From: Escherichia phage REP1
Sequence record: OQ174500.1
Length of the DNA stretch: 64,000 bases
Direction: 5' to 3' (one strand)
Shown: positions 1 through 64,000 of the stretch, piece by piece
How the letters are laid out: every line of letters begins with the position of its first letter
Numbering within the stretch: position 1 is the first letter of the stretch
The notes under the pieces: model-generated
What the model was told of the DNA's origin: nothing
Seen by the model: only the letters and a program-made list of their open reading frames with translations
Databases searched by the model: none
Translations under genes and position numbers: made by a program

Positions 1-173
1 CAGTTGTAAAAGAGCCTAAAGTAGAAAAGGTTGATAACCTGAGCGAAGAACGTGAATATCTCAATGCTCGTTTGATTGAAGTTGAAGCCCAGATTGCCGA
101 ACACACCAAATTGTTAAAAGCTCTTAATGCAAAAGCAAATGGTTTACGTAATGCTATTGAGGTATTGAAATGA
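1..173 (+). CDS. 3' end of an upstream gene (partial, start beyond window); coiled-coil-like C-terminus
   Basis: Open frame from window edge to TGA at 171-173, overlapping next ATG (ATGA); translation ...[42 protein letters not shown]. Confidence 0.35.
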   Translation, partial: VVKEPKVEKVDNLSEEREYLNARLIEVEAQIAEHTKLLKALNAKANGLRNAIEVLK

Positions 174-559
174 AAAAGCGTTTATTAGAAGACATTGCAG
201 CTTCAAGTAATTCCAGTTTAATTAAAATTATTATGGCTGGTGAGGAAGATGATATGGAAATGCGTGGAAAGATTCACGGCTGCGACGATTTAGATTTTAA
301 ACCTCCAGCATGGGATGCTATTATGGCTATGGTTGAACGCCGCGAAAGGGCTTCTAAAAACGTTCCTAATTGCCCTGAATGCGGTACTGAACAAGTTCAA
401 TTGATTAACTGGCGTAAACCAGAGCTTGAATATAAATGCCGTCAATGTAAACATAAATTCAGTAAGCATGCTCCGGAAATGGTTAAATTGCCTGACTCTA
501 CTGAGTTCTTTAAAGAACTTGTGAGTGTTCAACCAATGCCTAATAATATTTTGGATTAA
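170..559 (+). CDS. hypothetical protein with Cys4 zinc-ribbon (CPECG...CRQC)
   Basis: 129-aa ORF in track; ATG overlapping upstream stop; CxxC..CxxC motif. Confidence 0.55.
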
Positions 560-561
560 AA

Positions 562-804
562 ATGACCAAGCGTAAAGAATATATGGAGGCTGCTGAAAAG
601 GCAGTCCGTGAATTAGCAATAGCTTATTATAATGAACACGGTAAATTTCCTGATAGATACAGCGTGCTTAAATCTGCTTTAACTCGTTCATACAAAAATA
701 TGCTATCAGAAGTAAGTGATATTATATACAAACATAAAGAACAAACAGGCCAAAGTCTTGATTACGATGAGACTTTTAAACAAGTACTAGGAATTAAGGA
801 ATAA
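562..804 (+). CDS. hypothetical early protein
   Basis: 80-aa ORF, tightly packed 3 nt after upstream stop. Confidence 0.5.
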
Positions 805-805
805 T

Positions 806-1069
806 ATGTTTAAAGTATATGGTTATGATAGCAACATCCATAAATGTGTGTATTGTGATAATGCAAAGCGTCTTTTGACCGTGAAGAAACAGCCGTTTGA
901 ATTTATCAACATTATGCCGGAAAAAGGTGTTTTTGATGATGAGAAAATCGCTGAGCTTCTGACTAAACTAGGTCGTGATACTCAAATCGGCTTAACAATG
1001 CCCCAAGTATTTGCTCCTGATGGAAGTCATATTGGTGGATTTGACCAACTGCGAGAATATTTTAAATGA
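806..1069 (+). CDS. nrdC: phage thioredoxin/glutaredoxin NrdC
   Basis: 87 aa; CVYC redox motif; sequence matches my recollection of T4 thioredoxin (MFKVYGYDSNIHKCVYCDNAKRLL...). Confidence 0.85.
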   Translation: MFKVYGYDSNIHKCVYCDNAKRLLTVKKQPFEFINIMPEKGVFDDEKIAELLTKLGRDTQIGLTMPQVFAPDGSHIGGFDQLREYFK

Positions 1070-1281
1070 TGCTCGAAGGAACTGACTATATTCATGATTA
1101 CCGCGGAAGCGCGGTATATGTAGGTGATGAAGTTGCAGTTTATTATGGGTATGGAACTTTGATGACAGCAAAGGTTATTCAAATTAAAAATAATCGTGCT
1201 AAACTTGAAGTTTATTATTCTAACGGTGAAAAGTCTATTTCTAAGTGGAAATACGGCGATTGTATGGTCAAACTGGGGTAA
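1066..1281 (+). CDS. hypothetical protein
   Basis: 71-aa ORF, ATG overlaps nrdC stop. Confidence 0.45.
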   Translation: MMLEGTDYIHDYRGSAVYVGDEVAVYYGYGTLMTAKVIQIKNNRAKLEVYYSNGEKSISKWKYGDCMVKLG

Positions 1282-1283
1282 AT

Positions 1284-1454
1284 ATGATTTACGATATTAA
1301 TGTAGCAAGAGCTCCGTCAATGGTTACTATTCCTGCTGAAGAACTAGATCGTCTTCATAAAATTGAAGAACTTCTTTGGGAAATTGAATCTGATTTGCCA
1401 TCAGGATTAGAATCCTGGATTGATTATGAAGAACTTAATAAATTGCGAAATTAA
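1284..1454 (+). CDS. hypothetical small protein
   Basis: In-frame ATG (M14 of track ORF 1245..1454) just after upstream stop; 56 aa. Confidence 0.4.
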   Translation: MIYDINVARAPSMVTIPAEELDRLHKIEELLWEIESDLPSGLESWIDYEELNKLRN

Positions 1455-1464
1455 TTGGTGAAAA

Positions 1465-1785
1465 ATGACTATTGAAAATAAATTAGATGTTGATGCAGTT
1501 CTGAGCGAAATTATTGAAGACCATGATGCATTTTCGGAAAACTATGATTTCGATTTTTCCGATTATCTTAAACCTGTCGAAATAGAAGACTGGGTGCAAG
1601 ATGGTAAATGTCAATATCGTCAGTGTGTTTACTTTAGTCCAAAACATAATGTACATGTAGCGGTAAATGAATCTCGGTCAGGTTCTTATCATTCTGATTG
1701 GTATTATGCAGTTCCTACCGTTGAACTGGTTGAGCTTCGAGAACGTGTAGTAACTCAGACAGTAAGAGAATGGATTACGCTATAA
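1465..1785 (+). CDS. hypothetical protein
   Basis: 106-aa ORF with ATG start. Confidence 0.5.
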   Translation: MTIENKLDVDAVLSEIIEDHDAFSENYDFDFSDYLKPVEIEDWVQDGKCQYRQCVYFSPKHNVHVAVNESRSGSYHSDWYYAVPTVELVELRERVVTQTVREWITL

Positions 1786-1908
1786 AACCTTGGTGGGCGG
1801 CTAGATGGGAAACTGTAGAGCCAGAGCCGGAAGAACCGGTTTACACTGATGAAGAAACGGTGTATAATGAACCAACGATAAATGACTTAATTGATATGGA
1901 GATGGGAC

Positions 1909-2394
1909 ATGATTACAGTAGATAAGTGGTTTAGAATTAATCGTGCTGATACAGGGCTGTGTAATTACTGGCCGGAACTTAGTGCAGGTACTGTCTTTAA
2001 AGTTCGTGAACTTGCAAAAGAATGTGAAGATGATATAGAACCTGATACTGGAATTATTGAAATTGAACTTTCTGATGGAAAGATTATTAACATCTACGAT
2101 AAGCCAATTACGTATTGGTGTTTGTGGAATACTGAATCAGTCGAAAATGGCGAAATTGAAGAAGTTGTAGAGCGAACTAATCAAGTTGTTCAGAAGCCTA
2201 AAGCCGATTTTCAAGGTGAACGTATTTCATACGCATTAGCTAAATTAGCTGCACAAGAAAATAACGATGGCTATGAAGGTAACCTGATGCAAGCTGCCGC
2301 AGAATACATTGAATGGCTTGAAACTCAAATTTCTTTTTCTGACCGAATGATTCAGCAATATAAGCGATTGCATCAAATGTTTTACAATACTTGA
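1909..2394 (+). CDS. pin: Pin-like protein (inhibitor of host Lon protease), by position and length
   Basis: 161 aa from first ATG of track ORF 1891..2394; lies immediately upstream of gene 49 as pin does in T4. Confidence 0.55.
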   Translation: MITVDKWFRINRADTGLCNYWPELSAGTVFKVRELAKECEDDIEPDTGIIEIELSDGKIINIYDKPITYWCLWNTESVENGEIEEVVERTNQVVQKPKADFQGERISYALAKLAAQENNDGYEGNLMQAAAEYIEWLETQISFSDRMIQQYKRLHQMFYNT

Positions 2395-2405
2395 AAATAA
2401 TAAAT

Positions 2406-2435
2406 ACCCTTATCTATTTAAGGTAAGGGTTTATT
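2406..2435 (+). terminator. hairpin (ACCCTTA...TAAGGGT) followed by T-rich tract
   Basis: Perfect 7-bp inverted repeat with 11-nt loop, then TTATT; between pin and gene 49. Confidence 0.4.
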
Positions 2436-2909
2436 ATGTTATTGACTGGCAAATTATATAAAGAAGAAAAACAGAAATTTTATGATGCACAAAACGGTAA
2501 ATGCTTAATTTGCCAACGAGAACTAAATCCTGATGTTCAAGCTAATCATCTTGACCATGACCATGAATTAAATGGACCAAAAGCAGGAAAGGTACGTGGA
2601 TTGCTTTGTAATCTCTGTAATGCCGCAGAAGGTCAAATGAAGCATAAATTTAATCGTTCTGGCTTAAAGGGACAAGGTGTTGATTATCTTGAATGGTTAG
2701 AAAATTTACTTACTTATTTAAAATCCGATTACACCCAAAATAATATTCACCCTAACTTTGTTGGAGATAAATCAAAGGAATTTTCTCGTTTAGGAAAAGA
2801 GGAAATGATGGCCGAGATGCTTCAAAGAGGATTTGAATATAATGAATCTGACACCAAAACACAATTAATAGCTTCATTTAAGAAGCAGCTTAGAAAGAGT
2901 TTAAAATGA
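2436..2909 (+). CDS. 49: endonuclease VII (Holliday-junction resolvase)
   Basis: 157 aa; CLICQ...CNLCN zinc site; matches T4 gp49 sequence and length. Confidence 0.9.
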   Translation: MLLTGKLYKEEKQKFYDAQNGKCLICQRELNPDVQANHLDHDHELNGPKAGKVRGLLCNLCNAAEGQMKHKFNRSGLKGQGVDYLEWLENLLTYLKSDYTQNNIHPNFVGDKSKEFSRLGKEEMMAEMLQRGFEYNESDTKTQLIASFKKQLRKSLK

Positions 2910-4723
2910 CAATTGAAAAAGAAATTGAAGGATTGATTCATAAAACTAATAAAGACCTTTTAAACGAGAATGCTAATAAAGATTCTCGTGTTTTTCCAAC
3001 TCAACGGGACCTTATGGCTGGTATTGTGTCTAAACACATTGCCAAAAATATGGTCCCGTCTTTTATTATGAAAGCGCATGAAAGCGGAATTATTCATTTC
3101 CATGATATTGATTATTCCCCTGCTCTTCCATTTACTAATTGCTGTTTAGTAGATTTAAAAGGAATGCTTGAGAATGGATTTAAATTAGGCAATGCTCAAA
3201 TTGAAACGCCTAAATCGATTGGTGTTGCTACTGCAATTATGGCACAAATTACTGCACAAGTTGCTTCCCATCAATACGGCGGAACGACTTTTGCTAATGT
3301 AGATAAAGTACTTTCTCCTTATGTTAAACGCACCTATGCAAAACATATTGAGGATGCAGAAAAATGGCAAATCGCTGATGCGTTGAATTATGCTCAATCC
3401 AAAACAGAAAAAGATGTATACGATGCATTCCAAGCTTATGAATATGAAGTAAATACTCTCTTTAGTTCAAACGGACAAACGCCTTTTGTAACAATTACAT
3501 TTGGTACGGGAACTGACTGGACTGAACGAATGATTCAGAAAGCAATTCTGAAAAATCGTATTAAAGGTCTTGGTCGTGATGGAATAACTCCTATTTTCCC
3601 TAAGCTTGTTATGTTTGTTGAAGAAGGTGTTAATCTTTATAAAGACGATCCGAACTATGATATTAAACAGCTTGCTCTAGAGTGCGCAAGCAAAAGAATG
3701 TATCCTGATATTATTTCAGCTAAGAACAATAAAGCTATCACCGGCTCATCTATTCCTGTTTCTCCAATGGGTTGTCGTAGTTTCTTGAGTGTGTGGAAAG
3801 ATTCGACTGGCAATGAAATTCTTGATGGACGTAATAATCTCGGTGTTGTAACACTGAATCTTCCTCGTATCGCGTTAGATTCTTATATTGGAACACAATT
3901 CAATGAACAGAAATTTGTTGAGCTATTTAATGAACGAATGGATCTGTGTTTTGAAGCATTGATGTGTAGAATTAGTTCCTTAAAAGGAGTTAAAGCGACT
4001 GTTGCTCCTATTCTTTACCAAGAAGGTGCATTCGGGGTTCGTCTTAAACCTGATGACGATATAATTGAGTTATTTAAAAATGGTAGAAGTTCAGTGTCTC
4101 TAGGATACATTGGTATTCACGAATTGAATATTCTTGTCGGTCGTGATATTGGACGAGAAATTTTAACTAAAATGAATGCTCATCTTAAGCAGTGGACTGA
4201 AAGAACCGGATTTGCTTTTAGTTTATATTCGACTCCTGCTGAAAACCTTTGTTATCGCTTCTGTAAACTTGATACAGAAAAATATGGAAGTGTAAAAGAT
4301 GTTACCGATAAAGGCTGGTACACTAACAGTTTCCACGTTTCAGTAGAAGAAAATATTACTCCGTTTGAAAAGATTTCTCGTGAAGCGCCATATCATTTCA
4401 TTGCGACAGGTGGTCACATTTCTTATGTTGAACTTCCTGATATGAAAAATAACTTAAAGGGTCTTGAGGCCGTATGGGATTATGCTGCACAACATTTAGA
4501 TTATTTTGGTGTTAACATGCCAGTAGATAAATGTTTTACATGTGGAAGTACCCATGAAATGACTCCTACTGAAAATGGATTTGTTTGTTCTATTTGTGGA
4601 GAAACTGATCCTAAAAAGATGAACACAATAAGAAGAACATGTGGTTATTTGGGAAATCCGAACGAACGCGGATTTAATCTCGGCAAAAATAAAGAAATCA
4701 TGCATAGGGTTAAGCACCAATGA
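2906..4723 (+). CDS. nrdD: anaerobic ribonucleoside-triphosphate reductase NrdD, uninterrupted
   Basis: 605 aa; C-terminal glycyl-radical motif RTCGYLG and Cys4 zinc ribbon (CFTCGS...CSICGE); continuous ORF. Confidence 0.95.
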   Translation: MTIEKEIEGLIHKTNKDLLNENANKDSRVFPTQRDLMAGIVSKHIAKNMVPSFIMKAHESGIIHFHDIDYSPALPFTNCCLVDLKGMLENGFKLGNAQIETPKSIGVATAIMAQITAQVASHQYGGTTFANVDKVLSPYVKRTYAKHIEDAEKWQIADALNYAQSKTEKDVYDAFQAYEYEVNTLFSSNGQTPFVTITFGTGTDWTERMIQKAILKNRIKGLGRDGITPIFPKLVMFVEEGVNLYKDDPNYDIKQLALECASKRMYPDIISAKNNKAITGSSIPVSPMGCRSFLSVWKDSTGNEILDGRNNLGVVTLNLPRIALDSYIGTQFNEQKFVELFNERMDLCFEALMCRISSLKGVKATVAPILYQEGAFGVRLKPDDDIIELFKNGRSSVSLGYIGIHELNILVGRDIGREILTKMNAHLKQWTERTGFAFSLYSTPAENLCYRFCKLDTEKYGSVKDVTDKGWYTNSFHVSVEENITPFEKISREAPYHFIATGGHISYVELPDMKNNLKGLEAVWDYAAQHLDYFGVNMPVDKCFTCGSTHEMTPTENGFVCSICGETDPKKMNTIRRTCGYLGNPNERGFNLGKNKEIMHRVKHQ

Positions 4724-5190
4724 ATTATGATAGATTTTATCCTTGCGATTTTGTTAATGGTCCTGGCTGCAGGACCGTTCTTTTCGTTACAGGTTGTTTG
4801 CATAAATGCGAAGGGTGTTATAATAAATCAACATGGAATGCTAGAAATGGTGTTCCATTCACTGGTGAAACACTAGAACAATTAATTGAATGTTTGAATA
4901 ATGATTATATAGAAGGATTGACTATAACCGGAGGTGACCCTCTCTATCCTGATAACAGAGACGTGATTCACTCTGTGGTTCAAACTATTAAAAATCTTTA
5001 TCCCAATAAAAGCATTTGGTTGTGGACAGGATATAAGTTTGAAGATATTAAACAACTAGAAATGCTTAAATATGTTGATGTTATTATTGATGGGAAGTAT
5101 GAGAAAAATCTTCCGACTAAAAAGCTGTGGCGAGGATCAGATAATCAGCGACTTTGGTCAAATACCGATGGGGTGTGGAAACATGATTAA
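4720..5190 (+). CDS. nrdG: anaerobic RNR activating enzyme NrdG (radical SAM)
   Basis: 156 aa; CxxxCxxC cluster (CLHKCEGC); ATGA overlap with nrdD stop. Confidence 0.9.
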   Translation: MNYDRFYPCDFVNGPGCRTVLFVTGCLHKCEGCYNKSTWNARNGVPFTGETLEQLIECLNNDYIEGLTITGGDPLYPDNRDVIHSVVQTIKNLYPNKSIWLWTGYKFEDIKQLEMLKYVDVIIDGKYEKNLPTKKLWRGSDNQRLWSNTDGVWKHD

Positions 5191-5305
5191 ATTGAATTAT
5201 ATTATGGACACTATAAATGATATGATTTTTCATTTTGGTCCAGAATTTTATTCGCAATATAGTTTAGTGCTTATCAATGCTTGGTTAATCAATTAAGGGT
5301 AAAAT

Positions 5306-5521
5306 ATGTATAAATTTCGTAAAGGTTTAGCTGATTTTCTTACAACTGTAACGTTCTTTCTGTTTATGGCAGTTGGAGCTATTTTTCTTATTCCTTTTAT
5401 TGTTGTATTTTTCGTGATTAGTTTAATTTCTCCAGAAAAGGGCTTATCTTCTAGTGAGTTCAATGAGCGTCTGGATAAAATTACTAACAAGCTGAATGCG
5501 GTTCTTGATAAAAAGGATTAA
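5306..5521 (+). CDS. hypothetical small membrane protein
   Basis: 71 aa; hydrophobic segment FFLFMAVGAIFLIPFIVVFFVISLI; AAGGG Shine-Dalgarno. Confidence 0.5.
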   Translation: MYKFRKGLADFLTTVTFFLFMAVGAIFLIPFIVVFFVISLISPEKGLSSSEFNERLDKITNKLNAVLDKKD

Positions 5522-5523
5522 TT

Positions 5524-5835
5524 ATGATTAGTTTTGAGCGGTATGTAGTAGAGAGTTGGAATGGTTTTGATATGTTCGGTAATGACTATTATTTCTATGA
5601 ATGTAGTCTGAACCCAAGCTTCTGGGCTGGACGTGAACAAGACCTCGAAGAAATCAACGCTCGTGCCGATTTGTTAGGTGAACTGCCTACGGTTTATTTT
5701 ACCTTTGATGAATCCGGCTTCGTTATCCAGGTTTATTTTCCTGAAGAAAACTCTGGTGAGGATTCTGTTAATCCTCCTTATTGGGCTTACCAAGGAATTA
5801 TTTCTCGTGGAACAAAACTCGAACTTAAAGAATAA
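5524..5835 (+). CDS. hypothetical acidic protein
   Basis: 103-aa ORF with AAGGA RBS. Confidence 0.5.
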   Translation: MISFERYVVESWNGFDMFGNDYYFYECSLNPSFWAGREQDLEEINARADLLGELPTVYFTFDESGFVIQVYFPEENSGEDSVNPPYWAYQGIISRGTKLELKE

Positions 5836-5836
5836 G

Positions 5837-6130
5837 ATTGAAGTCTATGGAATTCCAGATGAAGTAGGTCGTTGTCCTGGATGTCAATCAGTTACAAAAC
5901 TTCTAAAGGAGCTCAATGCTCCTTTTACTTTTTATAAAGTTCTTACTAATAATGGTAAGATTGAGTATGATCGTCAACTGATTGTATCTCTTGCTAAACG
6001 CGCTGGATTCACATCTCTTAACATTCGTTATCCAGTCATTTTCATTAATGATTCCAGACAAAAGAACATTAAACACTTCAAAGAAACTCTCATTTCACTT
6101 GGATATGATAGAGATATCATAGAAGACTAA
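5837..6130 (+). CDS. glutaredoxin/NrdH-like redoxin (CPGC), start codon unresolved (possible ATT)
   Basis: Translation IEVYGIPDEVGRCPGCQSV...YPVIFIND is a glutaredoxin fold; no ATG/GTG/TTG in frame between upstream TAA (5833-5835) and the domain. Confidence 0.55.
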   Translation: MEVYGIPDEVGRCPGCQSVTKLLKELNAPFTFYKVLTNNGKIEYDRQLIVSLAKRAGFTSLNIRYPVIFINDSRQKNIKHFKETLISLGYDRDIIED

Positions 6131-6133
6131 GAT

Positions 6134-6156
6134 GGGCCCTCTGGGCCTTTCTTTCT
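6134..6156 (+). terminator. rho-independent terminator hairpin GGCCC-tct-GGGCC + T tract
   Basis: GC stem then TTTCTTTCTT directly after redoxin ORF. Confidence 0.6.
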
Positions 6157-6211
6157 TACATTCTGTATATTACCATTCTAAGCTATCGTTCCTTTCTTAT
6201 CATTCCCTAAA

Positions 6212-6260
6212 ATATTTTTCACAAAGTTGTTTACAACAAGTTCAAACCGTGGTATTATTA
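6212..6260 (+). promoter_or_regulatory. T4-type early promoter (A/T UP element, -35 GTTTAC, -10 TATTAT)
   Basis: aatatttttcacaaagttGTTTACaacaagttcaaaccgtggTATTAT; matches T4 early promoter consensus. Confidence 0.6.
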
Positions 6261-6288
6261 ACATATGAATTACCTTTGAGGAATTGAT

Positions 6289-6471
6289 ATGATTATGGTT
6301 GATAAAGAAATTAAAAAGGGACAGTATTATCTCATTAATGGTAATGCTGTTCGTGTTACTCATGTAAATAGTTTTGAAGTTTGCTATATTATACTCAAGT
6401 TACATAAACGCATGATTTGCGATCGTGCTGCATTTAGTTCAGTTGCTAAGGAAATTAAACTCCATGGGTAA
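6289..6471 (+). CDS. hypothetical protein
   Basis: 60 aa; GAGGAA RBS 6 nt upstream of ATG; downstream of early promoter. Confidence 0.45.
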   Translation: MIMVDKEIKKGQYYLINGNAVRVTHVNSFEVCYIILKLHKRMICDRAAFSSVAKEIKLHG

Positions 6472-6757
6472 AACGTATCGTCGTAAAGATTTAAAAGTAC
6501 GTGATTATGACTATTTCGGAAAGCGTAAAGCTCCTGATGGTGTAAGTCATAAAGATATGGTTGAAAACATTTTTCGCTCAGATAAATGGCGTAGAATGAA
6601 AGGCATTGATTCAGAAGTTAAAGATGAGCTAAATCGCCAATTACGTGGTGAAGTAAGAAAGTTGAAAAAATCAGTTTACATTGACGATGATTTTGATTAT
6701 AATACTTCTCAACGAGTTGCTAAACGTAAATCAAACGAGTGTTATCGTTACAGCTGA
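6464..6757 (+). CDS. hypothetical basic protein
   Basis: 97 aa from ATG (in frame with track ORF 6425..6757); Lys/Arg rich. Confidence 0.5.
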   Translation: MGKTYRRKDLKVRDYDYFGKRKAPDGVSHKDMVENIFRSDKWRRMKGIDSEVKDELNRQLRGEVRKLKKSVYIDDDFDYNTSQRVAKRKSNECYRYS

Positions 6758-6764
6758 GGAAAAT

Positions 6765-6896
6765 ATGAATATCAAACGAATGCTTTTTAAGCAGGGGTTA
6801 TACACTTTAAATGTTACTCCAAAAGGCGATACAACTAAGTGGTCAGTAAATGACTGGATTAAATTCATTGATGAAAATGGTAATTGGGAAATTTAA
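6765..6896 (+). CDS. hypothetical small protein
   Basis: 43 aa; strong GAGGAAAA RBS before ATG. Confidence 0.4.
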   Translation: MNIKRMLFKQGLYTLNVTPKGDTTKWSVNDWIKFIDENGNWEI

Positions 6897-7097
6897 ATGA
6901 ATCCTGAATCTAAATTATCGCAACGAATTGCCGAAGCTCGTCGTCAGTTCTTTGAAAATATGATAGCACAAGGTATTGATGATGAAGTTTTTCTAAACTG
7001 GTTTTGGAATCACAAATATTCAAGTTGCTCAGGAGCAATATTAATATCAGCCGCAATGATGTACGAAGGCTGGAAGGGTGCCAAAAAGTTTAGCTAA
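6897..7097 (+). CDS. hypothetical protein
   Basis: 66 aa; ATG overlaps upstream stop. Confidence 0.5.
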   Translation: MNPESKLSQRIAEARRQFFENMIAQGIDDEVFLNWFWNHKYSSCSGAILISAAMMYEGWKGAKKFS

Positions 7098-7115
7098 GGG
7101 CTTCGGCCCTTTTTG
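7097..7115 (+). terminator. rho-independent terminator AGGGCTTCGGCCCT + TTTTT
   Basis: UUCG-tetraloop GC hairpin followed by T run. Confidence 0.7.
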
Positions 7116-7149
7116 GATAATAAAATTTTAACGTAATTGAGGATAATGT

Positions 7150-7476
7150 ATGACTATTCAAATTAAAAACGTCATTAATTCTTACGCATATGATAAAGTA
7201 GTTTCTTTGCTAGAAAAAGGCGATATTGTAACTCCTCAAAGTTTGGATAAATGGGAAAAAGAGCTTCATCAAACGATGAAACAGAATGATCAGAAGATTG
7301 GACGCAATACTGTCCGTGAATTGTTGGTTCAATATATCTTGTCAGAATTTGATGTTAAAGCTTTTGGTGTAGAATCTAAAGCTTATCAAAAGCATGAAAT
7401 TTCCGATAAAACTATTCGTCGCATGAAAAATCAACGCAAGAAAAAATTTGCAGACCTGAAAATTACTAAGGTATAA
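7150..7476 (+). CDS. hypothetical protein
   Basis: 108-aa ORF. Confidence 0.5.
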   Translation: MTIQIKNVINSYAYDKVVSLLEKGDIVTPQSLDKWEKELHQTMKQNDQKIGRNTVRELLVQYILSEFDVKAFGVESKAYQKHEISDKTIRRMKNQRKKKFADLKITKV

Positions 7477-7478
7477 TT

Positions 7479-7694
7479 ATGAACGAAGCTCTTATTAACG
7501 ATTTGCGTCTTGCTGGATATGAAGTAAATACAAATGGCATTGGTTTAACTCAAATTGAAGGAAACGGATTCATCCTTGAGTATGAATTTAGCCAATGGTG
7601 GTTATATGCCAATTATGGCGAATTGATTGAATACGTTGACCAATTTGATTCACTAGATGCAGCTCTTGAAGCGGCTAAGTTGATGAATGTATGA
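7479..7694 (+). CDS. hypothetical protein
   Basis: 71-aa ORF. Confidence 0.5.
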   Translation: MNEALINDLRLAGYEVNTNGIGLTQIEGNGFILEYEFSQWWLYANYGELIEYVDQFDSLDAALEAAKLMNV

Positions 7695-7960
7695 AATTTA
7701 TTAATATTTCTATTACTATTGAAAATTATGGCATTTTCTATGTTGACCAATACATGAAAATTTCATTTTTCCCAAATAAGACTGGTGTTGGATATTGGGA
7801 AAGCCATGTTTCTGAATTAAATGAAAGTGAATATGTTAGTACACATGAAAAGTTTTTAGACTTTTTATATCATGCTGATCTAACTAGTCATTATATAGAT
7901 ATTCATGAATTTAAAAAGATGATGGAAAAAGTATTCCAAGCATACTGTTTACTTAGATAA
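7691..7960 (+). CDS. hypothetical protein
   Basis: 89-aa ORF; ATGA overlap. Confidence 0.5.
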   Translation: MKFINISITIENYGIFYVDQYMKISFFPNKTGVGYWESHVSELNESEYVSTHEKFLDFLYHADLTSHYIDIHEFKKMMEKVFQAYCLLR

Positions 7961-8038
7961 CTGATATCCTCTATGCTTTAAGATAGATCTTCAAATATTA
8001 TGATATAATAGATCTATGAATTGAGCTAAGAGGTGAAA

Positions 8039-8596
8039 ATGTCAGAAACTAAGCCTAAATATAATTACGTAAACAATAAAGAGCTTTTACAAGCTATTAT
8101 TGATTGGAAAACAGAATTAGCAAATAATAAAGACCCAAATAAAGTAGTTCGTCAGAATGATACTATCGGATTAGCCATTATGCTTATTGCAGAAGGCTTA
8201 TCTAAGCGTTTCAACTTTTCAGGATACACCCAGTCTTGGAAACAAGAAATGATTGCAGATGGTATAGAAGCTTCTATTAAGGGGCTTCACAATTTTGATG
8301 AAACGAAATATAAAAACCCACATGCATATATAACTCAAGCTTGTTTTAATGCATTCGTCCAGCGTATTAAAAAAGAACGTAAGGAAGTTGCAAAGAAATA
8401 TAGTTACTTCGTTCACAATGTCTATGACAGCCGTGACGACGATATGGTTGCGTTAGTAGATGAAACTTTTATTCAAGACATCTATGATAAAATGACGCAT
8501 TACGAAGAATCAACCTATAGAACACCGGGGGCTGAAAAGAAAAGTGTTGTAGACGATTCTCCTAGTTTGGATTTTTTATATGAGGCTAACGATTAA
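8039..8596 (+). CDS. 55: late-transcription sigma factor gp55
   Basis: 185 aa from ATG (track ORF begins at upstream GTG); [24 protein letters not shown]... matches T4 gp55. Confidence 0.9.
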
Positions 8597-8798
8597 CCTC
8601 TCCGGATTCTTGGAAGAAATACCTGAAGTTGAAGCTATTCCCTATTTACTTAAAATGTATCTCAGGGAAGTTTTAGCTCTTGACATTGATATTGATCCAG
8701 AAAATCCGTATGATACCGCTTTTAAATCTAATGGTGTAGAATTAAACTATCGGTATCATTTAACAGATGATGATTTTTATTTTATATTAGAGAAATAA
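8580..8798 (+). CDS. hypothetical protein
   Basis: 72-aa ORF overlapping gp55 3' end. Confidence 0.45.
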
Positions 8799-8799
8799 T

Positions 8800-9117
8800 A
8801 TGACTGATAAACCCGAAATTAATGATGAAGTGGAAAAGCTTATTTCTTCTATTGAAGAAAAGAACCGTCTTGAAGCAGAAAGAAAAGCAAATAAGTTATT
8901 GTCTAAAAACAAACGCGAACTGAACCGTCTTTATAAACACGCTCAGATTGCAGCTGAAAACAATAATTTTGCTCAATACGAATATGCTATCAAGAAAAGT
9001 CGGGATATTCTAAAACAGCCATATAACGATGAACTTATTAGTATTCTTTGGAAGACTACTAGATCGCAGATTGAGGATATGATTGATGCTTACACACGTA
9101 AAATTCAAGCGTCTTAA
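8800..9117 (+). CDS. hypothetical protein (coiled-coil-like)
   Basis: 105-aa ORF. Confidence 0.5.
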   Translation: MTDKPEINDEVEKLISSIEEKNRLEAERKANKLLSKNKRELNRLYKHAQIAAENNNFAQYEYAIKKSRDILKQPYNDELISILWKTTRSQIEDMIDAYTRKIQAS

Positions 9118-9289
9118 AATTAATGCAGGATTTACTGAATCTTTGAATGGTCATCTTTGTGTGAAAATTTCTGAAAAAGAATACCATGATAGTTCAATTA
9201 AAGAAGTTAATCCTCCTATTGTAAGAGCAGACCCTAATATGAAAGTGTGGGTTGATTCTTATCAAGTCAAAAAATGGTGGCAACTGTGA
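9086..9289 (+). CDS. hypothetical protein
   Basis: 67 aa from ATG within track ORF 9083..9289. Confidence 0.45.
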   Translation: MLTHVKFKRLKINAGFTESLNGHLCVKISEKEYHDSSIKEVNPPIVRADPNMKVWVDSYQVKKWWQL

Positions 9290-9464
9290 AAGATGAACGC
9301 CCAGACTTGTGAAATAGATTATAATAAAATTCGTTCCTCTAAAGTAGAAATGATGAGACGCTTTAAAGAGTCTCATGATAAAGCTAAAGCAGAAGGAACT
9401 ATAACATATAAGCGTATAAAATTTAGAAGCTCTAATGAGCCTCTGTATGGTGTATTATGCGGAT

Positions 9465-9485
9465 AGGAGCTTCGGCTCCTATATT
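9465..9485 (+). terminator. hairpin AGGAGCTTCGGCTCCT, probable terminator
   Basis: UUCG-loop hairpin; weak T tract. Confidence 0.5.
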
Positions 9486-9532
9486 GCTTTATAAATTTTT
9501 GGTAAAATAAACCAAAACAATGAGGATATTAA

Positions 9533-10735
9533 ATGAAAGTATGCATTTTTATGGCTCGAGGTCTTGAAGGTTGTGGCGTAACTAAATTTTCTCTTGAGCA
9601 GCGTGATTGGTTTATTAAAAATGGTCATGAAGTAACTTTGGTTTATGCTAAAGATAAATCATTTACCCGTAATTGCGCGCATGATTATAAATCATTTTCA
9701 ATTCCGGTTTTATTGGCAAAAGAATACGATAAAACACTTAAACTGGTAAATGATTGTGATATTCTAATTATCAATTCAGTTCCTGCTACTTCGGTTGAAG
9801 AAGACACTATTAATAACTATAAAAAAATTATTGATAACATTAAACCTTCTGTTCGTGTTGTAGTTTATCAACATGACCATTCTTCTCTTTCTTTGCGTCG
9901 AAATTTGGGATTAGAAGAAACTGTTCGTCGAGCTGATGTTATTTTTAGCCATTCTGATAATGGTGATTTTAATAAAGTTCTGATGAAAGAATGGTATCCA
10001 GAAACTGTTTCTCTGTTTGATGATATTGAAGAAGCACCGACAGTATATAACTTTCAGCCTCCTATGGATATTGCGAAGGTTCGGTCAACATACTGGAAAG
10101 ATGTTTCTGAAATTAACATGAATATCAACCGTTGGATTGGTCGTACGACTACATGGAAAGGTTTTTATCAGATGTTTGATTTTCATGAAAAACATCTTAA
10201 ACCTGCAGGACTAAGTACTATTATGGAAGGTCTGGAACGTTCTCCAGCGTTCATTCCCATTAAAGAAAAAGGAATTCCATACGAGTATTATCGTCTTCAT
10301 CAAGTAGACCAAATTAAAATTGCTCCTAATTTGCCAACGCAAATTCTTGACCGTTATGTAAATAGCGAAATGCTTGAACGTATGAGTAAATCCGGATTTG
10401 GTTATCAGCTGAGTAAGTTGGACAAAAAATATCTACAACGTTCTTTAGAATATACTCATCTCGAGCTTGGTGCATGTGGAACAATTCCGGTATTTTGGAA
10501 ATCTACTGGCGAAAATTTAAAATTCCGTGTTGATAATACTCCTTTGACCTCGCATGATAGCGGTATCATTTGGTTTGATGAAAATGACATGGAATCAACA
10601 TTTGAACGTATTAAAGAACTGTCATCTGACCGAGCTCTTTATGACCGTGAGCGAGAAAAAGCATATGAATTTTTGTATCAGCATCAAGATTCAAGCTTCT
10701 GCTTTAAAGAACAGTTTGACATTATTACAAAATAA
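9533..10735 (+). CDS. agt: DNA alpha-glucosyltransferase
   Basis: 400 aa, same length as T4 alpha-gt; position between 55 and 47. Confidence 0.85.
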   Translation: MKVCIFMARGLEGCGVTKFSLEQRDWFIKNGHEVTLVYAKDKSFTRNCAHDYKSFSIPVLLAKEYDKTLKLVNDCDILIINSVPATSVEEDTINNYKKIIDNIKPSVRVVVYQHDHSSLSLRRNLGLEETVRRADVIFSHSDNGDFNKVLMKEWYPETVSLFDDIEEAPTVYNFQPPMDIAKVRSTYWKDVSEINMNINRWIGRTTTWKGFYQMFDFHEKHLKPAGLSTIMEGLERSPAFIPIKEKGIPYEYYRLHQVDQIKIAPNLPTQILDRYVNSEMLERMSKSGFGYQLSKLDKKYLQRSLEYTHLELGACGTIPVFWKSTGENLKFRVDNTPLTSHDSGIIWFDENDMESTFERIKELSSDRALYDREREKAYEFLYQHQDSSFCFKEQFDIITK

Positions 10736-10756
10736 AGGGCTTCGGCCCTTTAGCTT
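10735..10756 (+). terminator. rho-independent terminator AAGGGCTTCGGCCCTT
   Basis: GC hairpin with UUCG loop right after agt stop. Confidence 0.7.
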
Positions 10757-10782
10757 TATGCGGAGTTTGATATAATGATATT
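10750..10782 (+). promoter_or_regulatory. middle (MotA-dependent) promoter-like element
   Basis: GCTTTA Mot-box-like sequence, 12 nt, then TATAAT. Confidence 0.4.
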
Positions 10783-10911
10783 TCTTGGATATGTGATACT
10801 TTTTCTTGCATTTTATCTATTCACTAGAGCATGTTGGATTGGGTTCTTTAGCACTCCAGATGGATTTATTTCAATAATTTTATTTTGCATTTCAATGACG
10901 GTTCTTGATAT

Positions 10912-11535
10912 ATGAAAAAATATATAACTTATTTAACAATATATAGTGGAGATAAACTTCCTCCTTTTTATATTGGATCTACATCTTTAGATAGGCATTT
11001 AGCTGGATATCATGGATCAGTTTTATCTAAAAAGTATAAGAAAATTTATAATAAAGAACTTTCAGATAACCCGCATCTATTTGATTCATGCATTTTAGCT
11101 GAATTTGATACGCGTGAAGAAGCTATTAAATGCGAGCTATATTATCAACGATTGCATGATGCAGTTAAAAATCCATTATTCTTTAATATGTCATATGCTG
11201 CTCCAAAAGGTTCATTTGGAAGAGATATTAAAGGACAAAATCATCCATTATATGGTTCTCATAATTGTAAAGGAAATATACATTCACATGATCCATTAAC
11301 AGGAAAATCTGCATTTTTACCTTATATTCCAGAAGGTTATGTAAAAGGAAGGTCAAATAAATTTAAAGCTTCATCACATAATAAAGGTAAAAAATGGTAT
11401 AATAACGGAGTTAAGCAAATGTTATGTCATGAACCTCCTGGTCCTGAATGGACAAAAGGAAAAATTAAAGAACTGGTTTCAAAAGCAGCTAAATTAGGAT
11501 GGAAAAGACACCATGAAAATACTAAACTTGGGTGA
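10912..11535 (+). CDS. GIY-YIG family homing-endonuclease-like protein (seg-like)
   Basis: 207 aa; N-terminal TIY-(9 aa)-YIGSTS...R..H module consistent with GIY-YIG; 3' end overlaps gene 47 start by 23 nt. Confidence 0.6.
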   Translation: MKKYITYLTIYSGDKLPPFYIGSTSLDRHLAGYHGSVLSKKYKKIYNKELSDNPHLFDSCILAEFDTREEAIKCELYYQRLHDAVKNPLFFNMSYAAPKGSFGRDIKGQNHPLYGSHNCKGNIHSHDPLTGKSAFLPYIPEGYVKGRSNKFKASSHNKGKKWYNNGVKQMLCHEPPGPEWTKGKIKELVSKAAKLGWKRHHENTKLG

Positions 11536-12532
11536 TTGGCATTTAGGCGTTAAAGCTGATGATGAGTGGATTCGCGGTATTCAAATTGATGGAATTAAGC
11601 AAGCGATAGAATATTCTAAGAAAAATGGAATTACGGTATGGATTCAATACGGTGATATTTTTGATGTGCGAAAAGCGATCACGCATAAAACTATGGAGTT
11701 TGCCCGTGAAATAGTTCAAATGCTTGATGGTGCTGGAATCACATTACATACTATTGTAGGAAATCACGATCTCCACTACAAAAATGTAATGCATCCAAAT
11801 GCTTCTACTGAGCTTTTGGCTAAATATCCTAATGTTAAAGTATATGATAAGCCTACTACAGTAGATTTTGACGGATGTTTGATTGATTTAATTCCTTGGA
11901 TGTGTGAAGAAAATACTGGTGAAATTCTTGAACACATCAAAACTTCATCTGCTTCTTTTTGTGTTGGTCACTGGGAACTGAATGGATTTTATTTTTATAA
12001 AGGAATGAAATCTCACGGTCTTGAACCTGATTTCCTTAAGACTTATAAAGAAGTGTGGTCTGGTCACTTCCATACTATCTCTGAGGCTGCTAACGTCAGA
12101 TATATTGGGACACCATGGACACTAACTGCAGGTGACGAGAATGACCCTCGCGGGTTCTGGATGTTTGATACAGAAACAGAACGAATGGAATTTATTCCAA
12201 ACAATACTACCTGGCATCGTAGAATTCATTATCCATTTAAAGGAAAAATTGACTATAAAGATTTTACAAATCTATCAGTACGTGTTATAGTAACTGAAGT
12301 AGACAAAAATCTGACGAAGTTTGAATCTGAACTAGAGAAAGTTGTGCATTCATTACGAGTTGTGTCAAAGATTGATAACTCTGTCGAGTCAGATGACAGT
12401 GAAGAAGTTGAAGTTCAATCTCTTCAGACGTTGATGGAAGAATACATTAATGCAATTCCAGACATCACTGATTCTGATCGCGAAGCACTTATTCAATATG
12501 CAAATCAGTTATATGTAGAGGCAACACAATGA
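11513..12532 (+). CDS. 47: recombination nuclease subunit gp47 (Mre11/SbcD-like)
   Basis: 339 aa; phosphoesterase motifs GDWHLG, GNHD; matches T4 gp47. Confidence 0.92.
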   Translation: MKILNLGDWHLGVKADDEWIRGIQIDGIKQAIEYSKKNGITVWIQYGDIFDVRKAITHKTMEFAREIVQMLDGAGITLHTIVGNHDLHYKNVMHPNASTELLAKYPNVKVYDKPTTVDFDGCLIDLIPWMCEENTGEILEHIKTSSASFCVGHWELNGFYFYKGMKSHGLEPDFLKTYKEVWSGHFHTISEAANVRYIGTPWTLTAGDENDPRGFWMFDTETERMEFIPNNTTWHRRIHYPFKGKIDYKDFTNLSVRVIVTEVDKNLTKFESELEKVVHSLRVVSKIDNSVESDDSEEVEVQSLQTLMEEYINAIPDITDSDREALIQYANQLYVEATQ

Positions 12533-12792
12533 CTTTTGATGAATTTAAAAATGTTATGATGAGTCAGCATTTTGAATGCGAAGTAAAAGATGATATTGGT
12601 CATAAAGAAATTATTGAATATTGGTTTGAACCGCTAGAGGTTGAAGATAATTGTATTAAAAAGGTTACAGTCTGCACTGACTGGGCTGTATCTTTTAACT
12701 TCAACATTTTAGATAATGACACACCTAAATCATTACGAGATATGGCTGTATCTTGTATTAAGGATGCATACTGTGAAGTTTTCGACATTTGA
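12529..12792 (+). CDS. hypothetical protein (46.2-like position)
   Basis: 87-aa ORF, ATGA overlap with gene 47. Confidence 0.5.
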   Translation: MTFDEFKNVMMSQHFECEVKDDIGHKEIIEYWFEPLEVEDNCIKKVTVCTDWAVSFNFNILDNDTPKSLRDMAVSCIKDAYCEVFDI

Positions 12793-12979
12793 CATTAATG
12801 ATGAATTCATAGCAAACATTGATTATACCGAAGAAGATTCTAGATATGTTGGAATAATTTATATTACATCAAAAACAGCACAAGGTGTTGTTTGCATGGC
12901 TGAATTTGATGAATACTTTTTAGATTATGATGATATGATAGAATGGTCTAAAAGATACATTAAAAGGAATCTTTTGTGA
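12716..12979 (+). CDS. hypothetical protein (46.1-like position); start uncertain (12716 or 12764)
   Basis: Track ORF overlaps the previous ORF; internal ATG at 12764. Confidence 0.4.
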   Translation: MTHLNHYEIWLYLVLRMHTVKFSTFDINDEFIANIDYTEEDSRYVGIIYITSKTAQGVVCMAEFDEYFLDYDDMIEWSKRYIKRNLL

Positions 12980-14658
12980 AGAATTTTAAACTAAACCGAG
13001 TTAGGTATCAAAATATAATGTCAGTAGGTGGAAATCCTATTGACATTCAATTAGATAAGGTTCAAAAAACTCTTATTACTGGACGAAATGGCGGTGGTAA
13101 GTCTACTATGTTAGAAGCCATCACATTTGGGCTTTTTGGCAAGCCATTTCGCGATGTAAAGAAAGGTCAATTAATAAACAGCACAAATAAGAAAGAACTT
13201 TTAGTTGAACTGTGGATGGAATATGATGAGAAAAAGTACTATATCAAAAGAGGACAAAAACCGAACGTTTTTGAAATCACCGTTAACGGTACACGTCTTA
13301 ATGAATCTGCCAGCAGTAAAGATTTCCAAGCAGAATTTGAACAGCTTATCGGAATGTCATATGCCAGTTTCAAGCAGATTGTTGTCCTTGGTACAGCAGG
13401 GTATACCCCTTTCATGGGTTTGTCGACCCCTGCACGAAGAAAGCTTGTGGAAGACCTGCTTGAGGTAGGAACATTAGCTGAAATGGATAAGCTTAATAAA
13501 GCACTAATACGTGAATTAAATTCGCAGAACCAAGTGCTTGATGTTAAAAAAGATAGTATTATCCAACAAATTAAAATATATAATGATAATGTTGAACGCC
13601 AGAAAAAATTGTCTGGTGACAACCTTACTCGTCTACAAAATATGTATGATGATTTGGCAAAAGAAGCTAGAACGCTAAAATCGGAAATAGAAGAAGCTAA
13701 TGAAAGATTAGTTAATATTGTTTTGGATGAAGACCCGACTGATGCATTTAATAAAATCGGTCAAGAAGCAGTTTTAATTAAATCAAAAATTGACTCGTAT
13801 AATAAAGTCATTAATATGTATCACGAAGGTGGATTATGTCCAACCTGTTTGTCACAATTAAGTTCCGGTGATAAAGTTGTTTCTAAAATTAAAGATAAAG
13901 TTTCTGAATGTACGCATTCGTTTGAACAGCTTTCAACACACCGTGATAATTTAAAAGTTCTTGTCGATGAATACCGAGATAATATTAAAACCCAACAGTC
14001 GTTGGCGAATGATATTCGCAATAAAAAGCAATCCCTAATCACAACGGTAGATAAAGCTAAAAAAGTTAAAGCAGCTATAGAAAAAGCATCTTCTGAGTTT
14101 ATTGACCATGCTGATGAAATAGCACTGCTTCAAGAAGAACTTGATAAAATTATTAAGACAAAAACTAATTTAGTAATGGAAAAATACCACCGAGGAATTT
14201 TGACTGATATGCTCAAAGATTCTGGTATTAAAGGTGCTATTATTAAAAAGTACATTCCATTATTTAATAAGCAGATTAACCATTATCTTAAAATAATGGA
14301 AGCGGATTATGTGTTTACATTAGATGAAGAATTTAATGAGACAATTAAATCCCGTGGTCGTGAAGATTTTAGTTATGCTTCATTCAGTCAAGGTGAAAAA
14401 GCGCGAATTGATATTGCTCTTTTATTTACTTGGCGTGATATTGCTGAAAAAGTTTCAGGTGTTAAAATAAACACACTAATTCTTGATGAAGTTTTTGATT
14501 CAGCGACCGACGTTGAAGGTGTAAAAGCTATTTCAACTATTTTAGATAGTTTAAAAAATACTAATGTTTTTGTTATTTCACATAGAGACCATGACCCGCA
14601 AGCATACGGTCAGCATCTTCAAATGAAGAAAGTTGGTCGATTTACTGTAATGGTTTAA
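12976..14658 (+). CDS. 46: recombination nuclease ATPase subunit gp46 (Rad50/SbcC-like)
   Basis: 560 aa; Walker A GRNGGGKST; zinc hook CPTC; GTG start; matches T4 gp46. Confidence 0.92.
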   Translation: MKNFKLNRVRYQNIMSVGGNPIDIQLDKVQKTLITGRNGGGKSTMLEAITFGLFGKPFRDVKKGQLINSTNKKELLVELWMEYDEKKYYIKRGQKPNVFEITVNGTRLNESASSKDFQAEFEQLIGMSYASFKQIVVLGTAGYTPFMGLSTPARRKLVEDLLEVGTLAEMDKLNKALIRELNSQNQVLDVKKDSIIQQIKIYNDNVERQKKLSGDNLTRLQNMYDDLAKEARTLKSEIEEANERLVNIVLDEDPTDAFNKIGQEAVLIKSKIDSYNKVINMYHEGGLCPTCLSQLSSGDKVVSKIKDKVSECTHSFEQLSTHRDNLKVLVDEYRDNIKTQQSLANDIRNKKQSLITTVDKAKKVKAAIEKASSEFIDHADEIALLQEELDKIIKTKTNLVMEKYHRGILTDMLKDSGIKGAIIKKYIPLFNKQINHYLKIMEADYVFTLDEEFNETIKSRGREDFSYASFSQGEKARIDIALLFTWRDIAEKVSGVKINTLILDEVFDSATDVEGVKAISTILDSLKNTNVFVISHRDHDPQAYGQHLQMKKVGRFTVMV

Positions 14659-14713
14659 TTTATAAGAGATTATGCTTTAATTTATTAGAGTATAATCTCT
14701 ATGGAGGAAAAAC

Positions 14714-14902
14714 ATGGAATATTCAACTGGACAGCATTTATTAACTTTTCCTGAAATAAAACGATATATTCTGAGAAATAATTTTTCTAATGAAGAGCAT
14801 ATAGTTACTGAATCTATGCTTAGGAATGCATTTAAAGCAGAATATACAAAAATAATGTCCAATAGAAATGAAGCTTGGACTGTTACTGATTATTATGACT
14901 AA
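14714..14902 (+). CDS. hypothetical protein (45.2-like)
   Basis: 62 aa; GGAGGAAAA RBS. Confidence 0.5.
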   Translation: MEYSTGQHLLTFPEIKRYILRNNFSNEEHIVTESMLRNAFKAEYTKIMSNRNEAWTVTDYYD

Positions 14903-14911
14903 AGGTGTATT

Positions 14912-15301
14912 ATGACTAAAATTACTGTGAATTATACTGTTGACGTAAAAGATATTCAGCCAAAACACGTGCGTTCTGAATCAAATCCACAAAACCAAAA
15001 TAAAATTCGTCGAGCATGGGTTTTGTCTCTTTCTGATAACGCAATGGAAGTTATTCAGAACAAAATTAAATCTGCACCTGCTCGTCATGCGTATTATGAA
15101 GCTATCGATCGTGAAGTAAGTAATAAATGGATTGAACTAATGCGCAAACATACTACAGAATCCCTAAACGCCGGTGCTAAATTTATTATGACTTCATGTG
15201 GTGAACGCCTTGAAGATGATTATTGTGGTAATGCAGATGAACGTCTAATTGTTGCTGCTCAAATTGTTGCGGAAACAATTGCGGCTGATTTTAATCGTTA
15301 A
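14912..15301 (+). CDS. rpbA: RNA polymerase binding protein RpbA
   Basis: 129 aa, same length and position as T4 rpbA. Confidence 0.65.
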
Positions 15302-15304
15302 TTG

Positions 15305-15335
15305 CTTTATTAAATTAGTTATAAAATTAAATCTC
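15305..15335 (+). promoter_or_regulatory. middle-promoter-like element upstream of gene 45
   Basis: GCTTTA box followed about 10 nt later by TATAAA. Confidence 0.35.
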
Positions 15336-15356
15336 ATTTGAATTGAAGGAAATTAC

Positions 15357-16043
15357 ATGAAACTGTCTAAAGATACTACTGCTCTGCTTAAAAATTTCGC
15401 TACTATTAACTCCGGTATTATGCTTAAATCCGGTCAATTTATTATGACTCGCGCAGTTAATGGTACAACTTATGCGGAAGCAAATATTTCTGACGTTATT
15501 GATTTTGATGTAGCAATTTACGATTTGAACGGTTTTCTCGGTATTCTGTCTCTAGTTAATGATGATGCAGAAATTTCCCAGTCAGAAGATGGAAATATTA
15601 AAATTGCTGATGCCCGTTCAACAATTTTTTGGCCAGCAGCCGATCCGAGTACAGTAGTTGCTCCTAATAAACCAATTCCATTCCCGGTAGCATCTGTTGT
15701 TACTGAAATTAAAGCTGAAGACCTTCAACAACTGTTGCGTGTATCTCGTGGTCTGCAAATTGATACAATTGCTATCACGGTAAAAGAAGGTAAAATCGTA
15801 ATTAACGGTTTTAATAAAGTAGAAGATTCTGCTCTGACCCGTGTTAAATATTCTTTGACTCTTGGTGATTATGATGGTGAAAATACATTTAATTTCATTA
15901 TCAATATGGCAAATATGAAAATGCAACCAGGAAATTATAAACTTCTGCTCTGGGCAAAAGGTAAACAAGGTGCTGCTAAATTTGAAGGTGAACATGCGAA
16001 TTATGTAGTAGCTCTTGAAGCTGATTCTACCCACGATTTTTAA
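15357..16043 (+). CDS. 45: sliding clamp gp45
   Basis: 228 aa; sequence matches T4 gp45. Confidence 0.95.
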   Translation: MKLSKDTTALLKNFATINSGIMLKSGQFIMTRAVNGTTYAEANISDVIDFDVAIYDLNGFLGILSLVNDDAEISQSEDGNIKIADARSTIFWPAADPSTVVAPNKPIPFPVASVVTEIKAEDLQQLLRVSRGLQIDTIAITVKEGKIVINGFNKVEDSALTRVKYSLTLGDYDGENTFNFIINMANMKMQPGNYKLLLWAKGKQGAAKFEGEHANYVVALEADSTHDF

Positions 16044-16046
16044 TAG

Positions 16047-16065
16047 AGGGCTTCGGCCCTTTATA
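16047..16065 (+). terminator. hairpin AGGGCTTCGGCCCT between genes 45 and 44
   Basis: UUCG-loop GC hairpin + TTTAT. Confidence 0.6.
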
Positions 16066-16094
16066 ATTTACACTAAAACTTGAATGAGGAAATT

Positions 16095-17054
16095 ATGATT
16101 ACCGTAAATGAAAAAGAACACATTCTTGAACAGAAATATCGTCCATCTACTATCGATGAATGTATTCTTCCCGCCTTTGATAAAGAAACCTTTAAATCTA
16201 TTACAAGTAAAGGTAAGATTCCACATATTATTCTTCATTCTCCTTCTCCAGGAACAGGTAAAACAACTGTAGCAAAAGCATTGTGTCATGATGTAAATGC
16301 TGATATGATGTTTGTAAATGGATCAGACTGTAAAATTGATTTCGTTCGTGGTCCTTTAACTAATTTTGCGAGTGCAGCTTCATTTGATGGTCGTCAAAAA
16401 GTAATCGTTATTGATGAATTTGACCGCTCAGGTTTAGCAGAATCTCAGCGACATCTTCGTTCCTTTATGGAAGCTTATAGTTCAAACTGTAGTATTATTA
16501 TTACTGCTAACAATATTGATGGTATTATTAAACCACTTCAGTCACGCTGCCGAGTTATTACGTTCGGTCAACCGACCGATGAAGATAAAATTGAAATGAT
16601 GAAGCAGATGATTCGTCGATTGACTGAAATCTGTAAACATGAAGGTATTGCTATAGCTGATATGAAAGTTGTAGCAGCTTTGGTTAAAAAGAATTTTCCT
16701 GATTTTCGTAAAACTATTGGCGAGCTCGATAGTTATTCATCTAAAGGTGTTTTGGATGCTGGTATTTTATCACTGGTTACTAACGATCGTGGTGCTATTG
16801 ATGATGTTCTTGAGTCTCTCAAAAATAAAGATGTTAAACAACTCAGAGCTTTAGCACCAAAATATGCAGCCGATTATTCGTGGTTCGTGGGTAAACTTGC
16901 CGAAGAAATCTATTCACGTGTAACTCCACAGAGTATTATTCGTATGTACGAAATTGTCGGCGAAAATAATCAGTATCATGGTATTGCAGCTAATACTGAA
17001 TTGCATTTAGCTTATCTTTTCATTCAATTAGCATGCGAAATGCAGTGGAAGTGA
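16095..17054 (+). CDS. 44: clamp loader large subunit gp44 (AAA+)
   Basis: 319 aa from ATG after GAGGAAA RBS (track ORF starts at upstream ATG 16080); Walker [18 protein letters not shown] motif. Confidence 0.95.
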
Positions 17055-17055
17055 T

Positions 17056-17619
17056 ATGAGCTTATTTGAAGATGATATTCAATTAAACGAGCATCAAGTT
17101 GCTTGGTATTCTAAAGATTGGACAGCTGTCCAATCTGCTGCTGATACTTTTAAAGAAAAAGCTGAAAATGAATTTTTTGAAATAATTGGAGCTATTAATA
17201 ATAAAACTAAATGCTCTATTGCTCAAAAAGATTATTCAAAATTCATGGTTGAAAATGCATTATCACAATTTCCAGAGTGCATGCCAGCTGTATATGCTAT
17301 GAATTTAATTGGATCAGGCTTAAGTGATGAAGCTCATTTTAATTATCTAATGGCTGCAGTTCCTCGTGGTAAAAGATATGGTAAATGGGCAAAACTAGTT
17401 GAAGATTCCACCGAAGTATTGATTATTAAGTTACTTGCTAAGCGGTATCAAGTTAATACAAATGATGCAATTAACTATAAATCAATTCTTACTAAAAATG
17501 GAAAACTACCTTTAGTATTAAAAGAACTTAAAGGATTAGTCACGGATGATTTTTTAAAAGAAGTGACTAAGAACGTAAAAGAACAGAAACAACTCAAAAA
17601 ACTAGCATTGGAATGGTAA
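17056..17619 (+). CDS. 62: clamp loader small subunit gp62
   Basis: 187 aa; matches T4 gp62. Confidence 0.9.
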
Positions 17620-17620
17620 A

Positions 17621-17989
17621 ATGATTGAAATTACTCTTAAAAAACCTGAAGATTTTCTGAAAGTAAAAGAAACTTTGACTCGTATGGGAATTGCTAATAA
17701 TAAAGATAAAGTTCTGTATCAGTCCTGTCATATTCTTCAGAAAAAAGGACTATACTATATCGTTCATTTTAAAGAAATGCTTCGTATGGATGGCCGTCAA
17801 GTTGAAATGACAGAAGAAGATGAAGTTCGTCGTGATTCGATTGCATGGCTGTTAGAAGATTGGGGACTGATTGAAATCGTTCCTGGACAAAGAACTTTTA
17901 TGAAAGATTTAACTAATAACTTCCGAGTTATTTCTTTTAAACAAAAACATGAATGGAAACTCGTTCCTAAATATACGATTGGTAATTAA
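17621..17989 (+). CDS. regA: translational repressor RegA
   Basis: 122 aa; matches T4 RegA. Confidence 0.93.
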   Translation: MIEITLKKPEDFLKVKETLTRMGIANNKDKVLYQSCHILQKKGLYYIVHFKEMLRMDGRQVEMTEEDEVRRDSIAWLLEDWGLIEIVPGQRTFMKDLTNNFRVISFKQKHEWKLVPKYTIGN

Positions 17990-17999
17990 GGTAAATTAT

Positions 18000-18224
18000 A
18001 TGACACAATCAGAGATTCAGTTTACCGAAGCTTTTCTAATATTCGAAAATCTAAAACAAACATATGGTCTGTCTTCTACCCAACTGGTTTTTGACCTCCC
18101 GGAAGATAAACAAAAAGAATTCCAACGATTAGTTTACCCACGCCAACGCGCATTTCATGCGATTATCAAAACCACAAATAAAGATGGCAAGTCCGTTATA
18201 TCGCGTCGTACAATAGAAATTTAA
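18000..18224 (+). CDS. hypothetical protein between regA and gene 43
   Basis: 74 aa from ATG (M18 of track ORF 17949..18224); followed by terminator. Confidence 0.4.
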   Translation: MTQSEIQFTEAFLIFENLKQTYGLSSTQLVFDLPEDKQKEFQRLVYPRQRAFHAIIKTTNKDGKSVISRRTIEI

Positions 18225-18227
18225 AGC

Positions 18228-18252
18228 AAAGGGGCTTCGGCCCCTTATTTGG
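18228..18252 (+). terminator. rho-independent terminator AAGGGGCTTCGGCCCCTT + TTT
   Basis: GC hairpin with UUCG loop. Confidence 0.7.
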
Positions 18253-18265
18253 AGTATAATATATC

Positions 18266-18300
18266 AAGAGCCTAATAACTCGGGCTATAAACTAAGGAAT
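18266..18300 (+). promoter_or_regulatory. gene 43 translational operator-like hairpin adjacent to the Shine-Dalgarno
   Basis: GAGCCUAAUAACUCGGGCU hairpin then AAGGAA and ATG; resembles the T4 gp43 autoregulatory operator. Confidence 0.5.
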
Positions 18301-18304
18301 ATCT

Positions 18305-21001
18305 ATGAAAGAATTTTATATCTCTATCGAAACAGTCGGAAATAACATTGTTGAACGTTATATTGATGAAAATGGAAAGGAACGTACTCGTGAAGTAGAA
18401 TATCTTCCAACTATGTTTAGACACTGTAAGGAAGAATCAAAATACAAAGACATTTACGGTAAAAACTGTGCTCCTCAAAAATTTCCATCAATGAAAGATG
18501 CCCGAGATTGGATGAAACGAATGGAAGACATCGGTCTCGAAGCTCTCGGTATGAACGATTTTAAACTCGCTTATATCAGTGATACATACGGTTCAGAAAT
18601 TGTTTATGACCGAAAATTTGTTCGTGTAGCTAACTGTGACATTGAGGTTACTGGTGATAAATTTCCTGACCCAATGAAAGCTGAATATGAAATTGATGCT
18701 ATCACTCATTACGATTCAATTGATGATCGTTTTTATGTTTTCGACCTTTTGAATTCAATGTATGGTTCAGTATCAAAATGGGATGCAAAGTTAGCTGCTA
18801 AGCTTGACTGTGAAGGTGGTGATGAAGTTCCTCAAGAAATTCTTGACCGAGTAATTTATATGCCATTCGATAATGAGCGTGATATGCTCATGGAATATAT
18901 CAATCTCTGGGAACAGAAACGACCTGCTATTTTTACTGGTTGGAATATTGAGGGGTTTGACGTTCCGTATATCATGAATCGCGTTAAAATGGTTCTCGGT
19001 GAACGTAGTATGAAACGCTTCTCTCCAATCGGTCGAGTAAAATCTAAACTAATTCAAAATATGTACGGTAGCAAAGAAATTTATTCTATTGATGGCGTAT
19101 CTATTCTTGATTATTTAGATTTGTACAAGAAATTCGCTTTTACTAATTTGCCGTCATTCTCTTTGGAATCAGTTGCTCAACATGAAACCAAAAAAGGTAA
19201 ATTACCATACGACGGTCCTATTAATAAACTTCGTGAGACTAATCATCAACGATACATTAGTTATAACATCATTGACGTAGAATCAGTTCAAGCAATTGAT
19301 AAAATTCGCGGGTTTATCGATCTAGTTTTAAGTATGTCTTATTACGCTAAAATGCCTTTTTCCGGTGTAATGAGTCCTATTAAAACTTGGGATGCTATTA
19401 TTTTTAACTCATTGAAAGGTGAACATAAGGTTATTCCTCAACAAGGTTCGCACGTTAAACAGAGTTTTCCGGGTGCATTCGTATTTGAACCTAAACCAAT
19501 TGCTCGTCGATATATTATGAGTTTTGACTTGACGTCTCTGTATCCGAGCATTATTCGTCAGGTTAACATTAGTCCTGAGACTATTCGTGGACAGTTTAAA
19601 GTTCATCCAATTCATGAATATATCGCAGGAACAGCTCCTAAACCGAGTGATGAATATTCTTGTTCTCCGAATGGATGGATGTATGATAAGCATCAAGAAG
19701 GTATCATTCCAAAGGAAATCGCTAAAGTATTTTTCCAGCGTAAAGATTGGAAAAAGAAAATGTTCGCTGAAGAAATGAATGCCGAAGCTATTAAAAAGAT
19801 TATTATGAAAGGCGCAGGGTCCTGTTCAACTAAACCAGAAGTTGAACGATATGTTAAGTTCAGTGATGATTTCTTAAATGAACTATCGAATTATACTGAA
19901 TCTGTTCTCAATAGTCTGATTGAGGAATGTGAAAAAGCGGCTACACTTGCTAATACAAATCAACTGAACCGTAAAATTCTCATTAACAGTCTTTATGGTG
20001 CTCTTGGTAATATTCATTTCCGTTACTATGATTTGCGAAATGCTACTGCTATCACAATTTTCGGCCAAGTTGGTATTCAGTGGATTGCTCGTAAAATTAA
20101 TGAATATCTGAATAAAGTATGCGGAACTAATGGTGAAGATTTCATCGCAGCAGGTGATACTGATTCGGTATATGTTTGTGTAGATAAAGTTATTGAAAAA
20201 GTTGGTCTTGACCGATTCAAAGAGCAGAACGATTTGGTTGAATTCATGAATCAGTTCGGTAAGAAAAAGATGGAACCTATGATTGATGTTGCATATCGTG
20301 AGTTATGTGATTATATGAATAACCGCGAGCATCTGATGCATATGGACCGTGAAGCTATTTCTTGTCCTCCACTTGGTTCAAAGGGCGTTGGCGGATTTTG
20401 GAAAGCGAAAAAGCGTTATGCTCTGAACGTTTATGATATGGAAGATAAGCGTTTTGCTGAACCACATCTAAAAATCATGGGTATGGAAACTCAGCAGAGT
20501 TCAACGCCTAAAGCGGTCCAAGAAGCTCTCGAAGAAAGTATTCGTCGTATTCTTCAGGAAGGTGAAGAGTCTGTCCAAGAATATTACAAAAACTTCGAGA
20601 AAGAATATCGTCAACTTGACTATAAAGTTATTGCTGAAGTAAAAACTGCGAACGATATAGCGAAATATGATGATAAAGGTTGGCCAGGATTTAAATGCCC
20701 GTTCCATATTCGTGGTGTGCTAACTTATCGTCGAGCTGTTAGTGGTCTGGGTGTAGCTCCAATTTTGGATGGAAATAAGGTAATGGTTCTTCCATTGCGT
20801 GAAGGAAATCCATTTGGTGACAAGTGCATTGCTTGGCCGTCGGGCACAGAACTTCCAAAAGAAATTCGTTCTGATGTACTGTCTTGGATTGACTACTCAA
20901 CTTTGTTCCAAAAATCGTTTGTTAAACCGCTTGCGGGTATGTGTGAATCGGCTGGTATGGACTATGAAGAAAAAGCTTCGTTAGACTTCCTGTTTGGCTG
21001 A
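18305..21001 (+). CDS. 43: DNA polymerase gp43 (family B)
   Basis: 898 aa; pol motifs DLTSLYPS and GDTDS; matches T4 gp43. Confidence 0.97.
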   Translation: MKEFYISIETVGNNIVERYIDENGKERTREVEYLPTMFRHCKEESKYKDIYGKNCAPQKFPSMKDARDWMKRMEDIGLEALGMNDFKLAYISDTYGSEIVYDRKFVRVANCDIEVTGDKFPDPMKAEYEIDAITHYDSIDDRFYVFDLLNSMYGSVSKWDAKLAAKLDCEGGDEVPQEILDRVIYMPFDNERDMLMEYINLWEQKRPAIFTGWNIEGFDVPYIMNRVKMVLGERSMKRFSPIGRVKSKLIQNMYGSKEIYSIDGVSILDYLDLYKKFAFTNLPSFSLESVAQHETKKGKLPYDGPINKLRETNHQRYISYNIIDVESVQAIDKIRGFIDLVLSMSYYAKMPFSGVMSPIKTWDAIIFNSLKGEHKVIPQQGSHVKQSFPGAFVFEPKPIARRYIMSFDLTSLYPSIIRQVNISPETIRGQFKVHPIHEYIAGTAPKPSDEYSCSPNGWMYDKHQEGIIPKEIAKVFFQRKDWKKKMFAEEMNAEAIKKIIMKGAGSCSTKPEVERYVKFSDDFLNELSNYTESVLNSLIEECEKAATLANTNQLNRKILINSLYGALGNIHFRYYDLRNATAITIFGQVGIQWIARKINEYLNKVCGTNGEDFIAAGDTDSVYVCVDKVIEKVGLDRFKEQNDLVEFMNQFGKKKMEPMIDVAYRELCDYMNNREHLMHMDREAISCPPLGSKGVGGFWKAKKRYALNVYDMEDKRFAEPHLKIMGMETQQSSTPKAVQEALEESIRRILQEGEESVQEYYKNFEKEYRQLDYKVIAEVKTANDIAKYDDKGWPGFKCPFHIRGVLTYRRAVSGLGVAPILDGNKVMVLPLREGNPFGDKCIAWPSGTELPKEIRSDVLSWIDYSTLFQKSFVKPLAGMCESAGMDYEEKASLDFLFG

Positions 21002-21013
21002 TAGAATAAATCT

Positions 21014-21036
21014 AGGGACCTCCGGGTCCCTTTTTC
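21014..21036 (+). terminator. rho-independent terminator AGGGACCTCCGGGTCCCT + TTTTT
   Basis: 8-bp GC stem + T run after gene 43. Confidence 0.7.
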
Positions 21037-21099
21037 ATACAAGTAATATAAATCTATACTTATGAAAAACAGATGATTCTGGACCTTTAGAATTCCCTA

Positions 21100-21150
21100 A
21101 AAAATTTTTCACAAAACTGTTTACAAGACTGTTCCTCTGTGGTACTATAC
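21100..21150 (+). promoter_or_regulatory. T4-type early promoter (GTTTAC -35, TACTAT -10)
   Basis: aaaaatttttcacaaaactGTTTACaagactgttcctctgtggTACTAT. Confidence 0.6.
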
Positions 21151-21182
21151 AACTATCAGCTAATACGGATTTGGAGAATAAA

Positions 21183-21419
21183 ATGAAAATTGTTTATGGT
21201 TGCTTAGCAGTGTGTTTAGTTGCATTAGCAGCAGTTCCATTTGTTAGTGTTGAAAATGATACTCAACCTGTGATTGAATCTAGCACCGTTATTCACACTA
21301 ATGGTAAAATATCAGTTAAAATTGATGATAATCTTCATGTGAATACAAATGGATCTTTAGGTGTGCAAATGGGTAATACCTGCATAAGCACTACTGGAGT
21401 AATTACTACTTGCATTTGA
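21183..21419 (+). CDS. hypothetical secreted/membrane protein
   Basis: 78 aa from ATG; N-terminal hydrophobic signal-like segment. Confidence 0.5.
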   Translation: MKIVYGCLAVCLVALAAVPFVSVENDTQPVIESSTVIHTNGKISVKIDDNLHVNTNGSLGVQMGNTCISTTGVITTCI

Positions 21420-21429
21420 GGAAATTATT

Positions 21430-21810
21430 ATGAAAATCGCTATTTTGGTTATTGCATTAGGTCTTACTGGTTGTGTAGCTCAAGGACCGGTAGTAAATCA
21501 GTCTGATGTAGGAAAAATTGTAAACTGTTCAAGCAAATTTTATAATCCTAATGTCAAGTGTTATAAAGAAGCTCCAAAACAGACAGTAGAACAAATGCAG
21601 GCGAATTTTGACGAAGCTATTCGTCCAGATGAATCTGCTCAAGCATATCGTAATTCGGATGTAATTACACGCGAAGAAAAAATTGAAAACTACTGCGCCG
21701 AGCTTTGGGCTAATTGGGCTAATAATTACCAATGGCGTACTGGTAAAAATGCTCCGATGGAGTATGTAGTGAATTCTTATAATTCATGTGTAAAAAATTT
21801 GACTAAGTGA
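21430..21810 (+). CDS. putative lipoprotein
   Basis: 126 aa; signal peptide with lipobox LTGC. Confidence 0.5.
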   Translation: MKIAILVIALGLTGCVAQGPVVNQSDVGKIVNCSSKFYNPNVKCYKEAPKQTVEQMQANFDEAIRPDESAQAYRNSDVITREEKIENYCAELWANWANNYQWRTGKNAPMEYVVNSYNSCVKNLTK

Positions 21811-21817
21811 GGAAAAC

Positions 21818-22069
21818 ATGGAAACTTTAGTAGCAGGTTCAATTTTTATGGTTTTAGTTTCAGGCGTGTTGGCTATTATTATATACATGCTTCCATGGTT
21901 TATCGCCTTGATGCGTGGGTCAAAATCGACAGTAGGAATCTTTTTCACATCTTTACTGTTTAACTGGTCAATTATTGGTTGGTTTATTACATTTATTTGG
22001 TCAATTGCGGGTGAAACTAAAAAGTCTGCACAGCCAAATCAGGTAATTATCATCAGAGAGAAGGAATGA
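21818..22069 (+). CDS. imm: Imm-like membrane protein (superinfection immunity), by size and position
   Basis: 83 aa, two hydrophobic helices; just upstream of gene 42. Confidence 0.5.
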   Translation: METLVAGSIFMVLVSGVLAIIIYMLPWFIALMRGSKSTVGIFFTSLLFNWSIIGWFITFIWSIAGETKKSAQPNQVIIIREKE

Positions 22070-22215
22070 AAAGCAAAATTATAACAGTGTTGCTTTTAAT
22101 CTTGATGATTATAATAAGTATATACTATAGTGTAACGGTTCCTCTTATGATTCCAACTATTATTTTAGGTTGGGGTTTATTACTGTTACAAGTTAAATAT
22201 GAATGTATCAATTGA
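22066..22215 (+). CDS. hypothetical small membrane protein
   Basis: 49 aa hydrophobic ORF; ATGA overlap with upstream stop; not in ORF track (<60 aa). Confidence 0.35.
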   Translation: MKSKIITVLLLILMIIISIYYSVTVPLMIPTIILGWGLLLLQVKYECIN

Positions 22216-22222
22216 GGTTTAA

Positions 22223-22963
22223 ATGATTAGTGACTCTATGACAGTTGAAGAAATCCGTCTTCATTTGGGGCTTGCATTAAAAGAAAAAGATTTCGTAGTT
22301 GATAAAACTGGTGTTAAAACTATTGAAATTATTGGCGCATCATTTGTAGCAGATGAACCGTTTATTTTTGGCGCTCTTAATGATGAATACATTCAGCGTG
22401 AACTTGAATGGTATAAATCTAAAAGCTTGTTTGTTAAAGATATTCCAGGTGAAACACCAAAGATTTGGCAGCAGGTAGCATCTTCTAAAGGCGAAATTAA
22501 CTCGAATTATGGTTGGGCTATTTGGTCAGAAGATAACTATGCCCAGTATGATATGTGTTTAGCTGAACTTGGTCAAAATCCTGATTCTCGACGTGGTATC
22601 ATGATTTATACTCGTCCATCCATGCAATTTGATTACAATAAAGATGGTATGTCAGATTTCATGTGTACTAATACAGTACAGTACCTGATTCGTGATAAGA
22701 AAGTCAATGCAGTAGTAAGCATGCGCTCAAATGATGTGGTCTTCGGATTCCGTAATGATTATGCATGGCAAAAATACGTATTAGATAAATTAGTATCTGA
22801 TTTGAATGCCGGCGATTCAACTCGTCAGTATAAAGCAGGTTCTATTATATGGAATGTTGGAAGTCTTCATGTATATTCTCGTCATTTTTACTTGGTTGAT
22901 CATTGGTGGAATACTGGCGAAACTCATATTGTGAAAAAAGATTATAACGGTGAGTGGAAATGA
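22223..22963 (+). CDS. 42: dCMP hydroxymethylase
   Basis: 246 aa; matches T4 gp42. Confidence 0.95.
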   Translation: MISDSMTVEEIRLHLGLALKEKDFVVDKTGVKTIEIIGASFVADEPFIFGALNDEYIQRELEWYKSKSLFVKDIPGETPKIWQQVASSKGEINSNYGWAIWSEDNYAQYDMCLAELGQNPDSRRGIMIYTRPSMQFDYNKDGMSDFMCTNTVQYLIRDKKVNAVVSMRSNDVVFGFRNDYAWQKYVLDKLVSDLNAGDSTRQYKAGSIIWNVGSLHVYSRHFYLVDHWWNTGETHIVKKDYNGEWK

Positions 22964-23802
22964 TTCAATTCGTAATTCCAAGCTATCAACGCGTAGGGGC
23001 AGTTTCTGCCCTTGATATGTTTCCGACTGATTATGAACCACATATTGTAGTGCGTGAACATGAAGAAAAAGCTTATCATGACGCTTATGGGTCTAGAGTT
23101 AAAATTATAACTATTCCTGATGATGTAAACGGAATTGCCGGTACTCGTAAAGCAATTACTGATATGTATGCAGGTCAACGAATCTGGATGATTGACGATG
23201 ATACTACTATTCGTATGAGTTCAATGCGAAAAAGAGATGATCGTCGTTGCGTAGATAAAGTCAATCAATTGACTCGTGAACAGTTCTATGAATTGATTCA
23301 ATATGTTGAGGATGCCATGGATTGTGGGTATTATCATGGCCATGCTCGTCTACCTATTTTTAAAATTACTTCATCTTGGGGTAATTATCGTGAAAATTCA
23401 TATGGATTCACGAATACATGGTATGACCTCGGAAAACTTACGACAGAACAAATTGGGTATGGAAAAATTGATTTATGCGAAGATATGTATGCATTTCTCA
23501 ATTTAATTAATCAAGGTTATCCGCATTTGGCCTTGTTCAAATATCTGGTTGTATCTGGAAAAGCACAAGCTCCTGGCGGGTGCAGTTCAATTCGCAGTAA
23601 TTCTAAACATAATAGAGCGCTTGAGCAGATCAATAGAGAGTTTCCAGAGCAAGCTCGTTGGAAAACTTCTAATATTGAAAAACGAAAATCGTTGGGTGAA
23701 GAAGACGAGCCATTAAAGGTTCTTCGTATGTGTGTTTCACGTAAAGAAAAATCAGAAGCATTTCATAAGTTTAATGCTATTCATCCAATAGCAGTTGATT
23801 AA
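22960..23802 (+). CDS. putative glycosyltransferase with DXD motif (candidate beta-glucosyl-HMC alpha-glucosyltransferase), occupying the beta-gt position
   Basis: 280 aa; MIDDDTTI DXD motif; not similar to T4 beta-gt as I recall it. Confidence 0.5.
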   Translation: MIQFVIPSYQRVGAVSALDMFPTDYEPHIVVREHEEKAYHDAYGSRVKIITIPDDVNGIAGTRKAITDMYAGQRIWMIDDDTTIRMSSMRKRDDRRCVDKVNQLTREQFYELIQYVEDAMDCGYYHGHARLPIFKITSSWGNYRENSYGFTNTWYDLGKLTTEQIGYGKIDLCEDMYAFLNLINQGYPHLALFKYLVVSGKAQAPGGCSSIRSNSKHNRALEQINREFPEQARWKTSNIEKRKSLGEEDEPLKVLRMCVSRKEKSEAFHKFNAIHPIAVD

Positions 23803-23830
23803 TGCCTAAATTTATTGTGTTATAATTACT
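23797..23830 (+). promoter_or_regulatory. middle-promoter-like element upstream of uvsX
   Basis: TGCCTAAA (Mot-box-like), about 12 nt, then TATAAT. Confidence 0.35.
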
Positions 23831-23879
23831 CTATCTTTAACCAGTGAGGAAAATATAATGATGCCTATGGAAAAAATGA

Positions 23880-25061
23880 ATGTCTATTGCAGATTTAAAA
23901 TCCCGTTTGATTAAAGCTTCCACTTCTAAAATGACTGCTGAACTGACTACATCTAAATTCTTTAATGAAAAGGATGTAATCCGTACAAAAATCCCAATGC
24001 TTAATATTGCTATTTCTGGTGCGATTGATGGCGGCATGCAGTCTGGTTTAACTATTTTCGCAGGGCCTTCTAAACACTTTAAATCAAATATGTCTTTGAC
24101 TATGGTTGCGGCATATTTGAACAAATATCCTGACGCGGTTTGTCTATTCTATGATAGTGAATTTGGTATTACTCCAGCTTATTTGCGATCCATGGGAGTT
24201 GACCCGGAACGAGTAATTCATACGCCGATTCAGTCAGTTGAACAGCTGAAAATTGATATGGTGAACCAGCTTGAAGCTATTGAGCGTGGTGAAAAGGTTA
24301 TTGTATTCATCGACTCAATCGGTAATATGGCTTCTAAGAAAGAAACGGAAGATGCCTTAAATGAAAAATCTGTGGCAGATATGACTCGTGCTAAATCACT
24401 GAAGTCATTATTCCGTATTGTTACTCCTTATTTTAGCATTAAAAATATTCCGTGCGTTGCGGTTAACCATACAATTGAAACAATTGAAATGTTTAGTAAA
24501 ACCGTGATGACAGGTGGTACAGGCGTAATGTATTCGGCTGATACAGTATTCATTATCGGTAAGCGTCAGATTAAAGATGGTTCTGATCTTCAGGGGTATC
24601 AATTTGTTCTAAATGTAGAAAAATCTCGTACCGTTAAAGAAAAAAGTAAATTCTTTATTGATGTTAAATTTGACGGTGGTATTGATCCTTATTCTGGATT
24701 GCTAGATATGGCTCTTGAATTAGGATTTGTAGTAAAACCTAAAAATGGTTGGTATGCTCGTGAATTTCTTGACGAAGAAACCGGCGAGATGATTCGCGAA
24801 GAAAAATCTTGGCGTGCAAAAGATACCAACTGCACTACATTCTGGGGTCCTTTATTTAAGCATCAACCATTCCGAGATGCTATTAAACGTGCTTATCAAT
24901 TAGGTGCTATTGATAGTAATGAAATTGTTGAAGCTGAAGTTGATGAATTGATTAACTCAAAGGTTGAAAAATTTAAATCTCCAGAAAGTAAAAGTAAATC
25001 AGCAGCTGATTTAGAAACTGACCTCGAACAGTTAAGTGATATGGAAGAATTTAATGAATAA
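23880..25061 (+). CDS. uvsX: recombinase UvsX (RecA-like)
   Basis: 393 aa; Walker A GPSKHFKS; matches T4 UvsX. Confidence 0.95.
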   Translation: MSIADLKSRLIKASTSKMTAELTTSKFFNEKDVIRTKIPMLNIAISGAIDGGMQSGLTIFAGPSKHFKSNMSLTMVAAYLNKYPDAVCLFYDSEFGITPAYLRSMGVDPERVIHTPIQSVEQLKIDMVNQLEAIERGEKVIVFIDSIGNMASKKETEDALNEKSVADMTRAKSLKSLFRIVTPYFSIKNIPCVAVNHTIETIEMFSKTVMTGGTGVMYSADTVFIIGKRQIKDGSDLQGYQFVLNVEKSRTVKEKSKFFIDVKFDGGIDPYSGLLDMALELGFVVKPKNGWYAREFLDEETGEMIREEKSWRAKDTNCTTFWGPLFKHQPFRDAIKRAYQLGAIDSNEIVEAEVDELINSKVEKFKSPESKSKSAADLETDLEQLSDMEEFNE

Positions 25062-25398
25062 AGATGATTTAGATTTAGATCTAGAAATTATCGACGAATC
25101 CCCCTCTTCGGAGGGGGAAGAAGAAAGAAAAGAACGTCTTTTTAATGAATCTCTTAAGATAATTAAATCTGCCATGGAAAATGTTATCCAGGAGATTGTC
25201 ATTAAACTAGAAGATGGTTCTACACACATTGTGTATGTGACAAAATTAGATTGGGTTGATGGAAAAGTCGTAATGGACTTTGCTGTTCTTGACCAAGAAA
25301 GAAAAGCTGAGTTAGCTCCTCATGTAGAAAAATGTATTACAATGCAACTACAAGATGCATTTAATAAAAGGTCAAAGAAAAAGTTTAAATTCTTTTAA
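25054..25398 (+). CDS. 40: gp40-like protein (head vertex assembly chaperone), by position
   Basis: 114 aa from ATG overlapping uvsX stop; acidic. Confidence 0.5.
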   Translation: MNKDDLDLDLEIIDESPSSEGEEERKERLFNESLKIIKSAMENVIQEIVIKLEDGSTHIVYVTKLDWVDGKVVMDFAVLDQERKAELAPHVEKCITMQLQDAFNKRSKKKFKFF

Positions 25399-25407
25399 GG
25401 AGTAAGT

Positions 25408-26835
25408 GTGGTAGAAATTATTCTTTCTCATCTCATATTTGATCAAGCTTATTTTTCAAAAGTTTGGCCATATATGGATTCAGAATATTTTGAAAGTGGT
25501 CCAGCTAAAAATACATTCAAATTAATTAAATCTCATGTTAACGAGTATCATAGCGTTCCATCTATTAATGCGTTAAATGTTGCGTTAGAAAATAGTTCAT
25601 TTACTGAAACAGAATATTCTGGTGTAAAAACACTTATTTCAAAACTGGCTGATTCTCCAGAAGACCACAGTTGGTTAGTAAAAGAAACAGAAAAATATGT
25701 TCAGCAAAGGGCGATGTTTAATGCTACGTCTAAAATAATCGAAATTCAAACTAATGCTGAACTTCCTCCGGAAAAACGAAATAAGAAAATGCCGGATGTT
25801 GGTGCTATTCCTGACATCATGCGTCAAGCATTATCAATTTCATTTGATAGCTACGTTGGTCATGATTGGATGGATGACTACGAAGCACGCTGGCTATCTT
25901 ATATGAATAAAGCTCGTAAGGTTCCATTTAAACTTCGTATTTTGAATAAAATTACAAAAGGCGGAGCTGAAACAGGAACACTGAACGTTTTAATGGCTGG
26001 CGTTAACGTTGGTAAATCATTAGGACTTTGCTCATTAGCAGCAGATTATTTGCAGCTTGGTCATAACGTTCTTTATATCTCCATGGAAATGGCAGAAGAA
26101 GTCTGTGCTAAACGTATTGATGCTAACATGCTCGATGTTTCTCTTGACGATATTGATGATGGACATATTTCTTACGCCGAATATAAAGGAAAAATGGAAA
26201 AATGGCGTGAGAAATCTACTCTCGGTCGTTTAATCGTTAAGCAATATCCTACTGGTGGAGCAGACGCTAATACATTCAGGTCTCTCTTGAATGAATTGAA
26301 GCTCAAGAAGAATTTTGTTCCAACAATCATTATTGTCGACTATCTAGGTATTTGTAAATCTTGCCGCATTAGAGTTTATTCAGAAAATAGTTACACAACT
26401 GTTAAAGCTATCGCAGAGGAATTACGTGCTCTGGCTGTTGAAACAGAAACTGTTCTTTGGACTGCAGCACAGGTTGGTAAACAAGCTTGGGACTCTTCCG
26501 ATGTTAACATGAGCGATATTGCAGAATCTGCTGGTCTTCCAGCAACAGCTGATTTTATGCTTGCGGTCATTGAAACCGAGGAGCTAGCAGCTGCTGAACA
26601 ACAACTCATTAAGCAAATCAAATCACGATATGGTGATAAGAATAAGTGGAATAAGTTTTTGATGGGTGTTCAAAAAGGAAATCAAAAGTGGGTAGAAATT
26701 GAACAAGATTCTACTCCAACTGAAGTGAGTGAAGTAGCAGGTTCACAACAGATTCAGGCTGAACAGAATCGCTATCAAAGAAATGAATCCACTCGAGCTC
26801 AGTTAGATGCTTTGGCAAATGAATTAAAATTTTAG
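25408..26835 (+). CDS. 41: replicative DNA helicase gp41 (DnaB-like)
   Basis: 475 aa; GTG start; Walker A GVNVGKS; matches T4 gp41. Confidence 0.95.
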   Translation: MVEIILSHLIFDQAYFSKVWPYMDSEYFESGPAKNTFKLIKSHVNEYHSVPSINALNVALENSSFTETEYSGVKTLISKLADSPEDHSWLVKETEKYVQQRAMFNATSKIIEIQTNAELPPEKRNKKMPDVGAIPDIMRQALSISFDSYVGHDWMDDYEARWLSYMNKARKVPFKLRILNKITKGGAETGTLNVLMAGVNVGKSLGLCSLAADYLQLGHNVLYISMEMAEEVCAKRIDANMLDVSLDDIDDGHISYAEYKGKMEKWREKSTLGRLIVKQYPTGGADANTFRSLLNELKLKKNFVPTIIIVDYLGICKSCRIRVYSENSYTTVKAIAEELRALAVETETVLWTAAQVGKQAWDSSDVNMSDIAESAGLPATADFMLAVIETEELAAAEQQLIKQIKSRYGDKNKWNKFLMGVQKGNQKWVEIEQDSTPTEVSEVAGSQQIQAEQNRYQRNESTRAQLDALANELKF

Positions 26836-26866
26836 TTTACAAGCTGGCAAGACTATGGTATAGTAG
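26835..26866 (+). promoter_or_regulatory. T4-type early promoter (GTTTAC, 18 nt, TATAGT)
   Basis: Directly downstream of gene 41, upstream of dmd. Confidence 0.5.
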
Positions 26867-26893
26867 TCTTGTTGGTTAAATGAGGAGATTGTT

Positions 26894-27076
26894 ATGGAAT
26901 TAGTAAAGGTAGTTTTTATGGGGTGGTTTAAGAATGAAAGCATGTTTACTAAAGAAATCACAATGATGAAAGATGACGTTCAATGGGCTACTACTCAATA
27001 TGCTGAAGTTAATAAAGCATTAGTTAAAGCTTTCATTGATGACAAGCAAGTGTGTGAAGTAGATTGCAGAGGATAA
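26894..27076 (+). CDS. dmd: Dmd antitoxin (inhibitor of host RnlA/LsoA toxins)
   Basis: 60 aa; MELVKVVFMGWFKNESMFTKEI... matches T4 Dmd. Confidence 0.85.
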   Translation: MELVKVVFMGWFKNESMFTKEITMMKDDVQWATTQYAEVNKALVKAFIDDKQVCEVDCRG

Positions 27077-27077
27077 T

Positions 27078-27335
27078 ATGCATATTGTTTTATTTAAACC
27101 TACTCCGTATAATGTTAGGAAAAATACTCAATTCAAGGCACTTATTGCGGATACGTGGGAATTGGTGTTAGATATTCCAGCAGAAGAAAGTCCTCCATTT
27201 GGTCGAGTGGAATTTATTAAGTTTGCTGTGCGCCCTACGAAGCGACAGATTCGCCAATGCAAAAGATACTTTCGTAAAATCGTCAAGTTAGAGAAACAGT
27301 TTGTAACATGTGATTATGCAGAAGTTTTAAAATAG
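27078..27335 (+). CDS. hypothetical protein (61.4-like)
   Basis: 85-aa ORF. Confidence 0.5.
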   Translation: MHIVLFKPTPYNVRKNTQFKALIADTWELVLDIPAEESPPFGRVEFIKFAVRPTKRQIRQCKRYFRKIVKLEKQFVTCDYAEVLK

Positions 27336-27337
27336 CT

Positions 27338-27366
27338 GTTTACTTTTGTTGGAAATTGATATACTA
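27338..27366 (+). promoter_or_regulatory. early promoter (GTTTAC ... TATACT)
   Basis: ctGTTTACttttgttggaaattgaTATACT upstream of sp. Confidence 0.45.
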
Positions 27367-27395
27367 TATAAACATAAACTACTGAGGAGATTATC

Positions 27396-27689
27396 ATGAA
27401 AAAATTTATTTTTGCTACAATTTTTACTTTGGCTTCTTGTGCTGCTCAGCCTTCTATGGCAGGATATGATAAAGATTTGTGTGAATGGTCTATGACTGCA
27501 GATCAGACTGAAGTTGAAACTCAAATTGAAGCGGATATTATGAATATCGTTGAGCGCGATCGTCCTGAAATGAAAGCTGAAGTGCAAAAACAACTTAAGT
27601 CTGGTGGTGTAATGCAGTATAATTATGTTCTGTATTGCGATAAAAACTTTAATAACAAAAATATCGTAACCGAAATCACAGGCGAATAA
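27396..27689 (+). CDS. sp: spackle periplasmic protein Sp
   Basis: 97 aa; N-terminal signal peptide MKKFIFATIFTLASCAAQPSMA; length and position match T4 sp. Confidence 0.75.
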   Translation: MKKFIFATIFTLASCAAQPSMAGYDKDLCEWSMTADQTEVETQIEADIMNIVERDRPEMKAEVQKQLKSGGVMQYNYVLYCDKNFNNKNIVTEITGE

Positions 27690-27690
27690 T

Positions 27691-28323
27691 ATGATTTATT
27701 ATATGCACAAAAATCCACCGTTTAAATACGGTAAATTTCCTGATGCACAATGTTATAATATAACGCCTGATGAAAATAACCGTGGATATCTTATTGGCAC
27801 AATTTTTGTAATTGTTAAAGATAACGAAATCGTTGCCTGGGCAGATTTTAAAGGTACAACATATGATGTTAATCCGGTGCCTTTCACATATTACAATTTA
27901 ATGGATTTGGCATACGATTATAATTGGTTTAATCATGACACTTTGGCTCATATTGAAGGTGTAGGATTTGATATTTCATATTCGGAATACACTTTAAGCC
28001 CTATGAGTCGAGCCCATAAAGAACCTGAATATTTTTCATTTAGGAAACGTTTAAACTTTAAACGCAGCACAGAGTATGTCGGTGGAATCTTTGTTAAAGA
28101 TAATCGAATTATTCGTATTAATTATGCTTTGAGCGTTAGTCAAAAAGATATTGATGTTGATTTAGATTTCACTGAAAATAATATTAATAATATTGCTTCT
28201 GTGTATTTTGGTATCGATCACAAAATTGTAATATGTGGATATGAATTACCGTTTGAAGAACAGCCTAAAGTAAAAGTTTCTATTGACGATCAAATTTTTA
28301 ATGCTTTTATGAATAAAGGTTAA
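27691..28323 (+). CDS. hypothetical protein with internal domain repeat (61.2-like)
   Basis: 210 aa; two VKDNxI-containing repeats; C-terminal SIDDQIFNAFMNKG. Confidence 0.5.
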   Translation: MIYYMHKNPPFKYGKFPDAQCYNITPDENNRGYLIGTIFVIVKDNEIVAWADFKGTTYDVNPVPFTYYNLMDLAYDYNWFNHDTLAHIEGVGFDISYSEYTLSPMSRAHKEPEYFSFRKRLNFKRSTEYVGGIFVKDNRIIRINYALSVSQKDIDVDLDFTENNINNIASVYFGIDHKIVICGYELPFEEQPKVKVSIDDQIFNAFMNKG

Positions 28324-28324
28324 T

Positions 28325-28681
28325 ATGTATAGTTCTGAATTTTCATATTTAAAAATGGAAAAAATTTCATACGATTTTATAGATGAAAAGGTTTATTACA
28401 GTTTCCATGAACCGCGTTTTAATAGTGAGGTTGGGTTTATTGTAGTAAAAGACAATTTCATTTTAAAGATATATTCGGCATTAAAGGATTTTCACTACGA
28501 AAATATTAACCTAAAATTTGATAAAGAAAACGTTCGTAATTGTGCAGTAACAATTACAGGAAATAAAGGTACATGTGTTATGCTATCTGATGAAATTAAT
28601 GATTTGCTAAATGATGCAGAAAATATTACTGCGCCATCTATTGATGACCAAATTTTTAATGCTTTTATGAATAGAGGTTAA
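28325..28681 (+). CDS. hypothetical protein, paralog of preceding ORF
   Basis: 118 aa; VKDNFIL motif and near-identical C-terminal SIDDQIFNAFMNRG. Confidence 0.45.
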   Translation: MYSSEFSYLKMEKISYDFIDEKVYYSFHEPRFNSEVGFIVVKDNFILKIYSALKDFHYENINLKFDKENVRNCAVTITGNKGTCVMLSDEINDLLNDAENITAPSIDDQIFNAFMNRG

Positions 28682-28682
28682 T

Positions 28683-28847
28683 ATGAAAACATATAAAGAA
28701 TTTATTAAAGAAGATATGGTCGCTGGAGATTCAGGTGGTAATCCTGAAAATATCTCTACTGGAACAACGTCAGGTGCTGTAGTAAATAAAGGTCCTGAAC
28801 AGATTCCTAAAAAGAAAAAAGAGGAATCTAAAGAAAAAGAAGAGTAA
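28683..28847 (+). CDS. hypothetical small Lys/Glu-rich protein (61.1-like); end uncertain
   Basis: ATG 1 nt after upstream stop; about 42-54 aa depending on exact reading. Confidence 0.3.
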   Translation: MKTYKEFIKEDMVAGDSGGNPENISTGTTSGAVVNKGPEQIPKKKKEESKEKEE

Positions 28848-28849
28848 AA

Positions 28850-29878
28850 ATGTCATCAATACCTTGGATTGATAATGAGTTTGCATACCGTGCATTAGCT
28901 CATCTACCTAAATTCACACAAGTAAATAATAGTTCAACTTTTAAATTACGGTTTAGATGTCCTGTTTGTGGAGATTCAAAAACCGATCAAAATAAAGCCC
29001 GTGGATGGTATTATGGCGATAATAATGAAGGAAATATTCATTGTTATAACTGTAATTATCATGCACCAATCGGAATATATTTAAAGGAGTTTGAACCTGA
29101 TTTATATCGTGAGTATATCTTTGAAATAAGAAAAGAAAAAGGTAAAAGTCGTCCAGTAGAAAAACCTAAAGAACTTCCTAAGCAACCTGAGAAGAAAATA
29201 ATTAAATCTCTTCCGTCATGTGTTAGATTAGATAAACTGGCGGAAGACCATCCAATTATAAAATATGTAAAAGCTCGTTGTATTCCAAAGGATAAATGGA
29301 AATATCTTTGGTTTACAACCGAATGGCCTAAATTAGTTAATAGCATAGCACCGGGAACATACAAAAAGGAAATTTCTGAGCCTCGTCTTGTTATTCCAAT
29401 TTATAATGCTAATGGAAAAGCTGAGTCTTTTCAAGGACGTGCATTAAAGAAAGATGCTCCACAAAAGTATATCACCATCAAAGCTTATCCTGAGGCAACA
29501 AAAATTTACGGTGTTGAACGAGTTAAAGATGGTGATGTATATGTTCTAGAAGGACCCATCGATTCACTTTTTATTGAAAATGGTATAGCCATTACTGGCG
29601 GTCAATTAGACCTAGAAGTTGTTCCATTTAAAGATAGACGAGTGTGGGTTTTAGATAATGAACCTCGTCACCCTGACACTATCAAACGAATGACTAAATT
29701 AGTTGATGCAGGAGAAAGGGTTATGTTTTGGGATAAATCTCCCTGGAAATCAAAAGATGTTAATGATATGATTAGAAAGGAAGGTGCAACCCCTGAACAA
29801 ATTATGGAATATATGAAAAATAATATTGCCCAGGGGTTGATGGCTAAAATGCGGTTATCTAAATATGCTAAGATTTAA
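28850..29878 (+). CDS. 61: DNA primase gp61
   Basis: 342 aa; N-terminal zinc ribbon CPVCGDS...CYNCNYH; matches T4 gp61. Confidence 0.93.
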   Translation: MSSIPWIDNEFAYRALAHLPKFTQVNNSSTFKLRFRCPVCGDSKTDQNKARGWYYGDNNEGNIHCYNCNYHAPIGIYLKEFEPDLYREYIFEIRKEKGKSRPVEKPKELPKQPEKKIIKSLPSCVRLDKLAEDHPIIKYVKARCIPKDKWKYLWFTTEWPKLVNSIAPGTYKKEISEPRLVIPIYNANGKAESFQGRALKKDAPQKYITIKAYPEATKIYGVERVKDGDVYVLEGPIDSLFIENGIAITGGQLDLEVVPFKDRRVWVLDNEPRHPDTIKRMTKLVDAGERVMFWDKSPWKSKDVNDMIRKEGATPEQIMEYMKNNIAQGLMAKMRLSKYAKI

Positions 29879-30075
29879 ATTAACCCAACTAAAGCAAATG
29901 CTAAATCTACAAATGTATCAAGAGTAACCACTGGAATATTAATACCATGTGCAATTGCAATAGGTGATAGAATAAAGTTCCAGAGTAAAATTCCTACCAT
30001 AGCAGAAATAGTAAAAGCTATACGTTTTTTATTACCTTTTATGGCATTAACAAGTGCCATTAATTTTTGTACCAT
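29875..30075 (-). CDS. hypothetical small membrane protein encoded antisense to the early genes
   Basis: 66 aa, two hydrophobic segments; strong SD (AAGGAGGA) 3 nt upstream of ATG on - strand; AATAAATA late-promoter-like box upstream. Confidence 0.4.
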   Translation of the reverse strand: MVQKLMALVNAIKGNKKRIAFTISAMVGILLWNFILSPIAIAHGINIPVVTLDTFVDLAFALVGLI

Positions 30076-30087
30076 ATATCCTCCTTA

Positions 30088-30118
30088 TTGCTTTATATTT
30101 ATTGTATAATTAATCTAC
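30088..30118 (+). promoter_or_regulatory. middle-promoter-like element upstream of gene 56
   Basis: GCTTTA box, then TATAAT about 12 nt downstream. Confidence 0.4.
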
Positions 30119-30144
30119 TAACCCATGAATTGAAAGGAAAAATA

Positions 30145-30663
30145 ATGGCTTACTTTAATGAATGTGCTCATTTGATCGAAGGTGTTGATAAAGCAAATCG
30201 TGCATATGCTGAGAATATTATGCACAATATTGACCCACTGCAGGTTATGCTTGATATGCAGCGGCATTTACAGATTCGTTTGGCTAATGATAAACCAGAA
30301 ACAAATCGTCATCCTGATTCACTTGAAACTGCAGGAGAAGTTCTTGCTTGGTTGCGAAACCAAGACGATTATATCGCAGATGAAACTCGCGAGCTATATA
30401 CTTCTCTTGGTGGTATGAGTAATGGTGAAAAAGAAGCTTCTGCCGTATGGAAACCTTGGAAGAAACGTTATTCTGAAATGCAATCCAAGAAAATTCAAGA
30501 CTTATCTCCTGAAGATCAGCTTGAAATTAAATTTGAACTGATTGACCAATTTCACTTTTTCATGAATAAATTTATTGCTCTTGGAATGTCAGCTGAAGAA
30601 ATCTTTAAACTTTATTACCTGAAAAATGCTGAAAACTTCGCTCGTCAAGACCGAGGTTATTAA
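30145..30663 (+). CDS. 56: dCTP pyrophosphatase gp56 (MazG-like)
   Basis: 172 aa from ATG after GAAAGGAAA RBS (track ORF begins upstream); MAYFNECAHLIEG... consistent with T4 gp56. Confidence 0.8.
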   Translation: MAYFNECAHLIEGVDKANRAYAENIMHNIDPLQVMLDMQRHLQIRLANDKPETNRHPDSLETAGEVLAWLRNQDDYIADETRELYTSLGGMSNGEKEASAVWKPWKKRYSEMQSKKIQDLSPEDQLEIKFELIDQFHFFMNKFIALGMSAEEIFKLYYLKNAENFARQDRGY

Positions 30664-30857
30664 TGGCTCGTTTAAATAAGCGTCAGCTTAAGAAAGCTCA
30701 TAAGAAACGTATTGACCAACTATTTAAAGATTATGACAAGGAGCTCGTGTGTGAGCTCTTAACTAATCAACTTCGTATGGTTGAAGTTATAGAAGGTCCT
30801 GACGAAATTTTTGTCAGTGAAGAAGCTTTAAAATTAATTATAGAGCATTCAAAATGA
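30663..30857 (+). CDS. hypothetical protein (soc.2-like position)
   Basis: 64-aa ORF. Confidence 0.5.
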   Translation: MARLNKRQLKKAHKKRIDQLFKDYDKELVCELLTNQLRMVEVIEGPDEIFVSEEALKLIIEHSK

Positions 30858-31027
30858 AAATATCCAAAGAAGAATTTATTAGACGTCAAAAAGCTTTAAT
30901 TAATTTACACGAGTGGTATGCTTATCAACTTAAAGTAGATAGCTCTAATATAAATGCTGTAATGGCTTTATATAAACAAATTCAAGATGAACACGAATTC
31001 CTGGCACAAGTTTTCATTGAAGACTGA
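30854..31027 (+). CDS. hypothetical protein (soc.1-like position)
   Basis: 57 aa; ATGA overlap; not in ORF track. Confidence 0.35.
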   Translation: MKISKEEFIRRQKALINLHEWYAYQLKVDSSNINAVMALYKQIQDEHEFLAQVFIED

Positions 31028-31035
31028 TATAAATA
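31028..31035 (+). promoter_or_regulatory. late promoter TATAAATA for soc
   Basis: Exact TATAAATA about 30 nt upstream of soc ATG with AAGGAG RBS between. Confidence 0.7.
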
Positions 31036-31066
31036 CACCTGTAATTAAACAATAAAGGAGTTTATT

Positions 31067-31303
31067 ATGGGTGGTTTCGTTAACATCAAGACCTTTACTC
31101 ATCCAGCAGGTGAAGGCAAAGAAGTTAAAGGTATGGAAGTTTCTGTAGCATTTGATGTATATTCAAATGAACACCGTATTGCAGATTCTCATTATCAAAT
31201 CTTTCCGTCAGAAAAAGCAGCTTATTCTGATGTAGTTTCCGATGCAGCAACTTGGAAAACTAAGAATGCTGCAATGTTTACACCTACAGAAATAGGTGGT
31301 TAA
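31067..31303 (+). CDS. soc: small outer capsid protein Soc
   Basis: 78 aa; VNIKTF...YQIFPSEKAAYS similar to T4 Soc; preceded by late promoter. Confidence 0.85.
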   Translation: MGGFVNIKTFTHPAGEGKEVKGMEVSVAFDVYSNEHRIADSHYQIFPSEKAAYSDVVSDAATWKTKNAAMFTPTEIGG

Positions 31304-31310
31304 TAATTCA

Positions 31311-31335
31311 AGGACTCCTTCGGGAGTCCTTTTTC
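31311..31335 (+). terminator. rho-independent terminator AGGACTCCTTCGGGAGTCCT + TTTTT
   Basis: 8-bp stem, UUCG loop, T run. Confidence 0.7.
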
Positions 31336-31400
31336 ATTTTACTGGTTTACTTTCCAAAATGAGTATGGTATAATAGAATTATCTTATAGAGGAGAGTACT

Positions 31401-31607
31401 ATGTTAAATCGTTGGATTAAACCAAATGAAGATTTAGATATTATCATTTCACGGCATGTAATGAAGAAATATGAACTGCAGCCATGGTCTACAGAAGTTG
31501 TTGTGCACTCATTTATGATGTACGCAGATGGTTCTGTCGAATTTAATGCAGAGATTCGATATGATTATGGCGAAAAGCAAGTCGAATTCAAGAGAGGCTT
31601 TTTGTAA
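31401..31607 (+). CDS. hypothetical protein
   Basis: 68-aa ORF. Confidence 0.45.
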   Translation: MLNRWIKPNEDLDIIISRHVMKKYELQPWSTEVVVHSFMMYADGSVEFNAEIRYDYGEKQVEFKRGFL

Positions 31608-31948
31608 TGTTTATCTTTAATTGGTTTAAAAGTTTCTTTACGGATTTTTTCTCTACAACTCCGGGGGAAGGTGTAGTTCCTATTTCAAATGACTACCTTC
31701 CTTTAACTGTAGTTGAGTATGTTTATATGGGAGATGGAACAGTAGAAGCAGTCACTATGACTTATGAAGAAGCCCAAGAATATTATAAAAATCCTTGGCG
31801 CTGGTCAGTACCTACTACATCATCTAACACACAGAATACACAGTCTAGTTCTGATTCATATGACACTAATGTTCCTGTTCATGTATGGACGGGCGATTCG
31901 TGTGGAAGTTCTTGCGATTCTAGTTGTTCATCTACATCTTGTGATTGA
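31607..31948 (+). CDS. hypothetical protein with Ser/Cys-rich C-terminal tail
   Basis: 113 aa; C-terminus [17 protein letters not shown]. Confidence 0.5.
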
Positions 31949-31956
31949 GGAAAATT

Positions 31957-32442
31957 ATGGAAGCGATTTTGTTTGAAATGTATATTAGCAGTAATAGTAT
32001 GTCGTTTGCTAAAGACGTTCCAATTACCGTAGCAGTAATGATTGATAAGGGTTATTGTGACCCAATGTATCTCGTAGAAAATTTTGTTTCAATGCCAGTT
32101 CCAGAAGATGCTGAAATAAAACTTAAAAAGATCGGAATTATTGAAACTGTACCAAATATTCCGTTTAGAGCAATTGAAGCATTTACTAAATCCGAATACA
32201 TTAATGTTAGCGCAGAACAATATAATGATAAACCTTTATCTTTCTATTCGTATGATTCAGTATATAGCTGGAAAATAGATAAAGGAAATAAATTTATAAT
32301 TGTGAGTGAAGATGCTTTATCATACTTTATTTCTTCTGTATGGAATAGTTTACATCCAAATTTGCTAAAAATTCATGAATTTGATGATGCTCCTACTGTT
32401 GTTTTAGGTAAAACAAATGAAAGTTCTGAAGAAAATGCTTGA
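31957..32442 (+). CDS. hypothetical protein
   Basis: 161 aa from ATG after GAGGAAA RBS. Confidence 0.5.
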
Positions 32443-32620
32443 ATGGTTCAGTAGACCAAACTCAATGTACATTGATGATGGCTGGGTTGAACAAGCAAAT
32501 AAAGAAATGCAGAACGAATCAGAAGAATGGATGAAATCAATGATTAGTGCTGAGAAAGAAAAGAAATTAGAACGCTCAGCGCTTAAATTGATGAGAGACA
32601 TCTATGGTGATAAATCATGA
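32417..32620 (+). CDS. hypothetical protein
   Basis: 67-aa ORF. Confidence 0.4.
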
Positions 32621-32781
32621 TCAAAGATATGACGTTGGAAGAGGCAAAGGCTAAAGCAAATGAAGCCTTGGATTTGCTTCTTAAAATTGGCAGTAAAATG
32701 ATGGAAGAAAATGAAAAATACATTCAGGAAAATAAAATTCCTGACGGTCCATTAGTAGGCAAAAGGAAATCACATGATTGA
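32617..32781 (+). CDS. hypothetical small protein
   Basis: 54 aa; ATGA overlaps at both ends; not in ORF track. Confidence 0.35.
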
Positions 32782-33244
32782 AGTAGCAAAATTATATTCA
32801 ATAGAATTTATGTCTAAAGAAGGTAAATCAGTAAATACACTTGATAAAAAATGCTCGTTAATTATTCCTTTAGCAGAAAATCCGGATATTTTAATTAAAG
32901 ATATAAAAGAAAGAAAATATCCAGAAAATGTTATTCTAATTATAAAGCATACTGAAGATATTTTGCAGAATACAGATTCACCATTTTCTTCTTCTGAAGC
33001 TTTAACTATTAAAGGCTATAAAAGAGCTCATGAATATGGTCTTTTTGACATGTTTGAAGACGATAAAGTTAAATTAGCGAGTCAACCTTCTAAAAGTAAA
33101 ACATTCATTATTGAAGATATTAAAGATATAAATGCATTTGTTAGGATGGTCTGGGCTCATTTTGATGTTGGACTACGCTGGAGAATGTCCGAAGAAGAAA
33201 GAAAGATTATTGAAGCTAATCGTCAATTTGGTTTTTATCGCTAG
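32774..33244 (+). CDS. hypothetical protein (mrh-region)
   Basis: 156-aa ORF. Confidence 0.5.
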
Positions 33245-33252
33245 GAATTAGT

Positions 33253-33435
33253 ATGGATTTATTTGAGATGTTAGAAGATAATCATTCTACGAATATCCAG
33301 AATGATTCTAGTGATTATAAGAAAGAATACCGTATAGTATTACAGAATTATGGAATTGAAGCCCCAGATGCTCTTCTAGAAGAACTAGCTTCATACCATC
33401 TTGACCCTCCGCCTTGGGCTCCCTGGGCAAAATAA
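33253..33435 (+). CDS. hypothetical protein
   Basis: 60-aa ORF. Confidence 0.45.
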   Translation: MDLFEMLEDNHSTNIQNDSSDYKKEYRIVLQNYGIEAPDALLEELASYHLDPPPWAPWAK

Positions 33436-33439
33436 TTCA

Positions 33440-33478
33440 AAAAGTTGTTTACTTTCCTTTCTAACGATGATATGATAG
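33440..33478 (+). promoter_or_regulatory. early promoter (GTTTAC, 18 nt, TATGAT)
   Basis: aaaaagttGTTTACtttcctttctaacgatgaTATGAT. Confidence 0.5.
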
Positions 33479-33502
33479 CTTCTGAAGTATACGGAGGCTA
33501 TC

Positions 33503-34126
33503 ATGATTATTAATCTTGCAGATGTTGAACAGTTATCTATAAAAGCTGAAAGCGTTGATTTTCAATATGATATGTATAAAAAGGTCTGTGAAAAATTTAC
33601 TGACTTTGAGCAGTCTGTTCTTTGGCAATGTATGGAAGCTAAAAAGAATGAAGCTCTTCATCGGCAGTTGAATAAAATCGTTAAAAAGCATTTAACTAAA
33701 TCACCTTATCAGTTATATCGCGGTATATCAAAATCGACAAAAGAACTTATTAAAGATTTACAGGTTGGAGAAGTGTTTTCAACGAACAGGGTAGATTCAT
33801 TTACTACTAGTTTGCATACAGCGTGTTCTTTTTCTTATGCTGAATATTTCACTGAAACAATACTTCGTTTAAAAACTGATAAAGCTTTTAATTATTCTGA
33901 CCATATCAGCGATATTATACTTTCTTCTCCTAATACTGAGTTTAAGTATACATATGAAGACACTGATGGATTAGATTCAGAAAGAACTGATAACTTAATG
34001 ATGATTGTACATGAACAAGAATGGATGATTCCAATTGGAAAGTATAAAATAACTTCTATTTCAAAAGAAAAATTACACGATTCATTTGGAACATTTAAAG
34101 TTTATGATATTGAGGTAGTTGAATGA
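33503..34126 (+). CDS. modB: ADP-ribosyltransferase ModB-like
   Basis: 207 aa; R (YRGIS), S-T-S-like (FSTNR, SFTTS) and EQEWMIP (E-x-E) motifs. Confidence 0.7.
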   Translation: MIINLADVEQLSIKAESVDFQYDMYKKVCEKFTDFEQSVLWQCMEAKKNEALHRQLNKIVKKHLTKSPYQLYRGISKSTKELIKDLQVGEVFSTNRVDSFTTSLHTACSFSYAEYFTETILRLKTDKAFNYSDHISDIILSSPNTEFKYTYEDTDGLDSERTDNLMMIVHEQEWMIPIGKYKITSISKEKLHDSFGTFKVYDIEVVE

Positions 34127-34725
34127 AATACTCAGTAATGCAACTAAAAGATTTTAAAATAAAATCAATGGATGCATCGGTGCGTGCTTCTATTCGTGAA
34201 GAATTACTTTCTGAAGGGTTTAATTTATCTGAAATTGAACTTTTAATTCATTGTATTACCAACAAACCAGATGACCATACTTGGTTAAATGAAATAATCA
34301 AATCTCGTTTGGTTCCAAACGATAAACCTCTTTGGAGAGGTGTTCCAGTCGAGACTAAGCAGGTGTTAAATCAAGGAATTGATATTATTACATTTGATAA
34401 AGTCGTATCAGCTTCATATGATAAAAATATAGCTCTACATTTTGCTTCCGGTTTAGAGTATAACACACAGGTTATTTTTGAATTCAAAGCTCCTATGGTA
34501 TTCAATTTCCAGGAGTATGCTATAAAAGCTCTACGCTGTAAAGAATACAATCCAAACTTTAAGTTTCCGGATAGCCATCGTTATCGTAATATGGAATTAG
34601 TTTCAGATGAACAAGAAGTAATGATACCAGCTGGAAGTGTATTTAAAATTGCAGATAGATATGAGTACAAAAAGTATTCAACATACACTATCTATACTCT
34701 TGATTTTGAAGGATTTAATCTATAA
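34123..34725 (+). CDS. modA: ADP-ribosyltransferase ModA-like
   Basis: 200 aa; LWRG, SASYD, EQEVMIP motifs; paralog of preceding gene. Confidence 0.7.
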   Translation: MKYSVMQLKDFKIKSMDASVRASIREELLSEGFNLSEIELLIHCITNKPDDHTWLNEIIKSRLVPNDKPLWRGVPVETKQVLNQGIDIITFDKVVSASYDKNIALHFASGLEYNTQVIFEFKAPMVFNFQEYAIKALRCKEYNPNFKFPDSHRYRNMELVSDEQEVMIPAGSVFKIADRYEYKKYSTYTIYTLDFEGFNL

Positions 34726-34764
34726 TGGAAGGACTTAGATTCATTATACCATGAAATTTTTAAA

Positions 34765-34812
34765 GCATTTTTACATAAAGTTGTTTACAATCTGAAGTAA
34801 AAATGTTATAGT
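34765..34812 (+). promoter_or_regulatory. early promoter (GTTTAC ... TATAGT)
   Basis: ttttacataaagttGTTTACaatctgaagtaaaaatgtTATAGT. Confidence 0.5.
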
Positions 34813-34850
34813 ATAAGTAGTTAACCCGTCCGTGAGAAAAATAGAAAAAT

Positions 34851-35597
34851 ATGAAACTGACTAATAATCAAATTCGTAAAATTAAACGTCGTTTAGAGCA
34901 CACTCAGGCATCTGCAAAAAGACGTTCTAAAGATTTTAACTTAGACTTCAATTACATTAAGAATATTTTAGATCAAAAAGTTTGTGCCTATTCAGGAGAA
35001 CCTTTTGATAATCGTATTGAAGGAGAGAAATTATCATTAGAACGTTTTGATAATAACATTGGATACATTAAAGGGAATGTTATTGCAGTAAAGAAAAAGT
35101 ATAATACATTTCGTTCTGATTACACTTTAGAAGAGTTGATTGAAAAGCGTGATTTATTTGCTTTGCGAATTGGTCGTTCATCTGCGAAAAAAGTTCATAA
35201 ACTAAATTTAGATGAAAAGAAATGGGCTAAAATCAAAAAGACTTATAATCAAATTAAAGCTATACAGAAAAAACGTGAAAACCGAATTGAACACATTTCT
35301 CAGCTTTCTAAATCAAAACAGACCTCTGACATTAAGCTAAGGATTATAGCACTTAAAGCTCGTATTGATGGTTCTCGCATAGCAGAAGGCGCTGAAGTTG
35401 TTAAACTGAACGTTCTTCTTAAAGGCTCGGATTGGAAAATTGTGAAAAAGTTGTCAGAAGCAGAAATGCAATATGATATGTGTGATAAAATTATTCAAGG
35501 TGTAGAGCGGTATCAAAACTTGTCTTTTATTGATAAACTTAAACTGAAAAGAGGATACCCGCTAAATTGTTCAATTTTTAAACTTATCCGAGGATAA
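34851..35597 (+). CDS. hypothetical basic protein (srd-position; function uncertain)
   Basis: 248 aa; Lys/Arg rich; between modA and dda. Confidence 0.4.
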   Translation: MKLTNNQIRKIKRRLEHTQASAKRRSKDFNLDFNYIKNILDQKVCAYSGEPFDNRIEGEKLSLERFDNNIGYIKGNVIAVKKKYNTFRSDYTLEELIEKRDLFALRIGRSSAKKVHKLNLDEKKWAKIKKTYNQIKAIQKKRENRIEHISQLSKSKQTSDIKLRIIALKARIDGSRIAEGAEVVKLNVLLKGSDWKIVKKLSEAEMQYDMCDKIIQGVERYQNLSFIDKLKLKRGYPLNCSIFKLIRG

Positions 35598-35598
35598 T

Positions 35599-35910
35599 AT
35601 GGTTTATGTATATGCGATAGTTTACCGAGACAAAGACGGATTTACTGCGCCAGTTCCACTTGATGAACATCGTCCTGCTGTGTTTTTTGAAAGAGAGATT
35701 GCTGATAGAGTTTTTACTACTCTCAAAGACCAATATCGACTAGCTTTAGGTATGGGAATTCCAAGACTAGTTGAGACTCCACGCAAGTTTTGGTTTAATA
35801 AAATAGAAGTTAAACATGTTAAGCCTGATGTAGATACACAAAGATTATATCAACGAATTCTAGATACTGGGCGTATTGTTAGTATTCCAATTGCAGGGAC
35901 TTTCCGATGA
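35599..35910 (+). CDS. hypothetical protein (dda.1-like)
   Basis: 103-aa ORF. Confidence 0.5.
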   Translation: MVYVYAIVYRDKDGFTAPVPLDEHRPAVFFEREIADRVFTTLKDQYRLALGMGIPRLVETPRKFWFNKIEVKHVKPDVDTQRLYQRILDTGRIVSIPIAGTFR

Positions 35911-37226
35911 CATTTGATGATTTGACAGAAGGCCAGAAAAATGCCTTTAACATCGTTATGAGGGCTATTAAAGAAAAGAAACATCATGTAACTATTAATG
36001 GACCTGCTGGTACTGGTAAGACTACTCTTACTAAGTTCATCATTGAAGCTTTAATATCAACAGGCGAAACTGGTATCATTTTGGCAGCTCCTACACATGC
36101 AGCTAAAAAGATTCTTTCAAAACTGTCGGGGAAAGAAGCGAGTACTATTCACAGTATTCTTAAAATTAACCCAGTTACGTATGAAGAAAACGTTCTTTTT
36201 GAACAGAAGGAAGTACCAGATTTAGCTAAATGCAGGGTATTAATCTGCGACGAAGTGTCAATGTATGATAGAAAGCTATTTAAAATTCTGCTTTCAACTA
36301 TTCCACCTTGGTGTACTATAATTGGAATAGGTGATAATAAGCAAATTAGACCTGTTGATCCAGGAGAAAATACTGCTTATATCAGTCCATTCTTTACACA
36401 CAAAGATTTTTATCAGTGTGAACTTACTGAAGTTAAACGCAGTAATGCTCCTATTATTGATGTAGCTACTGATGTTCGCAACGGTAAGTGGATTTATGAT
36501 AAAGTTGTTGACGGGCATGGAGTACGTGGATTTACTGGTGATACCGCTTTACGCGATTTTATGGTAAATTATTTTTCAATCGTAAAATCATTAGATGATT
36601 TGTTTGAAAATCGCGTAATGGCATTTACGAATAAATCTGTTGACAAGTTAAATAGCATTATTCGTAAAAAGATTTTTGAAACTGATAAAGATTTTATTGT
36701 TGGTGAAATTATTGTAATGCAGGAACCATTAATTAAAACATATAAAATTGATGGAAAGCCTGTGTCAGAAATTATTTTTAATAACGGACAATTAGTTCGT
36801 ATTATAGAAGCAGAGTATACATCAACGTTTGTTAAAGCTCGTGGTGTTACTGGAGAATACTTAATTCGTCATTGGGATTTAACAGTAGAAACTTATGGCG
36901 ATGATGAATATTATCGTGAAAAGATTAAAATAATTTCATCTGATGAAGAGCTATATAAGTTTAACCTGTTTTTAGGTAAAACGGCAGAAACTTATAAAAA
37001 TTGGAACAAAGGCGGAAAAGCTCCGTGGAGTGATTTTTGGGATGCTAAATCACAGTTTAGTAAAGTGAAAGCACTTCCTGCATCAACATTCCATAAAGCT
37101 CAGGGTATGTCTGTAGACCGTGCTTTCATTTATACGCCTTGTATTCATTATGCAGATGCTGAACTAGCTCAACAACTTCTTTATGTTGGTGTAACACGTG
37201 GTCGTTATGATGTATTTTATGTGTGA
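35907..37226 (+). CDS. dda: DNA helicase Dda (SF1)
   Basis: 439 aa; Walker A GPAGTGKTT; matches T4 Dda. Confidence 0.93.
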   Translation: MTFDDLTEGQKNAFNIVMRAIKEKKHHVTINGPAGTGKTTLTKFIIEALISTGETGIILAAPTHAAKKILSKLSGKEASTIHSILKINPVTYEENVLFEQKEVPDLAKCRVLICDEVSMYDRKLFKILLSTIPPWCTIIGIGDNKQIRPVDPGENTAYISPFFTHKDFYQCELTEVKRSNAPIIDVATDVRNGKWIYDKVVDGHGVRGFTGDTALRDFMVNYFSIVKSLDDLFENRVMAFTNKSVDKLNSIIRKKIFETDKDFIVGEIIVMQEPLIKTYKIDGKPVSEIIFNNGQLVRIIEAEYTSTFVKARGVTGEYLIRHWDLTVETYGDDEYYREKIKIISSDEELYKFNLFLGKTAETYKNWNKGGKAPWSDFWDAKSQFSKVKALPASTFHKAQGMSVDRAFIYTPCIHYADAELAQQLLYVGVTRGRYDVFYV

Positions 37227-37232
37227 GGCTAT

Positions 37233-37493
37233 ATGATTAACATCAATTCAAAATATTTAAATCGTCTAATAGATGGTATAAGGAAGCATACTAATAAGCA
37301 AGATAATCTCGATGTTATGGTAACAGGAGCTGAGCTCCTTCATAAGCTTTATCTTATAAGTGATACTATATTAGCAATTAAACGAATTGAAAAACAATCA
37401 TATCACAGTAATACAGATACGGTAATTACACTAGATGAAAGTGTCTGTAAATTACTAATTAAATTTGAGGAAGCTATTCGTGGAAATAACTAA
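37233..37493 (+). CDS. hypothetical protein, first of three tandem small ORFs
   Basis: 86-aa ORF. Confidence 0.5.
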   Translation: MININSKYLNRLIDGIRKHTNKQDNLDVMVTGAELLHKLYLISDTILAIKRIEKQSYHSNTDTVITLDESVCKLLIKFEEAIRGNN

Positions 37494-37725
37494 AGATCAG
37501 TTTTATCTTCTTCAGGATAAAGTTAGCGAAATTTATGAAATTGCTCATGGTAAAAATCGTGAAACTGTAAAAATTGAATCTAGTAAGTTGATGCTTCAAT
37601 TAGAAGAAATTGAACGAGATTTAATTGCGTTAGAATTCTTTTGCGGTGAAGTGAAAACTGTTACAATTAATGATTATGTTTTAGGCGAAATTAGCTATCT
37701 TTATGAGGCGATTATTAATGATTGA
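37465..37725 (+). CDS. hypothetical protein (paralog family; probable start at GTG 37480)
   Basis: Track start is TTG; GAGGAAG RBS precedes GTG at 37480. Confidence 0.45.
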   Translation: MRKLFVEITKDQFYLLQDKVSEIYEIAHGKNRETVKIESSKLMLQLEEIERDLIALEFFCGEVKTVTINDYVLGEISYLYEAIIND

Positions 37726-37960
37726 ATTAAGTTGGTACCAATTTAAATCTCTTATGACAAATGTTAAAGCTGTCATTGAAGAAAATTCAGGACCTGATAA
37801 TGTTACTATTCGCGAAAAAGCTTTAAAGATAGTATACAGTCTTGAAGAGATACAAAAAGATATTGAATCTATGGCAAAATTTATTGATGAGCCTATTAAT
37901 AAAGTTTATATTCAAGACTATACTGTAGGTCAAATTCGCGATTTAGCAAGGAAAATTTAA
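37718..37960 (+). CDS. hypothetical protein (paralog of preceding ORF)
   Basis: 80 aa; shared LEEIxxDI and DYxxGxI pattern. Confidence 0.45.
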   Translation: MIELSWYQFKSLMTNVKAVIEENSGPDNVTIREKALKIVYSLEEIQKDIESMAKFIDEPINKVYIQDYTVGQIRDLARKI

Positions 37961-38643
37961 TGTTTGATTTTATTATAGATTTTGAAACAATGGGAAGTGG
38001 TGAAAAAGCAGCTGTTATTGATTTGGCTGTAATTGCTTTTGACCCTAATCCAGAAGTCGTTGAAACATTTGATGAATTAGTTTCACGTGGCATTAAAATC
38101 AAATTTGATTTAAAAAGCCAAAAAGGACATCGTCTTTTTACTAAAAGCACTATCGAATGGTGGAAGAATCAATCCCCTGAAGCTCGAAAAAATATTGCGC
38201 CATCAGATGAAGATGTAAGCACTATCGATGGTATTGCAAAATTTAATGATTACATCAATGCGCATAATATCGATCCTTGGAAATCTCAAGGCTGGTGCCG
38301 TGGAATGTCGTTTGATTTTCCAATTTTAGTCGATCTCATTCGCGATATTCAACGTCTTAACGGCGTTTCCGAGAATGAGCTTGATACATTTAAGTTAGAA
38401 CCGTGTAAATTCTGGAATCAGCGTGATATTCGTACCAGAATTGAAGCACTTCTCCTTGTTCGTGATATGACTACGTGTCCTCTTCCAAAAGGAACTTTAG
38501 ATGGATTCGTTGCGCATGATTCCATTCATGACTGTGCGAAAGACATCCTGATGATGAAGTATGCTTTGCGCTATGCTATGGGTCTTGAAGATGCTCCGTC
38601 AGAGGAAGAGTGCGATCCTCTATCTCTTCCAACAAAACGATAA
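37960..38643 (+). CDS. dexA: exonuclease A (DEDDh 3'-5' exonuclease)
   Basis: 227 aa; N-terminal DFETMG exo I motif; matches T4 DexA. Confidence 0.9.
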   Translation: MFDFIIDFETMGSGEKAAVIDLAVIAFDPNPEVVETFDELVSRGIKIKFDLKSQKGHRLFTKSTIEWWKNQSPEARKNIAPSDEDVSTIDGIAKFNDYINAHNIDPWKSQGWCRGMSFDFPILVDLIRDIQRLNGVSENELDTFKLEPCKFWNQRDIRTRIEALLLVRDMTTCPLPKGTLDGFVAHDSIHDCAKDILMMKYALRYAMGLEDAPSEEECDPLSLPTKR

Positions 38644-38644
38644 A

Positions 38645-38682
38645 AAGTTGTTTACTTCCTCGGTTAGTTGTGGTATTATAAC
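38645..38682 (+). promoter_or_regulatory. early promoter (GTTTAC ... TATTAT)
   Basis: aaaagttGTTTACttcctcggttagttgtggTATTAT. Confidence 0.5.
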
Positions 38683-38706
38683 ACCATAGCTACTGAGGAT
38701 AATAAA

Positions 38707-39210
38707 ATGAAAATTTATCGTGTTGAATCATCATTTAGTATTCTTAATTATGAAGATGCTATAACAATACGTCGAGATCTTTGTGTTCAAATAACTCCGT
38801 ACAGGAGTATAATGGATTCATGGAGCGAAGAGTGGTTATTACACGTAGGTTATGACAGACCTAATTTTATGCATCATAGTAATGATAATAAAAGAATTCC
38901 TCTTCCGCACGAAGACAAACTATTAGTTAAAAATGCTAATATAGCAATTAATACTAATTTTGAGAAAGAAGAATATGTAGGCGTAGATCACTATATTCCA
39001 GGATGGTTTATAGCTCTTTATCATTTTGCTTTTGCTAGTGAATATGATATGATGAGATGGTTCACACGAGAAGAGCGTGAAGAATTAGCTTCTAAAGGAT
39101 TTTATCTCGCTGTATACGAAGTACCTGAAGATAAAGTTATCATTGGTGGGCATCAAGTAATGTTCCGCAAGTCACATGCCGAATTAAAAGGCTTTATTAC
39201 CTTAGATTAA
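38707..39210 (+). CDS. hypothetical early protein
   Basis: 167 aa from ATG after GAGGA RBS. Confidence 0.5.
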   Translation: MKIYRVESSFSILNYEDAITIRRDLCVQITPYRSIMDSWSEEWLLHVGYDRPNFMHHSNDNKRIPLPHEDKLLVKNANIAINTNFEKEEYVGVDHYIPGWFIALYHFAFASEYDMMRWFTREEREELASKGFYLAVYEVPEDKVIIGGHQVMFRKSHAELKGFITLD

Positions 39211-39220
39211 AGAGAAAATT

Positions 39221-39658
39221 ATGATTAAAAATAATGCTGTTTATCAATTGAAAAAATTTGATGAAATTAAGAATTTTTCGGTACTGTCTAATACAGCTCA
39301 TAATAAGTTTTGTGAACTTCTTGGTTTAACTGGCGGATATCCTTTTACTGTTATTAGTGTTAATAGCGGAATTCTTATCGGTATGATGTATATTGAAATT
39401 AGAAACTATTATGGAATGGTATCACCGCTTATTATTTATGAAAAAGATTTTAGTCTATTGACAGAAATTGAAAAACCTGAAGATCCAACTGATCTGCTGT
39501 GTAAGGCAGTTTATATTCGTCGTCCATTCGCGAATCCTGTGGGTGGATGGGTGACTGATCAGTGGATTGAAGATGGTGTTGAACTTCTGAACGTAGTTCA
39601 TGCTGGAGAGTACTCTGTAGTTCCTCGCAGCGCAGTGATTAATGTTCGTGTAAGCTAG
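39221..39658 (+). CDS. hypothetical protein sharing C-terminal domain with the next two ORFs
   Basis: 145 aa; C-terminal GGWVTDQWIEDGVELLNVVHAGEYSVVP. Confidence 0.55.
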   Translation: MIKNNAVYQLKKFDEIKNFSVLSNTAHNKFCELLGLTGGYPFTVISVNSGILIGMMYIEIRNYYGMVSPLIIYEKDFSLLTEIEKPEDPTDLLCKAVYIRRPFANPVGGWVTDQWIEDGVELLNVVHAGEYSVVPRSAVINVRVS

Positions 39659-39688
39659 TTTACAAACTCTTGGACCAGAGTATAATGG
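39658..39688 (+). promoter_or_regulatory. early promoter (GTTTAC, 17 nt, TATAAT)
   Basis: taGTTTACaaactcttggaccagagTATAAT. Confidence 0.5.
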
Positions 39689-39729
39689 TCCTGCGGAGTA
39701 TAAATCTTAACAACAAAGAGAGAAAAATT

Positions 39730-40203
39730 ATGATTACTATCGGTGAAATTAAGCGTGTATCGTCTGCATCTCGTTCTAAAGCTGCAGGTCGTCTAGTTGA
39801 AGTGGTAGGACTTCGTACTAATGGTACTGGTCGTGTTAAAGAAGTTAAAGTTCGAATCATTCCTAGTTCTGGAAAAACTGAAACTCAGTACGCTTACGTA
39901 AGTCCTAAATTTCTGGAAACTCGTGTTAGCTCTCATTTTGCTTCTGTTGAAGAAGTTGAATCCACTGAGTCTAATGCACAATTTAAATGGGCGTTGTGTA
40001 AAGGCGTTGAATTTGTAACTGATGAAGAATTCGATTATATTGATGATTTCGCTGGTCCAAGTAAAACTGATAGGATGTGTGGCTTCATCACAGACCAATG
40101 GGTTGAAGATGGTGAAAAGCTCTACAATATCGTATTCTTAGGTGACTTCCGGGTTGTTGAAGAATCTGAAATCACTCGTTATGCTTCTCCTCATAAAGCT
40201 TAA
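39730..40203 (+). CDS. hypothetical protein, tandem paralog
   Basis: 157 aa; ASRSKAAGRLVEV N-term and GFITDQWVEDGEKLYNIVFLGDFRVV C-term. Confidence 0.55.
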   Translation: MITIGEIKRVSSASRSKAAGRLVEVVGLRTNGTGRVKEVKVRIIPSSGKTETQYAYVSPKFLETRVSSHFASVEEVESTESNAQFKWALCKGVEFVTDEEFDYIDDFAGPSKTDRMCGFITDQWVEDGEKLYNIVFLGDFRVVEESEITRYASPHKA

Positions 40204-40212
40204 GGAATTATT

Positions 40213-40632
40213 ATGAATATTGTAAATCTCTCTACTGGTGATTACGTATATGTATCCGTTGCTTCTCGTTCTAAAGTTGCAGGAAAGCTGGTTGAAGTTC
40301 TTTCTGTAAGTGATCCAGTTTTTGGTCGTAACGAGGTTAAAGTTCGTGACGCTGATGGTAACATTGGTTATGTCTCAAGTCAGTTCATTGAGCCAGAAGA
40401 AAGCGCATTTAAATGGAAACTTTGTTCTTCAGTTTTAGTTGTAAAAGACCATAAATTCACAATTGCGGCGGCAACAGATGGAACTCCATGGACAACGAAT
40501 CAAGTCGCTGGTTTTATTTCGGACCGTTGGGTAGAAGATGGTGTCAAGCTCTACAATATTGTTTTTGCAGGCCAGTTCATGGTAGTTCCTGAATTCCAAA
40601 TTAAAAAATGGTGCGAAGCAGCTTTAGCATAA
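40213..40632 (+). CDS. hypothetical protein, tandem paralog
   Basis: 139 aa; ASRSKVAGKLVEV and GFISDRWVEDGVKLYNIVFAGQFMVV. Confidence 0.55.
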   Translation: MNIVNLSTGDYVYVSVASRSKVAGKLVEVLSVSDPVFGRNEVKVRDADGNIGYVSSQFIEPEESAFKWKLCSSVLVVKDHKFTIAAATDGTPWTTNQVAGFISDRWVEDGVKLYNIVFAGQFMVVPEFQIKKWCEAALA

Positions 40633-40738
40633 ATTTGCATAAAGTTTAAAATTTTTCATAAAACTATATACATCAGTAGTTGATTATGGTACTATATCAA
40701 TATCAACTACTGATACAGAAAACAACTTGGAGAATAAA

Positions 40739-41008
40739 ATGGAAAATTTAATTATCATCGAGCAATCTTTCAATGATTATGGTATGGCTTATGGTTATCG
40801 TGCGATAATGGAAGATTCTCGTGGATGTGTTATCGATATTGCTGAATGTAAAGATTTACTGCAGCTTTTGAAGATTGTTCGCAAAAATTGGGATTGTGAA
40901 AATATTAAAGTTCGAGTTGTTACAGAAGAAGAAACTGTTTTTCATGATGTAAAATTTGCCAAAGGTGCTGCTACTCTTCTGAAACGCATCGCTCCACTGT
41001 TCAATTAA
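40739..41008 (+). CDS. hypothetical protein
   Basis: 89 aa from ATG after GGAGAA RBS. Confidence 0.5.
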   Translation: MENLIIIEQSFNDYGMAYGYRAIMEDSRGCVIDIAECKDLLQLLKIVRKNWDCENIKVRVVTEEETVFHDVKFAKGAATLLKRIAPLFN

Positions 41009-41021
41009 TGAGGAAATTGTA

Positions 41022-41237
41022 ATGAAACGTAAAATTGTTCAGAATTGCACTAATGACGAATTTGAAGATGTATTATTTGATCCAGATTTGGTAGTGGTTC
41101 AAAAGGAACATACCGTTAAGTTTACTCACTTGACTTCGGTTTATGTGTATGAGAAAGTCGGTGATAAACAGCCAATTTACGGTGTATTTCGTGAAATTAC
41201 TGAAAACGGCACAACTTACTGGAAGGAAATTTATTAA
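41022..41237 (+). CDS. hypothetical protein
   Basis: 71-aa ORF. Confidence 0.5.
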
Positions 41238-41650
41238 TGGCTATTAAATTTGAAGTTAATAAATGGTATCAATTTAAAAATAAACAAGCTCAAGAAAATT
41301 TTATTAAAGACCATACTGAAAACGGACTCTACGCACGACGTTTAGGTATGTATCCTTTTAAAATTTTAGATGTGGACGCTCTTGGGCGTCCAATTAAAAT
41401 TTTGTCATCTACTGGAAATTTAGTACTATCTTCTGGTAAAGATGTTTTGGATGAAGACTTTATTTGGCTTTCAAAAAGTGAAGCTGGGTTCTTTGATGAA
41501 GTGGAAAATCCATATCAGGCAGCTGAAGAGCAGGAAGACCCTGCACCAGTAATTGACCCATCTGAGTTTCCTTTAATGAAAATTACTATTGAAAATAATT
41601 ACCAAGCATGGTCTTTATATCAGATGCTGAAAGCTCACTTTAAGGAATAA
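41237..41650 (+). CDS. hypothetical protein
   Basis: 137-aa ORF. Confidence 0.5.
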
Positions 41651-41652
41651 TT

Positions 41653-41829
41653 ATGCCACTTTATGATTATAAATGTCAATTCAAAGACTGTGCAAAAGAA
41701 TACGAAAAAATCAAGAAAATTTCTGAAAGGGATACTGATGTATGTCCTGATTGTTATCGGCTGGCTGTTCGGTTAGTTTCCGCTCCTAAGCGTGTGAATG
41801 GCGGATTTTACGACTTGCTTAAAGGGTAA
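41653..41829 (+). CDS. small zinc-ribbon protein (FmdB-type CxxC...CxxC)
   Basis: 58 aa MPLYDYKCQFKDC...CPDC; tightly packed between flanking ORFs; not in track. Confidence 0.4.
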   Translation: MPLYDYKCQFKDCAKEYEKIKKISERDTDVCPDCYRLAVRLVSAPKRVNGGFYDLLKG

Positions 41830-41831
41830 TT

Positions 41832-42092
41832 ATGAAATATGTTAATCGTTCTATCGCAGCATTAGTATTAGCAGTATCTTTAGTAGGATGTACTGATGCT
41901 GATAATGCAACTAAAATTTTATCATCAAGTGGTTTTACTAATATTGAAATCACTGGATATAACTGGTTCGGTTGCTCTGAAAATGATTTCCAACATACTG
42001 GATTTCGTGCTATTGGACCTACCGGGCAGAAAGTAGAAGGAACAGTATGTTCTGGGCTGTTCTTTAAGGATTCAACTATTCGTTTTAAATAA
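41832..42092 (+). CDS. putative lipoprotein
   Basis: 86 aa; signal peptide with lipobox LVGC. Confidence 0.5.
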   Translation: MKYVNRSIAALVLAVSLVGCTDADNATKILSSSGFTNIEITGYNWFGCSENDFQHTGFRAIGPTGQKVEGTVCSGLFFKDSTIRFK

Positions 42093-42116
42093 AAGGCCTT
42101 CGGGCCTTTAGCTTTA
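42093..42116 (+). terminator. rho-independent terminator AAGGCCTTCGGGCCTT
   Basis: GC hairpin with UUCG loop + T-rich. Confidence 0.65.
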
Positions 42117-42137
42117 TGATTACTGGAGTATAATATT
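42103..42137 (+). promoter_or_regulatory. middle-promoter-like element upstream of gene 39
   Basis: GCTTTA box, 12 nt, TATAAT. Confidence 0.4.
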
Positions 42138-42158
42138 CCCGAAACCAAACGAGGATAA

Positions 42159-43979
42159 GTGATGATTAAGAATGAAATTAAAATTCTGAGCGATATTGAA
42201 CATATCAAAAAGCGTAGCGGCATGTACATTGGCTCTTCAGCTAATGAAATGCATGAGCGCTTTCTGTTTGGTAAATGGGAAAGTGTTCAGTATGTACCTG
42301 GTCTTGTTAAGCTTATTGATGAAATTATCGATAACTCAGTAGATGAAGGTATTCGTACTAAGTTTAAATTCGCGAATAAAATTAATGTTACCATTAAAAA
42401 TAATCAGGTAACAGTTGAAGATAATGGTCGCGGTATTCCACAAGCGATGGTTAAAACACCTACCGGTGAAGAAATTCCTGGTCCAGTTGCTGCTTGGACT
42501 ATTCCAAAAGCAGGTGGTAACTTCGGTGATGATAAAGAACGCGTCACTGGTGGTATGAATGGTGTTGGTTCTAGTTTGACAAACATTTTTTCTGTGATGT
42601 TTGTCGGTGAAACTGGCGATGGTCAAAATAATATTGTAGTTCGTTGTTCAAATGGCATGGAAAATAAATCATGGGAAGATATTCCTGGAAAATGGAAAGG
42701 AACCCGTGTTACTTTCATTCCTGATTTTATGTCATTTGAAACTAATGAGCTGTCCCAAGTTTATCTTGACATTACACTAGATCGTCTCCAAACACTTGCT
42801 GTTGTTTATCCTGATATTCAATTTACCTTTAATGGTAAAAAGGTTCAGGGTAATTTTAAGAAATACGCACGCCAATATGATGAACATGCTATCGTTCAAG
42901 AACAAGAAAATTGTTCTATTGCGGTTGGTCGTTCACCGGATGGATTTCGTCAGTTAACTTATGTGAATAACATTCACACTAAGAATGGTGGCCATCATAT
43001 TGACTGTGTTATGGATGATATTTGTGAAGACCTTATTCCACAAATCAAACGTAAGTTCAAAATTGATGTAACTAAAGCACGCGTTAAAGAATGTTTGACT
43101 ATCGTTATGTTTGTTCGTGATATGAAAAACATGCGATTTGATTCTCAAACTAAAGAGCGTTTGACTTCTCCATTTGGCGAAATTCGTAGTCATATTCAAC
43201 TTGATGCTAAAAAGATTTCACGTGCTATTCTAAATAATGAAGCAATTCTAATGCCAATTATTGAAGCAGCATTAGCTCGTAAATTGGCAGCAGAAAAAGC
43301 AGCAGAAACTAAAGCAGCTAAAAAGGCTTCTAAAGCTAAGGTTCATAAACATATTAAAGCGAATCTTTGCGGTAAAGATGCTGACACTACTCTTTTCTTG
43401 ACTGAAGGTGATTCTGCTATCGGATATCTTATTGATGTTCGTGATAAAGAACTTCATGGTGGTTATCCATTACGTGGTAAAGTTCTTAATAGTTGGGGTA
43501 TGTCATATGCTGATATGCTTAAAAACAAAGAACTATTTGATATTTGCGCAATCACTGGATTAGTTCTTGGTGAAAAGGCTGAAAACTTGAATTATCATAA
43601 TATTGCTATTATGACCGATGCTGACCATGATGGTCTAGGAAGCATTTATCCTTCTCTGCTCGGATTTTTTAGTAATTGGCCAGAATTGTTTGAGCAAGGA
43701 CGAATTCGCTTTGTCAAAACTCCTGTAATCATCGCTCAGGTCGGTAAAAAACAAGAATGGTTTTATACAGTCGCTGAATATGAGAGTGCCAAAGATGCTC
43801 TACCTAAACATAGCATCCGTTATATTAAAGGACTTGGCTCTTTGGAAAAATCTGAATATCGTGAGATGATTCAAAACCCAGTATATGATGTTGTTAAACT
43901 TCCTGAGAACTGGAAAGAGCTTTTTGAAATGCTCATGGGGGATAATGCTGACCTTCGTAAAGAATGGATGAGCCAGTAG
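42159..43979 (+). CDS. 39: DNA topoisomerase II large subunit gp39 (GyrB-like), unsplit
   Basis: 606 aa; GHKL ATPase motif EIIDNSVDE; Toprim motifs LTEGDSA and TDADHDG; single continuous ORF. Confidence 0.93.
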   Translation: MMIKNEIKILSDIEHIKKRSGMYIGSSANEMHERFLFGKWESVQYVPGLVKLIDEIIDNSVDEGIRTKFKFANKINVTIKNNQVTVEDNGRGIPQAMVKTPTGEEIPGPVAAWTIPKAGGNFGDDKERVTGGMNGVGSSLTNIFSVMFVGETGDGQNNIVVRCSNGMENKSWEDIPGKWKGTRVTFIPDFMSFETNELSQVYLDITLDRLQTLAVVYPDIQFTFNGKKVQGNFKKYARQYDEHAIVQEQENCSIAVGRSPDGFRQLTYVNNIHTKNGGHHIDCVMDDICEDLIPQIKRKFKIDVTKARVKECLTIVMFVRDMKNMRFDSQTKERLTSPFGEIRSHIQLDAKKISRAILNNEAILMPIIEAALARKLAAEKAAETKAAKKASKAKVHKHIKANLCGKDADTTLFLTEGDSAIGYLIDVRDKELHGGYPLRGKVLNSWGMSYADMLKNKELFDICAITGLVLGEKAENLNYHNIAIMTDADHDGLGSIYPSLLGFFSNWPELFEQGRIRFVKTPVIIAQVGKKQEWFYTVAEYESAKDALPKHSIRYIKGLGSLEKSEYREMIQNPVYDVVKLPENWKELFEMLMGDNADLRKEWMSQ

Positions 43980-44011
43980 TTTACTTTACCACAAGGATGT
44001 GGTATAATTAA
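43979..44011 (+). promoter_or_regulatory. early promoter (GTTTAC ... TATAAT)
   Basis: taGTTTACtttaccacaaggatgtggTATAAT. Confidence 0.5.
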
Positions 44012-44033
44012 TTGGGCAAATGAGGATATTGAA

Positions 44034-44237
44034 ATGAAATCATATAAAGTAAATTTAGAACTTTTTGATAAAGCAGTTCATCGAGAATATAGAATCATTC
44101 AACGCTTTTTCGATATGGGAGAAGCCGAAGAATTTAAAAACCGCTTTAAAGATATTAGAGATAAAATTCAATCCGACACCGCAACTAAAGATGAACTACT
44201 AGAAGTTGCTGAAGTTATTAAGCGTAATATGAATTAA
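44034..44237 (+). CDS. hypothetical protein (rIIA.1-like)
   Basis: 67-aa ORF. Confidence 0.5.
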
Positions 44238-44247
44238 TGAGGAAATT

Positions 44248-46425
44248 ATGATTATCACCACTGAAAAAGAAACAATTCTTGGTAATGGTTCTAAATCAAA
44301 AGCATTTAGCATCACAGCATCTCCTAAAGTATTTAAAATTCTGTCATCTGATTTGTATACAAACAAAATTCGCGCAGTTGTTCGTGAATTGATTACCAAC
44401 ATGATTGATGCCCATGCTCTCAATGGAAATCCTGAAAAATTTATCATACAAGTTCCTGGACGTTTAGATCCACGATTTGTTTGCCGAGATTTTGGTCCGG
44501 GTATGAGCGATTTTGATATTCAGGGTGATGATAATTCTCCTGGTCTGTATAATTCATACTTCAGTTCATCTAAGGCTGAATCTAACGATTTCATTGGCGG
44601 ATTTGGTTTAGGTTCTAAATCTCCGTTTAGTTATACTGATACGTTTAGTATTACTTCGTATCATAAAGGTGAAATTCGTGGTTATGTAGCTTACATGGAT
44701 GGTGATGGCCCACAGATTAAACCTACATTCGTAAAAGAAATGGGTCCAGATGATAAAACTGGTATTGAAATCGTAGTTCCAGTTGAAGAAAAAGACTTTA
44801 GAAACTTTGCTTATGAAGTTTCTTATATCATGCGACCGTTCAAAGATTTGGCTATCATTAATGGTCTTGACCGCGAAATTGATTATTTTCCTGATTTTGA
44901 TGATTATTATGGTGTAAATCCAGAAAGATACTGGCCTGATCGTGGTGGATTATATGCTATCTATGGCGGTATTGTTTATCCTATCGATGGTGTTATTAGA
45001 GACCGTAACTGGCTAAGCATTCGCAATGAAGTGAATTACATTAAGTTTCCAATGGGTTCACTTGATATTGCTCCATCTCGCGAGGCTCTTTCACTAGATG
45101 ATCGCACTCGTAAAAATATCATTGAACGAGTTAAAGAACTCAGTGAGAAAGCATTTAATGAAGATGTAAAACGATTTAAAGAATCTACATCTCCTCGTCA
45201 CACATATCGCGAATTAATGAAGATGGGGTATTCTGCTCGAGATTATATGATTAGTAATTCAGTCAAATTCACGACTAAAAATCTGTCATATAAAAAGATG
45301 CAGAGCATGTTTGAACCTGACAGTAAGTTATGCAATGCAGGAGTTGTGTATGAAGTAAATCTTGACCCTCGACTGAAACGCATTAAGCAAAGTCATGAAA
45401 CTTCAGCCGTTGCATCAAGTTATCGTCTGTTTGGTATTAATACAACAAAAATTAATATCGTTATTGATAATATTAAAAATCGTGTTAATATTGTTCGTGG
45501 ATTAGCACGTGCGTTAGATGATAGTGAATTTAATAACACTTTGAATATTCATCATAACGAACGCCTTTTGTTTATTAACCCAGAAATAGAATCGCAGATT
45601 GATTTACTTCCTGATATTATGGCGATGTTTGAAAGTGATGAAGTTAACATTCATTATTTGTCAGAAATTGAAGCTTTAGTAAAAAGTTATATTCCAAAGG
45701 TAGTTAAAAGTAAAGCTCCTCGTCCTAAAGCTGCTACAGCATTTAAGTTTGAAATTAAAGATGGGCGTTGGGAAAAAGAGGAATTATTTACACTTACGTC
45801 AGAAGCAGATGAAATTACTGGTTATGTAGCGTATATGCATCGTTCTGATATTTTCTCTATGGATGGTACTACATCACTTTGTCATCCATCTATGAATATT
45901 TTGATTCGTATGGCTAATCTTATTGGCATTAATGAATTTTATGTTATTCGTCCGCTTTTACAGAAAAAGGTAAAAGAACTCGGTCAGTGCCAATGTATTT
46001 TTGAAGCTTTGCGTGATTTATATGTAGATGCTTTTGATGATGTAGATTATGATAAGTATGTAGGTTATTCAAGTTCAGCTCAACGATATATTGATAAAAT
46101 TATCAAGTATCCTGAACTAGATTTTATGATGAAGTACTTCAGTACAGATGAAGTTTCTGAAGAATATACACGACTTGGTAATATGGTTAGTTCATTACGC
46201 GGTGTGTATTTCAATGGTGGAAAAGATACCATCGGTCATGATATCTGGACAGTAACTAATCTCTTTGATGAATTATCACGTAATGCTTCAAAAAATAGTG
46301 ATAAAATGGTTGCTGAGTTTACCAAGAAATTCCGTATTGTTTCCGACTTCATCGGTTATCGCAACTCTTTAAGTGATGATGAAGTTTCCCAAATCGCTAA
46401 AACTATGAAGGCCCTTGCGGCCTAA
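44248..46425 (+). CDS. rIIA: rIIA protein (membrane-associated, GHKL-like N-terminus)
   Basis: 725 aa, same length as T4 rIIA; position between 39 and rIIB. Confidence 0.9.
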
Positions 46426-46436
46426 TAAGGAAAATT

Positions 46437-47375
46437 ATGTACAATATTAAATGCCTGACCAAAAACGAACAAGCTGAAATTGTTAAGCTGTATTCAAGTG
46501 GTAATTACACCCAACAGGAATTGGCTGATTGGCAAGGTGTATCGGTTGACACAATTCGTCGTGTTTTGAAAAATGCTGAAGAAGCTAAACGCTCTAAAGT
46601 TACTATTAGCGGTGATATTACAATTAAAGTTAATAGCGATGCAGTTATTGCTCCAGTTGCTAAATCTGACATTATTTGGAATGCATCTAAAAAATTCATT
46701 TCAATTACTGTTGACGGTGTAACTTATAACGCAACTCCTAATACTCATTCAAACTTCCAGGAAATTCTTAATCTGCTTGTAGCAGATAAGTTGGAAGAAG
46801 CGGCACAAAAAATTAATGTTCGTCGCGCTGTTGAAAAATATATTTCCGGCGATGTTCGAATTGAAGGCGGAAGCTTGTTCTATCAAAATATCGAATTACG
46901 GTCTGGTTTAGTTGATCGTATTCTCGATTCGATGGAAAAAGGTGAAAACTTTGAATTTTATTTTCCGTTCTTGGAAAATCTGCTGGAAAACCCAAGCCAG
47001 AAAGCGGTATCTCGACTCTTTGATTTCTTGGTAGCAAACGATATTGAAATTACAGAAGATGGTTACTTCTATGCTTGGAAAGTAGTTCGTGACAACTACT
47101 TTGACTGTCACTCAAACACCTTTGATAACAGTCCTGGTAAAGTAGTTAAAATGCCGCGTACTCGTGTGAATGACGATGATACACAAACTTGTTCTCGTGG
47201 TCTGCATGTATGTTCTAAATCTTATATTCGTCACTTTGGCAGTTCAACCAGCCGAGTTGTAAAAGTTAAAGTACATCCACGTGATGTAGTATCAATTCCG
47301 ATTGATTACAACGATGCTAAAATGCGTACCTGCCAATACGAAGTAGTTGAAGACGTTACTGAACAATTTAAATAA
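46437..47375 (+). CDS. rIIB: rIIB protein
   Basis: 312 aa, same length as T4 rIIB. Confidence 0.9.
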   Translation: MYNIKCLTKNEQAEIVKLYSSGNYTQQELADWQGVSVDTIRRVLKNAEEAKRSKVTISGDITIKVNSDAVIAPVAKSDIIWNASKKFISITVDGVTYNATPNTHSNFQEILNLLVADKLEEAAQKINVRRAVEKYISGDVRIEGGSLFYQNIELRSGLVDRILDSMEKGENFEFYFPFLENLLENPSQKAVSRLFDFLVANDIEITEDGYFYAWKVVRDNYFDCHSNTFDNSPGKVVKMPRTRVNDDDTQTCSRGLHVCSKSYIRHFGSSTSRVVKVKVHPRDVVSIPIDYNDAKMRTCQYEVVEDVTEQFK

Positions 47376-47393
47376 GGGCTTCGGCCCTTATCA
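47374..47393 (+). terminator. rho-independent terminator AAGGGCTTCGGCCCTT
   Basis: GC hairpin after rIIB. Confidence 0.65.
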
Positions 47394-47407
47394 TATTAAG
47401 GAAAATT

Positions 47408-47602
47408 ATGTTAGGTTATCAAGCACGAGTAAAAGAAGAATACGATCAATTAATGCTCAAAATTAATGCACTGAGCAAATTTTTAGAAAGCGCAAAGTTT
47501 CTAACAGTTAACGCAGTTGAGCAAGAACTGCTACTTTCGCAGTTCATCTCAATGAAATCTTATGCTGAGTGTCTAGAGAAAAGAATCGCACAATTCAAAT
47601 AA
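47408..47602 (+). CDS. hypothetical protein (D1 region)
   Basis: 64-aa ORF. Confidence 0.5.
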   Translation: MLGYQARVKEEYDQLMLKINALSKFLESAKFLTVNAVEQELLLSQFISMKSYAECLEKRIAQFK

Positions 47603-47605
47603 AAT

Positions 47606-47628
47606 AAGGGCTTCGGCCCTTTTGTTTT
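47606..47628 (+). terminator. rho-independent terminator AGGGCTTCGGCCCT + TTTTGTTTT
   Basis: GC hairpin + T tract. Confidence 0.7.
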
Positions 47629-47665
47629 AAGAGAAATTATGATTCCGACATAAAGGAAAGTTTAA

Positions 47666-48223
47666 ATGCAGAAAACGAATCCGGGTTTACAGAGACTATT
47701 TCAGATTCCGACATTTACCCTATCGAACAGTGACTTGACTAGTGAAATGAAGGTCAAAATTGCTGATACAGCAAGATACTCTTTAAAACAAAACCCGAAC
47801 CAGGATAAAGCAGAAGTTATCGAAAGATGCCGTATCGCTGTGTACGCAGAGTTTTTTGTGGCAGATTGGCTAAGCGGATATGTCAATAAAGGCCAAGAAA
47901 ATGTCGATGATCCGTACACGTATGCATGGGATGTTTTAGCGCATCCAAAATATTGCGGGCTTCGTGTAGAAGTCAAAACACATCAAACTGACTCGCGTTG
48001 GATTTCGGTAACAACGGGATGCAGCGGAGAGTATCCATATGGTTCTGGAATAAATTTAGGGCCCATTCTAAATCATCAAGTCGCTGACTGTATAATTATA
48101 TTCAACACTAAAGAAATTCATCCAGGTGTCATCCAGTACACTCCGAAGTTCATCGGTGACAGAGAAGACCTTCGTAAGGTTGTAAGAAAAAGCAACTACA
48201 ACGGATGGTATCTTTCCATTTAA
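47666..48223 (+). CDS. denB: endonuclease IV DenB
   Basis: 185 aa, length and position as T4 denB. Confidence 0.75.
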   Translation: MQKTNPGLQRLFQIPTFTLSNSDLTSEMKVKIADTARYSLKQNPNQDKAEVIERCRIAVYAEFFVADWLSGYVNKGQENVDDPYTYAWDVLAHPKYCGLRVEVKTHQTDSRWISVTTGCSGEYPYGSGINLGPILNHQVADCIIIFNTKEIHPGVIQYTPKFIGDREDLRKVVRKSNYNGWYLSI

Positions 48224-48227
48224 AAAT

Positions 48228-48284
48228 TTTTTCACAAAACGGTTTACATACCACAAGGACCGTGGTACTATACAACTATCAACT
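48228..48284 (+). promoter_or_regulatory. early promoter (GTTTAC ... TACTAT)
   Basis: aaaaattttttcacaaaacgGTTTACataccacaaggaccgtggTACTAT. Confidence 0.6.
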
Positions 48285-48308
48285 ACTGATACGGATTTGG
48301 AGAATAAA

Positions 48309-48572
48309 ATGAAATTTAAATTTTATTACGCTAAACATAAAATAACTGATGAGTTTGTGTCAGTTGAATATTCGAGCGATGATGAAGGCATGATTTATAC
48401 TCGCTTAGGATTATCGCATTGGGAGTCTGATCAGCCTTATTTTTCAACTCCTGAAGAAATTACACGCTTAGTTAATGGTCATATGAATGACCACTGGAAT
48501 GTAATTCTTTCAGATAGTCTTAAAGAGGCTATTAATAGTAATGAAATGAAAATCGCTGAGATTGAGCTATGA
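48309..48572 (+). CDS. hypothetical protein
   Basis: 87 aa from ATG after GGAGAA RBS. Confidence 0.5.
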   Translation: MKFKFYYAKHKITDEFVSVEYSSDDEGMIYTRLGLSHWESDQPYFSTPEEITRLVNGHMNDHWNVILSDSLKEAINSNEMKIAEIEL

Positions 48573-48757
48573 GTTCACTATGGTGGTGTTTCGTTTGGTT
48601 AATTAGTATTCCATTAATTTGTTTAACATTTACTTTTGTAATGAGGTTATTATGAAAATTTTGAATTCTGTACTTATTGCTTGCGCGTGGTGGGTTGCAC
48701 AGGTTTCAGCGGTAGTAGTTGGTATTCACATTTATTACGAATATTTTTAAAAAAGTT

Positions 48758-48800
48758 GTTTACAAGACTGTTCTTCCGTGGTACTATTACCCTATCAACT
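48758..48800 (+). promoter_or_regulatory. early promoter (GTTTAC ... TACTAT)
   Basis: aaaaagttGTTTACaagactgttcttccgtggTACTAT. Confidence 0.55.
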
Positions 48801-48815
48801 ACGGAGGAACAGAAA

Positions 48816-48929
48816 ATGAAAAAGATTATTAAAGCTATATGGAATGTAGTTATAATACTAATAGTTTTGAGTATATTCCCAATCGTTTTAATGATTGATG
48901 TATTAAACGTTTACTTTGGATTTATGTGA
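48816..48929 (+). CDS. hypothetical small membrane peptide
   Basis: 37 aa hydrophobic; strong GGAGGAA RBS. Confidence 0.35.
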   Translation: MKKIIKAIWNVVIILIVLSIFPIVLMIDVLNVYFGFM

Positions 48930-48936
48930 GGAAAAT

Positions 48937-49134
48937 ATGAAGCGTAAACGCAGTGCTTTTACATTTATTGAATGGTTTTTCGATAATATTTTTCCGGCTT
49001 TATTCATTTTCATGCTGATTTTTGCCTTAGGTTCAGTTGTAGTTGGAATCTATTTGATGACAGTAGTCGGAATTGATATTCATCAAAATGGTTTAAAATC
49101 CGTGGTTGAAACAATTTGGAACGGTGTAAAATGA
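48937..49134 (+). CDS. hypothetical small membrane protein
   Basis: 65 aa; GAGGAAAA RBS; hydrophobic core. Confidence 0.4.
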   Translation: MKRKRSAFTFIEWFFDNIFPALFIFMLIFALGSVVVGIYLMTVVGIDIHQNGLKSVVETIWNGVK

Positions 49135-49241
49135 TGAATTTGTTGAGCGGTTGGTTTTATATTCTTATGTTTTACATTGGTGCAAATTTTCCATATTGGA
49201 TGGGATGGTCAACAACTGCATTCGGATTTTATACTCCTTGA
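49131..49241 (+). CDS. hypothetical small membrane peptide
   Basis: 36 aa; ATGA overlap; not in track. Confidence 0.3.
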   Translation: MMNLLSGWFYILMFYIGANFPYWMGWSTTAFGFYTP

Positions 49242-49249
49242 GGTAAATT

Positions 49250-49465
49250 ATGAAAAGTTTTAAAGATGTAAAAGTTGGTGAAATTTTTTGTTTAGATAAC
49301 GGTGATCAGTTAATTCGTATTTCACCTCTTAAGAGCACCAGCGAGAAAATGACAGTTAACGCTACTTTAGCAAATAACAGTAATGAACGTTTCTGTATTG
49401 AAAATGATACTGAAACTTACACCGTAGAAGAATTCTGGGAATTGAGCGTCGACTGCGACGATTAA
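49250..49465 (+). CDS. hypothetical protein
   Basis: 71-aa ORF. Confidence 0.5.
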   Translation: MKSFKDVKVGEIFCLDNGDQLIRISPLKSTSEKMTVNATLANNSNERFCIENDTETYTVEEFWELSVDCDD

Positions 49466-49525
49466 TTTAATGGCCGTGTGTATTCATGCGGCCTTGGAGT
49501 AGAAAATAATTTAGAGGAAATTAAT

Positions 49526-49969
49526 ATGAAATACATGACTGTTACTGATCTGAATGATGCAGGCGCTACTGTTATTGGTACAATCAAGGGTGGTGAGTGG
49601 TTTTTGGGAACTCCGCATAAAGATATTTTATCTAAACCTGGATTTTACTTTTTAGTAAGTGAATTCGATGGTTCATGCGTATCTGCACGATTTTATGTAG
49701 GTAATCAGCGTTCTAAGCAAGGATTCAGTGCAGTTCTAAGTCATATTCGTCAACGCCGGTCTCAACTTGCGCGTACTATTGCAAATAACAATATGGTATA
49801 CGCAGTGTTTTATCTGCCTGCTTCTAAGATGAAACCTCTGACGACGGGATTTGGAAAAGGTCAGTTAGCTTTGGCGTTTACTCGTAATCATCATTCTGAG
49901 TATCAAACACTTGAAGAAATGAACCGTATGTTGGCTGATAACTTTAAATTCGTTTTGCAGGCATATTAA
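49526..49969 (+). CDS. ndd: nucleoid disruption protein Ndd
   Basis: 147 aa from ATG after GAGGAAA RBS; [10 protein letters not shown]... matches my recollection of T4 Ndd. Confidence 0.75.
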
Positions 49970-50049
49970 TGAGTAATTTCCATAACGAACATGTGATGCA
50001 GTTTTATCGTAATAATTTTAAAACTAAAGGCGTCTTCGGACGCCAGTGA
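49969..50049 (+). CDS. stp: Stp peptide (26 aa; activator of host PrrC anticodon nuclease)
   Basis: [26 protein letters not shown]; ATG overlaps ndd stop; not in track (<60 aa). Confidence 0.75.
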
Positions 50050-50056
50050 GGAAAAT

Positions 50057-50212
50057 ATGAATATTGCAAAATTATTAGGAGTTATTTCATTTATTTGTTG
50101 GATAGTAGCATGTGTTTTAACTATCTGTATTGATGCCAGCAGTGTGTTTTCGCAGGCTTTAGCCCAAGGTATGTGTGCATATTTAACATTTGTGTTGTTA
50201 TCTAATGATTAA
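50057..50212 (+). CDS. ac: Ac-like small membrane protein (acridine sensitivity)
   Basis: 51 aa hydrophobic; GAGGAAAA RBS; position between stp and 52. Confidence 0.55.
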   Translation: MNIAKLLGVISFICWIVACVLTICIDASSVFSQALAQGMCAYLTFVLLSND

Positions 50213-50345
50213 GAAAATCTTGGGCTATTCATTAGCCCTTGCTATTTTATTGATAGCGTTATATTACGGAATAATGTTCGGATTAATTCAAGTCGTGCTT
50301 TTCATTTCTGATGTTATTATGGCACTACATTCACTAGTATGGTAA
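50205..50345 (+). CDS. hypothetical small membrane peptide (52.1-like)
   Basis: 46 aa hydrophobic; overlaps ac stop. Confidence 0.35.
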   Translation: MIKKILGYSLALAILLIALYYGIMFGLIQVVLFISDVIMALHSLVW

Positions 50346-50349
50346 ATTT

Positions 50350-51678
50350 ATGCAACTGAATAATCGCGATTTAAAAAGTATCATTGATAATGAAGCATTG
50401 GCTTATGCTATGTACACGGTTGAAAATCGTGCTATCCCAAATATGATTGACGGATTTAAGCCAGTTCAACGATTTGTTATTGCTCGAGCTCTTGATTTGG
50501 CACGAGGAAATAAAGATAAGTTTCACAAACTCGCTTCTATTGCAGGTGGTGTAGCGGACCTTGGATATCATCATGGTGAAAACTCCGCACAAGACGCAGG
50601 CGCTTTGATGGCTAATACTTGGAATAATAACTTTCCTCTGTTAGATGGTCAAGGAAACTTTGGTTCTCGTACCGTTCAAAAGGCAGCTGCGAGTCGTTAT
50701 ATTTTTGCTCGTGTAAGTAAAAATTTCTATAGCGTATATAAAGATACTGAATATGCTCCGGTACATCAAGATAAAGAACACATTCCGCCTGCTTTTTATT
50801 TGCCTATTATTCCTACTGTTCTTCTTAATGGTGTTTCCGGTATTGCAACTGGTTATGCAACTTACATTCTTCCTCATAGCGTTTCTTCTGTCAAGAAAGC
50901 TGTACTGCAAGCTCTTCAAGGAAAGAAAGTAACTAAACCGAAGGTTGAATTCCCAGAATTTCGTGGTGAAGTCGTTGAAATTGACGGTCAATATGAAATT
51001 CGTGGAACATACAAGTTTACTTCACGAACTCAAATGAATATCACTGAGATTCCGTATAAGTATGATCGTGAAACTTATGTGAGTAAAATCTTAGACCCAC
51101 TTGAAGATAAAGGCTTCATTACATGGGATGATGCTTGTGGTGAGCACGGCTTCGGCTTTAAAGTTAAATTCCGTAAAGAATATTCTTTGAGCGATAACGA
51201 AGAAGAACGCCATGCAAAAATTATGAAAGACTTCGGGTTGATTGAGCGTCGTTCTCAGAATATTACCGTCATTAATGAGAAAGGAAAGCTACAAGTTTAC
51301 GATAACGTAGTTGATTTAATTAAAGATTTCGTTGAAGTTCGTAAAACTTATGTCCAAAAACGAATTGATAACAAAATTAAAGAAACTGAGTCAGCTTTTC
51401 GTTTAGTCTTTGCCAAGGCGCATTTCATTAAGAAAGTAATTTCAGGTGAAATTGTTGTACAAGGTAAAACTCGTAAAGAACTGACCGAAGAACTTTCTAA
51501 AATTGATATGTATTCTTCTTATGTTGATAAACTAGTTGGTATGAACATTTTTCATATGACTTCCGACGAAGCAAAGAAACTTGCTGAAGAAGCTAAAGCT
51601 AAAAAAGAAGAAAACGAATATTGGAAAACTACTGATGTAGTTACAGAATACACTAAAGATTTAGAGGAAATCAAATGA
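50350..51678 (+). CDS. 52: DNA topoisomerase II medium subunit gp52 (GyrA-like)
   Basis: 442 aa; N-terminal AYAMYTVENRAIP...KPVQR motif; matches T4 gp52. Confidence 0.93.
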   Translation: MQLNNRDLKSIIDNEALAYAMYTVENRAIPNMIDGFKPVQRFVIARALDLARGNKDKFHKLASIAGGVADLGYHHGENSAQDAGALMANTWNNNFPLLDGQGNFGSRTVQKAAASRYIFARVSKNFYSVYKDTEYAPVHQDKEHIPPAFYLPIIPTVLLNGVSGIATGYATYILPHSVSSVKKAVLQALQGKKVTKPKVEFPEFRGEVVEIDGQYEIRGTYKFTSRTQMNITEIPYKYDRETYVSKILDPLEDKGFITWDDACGEHGFGFKVKFRKEYSLSDNEEERHAKIMKDFGLIERRSQNITVINEKGKLQVYDNVVDLIKDFVEVRKTYVQKRIDNKIKETESAFRLVFAKAHFIKKVISGEIVVQGKTRKELTEELSKIDMYSSYVDKLVGMNIFHMTSDEAKKLAEEAKAKKEENEYWKTTDVVTEYTKDLEEIK

Positions 51679-51824
51679 GTCCATTCATTGGTATCACAAG
51701 CGCTGCATTAGTATCTGGTAGCATTTTACTGGCGGGTTTAGGTGTTGTTCTAGCCGTAGCAGGAGGTCTTCTTGCATTCGGAATTCAACGTGTTATCATG
51801 ACAGTTATCACAGTCATGCAGTAA
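51675..51824 (+). CDS. hypothetical small membrane peptide
   Basis: 49 aa hydrophobic; ATGA overlap with gene 52 stop. Confidence 0.35.
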   Translation: MSPFIGITSAALVSGSILLAGLGVVLAVAGGLLAFGIQRVIMTVITVMQ

Positions 51825-51828
51825 TTTT

Positions 51829-51856
51829 AGGGAGAGCCGAGGCTCTCCCTTTTTTA
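51829..51856 (+). terminator. rho-independent terminator AGGGAGAGCCGAGGCTCTCCCT + TTTTTT
   Basis: 9-bp stem + T run. Confidence 0.75.
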
Positions 51857-51865
51857 TTTCAAAAA

Positions 51866-51918
51866 TTTTTTCACAAAACGGTTTACAACCAAAGCATACT
51901 ATGGTACTATACAACTAT
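51866..51918 (+). promoter_or_regulatory. early promoter (GTTTAC ... TACTAT)
   Basis: aaaaattttttcacaaaacgGTTTACaaccaaagcatactatggTACTAT. Confidence 0.6.
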
Positions 51919-51951
51919 CAACTATTGATACAGAATTACGGAGATTAGAAA

Positions 51952-52587
51952 ATGTCTAAAGTAACTTACATCATCAAAGCTTCTAACGATGTTCTGAATG
52001 AAAAAACCGCTGCGATTTTAATTACTATTGCTAAGAAAGATTTCATTACAGCTGCAGAAGTTCGTGAGGTGCATCCAGATTTAGGTAACGCAGTAGTTAA
52101 TAGTAATATTGGGGTGTTGATTAAAAAAGGCCTGGTGGAGAAATCAGGTGATGGACTAATCATTACTGGTGAAGCTCAGGATATTATTTCAAATGCAGCA
52201 ACTTTATACGCACAGGAAAACGCTCCTGAACTGCTGAAAAAACGAGCAACTCGTAAAGCTCGCGAAATTACTTCTGATATGGAAGAAGATAAAGACTTCA
52301 TGTTAAAACTTTTAGATGAAAATGGATTTGTTCTTAAAAAGGTTGAAACTTATCGTAGTAACTATCTCGCTATTTTAGAAAAACGCACTCACGGAATTCG
52401 TAATTTTGAAATTAATAACAATGGAAATATGCGAATTTTTGGATACAAAATGATGGAACATCATATTCAGAAATTTACTGATATCGGAATGTCATGTAAA
52501 ATCGCTAAAAACGGTAATGTGTATCTTGACATTAAACGCTCGGAAGAAAACATTGAAGCAGTAATCACTGTAGCATCTGAACTGTGA
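51952..52587 (+). CDS. motA: middle-transcription activator MotA
   Basis: 211 aa, same length and position as T4 motA. Confidence 0.8.
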   Translation: MSKVTYIIKASNDVLNEKTAAILITIAKKDFITAAEVREVHPDLGNAVVNSNIGVLIKKGLVEKSGDGLIITGEAQDIISNAATLYAQENAPELLKKRATRKAREITSDMEEDKDFMLKLLDENGFVLKKVETYRSNYLAILEKRTHGIRNFEINNNGNMRIFGYKMMEHHIQKFTDIGMSCKIAKNGNVYLDIKRSEENIEAVITVASEL

Positions 52588-52597
52588 GGAATAAATA

Positions 52598-52927
52598 ATG
52601 AACAAGTTAGAAATTATCAATGAACTTCGTCGTTGTGCAGAACCCACTCAAGAGGGGTGGGATATCTGGTACCATGGAGCTTATCTTGGAACTATCGTAA
52701 AGATTAAGACTGGTAAATACATGATTATTCGTGAAAGTAAAGATGCTCCAGTAGGTATTCGCAATAATTTCATGGCAGCGATAAGTTCCTTTACAGATGC
52801 AGCTTACGAAATTTACCTTGCCGATTATAAAGAATTCCAGGAATCTCAACCGGTTATTCGCTCAATTGGCGTTAACAAAGCTCGACAGAAAACTTTGTGG
52901 CAGCGTATTAAAGGATGGTTTAAATGA
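52598..52927 (+). CDS. hypothetical protein
   Basis: 109-aa ORF. Confidence 0.5.
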
Positions 52928-53385
52928 ACCCATTTATCAATCGTTTAAAAATGCTGAATGTTCCTTTATCTCGTGAGACTCCAGAAAGTCTTGTTGAAAA
53001 ATTTAAAGCGCATGGTTATAAATGCACAGAAGAAGATATTCTGAAAGAAGTTCCTGAAATCTGTTGGCAGACTGCGTATTGGGATGAAAACCAAAAGTAT
53101 CAACGACGAATTGTCTGTGCAGCCAACCGTTTTAAATTAAAAGATGGACGAACTCTTATTATTCCAGGTGCTCGTCATTATTCTAAAGATATGGCAGAAG
53201 TTTTAGATGTAGTTAAACCTCAATTAGTTACTCAACAAGTTTGTAATGATGACCAAGGGTTTATTGACCAATATAGTAATTATTGGACACGTGAAGAAGC
53301 AATGATTATTGCAACTTACGCTGGACAAGTACGTATTGAACGTGGTGGTAATGAAAAAGAACTTTACTCTGAGGACCTTTACTAA
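52924..53385 (+). CDS. hypothetical protein
   Basis: 153-aa ORF. Confidence 0.5.
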
Positions 53386-53681
53386 TGAATATTAAAAAGT
53401 TTCAAATTGATGGAATTAAGAATCAAATCCAGGCGTTGGAATATGCTAATAAAATGATGTCAACTAATTGGGGAATTTATGCCAATGAACCGGGATTTAA
53501 GTTCTGCGATATGGAATTCACTAAAAAGCTTGTAGGAAAAGATTATGTATGTCCATTTAGTTCTATAATAAATGACATGTTAAAACCCGCTTTACGCGAT
53601 CTTTATATTGCGATGAACGAAGAAATGATAAAAGAACTAAAACGTCAACTGAAGGTGATTCAATTTGGCCAGGGAAATTAA
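53385..53681 (+). CDS. hypothetical protein
   Basis: 98-aa ORF. Confidence 0.5.
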   Translation: MNIKKFQIDGIKNQIQALEYANKMMSTNWGIYANEPGFKFCDMEFTKKLVGKDYVCPFSSIINDMLKPALRDLYIAMNEEMIKELKRQLKVIQFGQGN

Positions 53682-53883
53682 TTCAAAATCCGATTATTTT
53701 AATTCTCTTAATGATAAAGATAAAAATCTAATACGGCATTTTATCGTTGAGATGGGATATACTGATACACGTGATTTAAGAGAACATATATTTGAATGTG
53801 GTGTAGCTAAAAAGTTTTCATTCACATGCAAATGTTTGAGAGAGGTAATTCAGCACTATGAACAATTTAGTCGCAAAACATAA
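53665..53883 (+). CDS. hypothetical protein
   Basis: 72-aa ORF. Confidence 0.45.
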   Translation: MAREINSKSDYFNSLNDKDKNLIRHFIVEMGYTDTRDLREHIFECGVAKKFSFTCKCLREVIQHYEQFSRKT

Positions 53884-53966
53884 TTTTAATAAAGCTTCTG
53901 TTCATAAGGATAAGAAGAAAGCGTTTAAAGAATCTAATCGCAAACAGAAACATAAGGGGAAGGTCT

Positions 53967-54245
53967 ATGATTATTGATTCTCAATCCGTGGTTCAATACA
54001 CAATCAAAATTGATATTCTAGAAAAGCTATATAAGTTTCTACCAAACCTATACCATTCAATTGTTAATGAATTAGTTGAAGAACTGCATCTTGAGAATAA
54101 TGATTTCTTGATTGGAACTTATAAAGACCTCTCAAAAGCAGGATATTTTTACGTAATTCCAGCTCCAGGAAAAAGTATTGATGATGTATTAAAAATTATA
54201 ATGATTTATGTCCATGATTACGAAATTGAAGATTATTTCGAATGA
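53967..54245 (+). CDS. hypothetical acidic protein (possible Arn-like anti-restriction protein, by size/position only)
   Basis: 92 aa, acidic; lies in the motA-asiA interval where T4 has arn. Confidence 0.35.
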   Translation: MIIDSQSVVQYTIKIDILEKLYKFLPNLYHSIVNELVEELHLENNDFLIGTYKDLSKAGYFYVIPAPGKSIDDVLKIIMIYVHDYEIEDYFE

Positions 54246-54394
54246 GTCATAATCTTGAAAAAGTAATCGAGCATAATGTAGCTCAGGAACGTAAGTCGTT
54301 CAAGGAATTCGTAGAAAAAATTTTTGAAGAAAATAACACAGACCAGTTTACAAATCAAGCGTCTGATGATATTATAACAAAGTCAACTAATTGA
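54242..54394 (+). CDS. hypothetical small protein
   Basis: 50 aa; ATGA overlap; not in track. Confidence 0.3.
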   Translation: MSHNLEKVIEHNVAQERKSFKEFVEKIFEENNTDQFTNQASDDIITKSTN

Positions 54395-54406
54395 GTGGTA
54401 TAGTTA

Positions 54407-54679
54407 ATGAATAAAAACATTGATACAGTTCGTGAAATTATTACTGTTGCGTCTATTTTGATTAAATTTTCCAGAGAAGATATTGTTGAGAATCGTGCTA
54501 ATTTTATTGCATTTCTGAATGAGATTGGAGTAACGCATGAAGGTAGAAAATTAAATCAGAATTCATTCCGTAAAATTGTTTCTGAATTAACTCAAGAAGA
54601 TAAGAAAACCCTCATCGACGAATTCAACGAGGGTTTTGAGGGTGTATATCGATATCTAGAGATGTATACGAACAAATAA
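54407..54679 (+). CDS. asiA: anti-sigma70 factor AsiA
   Basis: 90 aa; matches T4 AsiA. Confidence 0.92.
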   Translation: MNKNIDTVREIITVASILIKFSREDIVENRANFIAFLNEIGVTHEGRKLNQNSFRKIVSELTQEDKKTLIDEFNEGFEGVYRYLEMYTNK

Positions 54680-55336
54680 TTATTTAGCCCTTCCTAATAT
54701 TCTGGCCGCCTGGGCACATATTGATTCAAGGCGGTCATTACTTATATGATCATTTCTATACCAGTACATGGTTATCGTTCCAGCATAGATATTATCCAAA
54801 TTAAAATATGGACAACTGTACATGTAGTTTATTTCAGGAGTAGGCTTTTTAGTTGGTAAAAAAGCAAATTTTGAGTTGGAATAATAATGACGTCCATTTA
54901 AATGAACTGTATATTCATCCATAGTTTTATCAACAGGATATCCTCCAAGTGATTTTTCAGTTATTGTTGAAGGTAATCTTCCTTCGTATGCTATAATATC
55001 AACAAAATAGTTTAAGTTTTTAGGGCGGAAAGAATACACCGCACTAAAGTCTGCCTCAGATGATATATGAACTATCTGGAGTTGTTCCAGGGCGACAGAT
55101 TCAAAGCGTGCATTTCTTTCCTTTTCAATAATTTCACTGTATGTTTCATACTTTGATTGCTTATAGTACTCAAAGAAACTATCTCCCCTATACCAAACAA
55201 TCGCCATCATAAATAAAAGAATTACGACAGCTACCCGGGAAGCAAGAACCTTCCCGGTAGCGTTATCTTTGAACAAGCGATCTAGAACACCAAACAGAAT
55301 ATCAGAGGGCGAAAATGATATTCTAGGTGCTGCCAT
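54680..55336 (-). CDS. t: holin T
   Basis: 218 aa; single TM segment VAVVILLFMMAIVWY; matches T4 holin. Confidence 0.92.
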   Translation of the reverse strand: MAAPRISFSPSDILFGVLDRLFKDNATGKVLASRVAVVILLFMMAIVWYRGDSFFEYYKQSKYETYSEIIEKERNARFESVALEQLQIVHISSEADFSAVYSFRPKNLNYFVDIIAYEGRLPSTITEKSLGGYPVDKTMDEYTVHLNGRHYYSNSKFAFLPTKKPTPEINYMYSCPYFNLDNIYAGTITMYWYRNDHISNDRLESICAQAARILGRAK

Positions 55337-55354
55337 AGACCCTCCTTTTAAGGA

Positions 55355-55362
55355 TATTTATT
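55355..55362 (-). promoter_or_regulatory. late-promoter-like AATAAATA upstream of t
   Basis: Reverse complement reads GAATAAATATCC, then AAGGAGGG SD and ATG. Confidence 0.4.
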
Positions 55363-55367
55363 CAAAA

Positions 55368-56153
55368 TTATACTCTTGAACCATATATTGTACCAACTTT
55401 AGTCCAAGATGGAGCATTACCAGTAACAGCTTTACCAGCAGCGCCGCCGTTATATTCTGATCCTTGACCGCGAATATTACATTTACCTCCTGCGGCACCG
55501 GCATCACCACCATTCCCGCCATTATAGATACCATTGACAGACCCTTTACCGGGCGCAGAAATAGTACCAGCAGTAGCACCCTGTTCCATATTAGCAGACC
55601 CACCAGCAGCACCAAATGGACGACCACCTCCACCGCCAAAAGTCAATCTCATTTGTGAAAAAGGAGAGTAGTATCCGCCGCCACCGCCGCCACCGCCACC
55701 TGCGATAACACCATTGTTATTAATACGTAATCTAGTTCCAATTCCGTTATTTATTGCAGTTCCTCCTGCTCCGCCAGCAGAGTTATTTCCACCATTCCCG
55801 CCGCGACCCCAAACATGCACGCCTGAATTGATATTAAGTGTCACGTATGCATTAGTTAATGAACTAGGAAAATCTAAGCAAGGTTGCCCAGCTGATGAAG
55901 AAACAATATTTCCTGTAATAGTAACAACAACAGGAGTACTACCTTGAGATTTGAGATAATTTATTAGCGTGTCTTTATTATATGAATTACTAGCGCCAAT
56001 ACTGTAATATACTTCTTTAGATTGCCCAGCCATTGAACTCATCCAACCGGGAACTGAAACACGAACTGCTCTCATCGCAGCATCCATCCAACGTTGTCCA
56101 GTTTCATTCACGGCAGATTCGCCAATCCAGCCAGGAACACCTACAATTGCCAT
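55368..56153 (-). CDS. 38: long tail fibre tip adhesin gp38 (T2/T6 type) with glycine-rich motifs
   Basis: 261 aa; several Gly-rich blocks (GGGGGGGGGYY, GGGGGRPFGAAGG, NGGNGGDAGAAGG) separating variable segments. Confidence 0.88.
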   Translation of the reverse strand: MAIVGVPGWIGESAVNETGQRWMDAAMRAVRVSVPGWMSSMAGQSKEVYYSIGASNSYNKDTLINYLKSQGSTPVVVTITGNIVSSSAGQPCLDFPSSLTNAYVTLNINSGVHVWGRGGNGGNNSAGGAGGTAINNGIGTRLRINNNGVIAGGGGGGGGGYYSPFSQMRLTFGGGGGRPFGAAGGSANMEQGATAGTISAPGKGSVNGIYNGGNGGDAGAAGGKCNIRGQGSEYNGGAAGKAVTGNAPSWTKVGTIYGSRV

Positions 56154-56161
56154 TAAAAATC

Positions 56162-56182
56162 CTTAGAGGGCCGAAGCCCTCT
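56162..56182 (-). promoter_or_regulatory. hairpin AGAGGGCTTCGGCCCTCT between genes 37 and 38 (attenuator or processing stem)
   Basis: GC hairpin in the 30-nt intergenic space on the - strand. Confidence 0.4.
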
Positions 56183-56183
56183 T

Positions 56184-59100
56184 TTACATAAGTTTAGATT
56201 CAAGTTCTTTTACACGAGAAGAAAGTGTTTTCACAGCTTCAACCAGAAGAGCAATCTGGGATTGAGAAGAAACAGTGAGTATTTTATTACCCTTAATATC
56301 TTCAACTTCACGAACTGCTTCTGGTAAAACATCTTGCAGTGTTTGAGCCACAATACCCGCTTCAGTTTGAACAATTTCACCGCCTATATAGTCAGCTTTA
56401 TCATAGATTAAACCATCAAGCTGTTCAACCTTTTCAAGAGCATTTTCAATAGGTCTGAAATTAGATTTCAAACGAATATCAGAACGAATATAAACGTTTG
56501 GGGCATTTATATTCATGTCAGAATAAGTGTCACCCGTTTGGAATCTCATTCGGCGTGCGGCATTAGTAATGATATCAAGAACTCCGTCAGCGGATTGTTT
56601 AATTCCGGTATCATTATCACCAAATGCTATACTATTTCCACCAAGTGCGTTATTGATATTAATACCAAATGAATTTGTTTGATTAATACCAGCTACAGTA
56701 GCATTATTTACTACAAAGCGGTTAGCTCCACCTGGAGTTTTTTCAAAGTAAGCAATATAGTTAGTTTCATCTGCAATTTCAATGCGGTTACCGCGAGAAG
56801 CATCACCAGCATGAAATATTCTCATATTTCTCGGGTTAGCACCAGACTTATCAAAGTTAATACTTCCATTATTTTTGATGTTAAGGCCATTATAAAACTC
56901 TGATACCCCAGAAACGCTCATAGAGTTTGAAATAGTTACTTTACCTGAATCGATATTGATAGAAAAAGGTCTCAAGCTATTATAAGAACCGGAGGCTTTA
57001 GTTTTATCAGTATCGGTATTTTTATCTGTTAATAATATATGGAACGTAGTACCATCATTATAAAACAGAGCAGCTGCAGAGCCACTTTCGTCGCCGTTAG
57101 ATTTGTGACGGAATCCTATAGTAGTATTTGCCACAAAAGTTGCATTTGTAGAAATATTAGAACTACCTGCATCAAAAACGCCTGAGCTATTATTAAGAAG
57201 TTTAAAAACACGACCTTTAACAGTATCTACAGGAAGCTCTTCTACTGGTGATTGTGTAGGCCCATATAATCCATGAACTACTACTGAAGCGTTTTCTGAA
57301 GTGCTATATTCTAATGTAAGTCTATTTAAATAAGTGCCACAATTAATATAAACATCATACTCATCGCCTGAGGTATTAATATACGCAATATCTTTAATAG
57401 CATCTGTTTCGCGTTGCCATAAAACACCATTAATTCCTTTAGGGCTGTTATTACCTGAACGCAATACAATTTCATTAATTGTTGCTTGTCTAAAAGTACC
57501 AACGTTAAATCCAGAACCACCAGTAATTTTAAATTGAACTGTAGCCACACCTTGAGGCATAGTTACTGTTGCCAATTTATACCAACCGCTATCGACAGAA
57601 TAATTAATCCAGCCGGTAGTTACTTTACGGTCTAAAGTAGTGTTTAAGTTAGCAAAATTACCAGAACCGTTGGTAATATTACCGTCAGTTCCTAGTTGGG
57701 CATTTCCGACTTTAAGAGGTTTACTGATTGACACGAAATTATCGCTTATAACAAGACCGTGTCCATAAGATTGACTATAAAGCGATAAATCACTTCCAGC
57801 GCCACCAAGACCAACATACCACGATCTAATTCCAGCTTTAGAACCTTGTAAATAATTAGCAGAAGAAGATGAAGGAGAATCTAGAGTAAGCGCTGCATTA
57901 CGTTCATTAATAGTTACTGGACATATCATTTTAATAGTTTTAAGACTATTACTTACTTGTAATAATCCTGTACCAGATCCAGAATCTCCTAAATGAACAT
58001 CATGCGACATTTTAACTGTGCCGGTGTTCAGTTCTATTATCAATGGTCTAAGATTACTTATACCGCCTGATTCTCCGGCACCTTTAGGAGTCGGGATAAT
58101 ATAAAGATTACTTTCCGAACGGCGGAAAATAGCACCATATTCAGCATTCCAAATTCTTAATGCATCAGCTGTTCCACCAATTTTTACCTGTCCAGTAATA
58201 GAAGAACCACCTTGGACAAACAAACCATTAGACATGGTAACATTGCCACCAAAAGAACCTGTACCAGAGGCACTTATATTTCCGAGCCCGACAATATGTC
58301 CAGTTTCGACAGTTCCGTTAAATTTAAAGTTAACCGGACCTACTGTTTGACCTGACGCAGGATTAGTACGTTGAGCGTAGAAATAATAACCTTGTGAATC
58401 TGAAACTTCGAATACAGTTTCTCTATTACCTGGAGTTGAGTTAAATGAGTTACCCCATGCTTTAATGGTTACAGTATTTTTATTCTGACCATTACGAGTG
58501 CCTGCATCCCAGTTAATGGTTTTTGTTCCGTCAACACCTGTAGGCGCTTTAAATGACAAAGCATTGGTATTGTCATCACCTGATAAAAATAACCCGGTAC
58601 GCATTGAAATACGTTGGGTTGAGTCAAATGTACCATCTGCTCTAATAGCAACTCTATTAGACCCAGTTTTAATATCTAAAATACCTGGCTCAACAAGAAG
58701 TCCATCGCCCATGTTAACAGACATACGACCCGTGCCACGGAAATAGTGATACATTTTAGAATTACTGCTATAACCGATATGAGTCTGACCGTCGCCGTTA
58801 TTATTATTACCATCAATATCGGTGCGTGCAGTAAACATTGCTTGGTTGTTATTTGGGAAATCCCAAGTAGAACCGGAATCTCGACTATAACCAACCATCA
58901 ATTTTTTAGTACTATTAATACCATTATTCAAAATGGTAGCGGATGAAATACCGTTAGCCATCAGGTCATAAACGCCATCACGGACCCATTTAATACCAGT
59001 ATCGTTATCGCCAATTGCAATACCAATGGAAATGGCAGACTCTAAAGGATAACGCCCATTTGTACCATTATCAGGAAGACCTACTGAAATAGATTTACCT

Positions 59101-59990
59101 GCGGTAATACGTCCAGAGGTATCAAACGCCCACTGGAAAGACGAAGGTCCTACGCCGGTCCACCAAGAAATTTCTTGCGGCTTTCCCGAACGACAGTCAA
59201 CTATTTCATGGAAAATGCTAGAAGTATTTGAAGCCCGCATTTTACGCATGTAGTTCAATCCGTTTGTATCACGGTCAGAACCATCTGCTGGTGGATTATA
59301 AATCCAAGTAGGTAAAGAAACAATGTCATAACCCGTGTCATTATTCGGTATAAAGGTTTTAGAACTCAGGTTAATATTTTTTGTATTGACGCGCGGTGCA
59401 GAAACAAATCCAGTTGCCGAGTTAATATTACCTGAAGCCGAAATATTACCTGCACGGACTTCAATACTGCCATTATCTACAATAAAACTACCGTTTCGAT
59501 TAAAAGTCCAATATTTTGAATCACCAGATTCATTGATATATTGAATTTTAAAACTTCCTTCATTTACTAACGTACCAACAGAAAAAGTTCCATCTTTATA
59601 GCGTTGTTTAATTAGCGGATGGTATTCTGAAGTAGAAGTAGTTGAACTCAAATCGGTAAAGATAGGAGCTTTATTTTTATGTTGGTTTGCCCAAGCACCA
59701 TTACCAGCAGTTTTAGGTAAAAATTCAATATATTTTCCTGCATAAACAAACTGGTTTCCATTAAGATTATATGTTCCATTTTGTAAATAATCACCAGTTT
59801 GAGTGATATTTCCACTGATATTACCGCCAGCGGAAATGCTTAAGTCAATGATATTTCCTGAATCATCTTTAGTAAAAATTGTTCTATCTTTTAAGTTTAT
59901 AGCCAATTCACCTTCGGCTAATACTGAAGCAGCAGGACGTGCACCTGCGATTTTGCTTCTTTTAAATTGTATTTGTTTTAAAGTAGCCAT
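56184..59990 (-). CDS. 37: long tail fibre distal subunit gp37 with C-terminal intramolecular chaperone-like domain
   Basis: 1268 aa; N-terminus and central blocks match T4 gp37; divergent C-terminal part ending ...ALLVEAVKTLSSRVKELESKLM. Confidence 0.92.
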   Translation of the reverse strand: MATLKQIQFKRSKIAGARPAASVLAEGELAINLKDRTIFTKDDSGNIIDLSISAGGNISGNITQTGDYLQNGTYNLNGNQFVYAGKYIEFLPKTAGNGAWANQHKNKAPIFTDLSSTTSTSEYHPLIKQRYKDGTFSVGTLVNEGSFKIQYINESGDSKYWTFNRNGSFIVDNGSIEVRAGNISASGNINSATGFVSAPRVNTKNINLSSKTFIPNNDTGYDIVSLPTWIYNPPADGSDRDTNGLNYMRKMRASNTSSIFHEIVDCRSGKPQEISWWTGVGPSSFQWAFDTSGRITAGKSISVGLPDNGTNGRYPLESAISIGIAIGDNDTGIKWVRDGVYDLMANGISSATILNNGINSTKKLMVGYSRDSGSTWDFPNNNQAMFTARTDIDGNNNNGDGQTHIGYSSNSKMYHYFRGTGRMSVNMGDGLLVEPGILDIKTGSNRVAIRADGTFDSTQRISMRTGLFLSGDDNTNALSFKAPTGVDGTKTINWDAGTRNGQNKNTVTIKAWGNSFNSTPGNRETVFEVSDSQGYYFYAQRTNPASGQTVGPVNFKFNGTVETGHIVGLGNISASGTGSFGGNVTMSNGLFVQGGSSITGQVKIGGTADALRIWNAEYGAIFRRSESNLYIIPTPKGAGESGGISNLRPLIIELNTGTVKMSHDVHLGDSGSGTGLLQVSNSLKTIKMICPVTINERNAALTLDSPSSSSANYLQGSKAGIRSWYVGLGGAGSDLSLYSQSYGHGLVISDNFVSISKPLKVGNAQLGTDGNITNGSGNFANLNTTLDRKVTTGWINYSVDSGWYKLATVTMPQGVATVQFKITGGSGFNVGTFRQATINEIVLRSGNNSPKGINGVLWQRETDAIKDIAYINTSGDEYDVYINCGTYLNRLTLEYSTSENASVVVHGLYGPTQSPVEELPVDTVKGRVFKLLNNSSGVFDAGSSNISTNATFVANTTIGFRHKSNGDESGSAAALFYNDGTTFHILLTDKNTDTDKTKASGSYNSLRPFSINIDSGKVTISNSMSVSGVSEFYNGLNIKNNGSINFDKSGANPRNMRIFHAGDASRGNRIEIADETNYIAYFEKTPGGANRFVVNNATVAGINQTNSFGININNALGGNSIAFGDNDTGIKQSADGVLDIITNAARRMRFQTGDTYSDMNINAPNVYIRSDIRLKSNFRPIENALEKVEQLDGLIYDKADYIGGEIVQTEAGIVAQTLQDVLPEAVREVEDIKGNKILTVSSQSQIALLVEAVKTLSSRVKELESKLM

Positions 59991-59998
59991 AAGTCCTC

Positions 59999-60661
59999 TT
60001 AATAATAGCCGAAATCTTGAACAGAATCCTTAATTACGATTTGGTCAAATCGTGGAACATGTGAAGGTTGAGATGCAGGATTCTGCGAGAAAAAGTTTGG
60101 CGCGGTTAAGTTACCTGTCATAGTGTCACCAGATCGTAACACTCTAGAGTTCGCATTTGCCGTAACAGTATTTATTGCTCCATCAACATAGTCCTTTCTA
60201 GTAAGGTCATTTGCTGATACAGGAGAAACTGCATTACTTCTTATTTGACCTACTGCTGTCACAACGCCTTTTGTACTAATATCACCATTACGTGCATTAA
60301 TTACAACAGTTCGGTCTGCTGAACCTTGTGATGATTTAAAACCAATACCATTCCATGAAACGATGTCAATATTTGCCATAGCAAAAGTAGCTGCATCACC
60401 GTTACCTGGATAAACACCGCACTGTTGACTACTACCTATAGTAGGAACATGTACTCCTCCATTAAATCGAACGGTCGCGGCGTAAGTACCACCATTAGCT
60501 TTAGAAACGAAATCGTTATCAGCAGCTTGTGGTTTATTATATTCTGAATATATTTTAAATGATTTATAGAGTACATCGTCACCGGCTGGATTCAATGGAA
60601 AATTTCCTTGATGCCAAATGACAGAGCCTCCGGTTGTTGAACCTACTTTTAAATCAGCCAT
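59999..60661 (-). CDS. 36: long tail fibre distal connector gp36
   Basis: 220 aa; matches T4 gp36. Confidence 0.93.
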   Translation of the reverse strand: MADLKVGSTTGGSVIWHQGNFPLNPAGDDVLYKSFKIYSEYNKPQAADNDFVSKANGGTYAATVRFNGGVHVPTIGSSQQCGVYPGNGDAATFAMANIDIVSWNGIGFKSSQGSADRTVVINARNGDISTKGVVTAVGQIRSNAVSPVSANDLTRKDYVDGAINTVTANANSRVLRSGDTMTGNLTAPNFFSQNPASQPSHVPRFDQIVIKDSVQDFGYY

Positions 60662-60685
60662 TGTATGCCCCTTTATTTTAATAGT

Positions 60686-60693
60686 ATTTATAA
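60686..60693 (-). promoter_or_regulatory. late promoter TATAAATA for gene 36
   Basis: Reverse complement of tatttata; followed by AAGGGG SD and ATG. Confidence 0.65.
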
Positions 60694-60694
60694 A

Positions 60695-60720
60695 GAAAAA
60701 GGGAACCCGAAGGCTCCCTC
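60695..60720 (-). terminator. rho-independent terminator after gene 35 (GGGAGCCTTCGGGTTCCC + TTTTT on - strand)
   Basis: GC hairpin with UUCG loop then T run, read on the - strand. Confidence 0.6.
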
Positions 60721-60723
60721 AAT

Positions 60724-61839
60724 TTATACTTCTCTAAATTCTTGCCCAAACACTTTACCAGTTTTAGACGATGCTTGTGTAGGAAGTACCATTATATCCG
60801 GAGGTGAAGCAGATTCACAGATATAATTAACACGAATACCATTGACGCCAAATTCAGCAGGTTTTGAAATTCCGCCATTTCTTGATACTTCAGAAAAGCT
60901 TAAATTTCTCATGCCACCTTGGCCAGCTTGTGCAGTTCTCTGTGCGTATATCGTAAATCCTACAGCGTTTTCTGGAACAACTACATAATCTTCCTTTAAT
61001 TCCCATGACCCAGCTTGCCCAGTAAACTCAGCTTGTGTCGAGGAAATATATCCATTCGATGCATTATAAAATCGAATGGATATATTCGTAGTTCCAAGAG
61101 CAAGTAAATCAGCATCAGCATATAACTGAGCTTTAAGATAAAGAACATCTCCAGGAATTAAATTATAATCAGATAATTTACTTATAGCAGCTGAAGTTGG
61201 TAATCTCGCAATTTCGTTATTAGTTCCACCGACTGCCGACATAAATTGCTCAACGCTTTCATACGTTCTTCTTGGAAACCCGGTAGCTCCTACATCTTCT
61301 AAACTATCAAATACAACATCTAAAATAGTTTGATAATCATCTGTGCTTTTTCTATTACTCAGTTTAACATGCTCTAATGCAATAGCTCTTTTAGAAGAAG
61401 TATAAAAAGCAGCATATGATACGTCAAATCTTGACAATATAGAGTCAGATGGAAAAGCAGACGTTCCGGCGGTTCTTAACCAAGATACTACTTCAGGAGG
61501 AAAATTAACCTTTCCGCTAGTTAATATAGCAACAATTCGATTATTCGTCAAAGAATTCATGAAACTAACAAAAGCAGCTGATGTAGTATCGTTTGAAGTC
61601 GAAAAGGCATATGACTTACTATCAACTAATGCTCCGGTGGAAGGGTCAAAAACTCTTAGATGAAGTCCTGCGCTAAATGTTTGATTTCCGACAGGATTAT
61701 CTTGAAATTTAACATATGGTCCTGCAGTAGAAAGCGGGCAAGAACCCGCTATACTTATTTTGTATCTTACTGAATTACTTTCCGATAAAAATGGCGTTTG
61801 GACATATCCTTGTCCAAACTCTGCCATAAATTTTTCCAT
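60724..61839 (-). CDS. 35: long tail fibre hinge connector gp35
   Basis: 371 aa; position and length as T4 gp35. Confidence 0.88.
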   Translation of the reverse strand: MEKFMAEFGQGYVQTPFLSESNSVRYKISIAGSCPLSTAGPYVKFQDNPVGNQTFSAGLHLRVFDPSTGALVDSKSYAFSTSNDTTSAAFVSFMNSLTNNRIVAILTSGKVNFPPEVVSWLRTAGTSAFPSDSILSRFDVSYAAFYTSSKRAIALEHVKLSNRKSTDDYQTILDVVFDSLEDVGATGFPRRTYESVEQFMSAVGGTNNEIARLPTSAAISKLSDYNLIPGDVLYLKAQLYADADLLALGTTNISIRFYNASNGYISSTQAEFTGQAGSWELKEDYVVVPENAVGFTIYAQRTAQAGQGGMRNLSFSEVSRNGGISKPAEFGVNGIRVNYICESASPPDIMVLPTQASSKTGKVFGQEFREV

Positions 61840-61847
61840 AATACCTC

Positions 61848-64000
61848 TTATTCAATCCATTCAAATTTAACAGATTTATTTACTGGGTCAGGAATAATGC
61901 GAACATTACCAATTCGTAAGAAATCGCGAATAGTAAGATTCCCCATTGTAGCATTATCAGATGGTAAAGCACCGATATCAGACGGCTGAGGAGGGTTACC
62001 TCCATCAAATACCTGAACAAAACTCGACCAAGAGTTTTTGGTTTTCTGCCATGTACGGGTCCAGCGAGTGGTACGTGCTTCTGGAGTCGTTGGATAAGTA
62101 ATCCAATCTTGGTAAAGCGAATCAAGTGTGTTACCAAACTGAGTCAATGTACCAGGAGATTTAACTTCTTCACCGCGTTCTAAGTATGGAAGTCCAGTCA
62201 CTTCATTAGTTTTTTCAACCATTTTAAAATAACCTGGGAACTGATTATAAGTGGCTGAATCATTAATGTCAATTGACCAGAATCCTACAGTATCAGATGT
62301 CGGTGCACGGGTGTATAAATCAGCGGTTTTAGTACCCTGAGAACGAATTCTCGAGTTAACAGTTAAACCACCTGAATTTATAGTAGCACCTTTGGCAATG
62401 ATTAAGCTTTCACCAATCGTTACTTGACCAGATGCATTATTAATAGCTAAAGGACGTAATCCATTAAATCCACCAGTCTGATCACCCGATGCAGTAAGCA
62501 TAAAATATGTGTTAGCAGCATCATTGCGAATAAAGAATCCATAATCACCGTTTATTGCTCTGAAAGCATTTGCAGACTTGCTAATGAATTCACCATTGGC
62601 TGTAACTGAACTACCAAATGTTGCTACGCCATTCGCATTCAATGAACCGGAAGCGTTAACATTTATTGGCATCACAGTACCATTAATGCTAAACGTAATA
62701 TTACCAGCTTTATTACGTTGAGAATAAAAGTGATTAGATGTTTCATCACCAACTTCAAATACAGTAGAACGTGTTGTATCTGATCCACCACCAAACTGAT
62801 TTCCCCAAACTCTGATAGTCATCGTCTGCGCTGGGTTAGTTCCAGTTTGAGGTCCTTTCTCAAAAATCAGACGAGTTGCCGTTCCAGTATTAGAAATAGT
62901 TAATGTACTATTTGCCGAAACTGAACCACCAAACGCAGCAGTACTAGATGATACAAGAGGGGCACTCAGATTCGTTTGTTGGGTTAATGTTAGTGAACCA
63001 TTAACTGTCTGCGCAATGTCCCTACGAATGAACTGAGATGAATCTAGACCATCCAATAAATTACTATCTACAGCTTTTGCTTTTAACGGCAAATAATTTG
63101 CTAATACACGGTTTAATTCATATGGTGATACTGCATAGCTATTTTTCTCATACAGTTCTAAATCTTGGGTAGAACCGACTGTATCATTACCAACGAATGT
63201 AATTGAACCAGATGAAGTTTTAACAAAACCTCTTATCGCAGTAGTAGCTGCCCAGGTAGGTTCACTCTGCACAATCCATTTTAAATTTTTTGGAGATACA
63301 GCAGTATTTGCTGATGTTCCAGTCACAGTTTCAGACTGAGTTGCAACTTTAATAACACCTTCTTGCGATTCGGTAGATTTAGTACCTAAAAGCTTTTTAG
63401 GAGTTATTAAAACATTATCTAATGTTCCTGCAGCAGCTTCAACCTGTGTAGCTACACGAAGTGTACCACGCTGTGTCTCATTTGCTTCAAGAATATTAAG
63501 GGTATAATGGTCCCAGAGAGTTCCTGATTCAACTAATCCAGATAGAGCAACAACAGAAGTACGATCAGTACTATTAAATCTGGTTTTAATTTTTAATGGT
63601 GTAGAGATACGAGTATCGTCGACGCCTGCGTCGAATTCAACTTGCGTAGCAATTTCAGCTATACCACTTAAACTTTCAGTTGCTCTACGGTCATTTAAAG
63701 TTTTAGGAGTGACTGCACGAGTATAATCAGTTCCTGTATTAACTTCACTTTGCGTAGCAATTTCAATTAAACCAATTCTTGCATCAGTTGATGTCTTTTT
63801 ATGTAACGTTTCTGGCGTTACAACCGCATTTGCCCATCCTTCTTGGCTTTGTCCAGCAATTACTTCACTTTCAACTGCTAAAATTACTGCACCTTGTTGC
63901 GTTGGAGTAGCTTTATACTGATCCAAGGCTTTAGGTGAAACAACTAAGTTATTAGTGTTTTTATTATAAACATTCGTACCATTTAATTCACGGCTAGAAG
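61848..64000 (-). CDS. 34: long tail fibre proximal subunit gp34, C-terminal portion (5' end beyond window)
   Basis: Open frame continues to the window edge; repetitive Thr/Ser/Gly-rich fibre sequence; upstream of 35 as in T4. Confidence 0.85.
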   Translation of the reverse strand, partial: SSRELNGTNVYNKNTNNLVVSPKALDQYKATPTQQGAVILAVESEVIAGQSQEGWANAVVTPETLHKKTSTDARIGLIEIATQSEVNTGTDYTRAVTPKTLNDRRATESLSGIAEIATQVEFDAGVDDTRISTPLKIKTRFNSTDRTSVVALSGLVESGTLWDHYTLNILEANETQRGTLRVATQVEAAAGTLDNVLITPKKLLGTKSTESQEGVIKVATQSETVTGTSANTAVSPKNLKWIVQSEPTWAATTAIRGFVKTSSGSITFVGNDTVGSTQDLELYEKNSYAVSPYELNRVLANYLPLKAKAVDSNLLDGLDSSQFIRRDIAQTVNGSLTLTQQTNLSAPLVSSSTAAFGGSVSANSTLTISNTGTATRLIFEKGPQTGTNPAQTMTIRVWGNQFGGGSDTTRSTVFEVGDETSNHFYSQRNKAGNITFSINGTVMPINVNASGSLNANGVATFGSSVTANGEFISKSANAFRAINGDYGFFIRNDAANTYFMLTASGDQTGGFNGLRPLAINNASGQVTIGESLIIAKGATINSGGLTVNSRIRSQGTKTADLYTRAPTSDTVGFWSIDINDSATYNQFPGYFKMVEKTNEVTGLPYLERGEEVKSPGTLTQFGNTLDSLYQDWITYPTTPEARTTRWTRTWQKTKNSWSSFVQVFDGGNPPQPSDIGALPSDNATMGNLTIRDFLRIGNVRIIPDPVNKSVKFEWIE

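Follow-up and report, generated by a model that had tools for sequence, protein, structure and literature searches.

The gene 37-gene 38 locus of phage REP1

The window analysed here, a stretch of 64,000 nucleotides from Escherichia phage REP1 (sequence record OQ174500.1), contains on its minus strand a long ORF (56184..59990; 1268 aa plus stop) which, judging by its Pfam matches and its alignments to the T4, T2 and slur07 proteins, is gene 37 of a T4-type phage, encoding the distal subunit of the long tail fibre. Matches in gp37 comprise Gp34_trimer, gp37_trimer and Peptidase_S74, with both fibre trimerisation domains (PF21446 and PF20744) detected by Pfam, and the alignment with T4 gp37 (41% identity, E 2e-169) covers residues 1-787 only. 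Downstream on the same strand follow the genes for gp38 (55368..56153; 261 aa) and holin t (54680..55336). The segment 56184-56600 corresponds to gp37 residues 1131-1268 plus the stop codon, and the peptides quoted in the first-pass annotation, IENALEKVEQLDGLIYDKADY and ALLVEAVKTLSSRVKELESKLM, were found at the C-terminus of this 1268-aa minus-strand ORF. Two plus-strand ORFs in the same area (56527-56682, 51 aa; 56033-56191, 52 aa) were discarded as artefacts, given that they are short, antisense to the long gene 37 and without support.

Two copies of the motif I(A/G)(I/F)GDNDTGIK...DGV.D are present in gp37, at residues ~322-345 (59012 region of the window) and ~1119-1141 (56621 region), both on the minus strand. 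The motif is also carried by the gp37 tip of Salmonella phage S16 and seems to be a module that recurs in fibre proteins.

A C(UUCG)G stem-loop (56165..56182, minus strand; terminator-like, MFE -13.4 kcal/mol) separates the stop codon of gene 37 from the ribosome-binding site of gene 38. It starts one base past the gene 37 stop and consists of a perfect 7-bp stem closed by a UUCG tetraloop (AGAGGGC-UUCG-GCCCUCU), directly 3' of which is found AAGGAUUUUUAAUG of gene 38. The hairpin is identical in T2 and slur07, a similar GGGGCUUCGGCCC hairpin occupies the equivalent T4 position, and it looks like what we take to be the classic intercistronic C(UUCG)G hairpin of T4. Upstream of the locus, TATAAATA, presumably the T4 late-promoter consensus, is present at 60692 on the minus strand, about 700 nt before the gene 37 start, and is the sole such site on that strand between 54000 and 61000. 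Sigma-70 promoter-like matches within the C-terminal domain of gp37 were rejected, being weak (9/12) and internal to a gene that T4-type phages express late.

Gene 38 encodes a tail fibre adhesin of the T2/S16 type. Its product matches PF05268 (GP38) with 239 bits and the S16 gp38 chain 6F45_D with an E value of 3.8e-50; its N-terminal attachment domain (residues 1-42; 56028-56153, minus strand) matches PF21721 (Gp38_N) with 64.6 bits, and glycine-rich runs are apparent in its translation. The proposal of the first-pass annotation that REP1 possesses a T2-type system with gp38 as adhesin is borne out by these matches, according to which the fibre tip is of the T2 class; host range would therefore depend on gp38 rather than gp37. 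Several GenBank records, including OL960581, MN895435 and MH553563, give the T2-type gp38 gene the label "distal long tail fiber assembly catalyst", a role that belongs to the unrelated T4 gp38, and the slur07 gp37 is labelled "hypothetical protein". The "assembly catalyst" labels look like annotation carry-over rather than biology.

Conservation relative to T2 is concentrated where the two proteins would meet. In gp38, 44 of the first 45 residues are identical to T2 gp38 (residues 1-30 at 100%), and the variable C-terminal half is 33-53% identical; in gp37, the last 120 residues are 80-94% identical to T2 gp37, with about 30-60% outside the tail and 22-40% in several blocks. This is the pattern expected of a co-adapted, interacting cassette formed by the tail of gp37 and the N-terminus of gp38, and lock-and-key matching of these two ends has been described by Trojet et al. 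2011 (PMC3157838).

The closest relative of the locus is found in Escherichia phage slur07 (Tequatrovirus), with 93% DNA identity over the whole g37-g38 segment. The slur07 gp37 shows 96.5% amino acid identity overall; identity reaches 100% over residues 651-1268, which include the last 138, and drops to 78-86% in residues 151-250. In gp38, residues 1-90 are 100% identical and residues 151-240, which hold the hypervariable receptor-binding loops, only 56-70%. By these block identities the locus is mosaic relative to slur07 and, since the receptor-binding loops differ, the receptor specificity of REP1 probably differs as well.

The C-terminal Peptidase S74 domain of gp37

The last 99 residues of gp37 (1170-1268; 10.9 kDa; 56187..56483, minus strand) belong to the intramolecular chaperone (IMC) or Peptidase S74 family, as supported by Pfam, an AF2 model, Foldseek and identity to T2. 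PF13884 (Peptidase_S74, "chaperone of endosialidase") is matched by residues 1170-1227 along its full length (positions 1-58 of 58), with 52.1 bits against a curated gathering cut-off of 22 bits and an E value of 7.9e-14. The domain ends at the gp37 stop codon and occupies the extreme C-terminus of the fibre protein. The likeness to the chaperone domains of fibres and endosialidases, which the first-pass annotation had noticed and for which it had suggested a profile search, is far beyond chance considering the full-profile match, the catalytic dyad and the predicted fold.

In order to evaluate residue conservation, the last 168 residues of gp37 were aligned with 49 PF13884-bearing homologues (50 sequences in total) from a collection of 5.8 billion proteins, the matches from which were mostly short, fragmentary metagenomic proteins. 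Matches annotated "phage tail protein" from E. coli and Salmonella prophages, which lack PF13884 and cover 22-36% of the 168-aa query, were left out; these probably align to the GDNDTGIK region that precedes the cleavage site. Invariant columns are S1170, D1171, K1175, A1215, Q1216 and V1221-L-P-E1224, that is, a Ser-Lys dyad motif and an AQ...VLPE motif, both of which are typical of IMC domains. The dyad, in SDIRLK and with S-x4-K spacing, opens the domain: Ser1170 (56481..56483, minus strand) is predicted to act as nucleophile and to become the first residue of the fragment once released, and Lys1175 (56466..56468, minus strand) is the predicted general base.

Searches of the PDB with the 50-sequence profile retrieved S16 gp37 (6F45_A, E 1.2e-20), the tail fibre 8JOV (E 1.8e-13), the MyRF ICA domain (7DC3, E 7.5e-13), the IMC of the GA-1 neck appendage (3GUD, E 2.2e-5) and the tailspike 6EU4 (E 0.009); no match to this profile at E <= 0.01 was obtained for the IMC chains of the endosialidase (3GW6) and the T5 fibre. 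The profile was required for the 8JOV, 3GUD and 6EU4 matches; with a single sequence, phmmer found nothing beyond 6F45 and a weak match to 7DC3. The domain is common, 1541 phage records having a tblastn match to the 138-aa query.

An AF2 model of the last 168 residues, built on the alignment and representing as a monomer a domain that works as a trimer, is confident throughout 1170-1268 (pLDDT 90-97) and of low confidence just upstream of the cleavage site (pLDDT 44-55). In the modelled domain a small beta/alpha core leads into a terminal helix of 26 residues (1242-1267; 56190..56267, minus strand; model residues 142-167 of 168, pLDDT 94-97), which presumably forms the trimeric coiled coil at the end of the IMC. 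Foldseek comparison with the PDB recovered 7DC3 (E 4e-6, TM 0.60 by target), the endosialidase IMC 3GW6 (E 1.7e-3) and 3GUD as the sole matches with E < 0.2, the next having an E of 0.43; TM-scores are moderate (0.5-0.6 to 7DC3).

Predicted cleavage and maturation of the fibre tip

The scissile bond is predicted to lie between Arg1169 and Ser1170, in the motif NVYIR^SDIRLK. The deposited 3GUD chain, which is the released GA-1 IMC, starts with SDERHK and its first Ser is aligned with S1170, and the SDRRIK of S16 is aligned with SDIRLK at the cleavage motif. In 7DC3 an Ala takes the S1170 position (PADLRAK), from which we infer a deliberate Ser-to-Ala mutation intended to block cleavage. Release of the 10.9-kDa fragment would reduce gp37 in the virion from the 1268 aa of the precursor (computed mass, 136.0 kDa) to 1169 aa (125.1 kDa). 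For T2, a gel-based estimate from 1986 reportedly put the loss at about 120 residues, a little above the 99 that the motif predicts.

With this boundary the extent of the domain can be restated. A C-terminal domain is indeed present where the first-pass annotation had placed one of ~130 residues, but the removable part comprises 99 aa from Ser1170 onwards. Likewise, the range 56184-56600, given there with the strand unstated, does contain the domain, but its first 39 residues (1131-1169; nt 56484-56600) belong to the mature fibre tip, being upstream of the predicted cleavage site. The predicted docking tip for gp38 is made up of ~53 residues at the end of mature gp37 (1117-1169; 56484..56642, minus strand); it contains GDNDTGIK as well as the strand NVYIR and aligns to the S16 gp37 tip in 6F45_A.

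It is very probable that residues 1170-1268 act as an S74-type IMC that supports trimer nucleation, self-cleavage and gp38 docking as in the rest of the family. In REP1, three nascent gp37 chains would be set in register by their chaperone domains, the long C-terminal helices forming a trimeric bundle as the nucleus from which the trimeric fibre tip folds, starting at its C-terminal end. Once the trimer has folded, each chain would cut itself between Arg1169 and Ser1170, with Ser1170 as nucleophile and Lys1175 as base, and the 10.9-kDa fragments would depart. The NVYIR face exposed in this way could then bind the N-terminal domain of gp38, which would present its glycine-rich receptor-binding domain.

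A wider role is conceivable and, in our estimation, improbable: the fragment or the timing of its release could serve beyond folding, as a checkpoint gated by gp38 or gp57A, or the IMC and the gp38 attachment domain could together constitute a recombination unit for adhesin swaps. The latter idea is compatible with the cassette-like conservation relative to T2 (80-100%, compared with 30-60% elsewhere) and has been discussed in substance by Trojet et al. 2011 (PMC3157838).

Alternatively, cleavage at R1169-S1170 could be performed or gated by gp38, gp57A or a host protease instead of being purely autocatalytic. Assembly of T-even fibres depends on the general chaperone gp57A, and older T2 literature from the Henning laboratory is said to have tied gp38 to fibre maturation, both of which were counted for assisted cleavage. 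Full conservation of the family's own catalytic dyad nevertheless makes such assistance highly unlikely, as does the description of the S16, endosialidase, GA-1 and MyRF homologues as autoproteolytic (PMC7289586; PMC7917993); the Ala at the S1170 position of 7DC3, if it is indeed a cleavage-blocking mutation, argues in the same direction.

The domain could also be a degenerate chaperone that has lost self-cleavage and stays in the virion as a structural or receptor-binding tip, and some S74-bearing database proteins do lack the dyad. There is very little likelihood of this in REP1, where Ser and Lys are both present and invariant in the 50 homologues, the cleavage motif is that of T2, whose gp37 is reported to be processed (PMC3157838), an uncut IMC would block the S16-type docking surface for gp38 (PMC7917993), and an intact T2-type gp38 with an attachment domain 44/45 identical is encoded next door. 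Both alternatives are unlikely in view of the dyad's conservation and of what is described for T2 and S16, and self-cleavage by an S74-type IMC remains the preferred reading.

The S74 domain of gp37 is an ordinary, previously described part of T2-type long tail fibres, and its presence in REP1 is in that sense already known and adds nothing to the understanding of how IMC domains work. For annotation, its value lies in the predicted end of mature gp37 (...NAPNVYIR, 1169 aa, 125.1 kDa). For engineering, it marks the joints at which fibres and adhesins could be swapped without a mismatch between the chaperone, the cleavage site and the surface on which gp38 docks.

Comparison with T2, S16, endosialidase and T4

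The nearest known system is that of T2, whose gp37 (AP018813, 1341 aa) carries its S74 domain at residues 1243-1341 (Pfam match, 1243-1300). As in REP1, the domain stands at the end of gp37, and the two are nearly identical (86/99 residues, 87%); the cleavage motif NAPNVYIRSDIRLKSNF (NAPNVYIR^SDIRLKSNF) is identical, and the type of the downstream gp38 and the intergenic hairpin are shared. For T2 and T6, Trojet et al. 2011 (PMC3157838), citing Drexler, Riede & Henning 1986, describe proteolytic cleavage of the gp37 C-terminus followed by capping with gp38. The whole gp37 proteins, in contrast, are only about 54% identical, that of REP1 being 73 aa shorter, and the hypervariable segments of gp38 differ. 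These differences lie outside the chaperone domain, so none of them concerns it.

S16 (PDB 6F45, Dunne et al. 2018) has the SD-R-K motif at the cleavage site in common with REP1. Its IMC comprises the last 113 residues and cuts itself off at DLNVS^SDRRIKK once the trimer has formed (Salem et al. 2021, PMC7917993); according to the same source, citing Dunne 2018, this exposes the docking surface for gp38. The S16 domain is cut after Ser (DLNVS^SD), whereas the 99-aa domain of REP1 is predicted to be cut after Arg (NVYIR^SD), and the tip sequence upstream of the site has diverged. In other Tequatroviruses and fPS phages cleavage has been predicted at DVYIR^SDGRLKI (PMC7917993).

The K1F endosialidase endoNF (3GW6) belongs to the same family (PF13884; MEROPS Peptidase S74) and has the Ser-Lys dyad; its IMC is released after folding of the trimer, as reported in PMC7289586 (citing Schwarzer 2007 and Schulz 2010). 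There, however, the IMC sits on the end of a tailspike whose stalk is a triple beta-helix, and no separate adhesin covers the end of the mature protein.

T4 shares with REP1 the position of the gene and a homologous gp37 over the 787 N-terminal residues. The C-terminus of T4 gp37 consists instead of Collar and Phage_fiber repeats, without an S74 match in Pfam, confirming the earlier remark that the gp37 C-terminus is unlike that of T4; conversely, neither Collar nor Phage_fiber domains, which would mark a T4-type tip, were found by Pfam in REP1 gp37. The T4 gp38 (183 aa) is unrelated to the gp38 family of REP1, is annotated as an assembly factor and, as an intermolecular chaperone that folds the gp37 needle domain, is absent from the virion.
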